Assembly (NCBI GenBank): GCA_025603075.1
Contig: MU626276.1
Coordinates: 117,419 to 181,418 of the forward strand
DNA from: Neoconidiobolus thromboides FSU 785
Taxonomy: Eukaryota > Fungi > Entomophthoromycota
DNA: 64,000 nt
Direction of reading: 5' to 3'
In this document: one piece after another, positions 1-64,000 of the stretch
How the letters are laid out: each line of letters begins with the position of its first letter
Position numbering within the stretch: the stretch's first letter is position 1
Notes under the pieces: generated by a model
Databases searched by the model: none
Told to the model about the DNA's origin: nothing
Seen by the model: the letters and a program-made list of their open reading frames with translations, nothing else
Program-made: the position numbers and the translations under genes

Positions 1-2
1 TT

Positions 3-296
3 GAATCAAATGCTATTGATAGTAAATGTTTTTGGGTATCTCTTTATGCTACTCCTATTATATGGATATTATTAGCATTAGTTGCATTAATTCGATTTAA
101 TTTTGAATGGCTATTAATTGTATTAGTTGCTATTGGTTTATCTGGTACTAATTTAATTGGGTATCATCGATGTGAAAAAGATGCTAAACAAAAATGGGGT
201 AATAATAATAATAATTCAACATTAAGTTTATTTGGTTCAAATAATAGCTTTGTTGGTGGATTTATTAATAGGTCTTTATCTAATTACCTTGGTTAA
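3..296 (+). CDS. TVP23: Golgi membrane protein TVP23, 3' end (gene starts before window)
   Basis: Frame 3 reads ESNAIDSKCFWVSLYATPIIWILLALVALIRFNFEWLLIVLVAIGLSGTNLIGYHRCEKDAKQKW...LG*, the DS..FW..LY..P..W / N..G...C.KDAK pattern of DUF846/TVP23. Not in the ORF track (no start codon). Confidence 0.85.
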   Translation, partial: ESNAIDSKCFWVSLYATPIIWILLALVALIRFNFEWLLIVLVAIGLSGTNLIGYHRCEKDAKQKWGNNNNNSTLSLFGSNNSFVGGFINRSLSNYLG

Positions 297-370
297 TATT
301 TATAATATATTAAAAACAAAGAAAAGTATTAATTATAAAACTATATTATATTATATTATATTATATTGCT

Positions 371-470
371 TATTACTTATTATTACTTATTATTACTTAT
401 TATTACTTATTATTACTTATTATTACTTATTATTACTTATTATTATTTATTATTACTTATTATTACTTAT
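371..470. repeat. Tandem repeat, 10-bp unit TATTACTTAT x~10, decaying downstream
   Basis: Read directly from the sequence; explains the artefactual ORFs 232..480 and 366..566. Confidence 0.95.
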
Positions 471-840
471 TATTTATTAATTACTTATTATTTATTAATT
501 ACTTATTATTTATTAATATATTTAATTTTGTATAATTTCATACAATTTATATCTTTATTTTTATAAAATTAAACAATAATTTAATATGAATTAAATTCTC
601 TTTGTTTTAAAAAGAATCAATGTTAAATTTACAACAAAATTTAATTAAATAAATTTCCTAACCAATTTCAAACATTTTAAAAATCCAAACCTAGAAATTA
701 AATCACGAATAAGTCCAATTTTTACGTCATTTTCAAATTAACTACAAATATCTAAATTTTAGTAAGACTTTTTTGAAATTCTCTTTTTCTTTCTTTTTCT
801 TTACTTTTCTTTTATAAACAAATATAAAATAACAATAATA

Positions 841-1636
841 ATGAGTGATACCGAACTCAATTTAACTTTCAAATTACTATTAATTGGTAATTCTGGTGTT
901 GGGAAATCATCTATATTATTAAGATTTATTGATGATTATTTTCTACCTTCAGATGAGATAAGTGCCACAATCGGAGTTGATTTTAAAGTTAAAGACTTAA
1001 ATTTAGATGACAAACAATATAAATTAACTATTTGGGTATGTTATTTTAAGTATAATTATTTAAATAAGTTTATTAAATTATATTAAGGATACTGCAGGTC
1101 AAGAAAGATTCCGTACCTTAACTTCATCCTATTATCGTGGGGCACAAGGAGTTATTTTAGGTAATTTAAACCATTAAACTAATATTTTCATTAAAAATAC
1201 TAATTTTGTTTTAGTATATGATGTAACTAAAAAAGAAACATTTGATAATTTAGAACAATGGTTTATTGAATTAGAAACTTATTGTAAAAATAAAGAAGTT
1301 GTTAAAATGATTATCGGTAATAAAGTAGATAAAGAAAGCAATCGAGCTATTTCTTTAGAACAAGGAGAAGAATATGCAAAAAGTAAAAATAGTTTGTTTA
1401 TTGAATGTAGTGCTAAAACAAAATTGGGTGTTCAACAAGCAGTCGAAGAATTGGTTCGTAAAGTATGTTATTTTAATATTTTTGTTATTATTAAAAGAAT
1501 ATTTATTAATATTTTATTTTTATTTTTTTAGATAATTGATACACCTAGTTTATATCAAAAGAAAAAAGAAAATAATTTAAAGTTAAATCAGAATAATAAT
1601 GAATCAATTGAAACTAATAATTCTTGTGGTTGTTGA
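841..1636 (+). CDS. RAB18: Rab18-family small GTPase (4 exons)
   Basis: GNSGVGKS, spliced [25 protein letters not shown] (Rab18 signature), NKVD, ECSAK, C-terminal CGC prenylation motif; three GT-AG introns. Confidence 0.92.
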
Positions 1637-1920
1637 ATTGTAATTTTTTTTATATAAGTTGAAAACTTTTTATCAAAGTTTTTAATTATTTCGAAACTAT
1701 AATTTCCTTATTCTTTGTTTTTTATTAAATTATATTATTATTATTCATTAAACAGATTAAAGTTTTATTATTTAATTTATTATATTTTATTATAATATTT
1801 TAATTTATAATATATTATTTATTAAAAAGAATTAAAATTAAAATTAAAATATTAATAGTGTTTAAATAAGTAATGATTTATTTTAATGATTTGATTTTTA
1901 ACCTATTTTTTTAAATAATA

Positions 1921-3640
1921 TTAAGGCCCAGATTTAACTACATCTTGTTTTGAATTTAAATTATCTAAAGCAATACGATTTAAAGCATTAATATAAGCCT
2001 TAGCACTAGCTAAAAGTACATCTGGATCAGTTCCTTGTCCACGATAAATTCTTTTATAATCTCCATTAATATTAGATTTCTCTTCATTATCTTCACTTTC
2101 TTCTTTTCCTTTACAAAGTTTAACTGTAACAGCACCTAAAGCATCACTACCTCCAGTAACACCTTTAACATCATAACCCACTAAATAATGTTCAATATCT
2201 GAAAGACGATGAATGGCCTTAAAAATAGCTTCAACTGCGCCAGGTGCTGTACCTGCATCTTCAAATACTTTATAAGTTTGTTGATCATCAATTAAACGTT
2301 GTAAACGAATGGTTGCAGTAGCTGTTGAACCACAAGTAGTAAAACATTGTACATAATCTAAACGATAATGTTCAATATCTAATTGATTAAATTGATCATC
2401 AACAATAGCAATTAAATCCTGATCTGTTACTTTACGTTTAGAATCAGCTAAAGATTTAAAGCGATCAAAAGCAGTTTGAAATTGTTGTTCTGTTAAATTT
2501 TTAAATCCAAGGGTATTGAGATGGGAACGTAAAGCGTTACGTCCAGAATGTTTACCAAGTACTAAAGAATTGGATGGTACACCTACTATTTCTGGTGCTA
2601 TAATTTCATATGTTTGTTGATGTTTTAATACACCATCTTGATGGATACCTGATTCATGAGCAAAGGCATTAGCACCAACAATAGCTTTATTAGCTTGTAC
2701 AGTCATACCAGTTAAATTACTAACCATTTTTGAAATACGATAAATTAATTTAGTGTCAATATGTTGAATCGATACTGGAAATACCGTTGGGTGAGTATAA
2801 ATTGCCATACAAACTTCTTCAAAAGAAGTATTTCCTGCTCTTTCTCCAATACCATTAATTGTTACTTCAACTTGACGAGCACCATTAGCTATACCAGCTA
2901 AAGTATTAGCTGTAGCTAAACCTAAATCATTATGGCAATGAGTGGACCAAATTACATTATTTGAACCCGGTGTATTTTTTATTAAATAATTAATAATTTC
3001 TCCATATTCTTCAGGTGTATTATAACCCACTGTATCAGGTATATTTAAAGTAGTTGCACCAGCTTTAATTACTTCACTTAATACTTGACATAAAAAATCT
3101 TTATCGCTACGACCTGAATCTTCTGGTGAAAATTCTACTTCTTCACATAAAGAACGAGCATGTTTAACTGCTGCTACTGCTCTCTTAATACATTCTTCTC
3201 TATTTATTTTTAATTTATATTTTAAATGAATATCTGATGTAGCTAAAAAGGTATGAATCCTTTTACGTGGAGCTTCTTTGATAGCTTCATAACAACGATC
3301 AATATCTGATATAACTGCTCTTGATAATCCACAGATTACCATAGGTATACCATCTTTTCTACCTTCTGTCAAAGGGCCAACTTGGGTAGCTATTGCTTTT
3401 ACAGCTTGAAAATCACCTTCACTAGCTACTGGAAAACCAGCTTCAAGTACATCAATTCCAAGTTCAGATAAGTTTTTGGCTATTTCTAATTTTTCTTGAA
3501 CACTTAAAGTTACACCTGGGGACTATTTTATGGTTAATATTTGTAATTTTATTTGATAGAGAGTTATTTACCTGTTCCCCATCTCTCAAAGTAGTATCGA
3601 AGAAAATCAATCTATCTTTTGTAGTTTCAACGTTTACCAT
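1921..3640 (-). CDS. LEU4: 2-isopropylmalate synthase, bacterial/plant LeuA type with C-terminal regulatory domain (1 intron)
   Basis: DTTLRDGEQ|SPG joined across one intron; HCHNDLGLATAN, TINGIGERAGN, AHESGIHQDG, LVLGKHSGR. Confidence 0.95.
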
Positions 3641-3656
3641 GGTTATATAACAATAC

Positions 3657-3692
<36 letters not shown>

Positions 3693-3745
3693 AATTAAAG
3701 ATTCTGATTATCTTTTTATATTAATTAAACATTGTTTATGCTTTG

Positions 3746-3754
3746 ATGACTCAT
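3746..3754. promoter_or_regulatory. Perfect Gcn4/CpcA-type site ATGACTCAT upstream of the isopropylmalate synthase gene
   Basis: Exact 9-bp consensus 106 bp from the ATG; second TGAGTCA at 3953-3959. Confidence 0.6.
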
Positions 3755-4107
3755 TTTCGGTAACAAATAAATGAAACAAAAAGTTTGAGAAGTTAATTTT
3801 TTAAAAGCGTGACTATTAAATCTTCTTGAATGTTGATAAAGATTTGATAAATTTTGATAAGATTTAAAAATTATAAGTCATATTTCCTTTTTTGGAAAAA
3901 AGGAATTTTTTCTTTTTATTATCCTATTATTGTCATCGTCATTTATAAATTATGAGTCAATAAGATTGAAAATTGTTAAAGGATACAGTTGATTATTTGA
4001 CATTTGCACTTAAAAATAGTATTATTAAAGGCTATAAAACATAATAAAAAAGTATAAAATGGTAAAGTATATTTGTTTGAAAGATTTATACACTTTGTTA
4101 AATATAT

Positions 4108-4202
4108 CTGGATGTATTTTTCTATTTAAGAGTTTTATTATCAATTTTTTCATTCAAATAACGCTTAAGAAATAAAAAAAGTAATAAAATCAAAACACTC
4201 CC
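4108..4202. mobile_element. MITE copy 1 (degenerate)
   Basis: Same internal sequence as the other copies; flanked by ATAT/ATAT. Confidence 0.7.
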
Positions 4203-4380
4203 ATATGCTTATCATATCTATATTTTATATCTATAACTTATATTCTTAAGTTGATATATAGATTAGATGTATGATAAATAATAACAAATTATAATGATAT
4301 AATACTTTATATCATTATCAATTCAGGTTTAGTATGTTTATTGATATTTAAATGTATTTTATTATTTTATTGTCATATAT

Positions 4381-4478
4381 GAGGATGCATTTTTGTATTT
4401 AAGAATTTTACTGACAATTTTTCTAAAATAGCACTTAAAAAATAGAAAAAGTATAATGAAGTCAAAAAAAACACCCCT
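4381..4478. mobile_element. MITE copy 2
   Basis: GAGGATG...ACACCCCT with conserved core AAGAATTTTACT...GCACTTAAAAAA; flanks ATAT/ATGT. Confidence 0.8.
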
Positions 4479-4724
4479 ATGTATCGTATCCACAGTAATA
4501 TAATAAGAGAATAAATTAAAATAAAATAAGAGTATAAATAAATACTTGTTTTAAGTAAGTGTTATAGCATTTCTTTTTTTAATAACATTTTGCTTAATTT
4601 ATTTTATAAAAAAAACCAGGCTAAAAAATCTATATTTATATTATAATAATTTAGATATTTAAATATCTTTTTATAATATCAAACATTTATATTAATTTTA
4701 TTTAAAAATTATTATTAAAAATAC

Positions 4725-4823
4725 GGGGATGTTTTTTTTGACTTCATTATTTTTTCCATCTTTTAAGCACTGTTTGAGTGGAAAAATTGTTAGTAAAATT
4801 CTTAAATACAAAAATACATCCCC
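4725..4823. mobile_element. MITE copy 3 (opposite orientation to copies 1-2)
   Basis: GGGGATGTTTT...AAAATACATCCCC terminal inverted repeats; flanks ATAC/ATAT. Confidence 0.9.
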
Positions 4824-5341
4824 ATATATCTGTTAATATTTTAACATTTGACTAATTGTATATATCAATATTTTTATAATATCATTGTTTTAATTATAAA
4901 AGTGTTGTTAAAAGTTTATTTAATAAATCATTTGTTTTTATTACTATATAAAAAACAATAAATAAAACAAAAAAGATCTTTTTATATTATTTCTAATAAC
5001 CTAATTGCTTAAATTTGGCTTCTTTAGATAAATTTTAATTTAAAAAATTTAAAAAATTTAAAAATAGGAATAAAATATGGCTGTTATTAATAAACTCTAT
5101 CTAAACAGTAAAAAAACTAATAAATAAAAACAATGGACTAAAAGATAATATTAAACTTATTAGCCAAAATATTTAATTAGTATACCCACATTTTATTTAG
5201 GATAATTTGCTTATAAGCAAACAAATTAAGACTCATATTATGTCATAGCTTCCCCCAAACTCCCATGAAAACTCAATTCCTTGGAAAGAAATTCCGAAAT
5301 CGAATTAAAAATAAGATTGAGTGGCTATGATTTAAAATAAA

Positions 5342-5463
5342 CCAATAAATTTCGATTAACAAAGTTCACAATTTTGCAGAACTTAACAAATCCAAACCAA
5401 TAAAAGAGTGACTTTATTTTTAAGCAAAAACAAGAATAAAAAAAGGTATGGAATTAAGCCAAT
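5342..5463 (+). promoter_or_regulatory. Three CCAAT boxes upstream of KGD1
   Basis: CCAAT at 5342, 5397 and 5459; yeast KGD1 is controlled by the CCAAT-binding HAP complex. Confidence 0.45.
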
Positions 5464-5584
5464 AATATAAAGTATTAGTTAATCAGATAATTTAGTATTT
5501 AACGTGTAATAGGGTAATTTTTAAAAATTTATATTTAATGGATAATACCTTTAACCAAAACATCTTAGATTTTAATCAACTATA

Positions 5585-8500
5585 ATGTCGGGGTATACAA
5601 AATTAGCCTCTCTTGCCTTTAAGGCAAATATTCGATCTATACCTAGATCCCGTTTTATTAATGTTTGTTCAAGTAAATTCCAAACTTATACCAAAGTACA
5701 AGCCAAAAATACCACCAGTGACCTTTTTATGGACGGAACAAGTGCTGTGTATGTTGAAGAAATGTACAACTCATGGAGAAATGATCCAAACTCGGTTCAT
5801 CTTTCTTGGCAAATTTACTTTAAAAATATGTCTAATGGTCAATCACCTTCCGCTTCTTATTCAGCCCCACCAACACTTGTATCTACTAGTTCAGTAGGAA
5901 ATTTACCACTCGGTGCTACTTCATCTTCTCCAGAAGTTGTAGATCATTTGAAAATCCAATTACTTGTTAGAGCTTATCAAGTTCGTGGTCATCATCTTGC
6001 TAAACTTGACCCTCTAGGCATTTTATCTCCTACTTTAGATACTCCAATACCTAAAGAATTAGAACTTTCTTATTATAATTTTACTGAACAAGATTTAAAC
6101 AGAGAATTTAATCTTGGTCCAGGAATATTGCCAGGTTTCATGAATGAAAAAACCACTTTAACTTTAAAACAAATCGTAGAACATCTTAAAAATATTTACT
6201 GTATTATTTATAATCCTATTTTTTGTTAATATATTAATCATTTTTTTTAACTAGGTTCATCTATCGGATATGAATATCAACATATTCCAGATAAAACTCA
6301 ATGCGATTGGTTAAGAGAACGTATTGAAACCCCAAAACCATTTGAATTTTCAGTTGAAGATAAAAAAATGATACTTGATAGATTAGTTTGGTCTGATTCT
6401 TTTGAAAGATTTGTTGCAAGCAAATATGTTAGTGAAAAACGTTTTGGGTTAGAAGGTTGTGAAGCTTTAATTCCTGGTATGAAAGCAATGGTAATATATT
6501 ATTATAATAATAAAATAAAAATTTTAATGTATTAGATTGATCAAGCTGCTGACCTTGGAACTGAATCTTTTGTGATTGGTATGGCTCATCGTGGTCGTTT
6601 AAATGTTTTAAGTAACGTTGTTCGTAAACCAAATGAATCCATTTTCTGTGAATTCAGCGGTTCATTAGACCCCTCTGTAGAAGGTTCTGGTGATGTTAAA
6701 TACCATCTTGGTATGAATTATGTCCGTCCAACTCCTTCTGGAAAGAGAGTCCATCTTTCCTTAGTCGCCAATCCATCCCATCTTGAAGCTGTTAATCCAG
6801 TTGTTCTCGGTAAAACCAGAGCTATTCAATTTTATAGTGGTGATTTAGAAGAACACAAACGTAGTGTAGGTGTTTTAATTCATGGTGATGCTGCTTTTGC
6901 AGCTCAAGGTGTTGTTTATGAAACTTTAGGTTTCCATGAACTTCCATCATATACTGTTGGTGGTACAATTCATATAGTCATTAATAATCAAATCGGTTTT
7001 ACAACTGATCCACGTTATTCTCGTTCTACTCCATATTGTACTGATATCGCTAAATCTATCAATGCACCAATTTTCCATGTTAATGGTGATGATGTTGAAG
7101 CAGTCACATTTGTTTGTAAATTAGCAGCCGATTTCCGTCAAACTTTCAAGAAGGATGTTGTTATTGATATTGTATGTTATCGTAAATATGGCCATAATGA
7201 AGTTGATCAGCCCAGTTTCACTCAACCAAGAATGTACAAAACCATTGCTAAACAAAAGCCAGTTTTAGAAAAATATATTGAGAAACTTTTAAGTGAAAAA
7301 ACTTTTGATGAAACCTTTGTAAAGGAAAATAAAGAAAAGGTATGGAAAACTTTAGAAGAAAGTTACGCTAAGAGTAAAGATTATAAGCCAACAAGTCGTG
7401 AATGGCTATCAAGCTCATGGGAAGGCTTCAAATCCCCTAGTGAATTAGCTGTAGAAATTGCACCTGCTCATCCTACTGGTGCTTCTTTACATTCTTTACG
7501 TCAAGTTGGAAAAGCCATTACAACTATTCCTTCTACTTTTAAAGCTCATAACGTTATTAAAAAAATTATTGGTGCACGTCAAAAGACCATTGAAGAAGAA
7601 TCAAACATTGACTGGCCAACAGCTGAAGCACTTGCCTTTGGTACCCTTGTTAATGAAGGAACACACGTTAGATTAAGTGGTCAAGATGTTGAACGTGGAA
7701 CTTTCTCACATAGACATGCTGTCATCCATGATCAAAACGATGAATCCACTTATACCTCTTTATCTAAAATTTCACCAACACAAGCACAATTTACTGTCTG
7801 TAACTCCTCTTTATCAGAATTCGGAACTTTAGGTTTCGAACTTGGTTATTCTTTAGTTAACCCTAATGCTTTAGTTATGTGGGAAGCCCAATTTGGTGAT
7901 TTCGCAAATAATGCCCAATGTATCATTGATCAATTTATTGCTTCAGGTGAAAAGAAATGGTTACAACGTACTGGTTTAACTCTTCTCCTCCCTCATGGTT
8001 ATGATGGCCAAGGTCCAGAACATTCAAGTGGACGTTTAGAACGTTTCCTTCAATTAATTGATGAACATCCTTATAAATTCCCAGAAAATATGGATCGTCA
8101 ACATCAAGATTGTAACATGCAAATTGTTTACTGTACTACTCCAGCCAATTACTTCCATGCTTTACGTCGTCAAATACATCGTGATTTCCGTAAGCCTTTG
8201 ATCTGTTTCAATTCCAAGAATCTTCTTCGTCATCCTTTGGTAAGATCTGAAATGTCTGAAATGTCTGATGGTACTCACTTCCAACGTGCTATTCCAGAAA
8301 CATCTAAAGATTTAGTTGCTGATGATAAGATTCGTACCCATGTTTTATGTTCTGGTCAAGTTTATTATACTCTCTTGAAAGCTAGGGAACAGAACAATGT
8401 TAACGATGTTGCTATTACTCGTATTGAACAAATAACTCCATTCCCGTTCGATTTAGTCAAAGAATATTCTGATAAATACCCTAATGCCGAAATTACTTGG

Positions 8501-8746
8501 TGTCAAGAAGAACCGCTTAATATGGGAGCTTGGTTCTTTGTTGAGCCAAGAATCAGAACTGCTTTAAAGAAATCAGACCACCATGCTGGTAAAGATGTTA
8601 TTTATTCTGCTCGTCCACCTACTGCTACAGTAGCCACTGGTAACAAAAAACAACACAAGATTGAAGAAAATAATTTAATTAGTTTGGCCCTTTATGGTGA
8701 AGTTCGTAAAGTTAAAGAAACAAAGAATGGTTCACCTATTTTCTAA
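5585..8746 (+). CDS. KGD1: 2-oxoglutarate dehydrogenase E1, canonical copy (introns 6201-6254 and 6491-6535)
   Basis: Mitochondrial-like leader, [47 protein letters not shown]...[16 protein letters not shown]. Confidence 0.97.
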
Positions 8747-9207
8747 ATGTTTAAAATTAGAATAAATGTAATACTTTAAAGCTTCATTTTGTTAAAATAT
8801 TTTTTGAAGTCTTTAAAGTTTAATAAAATATTAAATCATTATTTACGTTTTATCATATTTGCTATTTTTTCATATATAATTTTATAAAGGTATTATTTTA
8901 AAATTTAGTTAAAATAAAACTTAAAACATTAAATAAATAAAAGGTATTATTATAAGCACCTAATATTATAAAATAATGAACTTTATAGAGTATTTTGAAT
9001 TAAAAATCTATTTTCAGAAAATAACAATTTAGATTATGAACACAACGATTGTATATCCTTTAAAGTATCATAAATATTTAAAGTTAAATATATTTATTAT
9101 CAAAATATTAAATAAGCCATATATAGATTATATCTTCAACATTACAATTATCCATAATTAAAACCTATTCTAAAATGAAGGAACAAGGTAACTTATTTAA
9201 GCTTATT

Positions 9208-11148
9208 TTAATTAAGTATGCTATTAAACATAACTTTGTATTTTTCTGGTAGTCCAAAAGTATTAATGGCCAATTTTACTTTGGCGACAGTGAAATCAAT
9301 ATCCATCCTATCTTTATCCTTAGTGAGATTCATAGCCAACTTATAAATTTGAAGTAGCTCAATAATATTAGTTTCGATCGTATCGATAGCTTCATTACTG
9401 ATTAAACCTAATCCAAGGATAGTAGGAGAAGAAAGTATTTGTAAAAAACTATAAAACGAATATAGCGGGTACTCAAAATTTAAAATACTCATTATTATTA
9501 AACAATCGTACTTATTATAGTTATTGATAGGATGTAGTCTAGTATCTAAATACTCTACGAGTGTTTTATATAATTTCTCGTTTTGTAAACTATATATATT
9601 AATTTGTTTTAGTTTATCTTCAAAATAAGTAAAAGCTAAAACTCTATATATAAATAATATTCTCAATGAAGTTTCAAGTAAAGTTGGTATATACATTAGC
9701 GGAATATCTACTTGAATAGGTGCTTTGGACACAGTTGGATATATTAAACATAATTGTCTAATATAGATCGATAGAGTCTTTCTTATCTCATGGATTCCTT
9801 TATATATGCAACAGTAAGTGCTAGGAAACACACATAAATAATGATCTAAATTTATAGCTTTATTACTGTTTGTGATAATACTATTTAGTGATTTGATCGA
9901 AGCCTTATAGTATTTATTAATAAAATTTTGAACAAGGTTAAACTTGTCAGTTGGTAAAATTAATGACGAATATGGTATGCTCTTTAAATCTGTAACTCCT
10001 TTGAGGCTTTTTTCAAGATGATCAAATACTAACGAGTTCGTCATCATTATTTGATTATCATACATAGCAAATACTTTCTTGCAATCATTTCTTTGATTAT
10101 CAGATTCGTCAAATTGCTCCCTAATCAAATAATAAAGAAATTCCGATTCTGAAAGGTCATATTCTTTAATAAGAGGAAAAGTACCATAAAAATCTTCACT
10201 AATTTTAGATGAAACAACAATCCATGCCCATATTTTTTTAAGGTTAATTAAATGCCTAATTTCTTCTTTACTTTTAGAATAGAGCTCTTTAGTATTTAAT
10301 TTTAGTTTATCAATTCCTAGTAAATATGACATTCTCATAAGGGAACCTAAAAGTTGATGAGATAACTGGTAGTTATTTTGAATTATAAAGACATCATGTA
10401 AAACGCTTAAAGCTTTAAGGCTTTCAAAACTAGGGTTATAACAGGCTTGCGAAATCAAAGGTAATATACTGTTTAAAATATTTTGACGAATTTCATTAAA
10501 ATCATCTCCTGGTAAAGATATATACTTGAAAGTAAGTGATGCCATCAGTGTTTTTGACATAAACCCTGGGTTTGATTGTTTTATATATATAACTATTTCT
10601 TTAGGCTTAAAGTGAAACCCAGAACCATAAGCAAAACAATCATGTAAATGTATACTAGTTTCTAGAAAAGACCCATAATCGAAAGCTGTTGGAGAATTTC
10701 CTACATGCTCTGCACCTCTCCCAGTTCGATTTCTTAGAGATGTAAAGTCAGAGGATAAAAATTGTTTACTAAGAGACTCTTCGATTAAATGAAGCTTTCT
10801 TTTTAAAGTTACATTTTGATTGATTAAGTATGTGCTGTTATTGGTTTCATTCATATTTCTATATTTAAACATCTCTAATACCCATTTTAAATATGCTTTT
10901 AGTTCCATAGTTACATTCCTATTATAAAAAGGAGATTCTAGATGCGAAAGGAGTAAATTATCATCAAGAGAGTCTAAAGTTTCAATTAATTGAAATATTC
11001 TAAATAGCTGAATTTCAAGTTCTTTTACTCTGTTTTCCAGTTTCTCTGCCTTTAATTTTAACTGAGTTTTATTTTCTTGTTTTAGCTCTTTTTTTTTGAC
11101 TTTATCATTTATAATTGAATAGTTTATTATTTTAAACCCTTTTATCAT
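9208..11148 (-). CDS. Putative fungal transcription-factor-like protein (middle homology region-like), no Zn2Cys6 cluster found
   Basis: 646-aa intronless ORF; coiled coil KAEKLENRVKELE; LMRMSYLLGIDKL...KKIWAWIVV resembles the A..LGL...RR.WW segment of fungal TF MHR domains. Confidence 0.5.
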   Translation of the reverse strand: MIKGFKIINYSIINDKVKKKELKQENKTQLKLKAEKLENRVKELEIQLFRIFQLIETLDSLDDNLLLSHLESPFYNRNVTMELKAYLKWVLEMFKYRNMNETNNSTYLINQNVTLKRKLHLIEESLSKQFLSSDFTSLRNRTGRGAEHVGNSPTAFDYGSFLETSIHLHDCFAYGSGFHFKPKEIVIYIKQSNPGFMSKTLMASLTFKYISLPGDDFNEIRQNILNSILPLISQACYNPSFESLKALSVLHDVFIIQNNYQLSHQLLGSLMRMSYLLGIDKLKLNTKELYSKSKEEIRHLINLKKIWAWIVVSSKISEDFYGTFPLIKEYDLSESEFLYYLIREQFDESDNQRNDCKKVFAMYDNQIMMTNSLVFDHLEKSLKGVTDLKSIPYSSLILPTDKFNLVQNFINKYYKASIKSLNSIITNSNKAINLDHYLCVFPSTYCCIYKGIHEIRKTLSIYIRQLCLIYPTVSKAPIQVDIPLMYIPTLLETSLRILFIYRVLAFTYFEDKLKQINIYSLQNEKLYKTLVEYLDTRLHPINNYNKYDCLIIMSILNFEYPLYSFYSFLQILSSPTILGLGLISNEAIDTIETNIIELLQIYKLAMNLTKDKDRMDIDFTVAKVKLAINTFGLPEKYKVMFNSILN

Positions 11149-11394
11149 TATTATTGATGTAGCTGTTAATTATTATTAAAATGCTTATTTGATTTAATTA
11201 CACTAAAAGTTCAAAAACTTAATTATATTTAATCACTTCATTTTAAGTTCAAATATGTTTTTGATTAATTTTATTTTGCTTATAAAATCAACAAAGGAAA
11301 ATGGTTGGATAATTTTATCCAATTAAGTCAATTCCTTTTATTTTTACTGAACGATTTTATTAATTTACAATAAAACTATTGATTGTTTTATAAA

Positions 11395-13702
11395 ATGAAA
11401 GTAAATATACAATAATAAATAATAAAATAGATTAATGAGTTAGAAAAATACAGGGCAAAATAACGCGCCAACTAGATTTAAAAAGAATCCATTTAAAAAG
11501 CATAAAGAAGAACTTGAATTAAAAAAGAAGGTTTCAACTATAAAAATACTCACTAAAAGTTGATGTTTTAACCCATTATATTCTTATTGCTAGAAAGAGT
11601 CCGAAGAAACCGCCAAAGTTTATGCTGATTTCTTAGCCTCATTTCAAGACTCTGGGGACGAGATAGAGGATACAGTCAAAAGACCTAACTTTATAAGCAA
11701 AGCGTTTGTAAAGGGAGAAACCATTAAACCTAGCAGTAAGTAGTCAAAATTAGACTTGGACCTAGTTAAAACTTTATTGTTTATTTTTCATATTATATGA
11801 ATATATTCTAATCTTATTATTTTTATTCTATCCCTTTGAATATTTTATATATTCTTTTGCTTAGCCGCGTTTAATAATGAGCCAAACCAACAGTTTTCAA
11901 ATCAGGTTGTGAATCATAATGAGCTATATAAACCTCCATTACTGCCATCTTTAAACACTAACTTTGTCAAAGAAACCAAAGTAGCTGCTTTAAATTATAC
12001 TAGAATACCCGCTGTATCTACTAGTAAAGATAGCAATAATGGCGGTAAAAAAGTTAGGGCAATGGATGAGTTTTTACAAGAAATTAAAAAACAACATGAA
12101 GCTGAAGAAATAATACGATCAAATTTCAAATATCAAAATAGTGCAAATTTTAAGCAGTTCCAAACCTATTCTAACCCATTAAAGAAAAAGCCAGAGATAG
12201 CTCAAAAGGCAGTTGTTGAAAATGGCGACCCTACTTCAACCTGCTTATATTTAGGTAATATTAGCTCAGAGCTTAACGAAGAAATTATTTGCCAAAACTT
12301 TGGGGCTTTTGGAGCTATTGCGAGTGTAAAGATTACTGTACCTAGAAACCTTGAAGAAGGATCACGAGTTCGTCCTTGTGCTTTTGTTTCTTTTATGGAT
12401 AGAGAAAGCGCAGTTTCAGCTAAGAATGTGATGGATGGAACTGTATTATTAGGCCAAACATTAAAGATAGGATGGGGAAAACCAATTATTATACCAGAAA
12501 AGCCATTTTATGATGCAAGTGATAAATCAAAAGTCATTAAAACTGGTAATCCATTTAATGCACGAACAGTCGCGTCAGCTGAAGTTTCAGCCGACTTTAA
12601 AGCGGTTCAGTTTTCATATGGGCGAGCTCCACAACCTTTTGAGGGTCAAAACAAAAACGTTCTTCGTCTAGAGGTACAGGTTAAGATACCCCAAGATAGG
12701 ACAATTTTAAAGCTCATTCACCAGACAATTGAATATGTCCTTTTGTATGGGTATGACTTTGAGGGACATTTATTGCAAAAAGAAGCAAATAATGAAAAGT
12801 ATCAATTTTTATATGATACAGAATGTGATGAGCATATTTATTATCGATGGAAGCTTTATTCTTTATTACAAGGCGATCTTGTAGATTCATGGAGAACAGA
12901 ATCATTTCGTATCTTTGAAGATGGGCCTTATTTCATTCCTCCACCATTATCTGGAAGCAATAATAGAACCCATACTTTAAACAAAGTAAAGGAAGTCTCT
13001 CTTCCTTATGATTCGGATGATAGTGACGTAGTAAATAGAAAAGGTCATAATGTTGAGAAAAAAGAGAATGAGGTGGATGAATGGGTTGGGTTTTTCAAGC
13101 AATTAAACGAATTAAACCTGGATCGAAATAGAATAGGATTAGCAATGGTTTTTGCTTTAGAACACGTTTCACAATCAGAAAAATTGGTAGGTATGATTCG
13201 AAGTGCTTTAATCAAAGAAGGCAATGAGTTGAATAAATCGTTAGCAATTTTATACTTAATCTCAGATATACTTTATAATCTTAGTCCAACAGTACCACAA
13301 GCATGGAAACTAAGGGCATGTATCGAGCAACATTTAGAAGCCTTTTTCAAACACGTTCATTCTCAGTATCGTGGTATCGTAGCTCGACTTAAAGCAGAAT
13401 CGTTTCGTAGACAATTTGCAGTATTGTTGGAATTATGGGAATCCTCCTTAATCTTACCCACTACTTTTTTGAGCCGACTAACAAATCTTTTAAATCATGG
13501 ACAGCCAGAGTTACCACAAGAGCTAACCAATGTAGTTCAGCACAATCCTATTTATCAGGATAATTTAGATGCACCTGAAGGAATAATTGAAGAAAAGATT
13601 GAAGTAGTTAAACCAAAGGCAGTAAAGAAGAGCAATAAAAAGCGCAGTAGGAAGATAACTCAGGTTTTAGAAGAAGATGAAGATTTGGATATGTTTGGAT
13701 AA
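11395..13702 (+). CDS. U2SURP: U2 snRNP-associated SURP motif protein (SR140): RRM + SURP + CID (4 exons)
   Basis: ATG AAA|intron 11401-11443; ESEETAKVYADFLASF; RRM LYLGNISSELNEE...CAFVSF...LKIGWGK; SURP IEYVLLYGYDFE...YYRWKLYS; CID LYLISDILYN. Confidence 0.9.
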
Positions 13703-14301
13703 ACTTTTAGCTTCTAGTTTATATTATATTAATAAAATCTATACGAAATTTCAACTGAGTTCTATTCAATAATGATATATAGTTTTCAATGTTTTTAATA
13801 CTCTTTTATTTGAATTTAAACAATTTTTATTATTATAAAATATTATAAAGTACTATAAGTCACAAATAATTTTAAACTAGTTTTATCAAACAGCTTAGTC
13901 TAAGATATTATAGTTTTAAAATTGAATTATTGTCTTGGCTGCTCTAATTTTCATGAATGGTGTATTCATAATATATATATATATATAAAGTATTGCTTTC
14001 ATAATGATTGTTAATCTTTGTATACTAATATGTGATTATTAAATTTCAAACATGACAAACATTAGAATTAGCATTATAAATCGATAGCTAATATCAAAAC
14101 ACAACTCAATTTTAGTTACTTTAATAATATAGGTAAAAAAATTTCAAAAGAACCAAAAATAAACTGTTGATACAGCATTTTAGCCTTCAACTTTCTTAAG
14201 AAGGATGAAAATTGATGAAAAGTAAGCTTAAAATGTTATTAGCAAGTATAATAGACTCAAGAGAAAAAGGTTCAAAGGTATTAGTTTGAAACTTAGTGAA
14301 A

Positions 14302-14748
14302 CTATTCTTTTTTAGCTTCAATGTTCGATTTATCTTCTTCACCCTTACTCAAAATGTTTTCTCTATTTGGTGGAGTCCCAGTTAATGTATTAATAGCAGC
14401 ATTTGTAGGGCTAGAGTGAGGAATGGTTTCAGGAGAAGGGTGTTCCACGCCTATTGGTGCTGAGTTTTTTCCTGCTTTTTGCATAGCGTAATCCCCAGAG
14501 TCAAAGTATTTCCTTTCCTATTTTTAATAAATATAATAAATAAATGTTTTCATTAAAATGTTAGCTAATATTACTTTAACTTTAGGCATCATCACATTTT
14601 TATTGGTTGGAAGTTTACCATATAAACGAAACGATTTTAACTCTTCTTCGGATAGTTTCTATAATGTATCAATATTAATTTTTATAAATTTGCTTAGTCT
14701 GCAGTTTATTACACTTAAGTCAATCTTATTCTGTTTAGCGGGAAGCAT
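14302..14748 (-). CDS. IGO1: Igo1/endosulfine (ARPP19-family) PP2A inhibitor (3 exons)
   Basis: Spliced MLPAKQNKIDLS|KLSEEELKSFRLYGKLP...|ERKYFDSGDYAMQKAG; FDSGDY is the Greatwall/Rim15 phosphosite motif. Confidence 0.92.
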
Positions 14749-15844
14749 CTTATATTAAATAAAAAAACAATCAATTTTTGTATTGAAAATTTTATAGCTA
14801 GACAATGATGATGACAAGACAAACTTAAATTCTATTGGCTAAAAATTAGGTCATGAACTTAATGGGTGCGTTACTTGATAAGCAAAATTTAGAATTAACG
14901 TTAAAACCGGAGATATTTAGTAAATCAAAATTTAGGTGCCAAATTGGCAGGGAGTTGTTATCACTGAATTTTTTTCTCCCAAGACAATTTTTAGTAAGAT
15001 GAATTACAATTTAATAGAGCTATTGTTCAAACTGATTTTGAAACGTTAAAATAATTCTTTGTTCAAAAATAGCTTTTATAAACGCTATAGAACCAAACAA
15101 AACTTTTTGATATATATAATGATTGCTTACTTGACATAAAGAATAGTATAGAGTTTTTTCTAGTGAATAACTTATTTTAAATTAGCTCTTAAATCAAATT
15201 ATTAGTTCCAGATAAAAGAATATTTACTTTTATCCGACTAACTTTATAACAAGTTAAAGAATTTTATTTGAAAAAATAAAAGGCAAATTGCTTATTTATT
15301 AATAGTAACATGTGATTACTAAGGGTGGTTATCTTTTATTTTTGTTAATAAGTGATATTTCTATCTGGATATGTTTTGTTATACTTTATTAATCTAATTA
15401 GTTACTCAAAATTTAAGCTTAAAAAGTAAACAAATAGCTGTAGTGAAAAGAACTTTAAAATTTAACCATTTTATTCTAAAAATAAAGTTCAAATTACTGA
15501 AACCATTGATTTAAATAATTTATCACAATATGATATATTTAATGTCATGGAAAAAATGTCTAAATACACATATACTTGCCATATTTTTGATTAAATGATG
15601 TCAAATAATTTCATTTATTAAAAATATAATAATTTTCATTATTTAGTTTTTAAATTAAACTTTATTTAGCTAAAAAGAAGCATAAACTTTAATTAAGGGG
15701 TAAATTAAAGAGCTAGAATAGGAATGGGATTACGACTTAGGTTCAAGGAAAATGTGGCATTTGAATTAACTGAAAATATAAAAAGAAGCTTATAATAATT
15801 TTTTTCTACTTTTTTATCAAAATCAAAACTTATTTATTTCAACA

Positions 15845-18800
15845 ATGAGTTTACCGCTGTTACCTGAGAATAAAAAAGATGTCCAGAATACCAATACGAA
15901 TGGCAGAGATCAATATATGCTATTAAACGAAGAAAACTTGACTGATGAATGTACCTTTATTGAAGAAGGATATAATGATGAATATATAAAAGAAGGTCAA
16001 TTTAATAAGGTAAATATAAAGAAATAACAGAAAATAAGTAATGACTTTAATTTATGTAGTGTGTCAAAAATAAATATGCTACCATAACCTTAATTGTATT
16101 AATTTTATTATGTATAGTAGGGTTCCTAATAGACTTTGTATATTGTAAAATTAAGTTTTATATTATAAATATAATTTATTTATTTGTATTAGATGATTAT
16201 TTATTTCCTAAAGTAAATGATTTATCTCAAGTTAATAAAGATAATTTAAACGAAGCTCAACTTAAAGGTAGCTTAAGTGAATTGGATAACCCTCAGATAG
16301 ATCAACTATTGATAAATAAAAAAGTATTTGAGTTAGATGATATATATAATAGTACCTTTAGACCAGAGACCTCAAACTGGGAGTGGGTTGAAGGTGATAA
16401 TGATGGTTTATATACTTATGAAGAGCGTGCCACTGGAAAAATTTATTTAAAACATGCTTCCATGTTATTTAACTTTAACACTCAATTTGAAGACAAAGTA
16501 TTAATTACACGTCAAGAAATTGATAAACATGATTCAAAACATCCCTTCAATTTTTATAAAATATCGGCCGATCTTAATTATATTATGGTTGCAAATCGAT
16601 ATGATAAAGTTTGGCGTCACTCATATACTTCACGTTATCGTATCTTTGACCTTAAAAATAGAAGTAAAGAACCATTGTTAATTTCACCTGGAAGATTTAT
16701 AAAAAAATCAAAATCCGATAATGAACAAAAAGATGTTGAAGAAGATTTTATATCATTATTTAAATGGAGTCCAAAAGGTCATGATATTAGCTTTGTTTAT
16801 CGTAATGATGTATTTGTATTAACTCATGAATTTAAAAAATTACGTAAAGTATCTAAAAATGGAAGTGAGGATATTATTAATGGAATACCTGATTGGGTTT
16901 ATGAAGAAGAAGTATTTGCTTCAGATACCGCTATGTGGTGGTCTTTAGATGGAACTTATCTTGCTTATTTATCTTTTGATGATAGTAAAGTTAATACGTT
17001 TCAAGTACCATTGTATACAAATGAAGCTATTATTAAACATAAGAACTTATTACCCACAGCTTTACCTAAACTACCAAATCAAATAGAACAATCTCAAATT
17101 CAAAATTGGTTAAATAAGTTTGATGATTATCCACAGTATCTTAAATTTAAGTATCCAAAAGTAAATTTATATATTATATTATATCAGTATATTAATTTTG
17201 TATTTATTATTTAATATTATTTAGTCTGGGCATAATAATCCAAAAGTGACTTTGAAATTATATCAAAGTAGGGATGATGAAAAATTCCAAGATAACTTAG
17301 ATATATTAGATACGTTTCCATTGTTCAATGTAGAAATAGATATACAGTCTTATTTAAAAACAAAAAATATTGATTATAAATTACAAAATTTAGTACCAAG
17401 TATATTAAAAGATAAGGATAGAATTATATCGGATGTAGTATGGACAACAGAAAAAGGAAAATTGTTATTTCGATTTACTAATAGGCAACAAGATTTTATT
17501 GTTACTTGTATTATCAACATAAATGATTTAAATAGTATAACAGAACATGATATTGATAATAATATTAAAAATATTAAGGGTAAAGTTATCAGATTAGAAT
17601 TAGGAGGTAAAGATTTTTCTAATAATTTGGATGGAGATGGTGGATGGTATCAAACGGATTCTCATTCTATTTATGTAATACCAAAAAATGATAAATTTGG
17701 AATTAATGAAGCAAGTTATATTGATAAAATAGTTTATAATAATCATTATCATTTTGCTTTATTTAATTTAAATTCAGATGAACCAATAAAAATATTAACA
17801 AAAGGAAACTATGATGTTGAATCAATTGAAGGTTATGATAATAAAAACGGAATACTTTATTATAAAAGTAGAGAATTACATTCTACTGCTAGTCATATAT
17901 TTTCTATTAAAATTGATATTGGAAATAAAAAACATATTTCAAATGAAACATCAACTTCACTACAAAGTATGAGATCATTGCCTTTGACAGAGAATGAAAA
18001 ACAAAATAAATTAGATTTAGATAATTTAGGTCATTTCAATTCCAGAGTATCACCTAATGGAATATATATGATATTAAGCTATCTTGGACCACATATACCT
18101 TATCAAGTATTAATCAAATCTGGCGAAATAGAAGAAGCCAAAGCATTAATTAATAATCAAAAATTATTTAAAAAACTATCAGGTTATCTTTTACCACAAG
18201 TAAAATTTAGAGAAATTAAAGTAAATGGTCAAACTCTTAATTCAAAGGAAATACTGCCTCCACAATTTCAACCTAAGTCTAATAAATATCGTTTATTGTT
18301 TCGTTGTTATGGTGGTCCAGAATCTCAATTAGTTACAAGGAACTTTGAATTAAATTTCCATACTTGGTTAACTTCAAGTCATTCTGATATTGCTGTTATT
18401 ACTGTTGATGGTCGAGGTACTGCCTATAAAGGACGTAAATTTGCAGTTGGGATTACTGGCAATTTAGGTCAACAAGAAGCGCAAGATCAATTAGGGGCTG
18501 CTAAATTATATTCTAATTATAGCTGGGTTCATAAAGATCGATTAGCTATTTGGGGATGGTCCTATGGTGGATTCCTTACTTCTAAAGTAGTTGAAGCAGA
18601 TAATCAAACTCAATTTAAAGTAGCTATTTCAGTAGCTCCAGTAACAGATTGGCGATTTTATGATTCTATTTATACTGAAAGATACATGAAATTACCAGAA
18701 TATAATATGCAAGGTTATAATGAAGCGGCAGTTCATGATGTTTTAAATTTCAATAATACCAATTATTTATTGTTACATGGAGTAGCAGATGACAACGTTC

Positions 18801-18961
18801 ATTATCAAAATTCCTTAAATCTTTTAAATTTATTTTCTCAATTTAATATAACGAAACCTAAGTTTCATTCGTTTACTGACAATGATCATTCTATTGCTAT
18901 TCCTCATGCTAATAAGCATCTTTATACACGTATCATTGATCATTTAAATAATTATTTATAG
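15845..18961 (+). CDS. Dipeptidyl aminopeptidase, S9B/DPP4 family (Dap2/Ste13-like), type II membrane protein
   Basis: N-terminal TM segment in exon 2, GIPDWVYEEEV, GWSYGG nucleophile, DDNVH and DHSI catalytic Asp/His. Confidence 0.93.
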
Positions 18962-19107
18962 CTATAGTTATTTTATTATTAATAAAGTTTACCTTTTCTT
19001 TGTTTAAAGTTATAACATTATATTTATACAAAAATTAAAAAATGACTTTATATCAAATAAACATGTTTATTTTATCTATAGTTTAAATGAATTATTAAAT
19101 TTTAAAG

Positions 19108-20586
<1,479 letters not shown>

Positions 20587-21034
20587 TTTTGGACTTCAAA
20601 GTAAGAAAAAGGTAAAGTTAAATTTTCAAAATTTTATTTTTTAGTTTAAGTTGAATTAAATCAAGAAAAAATTCAATATCATGGATTTTGTATTTTATAA
20701 TAGATCATTATAAAATTTGTTATAAAATTTATTATTTGATATAGTAAATATACTGATGATAATAAAAGTATTTTCACAATATTCATTATAGATACATAAG
20801 TTAAATAAAAAGTATTTAATATTTTGATAAAATTATGAATTTTTATTTAAATATAATATAAATATCAATGAGATTATTAGTCAAATAATTATAAAATTTG
20901 GTAATACTCTATATATAACAAATTGATAAAGATCCAGACTATTATACATAGATTTTGAAAATTATAGATTAAAGCCTTAGATAAAACTTTATAAATTTTT
21001 GTTTACATCTCAGGACAATAATCTTTTAAAATTT

Positions 21035-21127
21035 AAGAATGTTTTGGCTTCATTACTTTTTTTATTTTTTGAGTGCTATTTGAGCGGAATTTATTAGCAA
21101 AATTCTTAAACAGAAAAATACATCCCC
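21035..21127. mobile_element. MITE copy 4
   Basis: Right end AAAATACATCCCC intact, left end decayed; direct flanks ATTT/ATTT. Confidence 0.8.
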
Positions 21128-21612
21128 ATTTATTTTTCATTTATTTTGATCCTTCTGCAAATATTTAAAACTGAAAGTCTAAAAAATTTCCGAAAACTCA
21201 TTAGAAAATTCAGGCTTAAAACATGATATTGATTGTAGCCATACCTTCAAAATACACATCCATATAAGGAAGTTTTAAGGATACAATATAATGCAGTAGC
21301 CTTGCCTACTAATATATATTCACTATAACTGTGTTTATATAATAAATATGAAATAAAATCAGCAATAATTTAATTAATTATCCGCAACAATGAGCTCATA
21401 ACTGAGTTATCCAAAACAAAATTAAGTCATTTTTAATACAAATAGCCTAAAGATAGAATATTATGAGCTAATAATTTGCCCAAATTTAAGGCATAATCTA
21501 CACTCAAGTACCAAACATAATCTTAACCTTAAACATGTGATTCTATTTAATTTTCATTGTATTTTTTTAATTATTTAGTTTTTTTATTTTTTTAATTACT
21601 CTTTTAACGAAA

Positions 21613-22178
21613 ATGAAATTAAACTTGCCATTACTTTTAGTATGCTTAACCAACGTGATAGCAAGCTTTAACCCAAATAATAAAGATTTTAACCTTGGAG
21701 AACAAAGTTTGGATAAGTGTAGCGAGATTGAATTATCAAAGAAGGTTTTATATGATTGTTCAAAACGAGAAGCACCATTAAAGATTCATAACGTAGTTTT
21801 AAATCCTAACCCACCAAAAAGAGGTAAAAAACTGGAGATCAAAGCTTCTGGGTACACTAGTGAAGATATTTTACCTGGATCAAAACTCAAAATTGCTGTT
21901 AAGTTAGGTTTGATTAAGTTAATAGAATTAAATTATGACTTGTGTGATACAGTCAAGGATTATGGATTGGAATGCCCTGTTAAAAAAGGACCAGTCAATG
22001 TCACTACTTCGGTTGATTTACCAAATGAAATTCCTATGGTAATTTAAGTAATTTTATTGAGTAAAATATACATTAACTAGTATTTTAGGGGACTTTCATT
22101 GTTGATGCTGTTGCTACTTCAAATGAAAAGAAAGAGTTGGCACATATCATAGCTAAACTTCACTTTTCTTTTAACTAA
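21613..22178 (+). CDS. NPC2: ML-domain sterol/lipid transfer protein (2 exons)
   Basis: Signal peptide; NPNPPKRGKKLEIKASG, VKLGLIKLI, DLC...LECPVKKG, LPNEIP. Confidence 0.88.
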
Positions 22179-22501
22179 ATAGGCATTAACTTGTATTTTA
22201 TTCGCTTTTATAAATGAATATTTAATTTGGCCAATATAAATCATTATTTATTAATTTTTTATTTTACTTTATTTATGATATTAAAATCAGCTACATTAAA
22301 TCGTTAAATAAAAAAAACATTTTTTAGAGTTAGTATTTATTCTCGTCGTGTTTTAAAGAAAATAGCACTGGAAAATTAGAATGTAGACAATAACTTATAA
22401 AGAATCGGTTTACATTCATTGACTCTTTTTCTTAAGCATTAGTCTTAATCCTTACACCAAAATTATAATTTAAAAAGTTTTTCAAATGCAGCATAACAAA
22501 T

Positions 22502-23814
22502 TTACAAAAAGTAATCTGGCAAAGGTTTTTTAGCTGGCGCTGTTCTTTCATCCTAAAAATATTTAATTTATATTTATATCTAAAGTTGCATTAATTAAAG
22601 TTACATATGGTGCTGCATTAAAAACACGATAGTCTTGTTTAAGATTTTCATCCAATTTTAATATTGCTGCTACATTTCCACAACTAAATAGCTATTATTA
22701 TATATAATTTGTTAATGATAAAATTTTACCGATAACAATAATTTGGTGCCGACCAAACAGTCACTACTTTTCCATCGAACATTCTTTTATAACCTTCCAT
22801 AACTAATTGATGTGCTCTTGCAACTAATTGTAATCCATTTCGATGCATAAACTAACTATTTAATTATCTTATAAATAACACATTAAGTATTTACCTTTTC
22901 TGTGACATTTCCTCCAAACAGGCAACCTGCTCCTCTTGGACTTACTCTCCATCCTTCAACATCTATTATATATATTAATAAATCCCTCTTTTGACCATTT
23001 TAAAAAAATACCATCTGGATCTGACCATAGCAAATCACACATTGCACCTTCATGTGGCACCTCTTGTTTGCGATCAATTGTTCTAATCTTAAAACTAATT
23101 TAATTGGAACTTTTAATAAATAATTTATTACCTGATCTAAAAAATCAATCTTTGGTGATAGTCCACCATGGACACATAATACTCTATCATCAATGATAGC
23201 TGATAACGAAAGGTAATCAAACACTTCACAACAATATCGCCACACGTTGGCTGAGCCATATTTCCTAAAACATTCATCATAAAATCCATAAACTTGGGTA
23301 ATTTGTCTAGATTCATGATTCCCTCTTATCAATGTCATTCGGTCTGGATACCTTACTTTTAAAGCTAGTAAAAGTAAAAATGTTTCTACACTATTAAAAC
23401 CTCGATCTACAAAATCACCTTTATAATTATGTTATTACTTTGTTAATATAATTTAAAATTTTATCTACCTAGAAAGATGTAGTTAGTATCTGGGCAAGGA
23501 CCTCCAACTTTAAATAGTTCCATTAAATCATGAAATTGACCATGAATGTCGCCACATATCTATAATATATAATTGAAGTTTTAATAAAAATAAAAACTAA
23601 ATATTACTATATTGCTAACTTACAGTAACAGGAGAATAGATTCTTAATAAGTTGCCTTCTTCTAAAAGTAGCTCCCTTGCTCTATTACATAAAGATTTGA
23701 CTTCGTTTTCTGGAATGATTTGACACTTTCGCAATGTTTCGATTTGTCTTTTAAAAAATTGAGTTGATTAAAAGTATACTTACTATTGAATTACCTATCC
23801 AATTCTGAATTCAT
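22502..23814 (-). CDS. PPH3: Ser/Thr phosphatase PP4 catalytic subunit (multi-exon)
   Basis: [51 protein letters not shown]-terminal PDYFL. Confidence 0.88.
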
Positions 23815-24202
23815 TTTTAAATAATAATTTAATAGAAAAAATAGAAAAAGTAGCAGGATAGAAAAAGAGTTTTGTTCCCTTTTTGATCTAGCTTTTTAAT
23901 TAAAAATATGCTTAAATATGAAGATTTAAATGGTATATTTTTTGCAATATTTTAGATCAGATAAATAACTGATTAATTCAAGTATTTGAACTCGTATTGT
24001 ATTTTTAATTTTGAGAATAATCTTATTGTGCTTAGCGTACTTAGTATCTAATATAATAAATAAAGTAAATTAAAAAATATTTTATAATATAACATTTATT
24101 TATATCAATTTTGATAAAATTTCAGTTTGAATTTGAATTTTTTATTATTTATAAATAGAAAAAAGATATTTATCGCACATTAATTTTTTAATATTTTTGG
24201 CT

Positions 24203-25764
24203 CTAATCGCTAAATAAAAATAATTAATAATCGCAAAATACATACATCTACCTTATAGTCGACCCATAGATATACTCTAAAAAGTATGTTAAGTCAAATT
24301 CGATATTAACTATGTCTACTTACCTGTACACTCATCTTTTAAACAATCATTACAATCTTCTTTTGACTGATAACAACCACAGCCACATGTTCTAATTCCA
24401 TCTCTATCAACATATTCAGTATCCGGTCCAAGGTTTGGTTTACAACATCCCCCTCCCGTAGTAGAGCATCTGCAACCATCTCTACAATTATTACATCTTG
24501 AGTCAATTTTAACTGCTTTACTTCTATCAGCGTCTCTAGTTTCTTTATCTCTAGAAGGTCGGCAACAACTGGGGATCTTATCATCTGGAGATTCTTTACG
24601 ATAAATACTTTTAAGTTGTTCTTCAGTTGCAGGCTCATTAAATCTAGCGATTAAATTTGAATTGATTGAAGCTTGCTGTAATTTATCTTGTCCATAAGTT
24701 AGAAGTGAGAACTCTTTGGTAATATACGATACTGAATTTTCGTCAAATGTATCTGATTTAGCTGGTGATTTACTACTACAGCATTCTTTTTCTTTAATAC
24801 CTGGGCTTATTGAACCTTCTGATGACATACCACCACAGCAACCGCCTTTTTTAGGTAAACTAGGATCACTCAAATTAGTCGTAGCTTTATCTCCAGGTGT
24901 TCTACAACATATACAAATTTTTCCATTTAAACAGCAATTACAAGGGTTAAGTAAATTATCTAAACTTAGTTTTGAACCTTCAAAAATTGAAGGTGCAACA
25001 CTTTTGCAACCACATGCACAGAAGCTTTTAGATACTATTTTTCCATTTACTGATTTGATAAATTTTCCAGGATGCTCTTTCTTTTTTGAGCTACAGCAAG
25101 ATCCTTCCTTTTTTTCGTTTATGCTCTTACTGTTCACACTTATCGAATTGGAGATGACTTGAACATTCTGGGCTTGAGTTTTAACTAAGCTAAAATTATC
25201 TGTTTTTTTATTCTCAACTAGAGTTTCATCTCCATTCTTTGGTGTACAGCAACTTGATACCGTAATATCGCTTCCAACGGCTATCTTTTGCTCTGATTTT
25301 GGTCTACAAAATTTGGTTGTTGGCGTATCACAAATCAATTCACAGCACTGACAATGGCTGGATTTTGAACAGTCACAAGGATTTAATAAATCTTCAACTA
25401 AAATAATGAATAAACAATTTGATAACTGGATTAAAATTAACTACCTTTTAAGCCGCCGTTTGAGTCTCTCTTGCCACCAGGTGGTGTACATGAAGGATGA
25501 GCACCCTGGCCTTAAAAATTGAATTTAATGTATGGCAATGTTTTTTGTATATCAATTCTTACCCAACTGTGCTCTTTCTGCACATATACATTTTATATGC
25601 AATTTTTTCGTTTTTCTTAACTCCCTACAATGAGCACATTGTGTTATTGGTCTTCCTTTTTTTCTTATTTCAATTTGAGGGCGATCACTATGCTGACATG
25701 TAGAAGCACGATGGCCTTTGATACATGTGGCACAGGAAAATTTGATGCCATTAATGACAACCAT
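24203..25764 (-). CDS. Copper-fist transcription factor (Mac1/Cuf1/Ace1 family) with Cys-rich body; ends in 25-nt and 7-nt coding exons
   Basis: CATCIKGHRASTCQH...KGRPITQCAHCR copper-fist domain; LEDLLNPC; many CC/CxC clusters; spliced end DECT|EYIYGSTI|SD*. Confidence 0.9.
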
Positions 25765-26490
25765 CTTTTTTAATGGATTTAATTTAAGGTTTGGTTTGTA
25801 AAATAGATTATTATAATTTTAAAGTTATTATAAAATAGTAGGGAAGGTTTAGAACATCTTAGATCCTAAAAAGGAAGTTGGTTAGAAAAAAAAGAAGGTT
25901 TTATGCTTACGATTGCACCAATTAAAAGGAGATAGATTTATTAATTTAGTCCTATTATTTTATTTCCTGATTACTAATAATTTCATTTTGTAAATGAACT
26001 TAGATCAAAAAATCCAGACATTTGGTTTTATAAAAAAATTGGAACGTTTTTTACCTTTATCTATTATTAAGGCTATCTATTTAACATAATAGGTGCATCA
26101 AAAACAAATTAAGCATTATTGAAATATATAATTTAAATATATTTAAATTATATTCTAAACTTAACTTTAACAAATATTATTATTTAAAAATCTGCTCGCT
26201 TTAAAAATATTTTAATTAACGCTGTATTAGTCATTTGTTTTCTAAAACAAAATAAAATAAAATAAAATAAAATTTGAAATAGCTATCAAAGTATTATTAA
26301 TTTCTTGGCTTTAACTTTGAACCTTTAAGTCATGTTTACTAATATGTGGTGAACCAGATTTATGCATTATTGAGATTATTACTACTATAGTTTGAAAACA
26401 AATATTTTATTTTTTATTTTTAAATATTATATTTAATTGATATCCTCTTATTTATACTAAGCTTTTATTTGTTTTGTAAAAATACAATAA

Positions 26491-26587
26491 GGGGATGTTT
26501 TCTTGTGTTTAAGAATTTTACTACAATCTTTCCACTCAAATAGTGCTTAAAAAATGGAAAAATAATGAAATTAAAAAAAAAATCCCC
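26491..26587. mobile_element. MITE copy 5
   Basis: GGGGATGTTTT...AATCCCC; direct flanks ATAA/ATAA. Confidence 0.9.
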
Positions 26588-26846
26588 ATAATCTAATCTT
26601 TATTTTTATACAATAATTTTTGTAAAATTTAACTTCCTAATTTTTAATAATTTTATTAAACTTTATTTAAACTTGTAATATGTCTTTATTTGAACTTTTG
26701 ATCTAATTTTTTTTATAATTGTTTGAAATACTATTATTACATTTAACATTATTTTGTGTTTTTAAACTCTTAATTTTATTCTTTTTAAAATCCGAATATT
26801 AAAAAATTCATTTATTTTCATAAAAATAGTTAACTACAAATTAATT

Positions 26847-29800
26847 TCAAGAATGGGAATTAGAAGGTGGGTTGGGTGGTAACTGAGGGTTAGAAGTGTC
26901 GGGTGCAGGATGAATAGTTGGTTGATTAGAACTCCTTTGCAATTGCTGTTGTTGCAACTGTTGTCTTTGTTGTAATTGTTGCTGTAGGATATGATTCGCT
27001 TGAATCTGCTGTTGCTGTAAAAATTGGTTTGCCATAGCTGCTTGTTGTGCCATCAACTGTTGATTATAAGGAATTCGCATTGGGTTTTGTCTTGGTGTTG
27101 AAGTGTTACCATTAAATGCAACGAATTGCATTGGGTGTGGTGAATTAATATTAGTTTGTGAGGGAGGTGCTGGGGTCGGGGTTTGATTGGGTAAAATGGG
27201 AGTAGCACTTGCATTTGTAACGTTGTGTGGAGATTCCGCTTGTCCAGCTTTGCCAGCCCCCTTTTTCTTCGATCCTTTCTTCCCTTTAGTAGCCCGTTGC
27301 TTAGTTTGTTTTGCTGGTTGACCTCCTTGCGTGGTCTATAATAGATAAGTAAACTCATTATAAAAATATATTAAAATGTTACAGGTTGGGTTGGAGCCGA
27401 AGCTACAGGGGTAGCTGTAGTTGTTCCATCTGAAATAAATATTAATATTAAATTTTTACTTAAATGATTTACTATTATTCATAGAAATTGGCATTCTGTT
27501 ACGAAACATAGGATTCTGCATTTGTGCCAGTTGATTTAAGGTTGCTTGGTTAAGCTGCATAGGATTAATATTATTTGGATAATTACCACTTCCGGGTCTG
27601 ATCATCCCGTCTTGAATTTGTTGTATTAATCTCCTTTGTGCTTCTGCTAATATTCTAGGATCTCCCGGATTGGCCTGTAAATTATTATTAAAAGGTGTCT
27701 AGAAAGTATTTTATTAACTCACTTGCTGGCCACTATTTGAACTATGTGGTAATTGTGTATTCTGTATATTATTTATCATTGAATTGTGCTGCATTTGCAA
27801 TGCTCTCTGATATAATATAGCATTCTGAGTATTTTGCATATGCGTAGCTAAAGCAATACCTTCCGGAGAGTTCAAATTGAGCTGATTCATATTAATGCTT
27901 GGCCTCAAATTATTTAATCCTTGAGGTAATCTTCCTCCATTTCTAGCAGCAGCAGCGGCTTGTGCAAACAAAGCAGGATTTGAAAGAATATTTGGTGGTA
28001 TATATCCAAGTGCTGCATATTGAGATGGATGTAGACCTTGCGGGATATTTGGTTGGATGATGTTATTATTTCCATTTGTTTGACCAGCCTGATAGTGTTC
28101 AGCAATGATTCTAGCCGCATTACTAGCTCTAGCCAAAGGAATGTTCCCAAGTGCATTCCGCATAGCATTTGGAATATTTTGGAAGTTTGTAGGAAACCCA
28201 GGCCTTAATACAGGATAAGGCCGCCCACCAATTGTATTCGGTCTTGAAATTGCGATAGGCGGTTGTCCTGGTTGGATTTGAGGTTGAACCTATAAAGATG
28301 TGTAAACAAATAAATACTAGTACAAAGCAACGATAAATAATTACTTGTTGAGTACTTTCTTCTTTTTGATCCATCCTTCTTTTAGATATTGGATCCTCGA
28401 GTACTTTAGCTTTTATCAAATCAATCGGATTTATAAAAGAAAGCTGAGTACTAGAAGATGGAGCATCAGACATAATCCCAGATGTATTATGTGAGTTCGC
28501 TGATAGTCGATTTTGTTAGATTAATTTATATTGCTAAACTGTAATTACCTGTATGCGTGTCTTTCTTTTTCATGGACTTCTTCTTTACAGTTTCAAATGC
28601 GGCAAACCTTGAAGAGGTACGTTTCTTTTCATCATGTGCATTATTTGTATTATTTATCAAATTTAAAGAATTAGAGTTATTATGATCATTGCTCTGAGCA
28701 GCTGAATTGGTTGGTGATGTATTTGAAATAAAAGACCATCTTTGAGAACAATCTTGAGCTTTTCTTTTTTGTGATGAGTATAAATTTGAATTATTGTTAA
28801 GCAAAGTAGCTAAAAGATCCCAATTGAAAGAAAGTTCTGAAGCCCTTTTTCTTATGAAATTATCCTCAATTGAATTCCATGATGGTTCAAATTTATTTGA
28901 TTTGATATTTGCTGCATTCTCTTTCGTAGTTAATGTGGCAGCATTTGTTCGTGTTTTGTTTAAAAGTACTATTTTGTTATTATATAATAAATAAACTATT
29001 TAGTATTAACACTTACATGGTAAATCTGAAAATGCTTGGAAATCCAGATTGGAATAGTAAGTTGAAGAATCAAATGGCAAATCATTTATAAAAGGAGCAG
29101 ATAAACTTGAATTGGGAATTTCATCTTGAAAAATAACAAAAGTATCTACCAGCCTTTGAATCGGAACAATCGAACCATGCTCTATTATATCTTGATAATT
29201 CTCAGTGTTAAGGTTGTCAAGTGTATATGTGAGCATATTTTCATAAAATGGATTATTTTCAGTTTCACCTGCTATTGATTCAGATTTTAAAGAAATATCG
29301 AAAATGCTTGAAGGGATCATGTCAACTTAATAAAGTTAAAATATATAAGCGAATAAGCGAATTAAGTTACCATTAGTATCTTTTTTCCTAACATTTACAG
29401 TACCATCATTTTTGAAAAATGTTTTTGTTACATGAAGTGATTTATCAGAAGCATTATGCCAATCTAAAACAGCGTCTGCTATCGTTTTGGCCATAGAAAC
29501 CTTGTACTTTTTTTCTTCAACAAAATCTGCTTGCATCCACATCTAAAAACAATGTCAAAATCTAATAATTTAGTACAAACAGCAATCTTACAGCTTCATC
29601 TAGAAGATTATCCCAATGAGTTTTCGGCCTTTGTATGGTAGGTTGTCGACTAAATTGCTTATAACTCCACTCGTTCTTTGCAGCCAAATTTTCAATTTTT
29701 TCATAAAGCTCACAAATTCTAGAATCGGAATCTTGTACCTATTAATATATTATAAGCATTCATACTTCAAAAGCATTAATATCTCATGGTAAGTTTAATA

Positions 29801-30934
29801 CCTTCCAATCGTCAGTTGATAATGCTCGTGTAGAACTGGCTACTTGTATATTTAATGGTTTAGATACAACTTTAGAAACGACCTCTTTCAAATCAAAGGA
29901 ACGCTGGCTCATATGTGCTTTATTTATTTTGTTTATCACGTCTTTGGCTAAAGACGCTTCTGGAAGTTCATCCAAGTTTTCTTGTGTCTTACCAATACTA
30001 AAGGGCATAGATCTTGGTTTGATATAGGATTTAGAATGAAATTGGAGAGACTAACATAAGTTTTAATATGTAATCTGTTTTTGAAAAAATTATAATACCT
30101 CAAACAACTCCCTCGCTTTTTTTAAGTAGTTTTCTCTAATACTGCCTTTACTGTACTCGTCTTCAGTGTTATCACCTAGAATTTCTTAACATTATATGTT
30201 GTTTAATATTAGATTTACGTAATTTTTAAATAGCAACATACCCTAAATTAGGTTAGATAAAATAATCAGTAACAAAACTTAACTTACTGTATTCGCTTTT
30301 TCTTTAATGAATGAATTTGAGTTATCACTAACAAGTAATTAGAATTAAACAGACATTGGATCAAGCTTAAATACCTGTATGTACCCGATTCTTCGAATTT
30401 GAGAGGCATAGAGGTCCTTCTTCTCTGAAAATTGTTTTTTTTAAAGATGGAAAAATGGTCTGGACTATGGGTTTTTGTAGCTAAAGTGTTGTTAGTATTG
30501 ATATGAATAAAGCAAGTAATAAGGTATACAAATTATCTCATCTTGTAATCCCAGAATATTTGAATCCTTACTTGAATTAGGATCACTCTCGTTTCCATTT
30601 CCGTTTTCATGATCATTAATTAATACTGATTCATCAACAGTTAACTCATCTTATAATTTTAAAAAAATATTATCCATTGTTTAAATATTATCTACCTGAC
30701 ATATAAGACTCGTCCAATTTTTCAACTATAGCTGAAGATGCATTTGGTGACTTGATTAATGTCAAATATTTTGGATTAAACTCATTTTGCGCTTCAGAAA
30801 TATCAAAATTAAAAGCTTCCTCAGACTTTAAACCTGGTTTAAGTTTTCTATCAATTTTTAGTTTTAATAATGAAAAATAATTTAAAATACTCTAATTTGT
30901 TTATTTCAAAAAATGATGCTTCTTCTTTATACAT
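26847..30934 (-). CDS. EAF1: NuA4 scaffold Eaf1 (HSA + SANT + Gln-rich tail), many exons; 5' end uncertain
   Basis: STRALSTDDW, WSYKQ...KTHWDNLLDEA|MWMQADFVEEKKYK (HSA), WNSIEDNFI...NWDLLA...CSQRW (SANT); all exons chain in frame if a 1-nt exon at 30242 is allowed. Confidence 0.88.
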
Positions 30935-31617
30935 AACAGTCTAAGGGAGTGATAAATAATTGAACTTGAAATTTAACCGCTATACTTTTAAGTTTAGCGT
31001 TTATAGCTATGTGAAATAACCAAAGCTGTTCAGTTTGTTATTAAAGGGATGTATAAGTAAATAAAAATTATATAAAATAATATCCTTGGTATGAAGGTGT
31101 GACTATATAGCTGGGACTTTATTATATGTCCTTTGAAATTTTAATCCCTTTTCAATCCTTTGTCACTTCAAATCGTAACTTTTTTGCAGTCGATTTCTAG
31201 CAAAAATTAATCTCAATCCTGTCCTTAAATTTTTGAAGTTTATCGCAAAATTCAATTTTTGAATTTAACTTTAGATGCTCAGAATAATTATTATAGAAGC
31301 ATATGAATTTTTGTATAAAATGAAATGAATATAACCTTACACTATACTTTTTATCTATATAATTTAATCCTTTATATTTGACCTTCGAATAATGTAAACC
31401 TTTTTTCAATATCCACACTTTATATATTCTCATACTTTAACTATAATAGATAGAAAAATGATTTGGATGTTTTTACCATAATGAAAATATATGAAAAAAT
31501 ATCATTTGAATAATCTTAAAGGTAGTTCTATAAATAAGCCACTTTTTATCATTTATTATTAACATGTTATAAATTTTGAATATAGTTTTAAATATAACAA
31601 ATTATTTGACATTATAT

Positions 31618-31712
31618 GGGGCTGTTTTTGTTTTCATTATTTTTCCATTTTTTAAGCACTATTTGAGTGGAAAGATTGTTAGTAAAATTCTCAAATATAA
31701 AAACACGGCCTC
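31618..31712. mobile_element. MITE copy 6
   Basis: GGGGCTGTTTTT...GGCCTC; flanks ATAT/ATAT. Confidence 0.88.
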
Positions 31713-31762
31713 ATATCATAATTATTAAACTTTTATTAGTTTTGAAAGGCATTAGAACATAT

Positions 31763-31859
31763 GAGGATGTTTTTTTGATTTCATTACTTTTCCATTTTTT
31801 AAGCGTTGTTTAAGTAGAAAGATTGTTAGTAAAATTCTTAAACACAAAAATACATCACC
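31763..31859. mobile_element. MITE copy 7 (tandem with copy 6)
   Basis: GAGGATGTTTTT...ATACATCACC; flanks ATAT/ATAT. Confidence 0.88.
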
Positions 31860-32270
31860 ATATATATTTGAATAGATAACGTTTGAAAGTTTATAATGAA
31901 ATTATTAAATTTTATTTTATAAAACAACAGAAGCAATCATAATATAACATATTTTAGATTTGAATTTTCAAATAATATACTCGAAATTTATATTGTATTT
32001 AGTTATAAACCCTTAAATCTAAAGTGCAAATAATAATAAAAAATAAAATAAAAAATAAAATGCAAATAGCGATAAATTAAATATTAAGAAAAATCTTTAG
32101 GTCATAATGTTTATTTTTAAATTTAATCTTTCTTTAATAAATGTAAGCAAGGGAAGAGGGATTTTAATTTCAATAAATTATTTAAAATTAATTTAAGTTC
32201 TTATATCAAATTTTCCAAAGCCTATAAAAACAGTATAATTTCCTCAAAGAAATTACAATAACACAATAAA

Positions 32271-33150
32271 TTACACATTAATCTTTTGGCGATATTTTAC
32301 CAAGTCTTCGATAGTGATAATCTTAATATTGTATAACTCAGAAAACTTTAAACAATCATCACGTCGTTTCATAGTACCATCATCATTAACAATCTCTCCT
32401 ATAATTCCCGCTGGAAATACCCCTGATAATTTGCAAAGATCTATAATACTATTAAAATATGAATGACGTAATAAAACACATAGCTTACCCACACATGCCT
32501 CTGTATGACCTGGTCTTTCTAGTACTCCTCCAGCAACTGCTTTAAGTGGTAAAATATGACCTGGTTTGATAAAAGCATCCCCGCTTATTATTTTTGGATC
32601 TCCTAATGCAGCGCATGTCTTCGCTCTATCAGAAGCAGATATGCCTGTAGTTGTGCCTAAAAAAATTAAATATCGTAAGGTCAAATATAATTTGTATAAC
32701 TATAATATTTACCTTCTTTTAGATCGATCGAAACACCATAAGCAGTTCTTAATGGATCTGTTGGATTTGGTACCATTAAAGGAATATCAAGTTGCTCTAA
32801 TCTTTCGGCCGTGGTTGGGGCACAAACGTAACCACTAGTATAATATAAATATTTAAACAATCATCTTTTTTAGCTTTATTTACCTTGAATAGCGAATCAA
32901 AAACGCCATCTTTTCAGAAGTTATATGTTCAGCAGCGATAATAAGATCTCCTTCATTTTCACGGTCTTCATTATCCATTACGATTAAAAATTCTCCCTTT
33001 GCTAGTAACAATTGGTTAACATATTGTAGTATAGTATAAAATAAAAACAGAATATTATGCTTAGTTAATAAAATACTTACCAAAACTATTTAATGCTTCA
33101 GGAATAGAATCAAACTTTTCTTTCGATATACCAACTTGATCAGTAACCAT
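32271..33150 (-). CDS. RIB3: 3,4-dihydroxy-2-butanone 4-phosphate synthase (5 exons)
   Basis: [46 protein letters not shown]. Confidence 0.95.
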
Positions 33151-34469
33151 TTTTATACTATTTATTTTGAATTGAAGAAATTGAAAAAGGTTAAAATTCA
33201 TCTTATTTATACTTTGTTATGATATGTTTACAGTTTTAATACTCTATAATTATAATTAGTGCTACTTAAAATTAGTAGATAATTGATTGGTTTAATTTAT
33301 TCAATGGCCAATTAACTTTATGATTTAGTAATAAGTCTAAATTTGGAGATGCCTATTCTTTGACTTTTCGCCTTTATGACCAACTCCATGAAAATTTATC
33401 CTAATTATTTACATATAGTATTTTAAAAAAGGATGTGTTTCAATATAAAGTTTAAATGGTAATTATTTTATTTTATTTTATTGTTCGTTATAATTAGCAT
33501 TCATTCAATTCAATATTAATATAATTATATTAAACTTATTGTAAGAGTGTTAGATTACTAATCTGAAAATTAATTTTTTTTTATTAGAAATCCTTACATA
33601 ATCAAAGGGTTTTAATTTCGGAAGTTGGTGTAATGGGGTGTAATGGGCAAATAAAAAACCATATTATACTGATTTCAATCTAACAGATTTAACATTATCT
33701 TGCTCAAAAAAATTATGTTCTGCTTCTAATTAATAATTCAGATTTATACAGTCAAATGTTTTTATTATAAATAAAAAAATTAGTTTTACAAAACAAAAAT
33801 ATTTATAATAAATATTGTGCATAATAATAGAATAATTTTTATAAGTCAATTCTCTACTTTAAATTGAGTATTTTTTAAAATCAAATTAGATAAAAAGTAG
33901 TATAGCTATAGTTCAATTACCATACTACTTTATGGTGACAACAAGTAATTAAATTTTATTATATTGTATTAGAATGTCTTATTTTTTTGAATATTTAGTT
34001 GGTAAATTTTAACGAAGTTAAATAAAGAATGGACAAATACCCACTATTTCTACTATATTACTCCCTTCTTATTATTGATTAAAACATTCAAGCACTCAAG
34101 AATTCAAAGCTTTACAAGTCTAAAAAATACATAAACCAGATCAAAAGATATTCTCTATATCATGTCAAGGATCTTTTAATAATATGAAAAACGTTTTACA
34201 ATTTTACAAGACCAGTTAATTATAAAACTTCAAGAATTCAACAGAATATCATATTGTTCTATAAAATCCTACATTTATGGTTAAGTTTGATCAACAAAAT
34301 AAAAAAGTATTTATAATATTTTAATCAAATTTTATTTACGTATTAAACAACAATTGGAATGAGTTTCAGTGTACCCTTTATTTAACATAATGGAATAATG
34401 AATATTTATTAACTAATATCAACTTCAACTTCTTATTCCATTACAAAAGACTGGATTTGGAATATAAAA

Positions 34470-35309
34470 TTAATTAGTCCAAGCGCTAAAGAGAACAGCT
34501 AATACAGAGACATTAATCAAAGACACAGTAGAGCTTGTAGCAGCTGAGTCAGTGATCACTTTCTTGATTTTAGTAGTATAAGTCATCGTTTTGGTTTGTG
34601 TAGTACCGTTGACTACTTCAGTAGATAAACTAGTACTCGTAACTTCTTCTTCAACCTCAGTAGTCTTTACACCTAAAGCTTAAATTAGAATCGATTTATT
34701 TTCTAAATTAAATAAAAGTACCTGTTGGTGTGAATTTAGTCTTTGTTTCTATCATTTATATTTAGTACTGTTTGTTACTTTATTGTTTTAATTTACCTTG
34801 TGGTTTATCCTTTTCTTCACTTTTAGTAGTTTTTGGAGTGTCATCTGATTTAGATGGCTCCTTAGTTGGATCTTTAGTTGGGATTGATGTTGTTTCTTTA
34901 GTTGATTCCTTGGTAGAATCTTTTGTAGGATCTTTGGTTGTTTCTTTAGTTTCTTCCTTTGTGGTAGTTTTAATAGGCTTTTCTTCAGTCTTAGTAGATC
35001 CAGTAGTGGGTTTTTCACTACTCTTAGTTTCTTCAGATTTACTTGGTGTGTCTGTTGTTTTTGTTTCTTTAGGCTTTTCAACAGTTCCTTTGCTTTTAGA
35101 TTCTATATCTGATCCAGTCTCCAAGTCTGTTGCAGCTTTAAAATCATTAAATATAAATATGAAAAGTATTGAATTTATCTACCTCCTTGTATGTTATCTG
35201 ATGAAGCACTAGATACTAAAGCAACTATAATATTATTAATATATGATGTATATAAATAGTAAGCTTCATTACTTAAGATAGCGAATAATAAAGTATGTGA
35301 AAATTTCAT
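34470..35309 (-). CDS. Secreted Thr/Lys/Glu-rich, probably GPI-anchored surface protein (5 exons)
   Basis: MKFSHTLLFAIL|IALVSSA signal peptide; TK-rich stalk; C-terminal DSAATSSTVSLINVSVLAVLFSAWTN hydrophobic tail. Confidence 0.75.
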
Positions 35310-36079
35310 TTTAGTCTAAATTATAAAGAAATGAATAGAGTCTTTGAAGTTCATTTTTAAATATTCTAAAAATTAATGTTCTTCTTTCACCACCTAAATT
35401 AAGTAATGTATTCAATTAACTTTTTTTAATAGCATTGAGAAGTACTAGTACCAAGCTAAAGTAACTTATAAATAAACTAGTTATTCAATTGGTTATTTTT
35501 ATAAAACAAATACTAAAAATAATAACTAATTATATTGATAGCTTGCTTATTATTTTATAAATAACTTTTATTTTTATTTCAAAGCTTGACTTTTTTCGAG
35601 ATTTTCTTATGAAAACTTTATTCTATCTCATTTTTGATGATTTAATTCGTCCACTTTTACATGAAAAACTATAGGCTAACAATAAACTATATTTTCCAGT
35701 GGCTTTAAAATTAAACTTTATAATTTTAAGAGCCTATTTTTTTAAAAGTAATATAAAACATCTCTGTTTTACACCAAACTATTAGCATACGAATAACGTA
35801 AAATTGAGAATCCTTAAAATACATATTCTGTCCAAATTTTTTTTAATGCAGCTAATGTTTTAGCAAACTGTAGCTTTACTGCTTATAGTTCTGAACTAAA
35901 AATAACTTTATTTTTAAAAATAAGGTTCTAATTATAAATATAATTAAAGTTATAAAAATTTCACACTGTATAATTTTAAAAGTGTAGCTATTTGATAAAT
36001 AGTATAATATGCTATTGTAACCAGATATTAAAAACAATCTAAAATATACAGATTATTACATGTTATATTAATTATTTAT

Positions 36080-36790
36080 TTACATGAAAATCAAATTGAG
36101 AATGAAAAAATAGATAATAGATTGAGCAATAGTGAAATAAGGCATCAGGAAGGAACTGGAACCCGTGGTAACGGTTTTTGGAATTTTGGATGTGATAACA
36201 CTCGTTTGGGTGCTAGTTTTGCCATCAATAACAGTAGTTATAAGGCTTGTTTTGGTAACATACTCGTCGCCACCACTTGTTGACTCTTAAATATAAAAAT
36301 TTAGCCTAATTTAATAAAATAAACTGTTTTATTGTTACCTTTAGTTTTAGGTGGTGGGATAACGGTAACAGTTTGAGTCAAAGTAATTGGTGGGTTATCC
36401 GTAACAATAGGAGGTTTGTCCGAAGTAACTGGAGGTTTGTCTGAAGTTATCGGTGGCTTATCAGAGGTAACTGGGGGTTTATCAGAGGTAACTGGGGGTT
36501 TATCAGAAGTAACTGGAGGTTTGTCCGAAGTAACCGGAGGTTTATCCGAAGTTACTGATGGGGTACTTGTAGGTTCTGGTGTTTCACCTGTTGGAATTGA
36601 AACATCACCTATTATTTTTTAACTAAAATAAATTAATAGTTATTAATGATGTTACCAGCGACATTAGGTTGGCCATCTACTCCAGCATTTTGAATAGCAC
36701 CTACTACATGATATTATTAATATTATATTAAAGTAAATGAAAATGAATTGTACTTAGATATAGTAATAAAATTGAAGAATTGAATTTCAT
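36080..36790 (-). CDS. Secreted Pro/Thr-rich, probably GPI-anchored surface protein with PPVTSDK repeats (4 exons)
   Basis: MKFILQFLLLYL|IGA signal peptide; repeat stalk; hydrophobic tail FLMPYFTIAQSIIYFFILNLIFM. Confidence 0.75.
36410..36556 (-). repeat. Coding minisatellite, 7 x 21 bp (PPVTSDK)
   Basis: Units start at 36410, 36431, 36452, 36473, 36494, 36515 and 36536; differences are mostly synonymous. Confidence 0.95.
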
Positions 36791-37528
36791 TTTTAAATAA
36801 AAACTATTAACTAATTTTTACACCTTATATACTTTTTAAGCGGGTTAAATTAAACTTGTTTTTTATGAAAGTTATTTTTAAATTTAGTATACTCCTTTTT
36901 GATTTCATTTGTAATCACTTGAATTTTTCATTTTCTATTTATATTTATTAAGATCACGATATACACTCATAAATAGAATAACAAATAATACCATATTTAT
37001 TGCAGTTTAACAGTTGATATATTGTATTCTAAAAATAAAACTTCATTTTGTCATTGTAACAATTTAGGGTTTATCATTAAATTTGTAACATAGAATAATT
37101 TAATAAATGCTAACCTTATATTTCATAAAATAGAGTACCCCCAATTCACTTATTTTGATTTTTTTCCTTTAAATCAATATCATTTTCATTCTCTAACTTT
37201 CTTCTAATAGTTACAAGTTCGTATTTAATTAGTCATTGTTAGCACAAGCAATTGACATAAAAAAAGCTTAAAGGATACTAGTTAAACCTTTGAAGTTAAA
37301 GACGTGCCTTTATGAAACTGAAATTTAAATATTACAAAGAGTAAAAGTAAAAATATTTTATTGAATAAAATAATAGTAGCCTATATTTGCGAACCAATTT
37401 TATATCTTTAATTTAAAGTGTGACTGCTATTAGGTTTTAAATTTATATCTCGTTTTTATGTATTTCAATGATATGTATAAAAGTATCATAAACTAGTGAT
37501 GTAATATATAAGCAGTAATTTATTGTTG

Positions 37529-39209
37529 TTAAAATCCCTTATTATAAATCCAACGATTGACCATTTCCAAAGCATTTTCTGGTTGATCATAAGGAACCTA
37601 AAAAAAAGGTTAATATTATGCGATTTATACATATAATGTAATTACCATATGGCCTGCATTAAATACTCTTAAAAAAGTAAAATGCTCATGACTACGTACT
37701 TCACCTGCAGGCTTACCAGTTTTTTCGTTAATCCAGGTTTTATCTTTTTTGTTAGAAAATTGGTCATGACCTGGCCACTCTAAATTAACAGTCCATGCTT
37801 TACTTCCAATCCAATTACAAATAAAATCAGCATCGCCATTGTAAACTAATACTTTGATACCACCAGACAACAAGATAGGGATATCACGTACAAATGGATA
37901 CATGCTAACAGATTAGTATAAAAATTATAATTAAAATAGTAAATTACAGGTCTCCAGTAATTGTAAATCCAGTATTGACAGAGTTGCTACAAGATTCATA
38001 TTTATCAACTTTAACGCCAAGTTCTCTCATAACATGTGGTAGATTATAATAAGACTCAAGATCATTAATAATATCATAACACAGATCGTTATCTCCGCAT
38101 TTTCTACGCACATCGTATGGATTCATACCTGATTTCATATAAGGAGTTTCCATAACATTTGAGCAATATAAAGAGGCAGGTACACAAGTAATGAAACTAG
38201 TAAAATCATAACAAGATTTAATCATCTTTTTACATTTTGGGAAATTAGCACGCATTTTGTCACAAACTGGCTTTGGTAAAACAGGGGCATATGTATTATT
38301 ACATGCCATATCTGGGTAATATTCATATTGTACTAATGGATCTGTTACTCCGTTTCCGATACCGATACTTTTTAGATTAATATAATTAGATGGTTCCGCT
38401 ACTATGTTATTTTCATGAACTACTTTGGCTAACTCAGGTACGTAATGTCCACCATAAGATTCACCAAAAATATGAAATTCAAGATGACGATATTTTGGAA
38501 ATTCTTTAAAAAATAATTGTAAAAATGGATAAAGTTCCTTAGTTGAAGCTATAGTATTGGTTGGTGTACCTGTACCATAAGAAAAACCAGTATTGATAGG
38601 CTAACAATTTTAGTATTTTAATATTTTACTAAAAATAGCAAATAAAAATAATTTACTTGATCAACGTAAAGAATATTTGCATTACTATTCCAGCTATGAG
38701 GATGGATATTTGTACCATTTCCGAATTTATTGACTCTGCACGGTCCATTTTCCATTAACAAACCTAACATAGAAGAGCAGCCTGGACCACCATTAAGCCA
38801 TAAAATTAATGGATCTTTACTTGGGTTGTTTCTTGATTCAAAAAACCAAAAGAAAAAATGCTTATTTGATTTTGTATCTAAATAACCAGAATACTAAAAC
38901 AATATTAATATTAAATATTGTAAATTGAATTAAATATTTTACTTGTTGAACCTTATCGCATAACTTTGGCTCTTTGATACGTATAGCATAATTTGGATAC
39001 TCCTTATCCATAAGTACTTTTCCTTCCCAATCATTTTGTAAAGTATTTAAATCAAATGGATATAATTCTTCTATCATTTCGTTCATTTCCTCCATCTCCC
39101 TATCTAAATTAAAGAGCTGATCTACTTTCTTAAACGAGACTTGCTTGAATGCAACTATGACGGATGTCATAATGCTAAATAGCAATAAAACAGTTTTAAT
39201 GTTGTTCAT
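37529..39209 (-). CDS. PRC1: Serine carboxypeptidase S10 (carboxypeptidase Y-like)
   Basis: Signal/propeptide, [35 protein letters not shown]|VPYDQP. Confidence 0.92.
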
Positions 39210-39531
39210 TTTATTTATAGTAAAACTAAATAAAAAGCAGTTATTATTTTGAATTTTTTCGATTAAGTTATAGTGAATGACGTATTATAGTAGTTTCAAA
39301 AGTTACTAGTTCGAAATTTTTTAAGCAAGTTGTTTAATTAGAAATTTTTTATCATAAAATAATTTTCAAATAAAAGGAACATACTAAAATAGTAAGCTGC
39401 AATATCTAAACTCCATCGTAATTTTAATTGGAAGTAAACAAAATAAAACTGGTTTAAAACAATTTAACATTGGTTTTAAACTTAAAAAGTAGCGACAGCA
39501 CTATAGAGATTAATAATAACAGATTAGAGAA

Positions 39532-40703
39532 ATGATAACCAATTTAACTTTTAGTTTGCAAGAATGTCTATTATATAGTAGTTATTTAAGCATTCAATTT
39601 GTATTACCATTTTATTTGTTTTTAAAGAATGAGGAGGTTAAATTGTCTAGAAATTCACCAGTGATAATAATAAAAAGATTCAAGATTGTGTTATTCAATT
39701 GCGTTTTAGCTTTCCTTTCTTTAATTTTTATTGTTAAAATTAAGATTAATTCAATGGTAATTTTAAGTTGAAGTGTTTTATTTATTAATTCATTCTTTAT
39801 TTTCCAAGTCCATAGCAACTATTATGAAGGAATTAGTTTATGAGTTAGGATTAATACCTATTAATGGAATTTATACTTTAATAAGTAGCTCAATTTTAAT
39901 TACTATTTTATTTATGAGTAGTTTAGTCCAGTTTTATATTGAAGAAGATTTATTTTTTCAAAAAAATAATTTCAAATCTTATTTCAACTATTTGTTTTTC
40001 AATTTATTTGGTTTAAGAGCGTATATTATTGTAAGCTTTTACTTCTGTAAATTTTTATTCTATTCATTCTATTTAGGGTCCATTCTCTGAAGAGTTTATT
40101 TTTCGAGTATGTATGTTATTGCCATATATCCATTCCAACCAGAATAAGAACTTAGTAATATTTTATTTGCCTTTATTTTTTGGTGCTGGTAGGTTATATT
40201 TATTATTAATTTTATAGTTTTAATATTCTTTGAATATTGTTTTAGCTCATTTACATCATTTTATTGAGAATCTTCGATTCGGTATCCCATTTAAAAAGGC
40301 CTTATTTCAATCAAGTATTAACTTTTATTATTGTTATAATATATTGTCTAATAATAATTAGTATTTCAATTTATATACACTACATTATTTGGATGGTACG
40401 CTACATTTTTATTTTTAAGAACAGGTAAATTAAATGTTATTGTTTATTAACACTAATTTTTATTAATAAGGCTCATTATGGAATCTATTTTTATCACATA
40501 CATTTTGTAATATGATGGGACTACCTTATCTATCCTCTAAGTTAAGTTCTAAATCTTTAATTAGTAAGAATTAGTTTACGTAATTTTACAATTCATAATA
40601 ATACCATTTGTTTTTAGTTGTCTCGTTCCTCTATGTATTAGGTTTAGTTCTCTTTTTGTATTTACTATATCCATTAACTGAATTAAATACTAACTTGATT
40701 TAA
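39532..40703 (+). CDS. RCE1: CAAX prenyl protease 2 (multi-exon)
   Basis: Spliced GPFSEEFIFR, FFGA|AHLHH, QFIYTTLFGWYATFLFLRTG, HTFCNMMGLP. Confidence 0.9.
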
Positions 40704-41922
40704 CTTGTCATGTTTTTCAAATATAATTTCTCATTATTAGTTGAGCTAGAGGTCGCATTTAAACTGTTACTATCTATTGTAGTACCATCTATCGTATTAT
40801 TAGTTATTACACTAGGGTTGTTGCTGTCTATTTCACTGTTATTTATTATGCTATTATTATTATTAACATAATAAAATTTTAAGAATTGAATTCTTTTTTC
40901 CATCAATTTCAATTTTGTATAGTACCAACGTTTACTGATTTCTAACTCAGTAAAATAATAATCTTCCATGATTAAATTATTAGTAGGACATAAATTACAG
41001 CAGATTATGTCCTTTTGATAATGACTACATGTATTTAACTTATTTGATAACCAGCACTCCTCATCAAAATGATGACAGATTAGACACACTTTATTTCGAT
41101 TTGGATAAGAATATAATTGTTTTAATTTAAGTTGTTCCATCTTTATCTTTTTTAGATTGTTTATTAATAAATTTAGCATTGATTTTTTTTGATTTTTTAT
41201 TGGACACTTTTTTGACAACTTTAATTGGTTATTTGACTTTTTATTTAAATTAATTGTTAGTATATTATTAGTATTAGTATTAGTATCGATATAGTTAATA
41301 ATTAAAGGTATAGATAATAAATAAAATGATTCGGTAGTAGTAACAAAAGTAGTATCGATCAATTCAATCTTAATATTTATCAACTTCGTCTCATCATCTT
41401 CATCATAAGTCTCATATTCATACTCCAATGATTTATTGTTGTCAAAGCATTGTTTTAATTGATATGACCTTTCATCCCTTAGTTGTCTTATATAAAACGA
41501 TGTTTTTTCTTCATTGTTTATATTAAAAGTTGGGTTTATTTCAAATGGATTGCTATGTTCTATAAAAATCTATATTAGTTATGTTATTCTATAATATTAT
41601 TACTAATGCCATTACCTAAATAAGTGCCAGGGGCGAACTCAATCAACCAGCCATCACATTCCTCTTTTTCGACTAATTGATAATGAATATACTCGGCTTG
41701 ATGTATATCTTCATTGACGTTAAAATAATAAGGGTGTTCTATATCAATTCTCTGCTTAAATAAATGATTTGAATAAGTATCATTTTTTAAGTTAAATAAG
41801 TTTAATAAAATTAAATGAAATTCTAATAATAACGTAGATTCTAATATCAATAACTCGAATTGTTTTGATTCATACATTAATTTTAATATTAACTTTTTCT
41901 CCAAATTGTGTTTGTTGAGCAT
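40700..41922 (-). CDS. Uncharacterised protein with C-terminal Cys/His cluster (2 exons)
   Basis: ORFs 41584..41922 and 40700..41428 join in frame through one phase-1 GT-AG intron (TYL|EHSNPF). Confidence 0.65.
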
Positions 41923-43973
41923 TGTATTTCTTTATCGCTTTTTAATAAAATTAATGTTTGGAAAATAAATAAATGGTTGTTATAATTATTGATCTATCTA
42001 TTTATACTATTTTTTTTAGAAAAATAAAGTTCTTTTTTAAGGTTAATAATAAATTGTTTTAAAGTATAAAAAATAGTTAATTGTGAAACGTTTAATCTAT
42101 TTATTTAAGCCCAGATTTAAATGAACTAGATTTTGATTTAATTCTAATTCTCTCTTTATAGTAATTTAATATAACAATTATATTTACTTTATACTACATC
42201 ACACTATTTAATATTATAAAAAACTATCGATAAAGCGTTGTAAGTACTTTATAATATGACCTTTAAAATATATTCAAATATTTACTTATAGTAATAACAG
42301 TAACTTCCGACTTCATTTTTATTATTTCTATCAATTAAGGGGGTATTTGTATTAAAAATACAATACTATTCTTTATCTTTATTCTAGAATAATAATTATT
42401 ATCAATCATTATTAATTTTATCTCCTCATTCTTAATCACCTCTCCTTAATAATTATTCAATTGTTTGCCTTTTGCACTTTAAACTTGTTTTTATGAGTTA
42501 ATAGTTCTACACCTTTTATTTATTCCCTAAGGTTTTATTTATTTTTTATTTTTGAAAAATATTAGATAGTAACATCTAGAAACTTTATATATATTATTAA
42601 TATTTAAGAATTAGTCTTAAGTAAATGGGAATATCTAGATTATACATGAGACCTTTTGTTTAACATTATCAATACTAGTGTTTTAACTATAAGGAATTTA
42701 GATAATAAAATGGTCATTAAAAGTGATACTCAAATCGAGGCTATTGTTTTTATAGGTTAACTTTTTTTAAAACTATTTGTTTATGGCTTAATTTTTGATG
42801 AATCTGGAATTTTGTCTCTAAAATATCGGCAACAGTCCACCTTTTAAAATAATATCATTTTTGTTCTATTAGCATAGAAAAAAAATAACCAACAATAAAA
42901 TTAATAATTGCTTATAAATATTTTGTCATTTATGCCTTTATATATTAAAGCTAGTAATAATGATAGAATGAAAATTAGATAGTCCTAATTAAAATATTTT
43001 TTACCTTTTGGATAAGGAAGAGTTACAGATATTGTCTTTTATAAAAAGGAGAAAGAGGTGTTAAAGGTGGTAGTAATGATATTAACAGGATTTTATTAAC
43101 TATGATGATACAGAACCGTTCTAATAAAAGCGTCAGAGGTTAAAAAGTTGAGCTATTTATTTTATAGGTAAATTCAATCACCCATATTATCTCAAATGAC
43201 GCTAAATTGAATTTGAAATTAATAGCTTATAAGCTATTAATATATTGAAATTTAAACTTGTATTACTCCACAGACAATATATTATTTATTTTTAGAAACA
43301 TTATAAATATATATTAACATTACAAGATTTAATTTAGAATTTTATGCAAATAATAAAGTTTAGATTGACATTGAAATACTTTATCTGTTATATTTCTAAT
43401 ATTTTTAAAAAAAAGGTCACAAAAGACTTGTGATTATTTTATACCTTCAATTATAGTAATATCATACTTTCAGAAAGCATTTAAAATTGTATTAATCTTA
43501 TTATGGAGTAGAAACAATAAACAATATTTTATAAATAACTATATGCTTAAAATAATAAGATTACTACAAAAGCATGGGTAAGCAATTAACAAACAGTATA
43601 ATCTTTTATTCTACTATAAAAACAATAGTACTTACAATACATTTAGAATGAAAAAGGAATTTAAAGACCATCGATGTAATGATATTATACTTCAATGACT
43701 AATTTATTTATACTTTATGTAACATTTGTTAAAATAATTATCATTTTAATGAATGTTATAGGCATATAGTATTTTTATTATATGATAAACCATTTTTTGT
43801 TTCAGCGTTTTTCCTTATGAAAATTAAATAAGAACTAATTGTATAGTCTATAATATCAAATTACAAAATCAGAACAACAAATTATTGGGTTTAAAAAAAA
43901 AGTTACGTAATGAATTAAAAAAGTCAAATTGACTAAAAACTAATTTTATAATGCAATTAATTTTTACATATAA

Positions 43974-44903
43974 ATGAATCAACTTAAAGAAAATGAATTG
44001 AAAGCCATTAAATTAAAATGGGAGCAGTAATAGTACTATACAATAAACATTAATACCAGTATAATACTTAAATTTAGAGAACAGATAGAACTAAAGAAAA
44101 GATTAGTTGAAGATTCTTCAAGCTTAGACTTTACAATTGATTATAATAATGACCAAGTAAAACTAAATAATTTACATACTATTGCTGGGGTCGATATTTC
44201 CTTTTTTAAGAAAGAAAATAATAAAGGGATTGCTTGTTTATCGGTCTTATCTTATCCTTCATTAAAGGTAATTTACTATATAATTTTTAGAAAATATAGT
44301 AATACATTTAGCTAATACATTTAGAAACAGAAGAAATAGAACTGAAGTACCCATATATAGCCGGTTATTTAGCGTTTAGAGAAGTAGATCCAATATTGAA
44401 CCTAATTAAACGAGTGAAAGAAAAAAGAAAGGAAATTAAAATACAGTTAATAATGGTGGATGGTAATGGTAAGTTTCATCCACACCAATTTGGACTAGCT
44501 TGTCATTTAGGGGTGTTGGCCAATATACCAACAATCGGTGTAAGTAAAAACTTCTTATACTTAAGTAATGAAAAGAATCTAAGTAAAAGTAATTTCAATT
44601 TAAGTCAATTGGAATTTATTTCTATTGGTAAATATAAGTACGGGTTTATTATTGGAGATTCCGGTTTAGTTTATGGAGCAGTAATTATTTTGTCATATCA
44701 TTTTAAGTATTTATTTAATTATTATATAGGCTTTAGTTAATAATGAAACTAGTAAAAATCCTATCTTTATTTCTCAAGGCCATATGATTGACTTAATTGA
44801 CTGTATTATGATTACTTTGAGCTGCTGTTTATATAAAATACCAGAACCTATTCGACAAGCTGACCTTAACTCTAGACAAATTATAAGAGAATTAAAGTAT
44901 TAG
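43974..44903 (+). CDS. ENDOV: Endonuclease V (inosine-specific)
   Basis: IAGVDISF, PYIAGYLAFRE, MVDGNGKFHP, PTIGVSKN, PIFISQGH, KIPEPIRQADL. Confidence 0.92.
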
Positions 44904-45106
44904 TTATTTAAATTTAAATGTATTGTTATATTATCATTGTATATTTTTACTATGAAATCAAATAAGCCTATTCTATATTTATCTAATTGGTTAAAGCATA
45001 ATTTAAATTAGCTAATCAAATGGAGTTCTGTGATTCATGCTTGTTTAAACAATATAAAATAATAAAATTCAAATTGACACAAATACTTTAATATTATATT
45101 CATAGA

Positions 45107-46522
45107 ATGAAAGCTAAAGCAGAAACTGACAATAGAATTAACAAAAGTAGCCGATTTAAGCCCATAGGAAGGAAGATATATACTTTATTAACTGACCCAA
45201 AACATAATTCAAAACTGTGCAACTTTATTATTGTATTGGAAGTTTTGTTTAATCTAGCTATTATCTTCAAAGTAAATTGTAAGTTATGGATAAAATAGAA
45301 AATAATAAAACATAATAAACAAACGATTGTTTTAGATACTGAGATTGACTGGAAAGCATATATGCAAGAGGTAGGAGGCTTCTTAGATGGAGAACTTGAT
45401 TATTCTTTATTAAGAGGAGATACTGGGCCTTTGGTTTATCCTGGATTATTTGTATATATTTATAGTATATTTTATGTGATTTCGAATCAAGGAAAAAACA
45501 TATTATTAATGCAGTTTATCTATTTAGTAGTATATATAGTCCAAATTAAAATAATGAGCAAGATACATTGTAAAACAAAATTAGCACCAATCTATTTACT
45601 ACTACTATGCTATAGTAAACGGATACATTCTATTTATGTATTAAGGTTATTCAATGATCCTATAGCTATGTTGCTTTGTTATATTGCTATTTATTTTACT
45701 CTGAATCATCAGTTTTATTTTGCAACGATGCTTTATTCGTTGGCAGTGGGGATAAAAATGAATGTATTGCTATTTATGCCTGGTTATTTGTTTATTTTAT
45801 TCTGCAATAAGAATTTGGTCCAATTTTTATTAAATATTGCTACGTTTTTTATTGCTCAAGTAAGTGTCCTATATTATTTTGTATCCATTGTACTTATTGA
45901 ATTTGTTTAGATACTTATTGGACTACCTTTCTTATTAAAATATCCTCAAGAATATGTAAATAATGCATTTGAATTTAATAGAAAGTTTGATTTCCAATGG
46001 ACAGTAAATTGGCGAATGTTTGGTAAAGAAAGTTTCGAGTCCAACTTGTTTGCTAAAGTATTATTATTTTTTCATCTCTTTTTATTATTATTCTTTTTAT
46101 TTACATGTTGGATTAAACCATATGGCGGTCTAATTTCATTCTTAAAAAAGAGATTACTGTTTAACAAGAACAACAAGAATGAAATAATGACAAGTAAGTT
46201 CATGTTGGAAGTATTATACATCTCCAATTTTATTGGGATATTATGCTCTAGAACTTTACATTATCAATTTTATTCCTGGTATTATCATACATTGCCCTTT
46301 TTGTTTTGCATATTAACTAGAGTTTACCCTAAATTATATTTGATATTACAATTTATTTTATTAGAATATTGCTGGAATATTTATCCTTCTACTAATCTAT
46401 CATCTACTTTATTATTGTCTGGTCATTTGTCTATTATACTTGGATTATGGTTGTATCAATTTTTGACTTGTTATCCTCATTTGAATTTAATTAATGTTAT
46501 TGAGAAAAAGAAAGATGAATAA
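45107..46522 (+). CDS. ALG3: Dol-P-Man alpha-1,3-mannosyltransferase
   Basis: YTEIDWKAYM, GDTGPLVYPG, VLRLFNDP, WTVNWR, RTLHYQFYSWY, terminal di-lysine ER signal. Confidence 0.95.
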
Positions 46523-46703
46523 TAGGGTAATTACCTAATATTATCATAAAAATTTCCTTCAATTCTTTTAGTTTTAAATAATAAATCGTTGCTTAAGCTT
46601 TGAATTTAAATACGGATAATAATAACGATAGAGTATCATAAAAAATAAAACAAGTAATAGCAAAATATAAAATATTTTATATCATAATAATAATAATAAA
46701 ACT

Positions 46704-49700
46704 TTAATTCCAATTTTTTGTTTGAGTCACTTTAATATAATCTAAAATAAAAGTTATAAATAATAATATAATAGAGTCAAAAATGAGCTTACTTTCAGAG
46801 AGTACATTAAGTTGTTCTTTGTAACTAATCTCCATAGTTTGAGCATGGTCCTAAATAGTATAATATGACATTAGTATACCGTTACTTTATTTTATTTTAT
46901 TTTATTTTATTTTATTTTATTTTATTTTATTTTATTTTATTTTATTTTATTTTATTTTATTTTGTTACCTTTTCAATTTTTAACTCTTTTTTTACTAATA
47001 ATAATTCCTCATTCAAATTTTGATTATTTAATTCAATTTGGTTTAGTTTTTCACTTAATTGTAACCATTCATGATAATAATGTGTTGCTTCTGAATCTGC
47101 TTTTTCAACCTAAATAAATAATTAACATTACTAATTTAACCTTATGATAAATAATAAATTTACTTGTTCATTTAATGCTTTAATCTTTGATTCATACTGT
47201 TTTCTAGCTATTTTATCATTCGTTATATCCTCTTTGTTTAAATAGTTCTTAAATTTTAACTAAAAGGATATCATTAGTACTAAAATACATTATAAACATA
47301 CATTATTTACTTTATCATCTATTATTATTTTGTTATTGTTTATTACATTATTATCGTGGTTATTATTATTAGTATTGTTATTTGATATAGTATTATTGTT
47401 TCGGTGGTCATTAGTTGAAACGGTAGTATTTAGTAATAATAACTGATTCTCCTTCTCAACCAATTGCTTATTTAATTCTTCTAACTTCTATAACAATTTT
47501 AGTATTATATATTATTTATTATATAATATCATATGTTTACTATTTCTTTTTCATTGATTAAATCCAAGTTATTTTGTATTTTTTGTTTCATCTCATTTAT
47601 TTGTCTTTCGTTTTCTTCTTCTTTTTTTTCTTTGTCTTTTATTTTTGTTATCAAAGATTCTACCATGGATTCTTTAGCATTTGCTCTTACTAAATAATAT
47701 TAATGCTTTGTTACTTTAAATTAATGTTGTTTTACTTTGTTCGTGACTTAGCTTTGAATCGAGTAGGTCCATATCTTGTAATAAATTTAAATTCCAGTCA
47801 ATTAAATCCTGATAATTATTTAAATTGCTTGCATTATTCGTGCTCTATAAAGTCCATTAGTATTATTAATCTATATTATAATATAATATAGTTCTTTACA
47901 TTTATATTTAAATTCATTATAAATTTATTGATCTTCTTTTCAATTTCATTTTTACTATTGTTTAAATTGAGACTGTTATTTAAATAATTGATCTATAATA
48001 TAATTAATAAATATATAATATAACACCATTTATATTTACTGTATTATCGTCAATTGTAATATAAAATGCAATCCATCGCTTGATATTACAAAACAAATGT
48101 TCTAAATAATATTATTACATTACTATGATATTATCATAATTAAACTTACCAAAAATTATTTCTAAACCAACTAAGATTGTAAATAATTGTAAATGTAAAC
48201 AATTTAATAGCATCAATTCTTCATTCTGTTCTTCTCTTTTAACCTTAAGCTTAATAAAATTGATTATATTTTTAAGATGAATTTCAACTTGATGGATTAA
48301 ATTCCATATCAGCTTTATTTCGTTAGTAGAATGAGTATTAATTGATAGCCAATTAATTTTGATTAATTGATTCAATGTTTCTATTACTGGTTTGCTATCC
48401 CATTCGACTGATCGAATCCAATCTTTATTATTATTAATAAGTTGTTTTAATGTACTAAATATGTTATTTAATTCATTATTGATTAATATTACTTCTTTCT
48501 TTTCTTGATATTTTTTAGTATCATTGATTGTCCATTTACTATTTTCTTTTTTTGCTTCTTTATTAATAATTTCAATTGCGTTTACTATCAAGTTTAAACA
48601 ACTCATCACTTTGTTCATTTCAAGTTGAAACTAAAAGTATTATTAATAGTTATGCTAATTTTAGTAAATAAACTTACATTATTTAAATCAATATTTTTCC
48701 AGGTAGCATTGTTAGTATTATCAATCAAGTAAGAATATTTTTTACTTAAAGTAAATAAAACATGCTTCATAAACTCAACTAATTGGTTTAAACCTATCTT
48801 AATATCATTCCATGATATATTTTGTATATAGTGCTATAGTTAAGACTTTTAGTGTTATATTCAGATAATATAAAACCAAATTACATTCAAATAATTCAAA
48901 GAATCTGTATGATCTGTAGGGGAATCTGCATTCATTTGTAGTAAAAACAAGTTATTTCCAAATAGAGCTTGTATTTTGATTAATCTGTTCAAATCCATTT
49001 CATTGACAATATTCTCTTCTTTTTTATTTAATAGTGATTTCAGTTTTAATCTATTTTAATAGTATAGTAATACTAATAATATCGTAGTGAATCATTATTA
49101 AATTACCTTTCGATAGAATCAATGATTTTTACTAAATTGTCTTCCAAATTGTTTTTTTCGTTAATTAAAAATTGGTATTCCTCACTATTTTTGTTATTTA
49201 TTGTGTTTAATTGAATCTGGAAGCCACATTAAATACTATAATATATTATCGACATAAACTTACTTTCAGTTCTTTAATTTCTTCTTCTAATAATGCTTTT
49301 TTATTGCTCTCAATCTCTATTTTTATTTCATGGTCACTTTTTAAATCATCAATTAAACCATGTAGCTTCTCTAACTATAATTAATATATACAATAACAAT
49401 GAAAGATATATATTTTTACCATTTTCATAAATCTTGTTTTCTAAATCTAAAGTTGCTGCTTCCAACTGAACGTTTAATTCTTCTAATCTCTTTCTGCCAT
49501 TTGTCGATAACCAACCTGTTTTAAAAGGCTAATATATTAAATAATCTTAATAAATTGTTGCTACAGTAGCTATTACTTTATTATTGCTTCCTTGTAAAGT
49601 TTCGACTTTTTTAGATAAGCCTTTATTATGAAAATTTAGGACCTCTAAGTCTTGGTTATACTATGTATTTGCAATAAAAAGCTGGTATTAATTATTAAAA

Positions 49701-50080
49701 ATAAAAATATAAAAAAGGAAAATACTTTTCTTAACTCATTTTCTTTTTGTTTCAATTGTTCCACCAATTTTGTATTATTAGATTGTTCCTAGTTTTATTT
49801 TAAGTTTAAGTTTGGCTTTACTTACTTTATTCTTACATTTATAACAGCCTTTCTTAATATCGAATGTTGTGCCTTTATTCTATTTTTATATTAAATTTAT
49901 TCATCTAATATTACTATAATTACTTCGAGAATTCTTGTAATAATCTTTGATATTTTTCAGATAATTCATCAAGATCAGTTGTAGCTATAGCACCTAGTAG
50001 TAGTTTTTAAGTGATAAATGATAGTATTAGTCAATAATGATAAAATTACCGCTTGAAAATATTGAAGAAGAATTGGACAT
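46704..50080 (-). CDS. PPP1R21: PPP1R21 (KLRAQ/TTKRSYEDQ coiled-coil protein, FERRY Fy-2) homologue, many short exons
   Basis: Spliced N-terminus EKYQRLLQEFSKIKAQHSILRKAVINEQSNNTKLVEQLKQKENELRKYNQDLEVLNFHNKGLSKKVETLQ; C-terminus KQYESKIKALNEQVEKADSEATHYYHEW...QTMEISYKEQLNVLSE. Both match the two named PPP1R21 domains as recalled. Confidence 0.85.
46886..46963. repeat. (TTTTA)n microsatellite, ~15 units, inside a PPP1R21 intron
   Basis: Direct reading. Confidence 0.95.
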
Positions 50081-50237
50081 TAAAATATACACTTGCTTTT
50101 TAATAAAGTTGCTAAACAAAACTTAAGGGTAATAATAATTTGTAATTTTAAAGTATAAAAGTTCACTTTGATTGGATTGAATAAGTAATATGACAGCTAT
50201 AAAAATGGTAAATTTGTCAATAAGTAATTAGTTTATC

Positions 50238-53200
50238 ATGTCAACACTATTAAATTATCAAAATAAAATAATAGAAACAATCATTCAAGAAGAGAATGTA
50301 TTACTGATACTGTCTTCAGGATTAGGGTTAACAAGTATTGTAAAACAATTTATCAAACTGTATAATAAAAAAGAACAAAATGATCAAAGCCATGGTTTAA
50401 CTTTTTTATTGCATAACGATCAAGAAATAATGGATAATTATTTAATTAATCAAAACATCGTTAATATTGATGGTAGTATTCTTTCTAATACAAGGTAAAA
50501 ATTTTACATAGACCACAATTGGTGATTAAAAAATTGTAAACAGAAAAGAATTATATATGAAAGGAGGCGTTGTTGCTATTACTTCTAGGATATTGGTAGT
50601 AGATATGCTTTGTGACAGAGTTCCAATTCATCTGATTACTGGATTTTTATTATTGGAAGCACATAAGTAAATTGAAAATTCATTTATGAATATAAAAATA
50701 ACACTTTAAGGATTAAACCTCATTCAAGTGAAGCGTTTTTATTAAGAATATTTCGAGAAAAAAATAAAGTAATCTAACAGACATCTAGGAATAATTATCT
50801 AAATTCCTTTAAAATAGGATGGGTTTATAAAAGCATTTAGTGACCGACCAGAGCTATTTTTACGTGGATTTTCACCGTTAGAACGAACGCTTAAAACTTT
50901 ATTTTTAAGAAAAGCACAGCTATGGCCAAGGTTTCAATTCGAAGTAAAAAAGGAGTTAGAAATAGAAACAAACATCGAGGTTATTGAACTAAGACAGCCG
51001 CTAACTAAAAAAATGACAATAATACAGAATAGTATTATGGATTGTTTACAAACATGTTTATTAGAATTAAAAAGATCCAAATTACTAGTAAGTATCAATA
51101 CCTTTAATCAAAATATGAATACAATACAATATTTTGATATATTTATAGAAAGAAATAGATGATGACTTAACTATTGATTTTGCTTTAAATTCCAATTTTA
51201 TTTCATATGTCCGACATTATTTAGAACCTCAGTGGCATAGAATTGGATTTAACACTAAGGAATTAATATCGGATATTTACACTTTAAAAAATTTATTAAG
51301 GTAAAAAAACAATGTACAAATAAATTATAAACTTTAATGATAATATAACGTTTTAATAGATATCTACTAAATTATGACTGTGTCTCTTTTTTAAGATATT
51401 TAGATATCATACTAAGTATGAATCAAAGCAATAGCGCAAATTCTAATTCGAATGGTCCAAGCCCTTGGCTTTTGACAGATGCTGCTAATATATTAATTAT
51501 GGTAGATTTAACTGTCTTATGCCAACAATATATTAAATCTTATATTATGTAGACAGCCAAATCTAGAGTATTCTCTTCTAAAGATAACACAATCCCTATT
51601 TTAGAGTTACAGCCTAAGTGGAAAGTGGTTGAACAATTAATTGAAGAAATTAAAGAAGAAATTGAAAATAGTAAAGAATAGTTCAAATATACTAATAATA
51701 TTATTAATCAAATAATAGATAAAAGTAATGAATTACGAGCAAATATTTTAATAAGTACCGATAGTATAAGATCGTCACAGCAAATGAAAGAATACCTTAG
51801 TAAATTAAAAGAAAAAAATGAAAAAAACAATTGCCATTTGATGTTATATGAGAAATACGAAGATTACGTTTTATGGAAAAATAGTATCAACCAAATCACA
51901 TGTGATAACAATGGTAACAATCAAAATAGAAATCAAAATAATAAAGTAAATAATAAACGAAGAAGAGTTCGGGGAGAAAAAAAGAACCCAAATCAGAGTA
52001 ATCAGATAAATATAACTAGTTTTAGTTTATTTGATAGTTTAAATTTAAGGTAAGATTAATTTTTATTTACCTGTTAATTTGTTTATATATTATTAATATT
52101 CTAGTAAAAAAAATGAAAACAAAAATGAAGTAAAAATAAATAAGAGCGAAGAAAAGGATGACATAAATAAAGACGGAGAGAATAAAACTAATGATGATAA
52201 ATATATTGAAAACTTTGAAATCGATTTTGATGAAATGATGAGTTCATTTTATTCTAATATTTATGAAAAAAGTTATGAATTATTAAATAGCAATGATGAT
52301 AACAAATACGACATAATAGTCAATAGTTTTGATAATGGGGATTTAAGTGATTTATTTTTACAAGATTATAAGCCAAATTATATAATTATTGTTAATCCAG
52401 AACCATCATTTATTCGAAGAATTGAAGTTTATCAAGCACAAAATAAGCATATACAAATTAAAGTATATTTTTTAATTTATTCTGATTCAGTAGAAGAACA
52501 AAAATATTTAGCAACGATAAGAAGAGAAAAAGAAGGATTTGAAACTCTGATTAGAGAAAGAGCTAATTTGGCTATACCTATAGATTATGGCTTAAATATT
52601 AATAATGGAAATAGTAATTTATTCTTGAGCTCAATCAATAATACTCGTATTGCTGGTGGACAAAAATTAATATTAAACAATAATAAGGTAATAGGAGCAC
52701 TATAATATAATATAATATAATATAATATAAATTAATTTAGATCATCGTTGATGTACGTGAGTTTCGATCTAGTTTACCGTCTAATTTACATTTTAATGGG
52801 TTTGAGTTATTACCTGCTACCTTACAAATAGGAGATTATATACTATCACCAAATATATGTGTTGAGCGTAAATCTATACCTGATTTAATTGGTTCATTTA
52901 AATCTGGAAGATTACACAAACAGGTAGAAATGATATTCAAATATTACACAGTAGCAGTATTATTGATTGAATTCGATGAAAATAAAATATTTTCCTTTGA
53001 AGTAAACAATAGTTATTGATAAATAGTAGTAATAGTAACATAAAATTAATAGGAACTTGGCGAGCATAAAAGTGAATTTTCATTAGCAGATATAAGATCT
53101 AAATTAGCATTACTAACTATTCTTTTCCCAAAACTAAAAATCATTTGGTCCTCATCACCCAATCAAACTTGTGAATTATTCTTTTTATTAAAGGTAAATG

Positions 53201-53557
53201 ATAATATCATAAACACTACATGTAATAATAATAATAATAATAATAATTAGAGCGAAGAAAAACAGCCTGATTTAGAAAAATGTATTAAAATAGGTACAGA
53301 TGAGCAAGATCAAATTAATCAACTAACAAATGATGGGCCATTAGTAAGATTGATGAATAAAATAGAATAAAGAGTTAATTAATAAAATATAGGCACTTCT
53401 AAGGTCCCTTCCTGGAGTTAATTTTTATAATATAAATAATATTATGAAAAAAGTTAATAGCATCAAAGATTTATGCTCATTGAATTTAACTCAAATTCAA
53501 GAATTAATTGGGACTCAAAATGGAGAGTTGTTATATGCTTTTATACAAAAAAAATAA
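50238..53557 (+). CDS. RAD1: XPF/ERCC4 structure-specific endonuclease (multi-exon)
   Basis: TSRILVVDML, EAFLLRIFREKNK|DGFIKAFSD, LWPRF, FIRRIEVY, IIVDVREFRSSLP, GDYILSPNICVERKSIPDL. Confidence 0.95.
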
Positions 53558-53634
53558 AATCGAAAATGTAAAGTATTTTATAAAATGTATTGATATTTAT
53601 ACTATATTTCTAAGCTTAAATTTTTATTATGAGT

Positions 53635-56600
53635 TTAAAAAACAGGAGTGCCATTAGATATCGATTTGGGTTCAAGTGATCTACCATAAAGCGTTGTTGA
53701 TATCATTTTATATTCTTCTTGATAATGCCTTTGCTTATTACCTACTGCTACTGCAGAAGAGGGACCTCTTCCAGAATACCTTACTTTTTTAAAGCTATCA
53801 CCCAATGAAGTAATAATACGTGGCAATACATGTGAATAAGGACCCATATTGATTGGTTCTTCTTGGCACCAAACAACCTCAGCATTTGGATATTTATCAC
53901 AATACTCTCTTATTAAATCGAATGGGAATGGGGCTAATTCTTCAATCCTTGAAATGGCTACATCATCAATATTATTCATTTCTCTTGCTTTTAATAGTCG
54001 GTAATACACTTGTCCACTACATAAGATATGGCTGCGTATTTTGTCTTCTTTAACTAATTTATCAGAATATTGTTCTGGATATGCTCTTTGGAATCCATTT
54101 GAGTTTAATTCGAGATCCTCATAAGTAGAACGTGCAATTGGATGACGTAATATTCCTTTGCCATTGAATGAGATTAAAGGTTTACGATAACTTCTTTTAA
54201 TCTGTCTTCTTAAAGCATGAAAATAATTTGCAGGTGTAGTACAATTGATAATGGACCAATTAATGTCCTGATGTTGTCTTGAAATAGATGATGGTAAAGT
54301 GTTTGGATCTTCATCAGTTAATTGTAAATATCTTTCAATTCTACCACTTGAATGTTCCGGGCCATTCCCATCGAACCCATGAGGTAAAGCAATACATATA
54401 CCTGAGGATTGTAGCCATTTTTGCTCACTTGATGCAATAAATTGATCAATCATACATTGAGCAACATTGGAAAAATCACCAAATTGTGCTTCCCATATGA
54501 CTAAGGAATTAGGGTCATTTATACTGTAACCAAACTCAAAACCAAGGACACCAAACTCACTCAAAGAAGAATTACATGGATAAAATAGGGCTTGATCATT
54601 ACTCATTGAATTTAATGGTGTAAATTTATTTTCACTTGATTGGTCAATCAATACAGCATGACGCTGTGAAAATGTACCTCTCTCCACATCTTGTCCACTT
54701 ATTCTTACAGGTGAACCCTCTAATAATAAAGTACCAAATGCTAATAATTCAGCAGTTGCCCAATCAATTGATTTACCTTCTAAAGCCAAATTTTTTCTAT
54801 TTTGAAGTACTTTAATTAAATTCTTATGTATCTTAAAATCATTTGGATAAGAGCTAAAAGTTTCTGCAACTTTAATCAAATCTTCTCTTTTTGCACCTGT
54901 ATCAACTGCTACTGCGATTTGATTATGAATTTCTTTTGGTGACATTAATTGTGGATGGCTTTTAATTTCCCAATTCTTATTTTTTGGTATTAAATCACGG
55001 CTTTTTTGATATGCTTTATCAAATTTACTTAATGAATTTTCCTTAATCAAATCTAACTCTTTTTGATTGACTAAACTTTCTTTTAATAATCTGGCACTAT
55101 ATTTTTCTAATACAGGAGTATGCTTTGCTATGGCATTGTACATCTTTGGTTGAGTATAACTTGGTTGATCTACTTCGTTATGACCATTTTTACGATAACA
55201 AATTAAATCAATGAAGATATCCTCATTAAATTTTTGGCGCCAATCAACTGCAATTTGACAGGCCTTTAATACTGAATCAATATCATCTCCATTAACATGA
55301 ATAACTGGTGCTTGAATGGCTTTGGCAATATCACAGCAATAATTAAATGATCTCGAGATATGAGGATTGGTAGTAAACCCTATTTGATTGTTAACTACCA
55401 TGTGTATTGTCCCACCTGTATTAAATGAAGGTAACTTATGAAATCCGATAGTTTCATAAACAACTCCTTGTCCGGCTACTGCAGCATCACCGTGTAGCAA
55501 TAAACAAATAGTATCGTTATGATTTACTTCGCCATTTTCTTGTGTTTGTTTTGATCGAGTTGTACCCATTGAGACTGGATTAACCGCTTCAAGGTGAGAT
55601 GGGTTAGCAGATAAAGATAAGTTAATTTTATGTCCATTTAAAGCTTGATGGGTGTGCTCAGCTGATAAATGGTAAGAAGAATCACCTGACCAAGGATGGG
55701 GTGGAATTACTTTTCCAGAGAATTCAGCATAAATATTTTCGGCAGGTTGTCCCATGACATTACAATATAAGTTCAATCTTCCACGGTGGGGCATACCAAT
55801 CACCATATTCTTAACCTTATTTTCAGCAGCGTGGTCTATTAAAGCCAATATACCTGGTATCATTGCATCACCTCCTTCTAAACCATATCTTTTTACAGTA
55901 GTGAATTTTGTTGCAAATGTATATTCAAAGTTATCTGCATCAACTAAACGTTCAAGTGCCGCCTTCCTAACTTGAGCTGGCATCTCAACGATACTGCTTT
56001 GTTCAATTTTTTCCTTTAGCCATTCTATTTTTTGGGTATTATTAATATGATTAAACTCATAGCCTATTGTTGAACCTAAGTATAAATAAAGTAAATATAT
56101 TGTATTGATATATATTAAAATAATAGTAATACTTACAATATAAATCATTTAATATCTCAATAATTTCACTAAGTTTCAAGCTAGTGATACCACGCTTAAA
56201 ATAATTTGGTAATAGATCTGAACCGAGTTGGAATTCGATGTTGAGGTCGTCTTCAGTTAATGAATAAGTAGATAGTTGTAATTCAGGCGGGGTTATAGTT
56301 GATTTCAAATTTAAAGGGTCCAACTTTGAGATATAATGACCATAACTATAATAATTGTCAACTAGTTTTTTTACATTATAATAAGTTTTTGAATGATTGT
56401 CTTCCTTAAAATTATTATCTGTTGTTGGAAATATTCCGTTAGATAAACTTGATTTTATTAAATTAGGCGGTGGTTGATATGCTGGTAATATCCCTTGATT
56501 GATATTGCTAAAGTATAACTGCCATGACAAATGTACTGAGTTTGGATCCTTTTGCCATGCTTGGTACATGGTTTCAATATAACTTCCACCACTTGCAGCT

Positions 56601-56764
56601 AAAAAGGGGTCTGTAGGTTGGGTTGTAGGAGGGAATAAATCGTCTAAAGGTGAACTTGAGCTTCTGTTTAAACTTAACGAAGTTGATAGATATCTACCAT
56701 TTTTTAGATTAGATAGTACATATCGCTTTAAATAGTTTGTATATCGTAATTTATTTGAAAGCAT
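53635..56764 (-). CDS. Second, divergent 2-oxoglutarate dehydrogenase E1-like paralogue (intron 56076-56136)
   Basis: [57 protein letters not shown]...[16 protein letters not shown]; intact full-length frame. Confidence 0.93.
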
Positions 56765-58224
56765 TGTTTATTGATTAAAAAGTAATCTTAAATTCTTAGC
56801 TTGATTCAATTTATAGTTTTTTGTTTCTTTACTATTGGTAATTTTACTTTATTTTTAATTTCGACTCTCGTTTTATTTATTTATTCCCCTTAATTAGAAT
56901 TAATTAATATTTAATAATATAGTGTGACTGTTTTTATTCATCAAATAAACTTAAAGCGTCTTTGTTATAAATAGCTCATTTTACTTGTGTCTATCTATTA
57001 ATCTTAATGCGCTTCCCCATAAATGGCCTAAGTTGAGTTTGAAGGTTGTGTTTGTACAATATAAATTTTCTTTTTCCCACGCTTTTATTTTCTGTTGTAC
57101 TTTTTATGCTTTAATTTTCGTCACTCTTTTGACAGCTTGAAGAATATCAGCTGATTTACCCTTAATTAGAAGTCAGCTTGTTATTAAGGGATATTAAAAC
57201 TTAACCAATGGTATGTTGCGGATAAATCACACTTTTAGCCACTATGCATTGATATAAAAAAATCACTATTGAGCTATTTGTAATATTGAAATGAGATGAA
57301 TCATAGCACTTGATATTTGTTATAAAGTTTGAATTATTGTATATCATAGATTTAATATATTATTTTATGTTTATTTTTAGGCTAAAATTATCAAATAAAA
57401 GTGATACTTTTTAAAAATGCAATGCTACGACTCTTTTAAATATAAAACATTTTCAGTAAAAGAATATGGGGTTGATGTTATATTGTTTTTACTATTTTTA
57501 AATTCAAGCTAATTTATCATAATCTTGTACAGTATTAGTATAGACTTAAAACTTCTAAATGCTACTTCAAAAATTTCATTTATAGATTTAAATTTAACAA
57601 GCTCCTATGACATGAGTTAGTTTGCTTAGTTCAAATTTTGTCAATTTGATTTTAGCAAAATTAAAATTAAAACTGAGTGTTACCAGAACTTGTTAATAGA
57701 ACTTAAAATAGTCGAAGCAGTACAGTAACTCGAATAAAATACTAACTGATTTAGTATTATAACAATTGGAAATATAATAGATAACTACTTTGTTTTTATT
57801 ATCTATTGTATATTATTTGAAATTTGTTATTAAAGTGTTTTTCAAAAAATATACTAGGGTGACGGTCAGCAATAAGTTTGTTAAAAAAGCAAATTATATA
57901 GCTTTTAGAATAGTCATAACAATTTTTGGACTAAAGCTATCACTGGCTTAAATAATCTTATACCACATTAAGTGTAGCTTTGAGTTTCTTAATGGGCTTT
58001 TCAAAAATCCTTGTAGGATACTTTTCTATAAAGCCTCAAAGTAGTAAATTTTATAAAATTGATATAGTAATAAAAAATAAAAGTTTAGCTGGAAATAAAA
58101 TACAAACATCCAAGTATAAAACAATTTAAATATTGGAATATTCAATGATTTTTTAAATAATAGGATAAATAAATTTTAAAGAGGCATAAAATCAAACGCT
58201 AAATACTTTATTTGGTACAAATAC

Positions 58225-58812
58225 TTAGTAATACTTTGGTCTTGCTGTGGTGACGTATTTTGTGGTAGTTACGGTCTTAGTTACTTTAGTGCCAACGGTT
58301 GTAGTAGTAGTAACTACAACTGGGACTTCTCTGGTGATAGTCTTAGTTACAGTAGTTGGGACAATTACAGTACTAGTGGAAGTTTCAGTGAAAGTTGTGA
58401 CGGGATGTAAGTAAGTGGTATGGATTACATCGGTGACGGTAGAAGTTACAGTAGCAGTTGAGGTGCTTACGTTATTTGGGTTTGTTACAGTAATAGTAGT
58501 AGTTGGTCTTCCAGTAGGTACAGTGACAACCTTAGTTGATGTACTAGTTACAGTATCATATTTGGTCTCCTTAACAGTAAGGGTAGATACATCTTTGACT
58601 GTATATTTATCAGTTTTAGTGATAGTTTTATAGCCAAGGACTTTAGTAGTAGTAGTGTAATCAGTTTTAGTTGAAGTTACAGTTACAGTTTTACCGCCAT
58701 ATCCGTAGCCTCCGCCATAATTATCTTTATACTCATCACTTCCGGGCATATTTGGAATAGCAGCATTAGCAACAGCTAAACTCAATAAGGCATAAGTAAT
58801 AAAATTCTTCAT
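58225..58812 (-). CDS. Secreted Cys-free Thr/Val-rich protein A (intronless)
   Basis: MKNFITYALLSLAVANA signal peptide, DNYGGGYGYG, Thr/Val-rich body. Confidence 0.8.
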   Translation of the reverse strand: MKNFITYALLSLAVANAAIPNMPGSDEYKDNYGGGYGYGGKTVTVTSTKTDYTTTTKVLGYKTITKTDKYTVKDVSTLTVKETKYDTVTSTSTKVVTVPTGRPTTTITVTNPNNVSTSTATVTSTVTDVIHTTYLHPVTTFTETSTSTVIVPTTVTKTITREVPVVVTTTTTVGTKVTKTVTTTKYVTTARPKYY

Positions 58813-59502
58813 ATTTGTAAGCAATTAAAGGAACGTTTTTATACAACCAGGTATATAGTGTAAATTTACTCTTCTTCAAGAAAAGATAAAGGCAAGTTTA
58901 TATCAGAACGATAATTTAATTTGAAATGAGTAAAATCAGCGTTTATATACTATCATAACTTGCTGTGTTGAAGATCTACTCTGTAGATTAAAATTTAAAA
59001 AGATATTCAGCCATAATAAAATTACTATTTTCAATGAATATCAAAGCACATCTAACGCTAACTATTATTTTAAAAATAGGAATTTGTCTTATTAATTAAG
59101 TGTTTTGAATTAATTGTAAGGATCTAACGCAGGTTATCAAATAAATAAAGTCAATTGCGTGATTTTTAAATTATCAATCAGATTTCCTAACGTAATTTCA
59201 ATAATTTTTAGAATTCACCTTAGATTTTAGCTATAAAAATGATATTTTATAAATTTACGTTCAAAAAATTTAATATCCTAAAATTTAATTTGATTTTCAT
59301 AAATCAGCCATAAATTAGCATCTCAATGTAAATTGATCTACTTTAATAAAGATAGACTAGAAAAATATAGTATATAAATCAAGGGATTCTCGTTCATTTT
59401 ATTTATCATTAAGCTCAAGCTTTGAATATATCCAATACTTCTTGAAGGAGTTATACTATTATTTACTTACTATACTGATTGACTCAGGAATTTACTTATA
59501 AA

Positions 59503-60132
59503 ATGAAGAACTTTATAACTCTTACTTTGTTTGGTTTATCTACTATTGCTGCCGCCGCTGCCCCACAAGCAATTGTATTAGATGCCTTAGATGAGAATTA
59601 TGGTGATGGCTATGGTCATGATGATTATGGTTATAAAGCTAAGACCAAAACAGTAACTAAATACGTTACTACCACACTTACTAAGGAAACTGGTATATAT
59701 TTGACTGATACCTTTATCACCGTCATTGGAACTACCACTATTAAGAGTACTGATACTGTTACTAATGTCATCACTGTACCAACCACTAGCGTTGTTACTT
59801 CCACTTCTACAAAATATGAAAATGAGACCGGTCCTACTGTAACTAGAACTGTAACTGTTCCAACTACTACTGTTTCTACTAAGACTGAAATCAGACGTAC
59901 TACCAGTGAAAGCACTACTGACATCTACCCAAAGACCACTACAACTAAAGTTGTAACTACGACCATCCCAACCACTATCTACACCACTACTACTGTAGAT
60001 AAAACTGTAACTTCAACTAGTACTGTCACTGTTACTACAACTGATTTCGTAACCAGTACCAAGACCAAGACCAAGACTGTCTATACTGATAACTATGATG
60101 ATGATTATGGTTATACCCCAACACCATACTAA
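59503..60132 (+). CDS. Secreted Cys-free Thr/Val-rich protein B (intronless)
   Basis: MKNFITLTLFGLSTIAAA signal peptide, ENYGDGYGHDDYGY, Thr/Val-rich body, DDDYGY tail. Confidence 0.8.
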   Translation: MKNFITLTLFGLSTIAAAAAPQAIVLDALDENYGDGYGHDDYGYKAKTKTVTKYVTTTLTKETGIYLTDTFITVIGTTTIKSTDTVTNVITVPTTSVVTSTSTKYENETGPTVTRTVTVPTTTVSTKTEIRRTTSESTTDIYPKTTTTKVVTTTIPTTIYTTTTVDKTVTSTSTVTVTTTDFVTSTKTKTKTVYTDNYDDDYGYTPTPY

Positions 60133-60546
60133 AGTTTTATAATAAATTCGGATAGTTGTAAGATTAAAGTTTTAAGATTGACTTTTTTATAAATTACTAT
60201 TCTAATAAGCTTCAACTAAAAAAACATTGATAAAAATTGTTAGATTAAATTTTAATATAGCTTCAAGTTACCAAAATTGAATGCAATGTTTAGCTGAACA
60301 AGATATTTAGTTTCTATATTTTGTAGTGTAGGGTTAGAAGAGGTTTTATAAAAGATCTTAGATAGCTATAACTAACACAAAATTATACAATTAAAAAAAT
60401 TATTGAGATTATGTATTATATGAAATTTTTCTATTACTTTTATAAAATATTGAAATGATAAAATATTACCATGTAGACTAAGGTATATATCCAAAGTAAT
60501 CTCTAACTTTATTAGTTTCCAGCCAAAATACATTTAAAGTCTATAT

Positions 60547-60644
60547 GGGGATGTTTTTTGTGTTTAAGAATTTTACTAACAGTTTTTTCACTCAAATAGT
60601 GCTTAAAAGATGGAAAAAGTGATGAAGTCAAAAAAACATCGCCC
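60547..60644. mobile_element. MITE copy 8
   Basis: GGGGATGTTTTT...AAACATCGCCC; flanks ATAT/ATAT. Confidence 0.9.
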
Positions 60645-60828
60645 ATATTAATATCTCAATTTACAATAAATCTTCAATCCTTTACTACTAAAATTAGTAT
60701 TTTAAAATTCTTAAATTACTAGTTTAATGATTGGTTTAATTTCTATTAATCAAAATTTTTATAGTGGGCAAAGTTTGATTTTAGTTTTTGAGTTTAAAAT
60801 ATAAAAAATGTTTAATAAAACTAATATT

Positions 60829-63249
60829 GGGGCTGTCCTAACTGGTTTCAGAATCTACTTAGAAATTAATCCAAATTTAAAATTTAAAGTTTGTCCAATA
60901 TAACGGTTAAATCTAAAAAGCCTAAAATTAAATGTCTCTATTTAAAACTTGTTTTGATGGTTTCCTTTTCTTAAATAGCTAATTTTCCTAATTATATAAA
61001 TACACTTGACTTTATTTTTTGTTGAAATAAAAATAAAATGCAAACTTTCATAACTAAACTTCGAAATGGAATTTTTGAAAACTCCAATACAATAGGGAGG
61101 AGTACACAATATAAACATTGTAATTCATTTACATCAATTTTAAGAGCTACTTATAACAACCCAAGGTTTATGGAATTTTATAATAAAACAAAACAAAACA
61201 AAATAAAACAAAACAAAGAAAAGATACATTATCAAAATTTATTATCGATAGTAATAAACTTAATCAAGTAATGTATAAAATTGGTGCTTTGAGGGAAACA
61301 GGAAATAAAAACCAACAAGTAGCGTTATTATCAACTATAGCTTCAGTATATTCTTTTGATGAATGTAAAAGTTTTGGGTTTAATATAAATAGAAATCAAT
61401 ATGATTATTCAAAAACAAGTAACAATAGTAATAAAATATTAACGGTAAAACCTATCTATTATTAAAAATACAAAAAAAATTAAAGATGACCAAATTGAAA
61501 CTATTATACAATATTTACTAAATGATTCAACTATTTCATCAAGATTTAGTAAAAAAAATAATGATAGTAAATATTCATTAGATAATATATATTAAACAAA
61601 AGTAGAAGAATGATATATAGTAAATATTTTAATGATCTAAGAGATAAAGCAGTAGCTAGGTCAACGTTCCTTAAATATATACCAAGTAATTTCAAAAATC
61701 CAGCAAGAAAAACGGATCTATGTAATATATGTGCTCAGTATACAGTTAGAAAAAAGCTATTTGAAAATAAAATAAATACAGCAATAAAAAACAAAGCAGA
61801 GATAGAAGAAATTTTCAACAAAGAAGAAAAACTATACAAATTACATAAATTCTGTGTTGATACTCAAAAAAACACATTTAATGAAACTATNNNNNNNNNN
61901 NNNNNNNNNNNNNNNNNNNNNNNNNNNNNNNNNNNNNNNNNNNNNNNNNNNNNNNNNNNNNNNNNNNNNNNNNNNNNNNNNNNNNNNNNNCCAGATTCAA
62001 TAAATCTAGATCATTATAATAAACAAGCTATATCAGTATTAGGCTTTGGTGTATTATATTTAAAAGATGATAAAACAATAGGCAAAGTTTACTTTGATTA
62101 TTTATCTGAAATATTGAATCATAATTCAGCATATGCAAGAGATTGTTTAATCAATTTAATCTCTACAGAGCTTCTATTTAAAAAGTTTACAAAAATTAAT
62201 ATATGGGCAGATACAGGAAATCATTTTAGATCCCAAGAGTTCCTACACTATATGTTTAAAGAAATTCACAAAATAAATAGTAATTTGAGTGTTAATCTTA
62301 ATTTTTTTGCTGAGCATCATGGAAAAAGTATAGTTGATGGACATTTTGGAAACCTTTCAAAATGGAAAAGTAGTTTTGAAGCATTAGATAAAATAGAAGA
62401 TACCAATCAATTAATTTCAAGATTTGAGGCTTTTGTTTGCGAGCATAATAAAATTGATAACTCGACTGTTAATAATAGGAAAACAGATATAATTTTAAAA
62501 AGTATGAAAGATACAAAAATACAAAAAGAGTAGTAGAGATGCAAGGCATTAATAAGTATTTACACTTTATTAAGCATAACAATAAACTACATTGTTATCC
62601 AATATCTGATACATCAAAAAAAAGTGATATAGTTCTAATTAAAGTTATAGAGTTTATAGAAAATAGAAAAATTAAAAGATCAATCCCAGCTTACCTTACG
62701 AAGATAACAGAGAATTTAAAAATTTCGATATTCACTAAGCAAGTAAGTAGTTTGTTGAATGATAGAAATAGATTATTAAATGTTAAGATTACTTAAGTTA
62801 TTAATAGCTAAGTTAATAAATAGTCAAAGAACAAGTAATTGTAATAATATGTAAAAACTATTATTACTTGTACTATATAGGGATGGTTAATCATAGTTTT
62901 GGGGCTAACCACTCCCTCCCATGCAGCTATTTGTTAACTTGGCAATATATTAATAATGTAATTACAACATTAAAATAGTTTATTTATTTGATAACAAATC
63001 TACAATGTTGGTTATAAAGCAGTTGATAATAAATATTTCTCAATTAAGCTTTATAAGAATATGTATTTAAGATCTAGTAGAAATTCAACTAACTTACAGT
63101 ATGAGCTATAATAGAATGATTTAGAACTGTGTTTTTGGGTACTTTTGTTTTAATAAAAGATATAATTTTGTATAATTTTAAGCGAAGTTTTTAAAATACA
63201 AAATTTTTGAAAAATTGGATAAAATAATGAAACTAATTCAAACAACCCC
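60829..63249 (+). mobile_element. Degenerate Sola-like DDD-transposase DNA transposon (frameshifted, contains an assembly gap)
   Basis: ORF 61610..62533 has KTDLCNIC, IWADTGNHFRSQEF and NFFAEHHGKSIVDGHFG; upstream ORF pieces are broken at poly-A runs; imperfect 22-bp terminal inverted repeats (16/22). Family assignment is from recalled motifs. Confidence 0.65.
61891..61990. other. Assembly gap (100 N)
   Basis: Run of N inside the transposase ORF; true length unknown. Confidence 1.
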
Positions 63250-63465
63250 ATATATTTTCAGGTAAAAACATTTATTATTTAAAGTAGTATAATTCAAATA
63301 AAGTTGATAATCAATAGACTTTAGTTCATATAAACAAAGTAAACTATATTTTATAAATAGAAAATATCTGTTATTAAATTATATAAAATAACAAAAACAA
63401 ATATAAGAATAAAAATAAATTAAATATCATATAGGCTTTAATATAAAAACATAGCATAACAATAT

Positions 63466-63543
63466 AAGGATTTTTTTGTTTTTTAAATGCTATTTAAGCA
63501 GAAAAATTCTTAGTAAAATTCTTAAATAAAAAAACATATCTTC
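63466..63543. mobile_element. MITE copy 9 (internally deleted)
   Basis: Core GCTATTTAAGCAGAAAAATTCTTAGTAAAATTCTTAAA; flanks ATAT/ATAT. Confidence 0.75.
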
Positions 63544-64000
63544 ATATTTGACTAATTAAAATATTTATATTTTAAAATAAAAAATGTTGATATTCTATAT
63601 GTCAAATATCGCTTTGTCAGCTCCATTATTGATTATAGCATAATAGTCATTTAAATTGTGTTCTCGAATTTGGAGACAATCAATTACAGGCTCTTATTTT
63701 GATTTTTTGTGAGGATTTCTGTCATGTAATTCCAAAGGACATTATCTTCCCATTTTGATATTCATACTTGTTGGAGTATAAAAAAGATTTTGGAATATAA
63801 CAACTCAAGGCTTTATAATTGAACTATCCCTTGATACCATACATTTAATAAGGCCAATAAATCCTTCTGGTAGTATTTTACGTAGATTTTACATTAGTAT
63901 TGTCTATTCTATTTGCCTTACATAGTCCGTAATATATTACATACTATTCATCATAATCCAAGTCTACCTTAGTTACATAAACTAAGACCTTTCGACTTAC

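Follow-up and report, generated by a model that had tools for sequence, protein, structure and literature searches.

The guanine at position 30242 of the stretch of Neoconidiobolus thromboides DNA analysed here (64,000 nucleotides, referred to as the window) is, at a probability of roughly 0.9, a genuine one-nucleotide exon of the gene for EAF1, the NuA4 scaffold. The mRNA of this gene holds exactly one base beyond any single canonical excision of its pre-mRNA, the reading frame depends on that additional base, and a pair of introns abutting a lone G, the second of them ending at either of two acceptors, is the sole canonical solution.

The host gene was delineated from RNA joints and the assembled open reading frame, and was identified by its domain and structure matches:

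27400..30934 (extent of the reads placed), minus strand: EAF1-like gene, resting on RNA joints, the assembled open reading frame, a Pfam HSA match and a solved-structure match.

The ATG occupies 30934-30932, with a stop codon three codons upstream, and the coding sequence continues below 27400; between 27400 and 30934 the gene is interrupted by 15 GT-AG introns, including the two that abut. An HSA domain is encoded around 29738-29371 (Pfam HSA, 1e-13), the best solved-structure match is EAF1 itself (7zvw_E, 1.3e-11), and a SANT-like exon matches orthologues, including one with Myb_DNA-bind_6. An ATPase domain was not detected among the 942 assembled residues. An HSA domain followed by a SANT/Myb-like segment, without a Snf2 ATPase, justifies the name EAF1/Vid21 (NuA4 scaffold subunit), under which the gene had been entered in the original prediction. 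The public annotation of GCA_025603075.1 splits the RNA-supported gene (27053-30934, minus strand) into three models:

30702-30492, minus strand: public model of 54 aa, which reads into an intron.
30008-27647, minus strand: public model of 666 aa (K502DRAFT_79209), which ends in a retained intron.
27605-27053, minus strand: public model of 150 aa.

The interval 30491-30009, including the one-base exon, is without any public model, and the first coding exons (30934-30696) are absent as well. An explicit model of abutting introns would be needed in gene finders to avoid such splitting.

The site itself is organised on the minus strand as follows:

30288..30327, minus strand: upstream exon of 40 nt, ending …SDNSNSFIKEKANT in phase 0 after ACA; delimited by RNA joints from 30327 to 30375 and to 30287 in runs X1, X2 and X4, and by the frame.
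30243..30287, minus strand: intron 1, 45 nt, GTAAGT…TTTAG; read from the sequence, with a length inside the gene's range of 43-63 nt, and part of the sole canonical solution.
30252..30256, minus strand: CTAAC motif of intron 1, branch-point-like by its sequence and of the type seen in confirmed introns, with a putative function as branch site.
30242, minus strand: one-nucleotide exon G; extra G in the X1, X2 and X4 contigs, needed for an open frame, unique canonical solution.
30185..30241, minus strand: intron 2 in its major form, 57 nt, GTATGT…GTTAAG; from the joint between 30184 and 30287 (102 nt) and from the enumeration.
30176..30184, minus strand: 9-nt segment AAATTCTAG; from the joint between 30175 and 30287 and from the translations.
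30099..30175, minus strand: core of the downstream exon, …DNTEDEYSKGSIRENYLKKARELFE; from the joints between 30050 and 30099 and between 30175 or 30184 and 30287, and from the frame.

The G lies directly after an AG and directly before a GT, in TTTAG/G/GTATGT at 30247-30236. The putative branch A of intron 1 would be 30253, 10 nt from the 3' end of that intron, and a CTAAT branch-like motif of intron 2 is found at 30212-30208. Intron 2 carries two AG acceptors, GTTAAG ending at 30185 and TTCTAG ending at 30176; the segment AAATTCTAG between these two alternative 3' splice sites, 9 nt apart, is exonic in the major isoform, to which it adds Glu-Ile-Leu, and intronic in the minor one, in which intron 2 extends to 66 nt (30241-30176). 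In the major isoform, intron 2 ends at the first AG past its likely branch site, as introns ordinarily do. Depending on the acceptor, G30242 becomes base 1 of GAA (Glu) in the major isoform or of GGT (Gly) in the minor one. A search of Rfam with 29900-30500 returned no match, and thus no intron-hosted RNA. The exons that flank the abutting introns start similarly on the minus strand, with TAG/TGATAAC (30321-30327) and TAG/G-TGATAAC (30168-30174), encoding S-D-N-S and G-D-N-T respectively, and these like starts could be the trace of a small duplication or a product of chance.

Contigs from three RNA runs belonging to two studies (X1 and X4 to one, X2 to the other) were placed on 27400-31400. 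The data are assembled Logan contigs (31-letter words), and the shorter side of a joint comprises 25-35 letters. The major joint, between 30184 and 30287, skips 102 nt and is present in all three runs, at depths of 44.5 in X1, 403.6 in X2 and 37.6 in X4. The minor joint, between 30175 and 30287, skips 111 nt and was found in X2 only, at a depth of 52 against 403.6 for the major one (about 11% of the X2 depth); the X1 and X4 assemblies lack it. With either joint, one additional G and no more remains between ...AATACA and the downstream exon. The major mRNA thus runs ACA-G-AAATTC (...AATACA-G-AAATTCTAGGTGAT) and encodes KANT-EIL-GDNTEDEY, and the minor mRNA runs ACA-G-GTGAT (...AATACA-G-GTGATAAC) and encodes KANT-GDNTEDEY, both in frame. 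The junction originally foreseen, KANT-G-DNTED with a 66-nt second intron, therefore exists in X2, but as the minor form, the major acceptor being the AG at 30186-30185; the remainder of the predicted layout, namely the coordinates, lengths and phases within 30176-30287 and a lone G at 30242 between abutting introns, is borne out by the sequence, the frame and the RNA contigs. The upstream exon boundaries proposed at 30649/30530, 30480/30375 and 30327 likewise coincide with RNA joints. The 13 other introns of the gene are all removed in the RNA contigs, and all 13 are GT-AG introns of 43-63 nt.

The joints described here are those listed for the region, and one more exists within 27400-31400; it could stem from an alternatively or partly spliced form in any part of the gene. 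Neither a partly spliced intermediate nor a separate lariat was seen among the assembled contigs, and the DNA run X12 shows no joint at the site. The depth bins sum overlapping contigs and are unusable as a measure of intron retention. One X4 contig (depth 11) carries an A at the exon boundary beside the 49-nt intron (30479-30530), which is either a strain variant or a slightly shifted junction.

The reading frame and the mRNA sequences together leave little freedom in how the intervening stretch can be removed. The upstream exons leave phase 0 after ACA, one base short of what the downstream exon requires. With that base, and only with it, the frame stays open from the ATG at 30934 through the HSA domain. 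Stop codons result, as had been predicted, if the G is skipped, if either intron is retained, or if a 24-nt exon delimited by the internal GTAAAT is used. Two alternatives are in frame on paper, a GTTAAG donor at 30283 (giving a single 108-nt intron, a joint that had been named in advance as counter-evidence) and an acceptor at 30156, which the original prediction had overlooked; among the joints listed there is none for either of these or for a form without the G, in contigs that attest presence rather than absence. All GT-AG, GC-AG and AT-AC excisions of the pre-mRNA 30327-30099, together with all ordered pairs of such excisions, were then enumerated. No single GT-AG, GC-AG or AT-AC excision in this exhaustive set yields either mRNA, and no nested canonical solution was encountered in 30327-30099. 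The sole two-step canonical solutions are removal of 30287-30243 together with 30241-30185 for the major mRNA or with 30241-30176 for the minor one, in either order.

The two sub-introns so defined are ordinary members of the intron population of this gene. Their lengths (45 nt, and 57 or 66 nt) fall within or just above the span of 43-63 nt covered by the 13 confirmed introns, their donors (GTAAGT and GTATGT) and 3' ends (TAG and AAG) match types found among these, and in both of them a CTAAC or CTAAT motif precedes the 3' end by 10-33 nt; CTAAC is likewise present in, for example, the confirmed introns 28548-28500 and 30529-30481. The central motif, AGGGTAWGT, occurs once on both strands of the 64-kb window (128 kb) against 0.59 occurrences expected. 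Within the window, AG-G-GTATGT with a preceding CTAAC is unique to this site, and the chance of finding AGGGTAWGT at an intron-compatible position here is about 1e-4, reckoned over the approximately 20-30 positions in the skipped stretch that leave both halves at least 40 nt long. The arrangement at the site exceeds chance.

One alternative is a single intron of 102 or 111 nt, cut at its 5' end one base past the GT (ACAG/UAAGUU…) and joined to two ordinary AG acceptors, which would make a UA-AG intron and reduce the internal AG-G-GTATGT to a coincidence. This is the aligner's own placement of both joints, whose ends read CT..TA on the plus strand (TA..AG on the minus strand), and one odd donor would account for both isoforms at once. 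The joints have a two-letter ambiguity, and no shift of the cut within it makes them canonical. Nevertheless, none of the 13 confirmed introns starts with anything other than GT and none is longer than 63 nt, so that a single intron of 102 or 111 nt would far exceed any other intron of the gene. A perfect CTAAC…AG-G-GTATGT would moreover have to lie in mid-stretch at intron-sized distances by an accident of the small probability given above. Both catalytic steps of splicing depend on a G at position +1 of the intron, and introns with UA-AG ends are not, to our knowledge, a recognised class. Such a cut is improbable as the source of the extra G.

A different possibility, that the extra G is an artefact, either of an error in the GGG run of the genome sequence or of contig assembly or alignment, could draw on the fact that the RNA evidence consists of Logan contigs only, with the short joint sides described above. 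Three RNA runs belonging to two studies show the same junction, however, the added base is precisely the one that the frame requires, and three DNA runs agree with the window. All sampled words of 30050-30400 (100%) are present in the DNA runs X10 and X11 and 93% in a third DNA run. The X12 contigs show 0 differences over 30018-30267 and 1 over 30240-30757, and the public assembly of N. thromboides FSU 785 (GCA_025603075.1 MU626276.1) agrees with the window at every base. The DNA runs exclude an indel in the GGG run, and likewise one in the A/T runs, the homopolymer error that had been named beforehand as a way for the one-base exon to fail; an artefact of any kind is very improbable.

In other parts of the gene X12 differs from the window by many base changes. 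Two X12 contigs cover 28441-28736, one identical to the window and the other with 20 differences in 296 nt, and a similar mixture occurs in the X1 and X4 RNA at 29152-29253 (within a region noted as 29152-29408). The X12 differences are overwhelmingly transitions, about 112 as compared to 13 transversions. This suggests two diverged haplotypes or strains in the samples.

The two-letter ambiguity of the joints formally accommodates one further shift, a single intron with the GT donor at 30287 that is cut one base before the G of the AG at both acceptors, giving GT-AA and GT-TA introns. This would call for two different non-canonical 3' ends, with no like among the 13 confirmed introns, and it leaves the internal splice signals unexplained, making it barely credible. 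Both shifted-cut explanations require termini that the spliceosome does not normally use, and even taken together they are unlikely.

Spliceosomal twin introns (stwintrons), in which the donor, branch site or acceptor of an external intron is split by an internal one, are known in filamentous fungi (PMC5639578, PMC5587772) and share with the EAF1 site two consecutive splicing reactions in one intervening region. A stwintron, in which removal of the internal intron would complete the splice signal of the external intron and everything would be removed, might explain two sets of splice signals in one stretch, but each intron here possesses its full set of signals prior to splicing, one base is left in the mRNA and the enumeration on the read junctions yields no nested solution, which refutes it and leaves it next to no probability.

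The explanation preferred here is that two ordinary U2-type GT-AG introns abut G30242, the first of 45 nt (30287-30243) and the second of 57 nt (30241-30185) or alternatively 66 nt. Intron 1 begins with a G and intron 2 ends with one, and the mRNA alone is therefore ambiguous as to the source of the retained G; the canonical two-step solution would assign it to 30242. In AG/G/GTATGT the acceptor of intron 1 overlaps the donor of intron 2, and because of this overlap their simultaneous recognition is implausible, so that the introns are probably removed one after the other, by intron definition. Either order gives an identical product in the enumeration. If intron 1 were removed first, as had been proposed, the ligation would create a consensus CAG/GTATGT donor for intron 2.

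Such a pathway would resemble recursive splicing, apart from the single base that remains. Zero-length ratchet points (AG/GT) for recursive splicing have been described in Drosophila and vertebrates, and there, too, an acceptor is immediately followed by a donor that serves in a second reaction once the first ligation has taken place; the corresponding ligated sequence here would be CAG/GTATGT. Ratchet points leave no base and lie within very long introns, whereas the EAF1 site keeps one base between introns of about 50 nt. A zero-length recursive splice site was considered and rejected for 30242, where one G stands between AG and GT and is retained.

One-nucleotide exons are rare but have been published in several eukaryotes, and the EAF1 site is a further case. 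An identical AG/G/GT layout characterises the one-nucleotide exon of CYP621A from Fusarium (Nelson & Syed 2026; PMC12940212). As in EAF1, short fungal GT-AG introns flank a G on both sides, the whole stretch between the neighbouring exons is about double a typical intron in length, and the single base reconciles the phases, is supported by RNA-seq and was missed by automatic annotation (PMC12940212). The base in CYP621A belongs to the strongly conserved PKG motif of the P450 and is kept in at least 20 orthologues (PMC12940212), whereas that of EAF1 lies in a poorly conserved N-terminal region, is followed by an intron with two acceptors and occurs in an early-diverging entomophthoralean host. 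APC11 from Arabidopsis contains a constitutive one-nucleotide exon, A333, flanked by GT-AG introns; its authors suggested that these are spliced sequentially, by intron definition and in a recursive-like way (Guo & Liu 2015; PMC4674806). The arrangement between GT-AG introns and the sequential intron-definition model are common to both genes, but the APC11 exon is an A whose source was proven by exchanging it (A>T and A>G were recovered in cDNA), and its flanking introns are longer and those of a plant (PMC4674806). A long-read annotation of Coprinopsis cinerea lists 13 one-nucleotide exons in 13 genes, demonstrating that such exons recur in a fungal genome of short introns and that their omission breaks gene models, as in EAF1; this organism is a basidiomycete, and the list is genome-wide, without analysis of the individual sites and without a report of EAF1 (PMC12230235).

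Among relatives, an EAF1 orthologue was identified in Entomophthora muscae (GCA_014839935.2; model at 3001-6591 of locus L002). It shares the intron positions around the HSA domain, where three consecutive exons measure 246, 147 and 172 nt as compared to 249, 147 and 172 nt in N. thromboides. The E. muscae introns are even shorter, at 32-60 nt, with one other of 114 nt. Its N-terminal region is unalignable with that of N. thromboides, and in the public model no intron interrupts the corresponding exon of 210 nt; the N-terminal region of a further locus (L003; 42% G+C) cannot be aligned either. Searches for homologous proteins with the gene's own model (P0001), whole or as residues 1-200, returned only the query itself, a search with the 83-aa exon returned nothing, and a search of representative proteins returned distant relatives only. 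The one-base exon sits in a poorly conserved, fast-evolving N-terminal part of EAF1, and the region around it is probably disordered.

The finding extends RNA-supported one-nucleotide exons to an early-diverging lineage, the Entomophthoromycotina, and to a core chromatin gene. Its additional interest is modest and lies in this lineage, in the poor conservation of the region that carries the exon and in the coupling of the exon to an alternative acceptor. With their overlapping splice sites, the abutting introns of EAF1 offer a clean natural substrate for asking in which order such introns are removed. A more speculative proposal, tentative at this stage and rather doubtful, is that N. thromboides uses ultra-short exons of 1-5 nt unusually often and that one-nucleotide exons can arise and persist nearly neutrally. 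If this were true, one-nucleotide exons would not only serve as a rescue of the frame inside constrained motifs but could also come about, for example, through the gain of an intron beside an existing one, and N. thromboides would constitute a natural system for the obligatorily sequential splicing of abutting introns.
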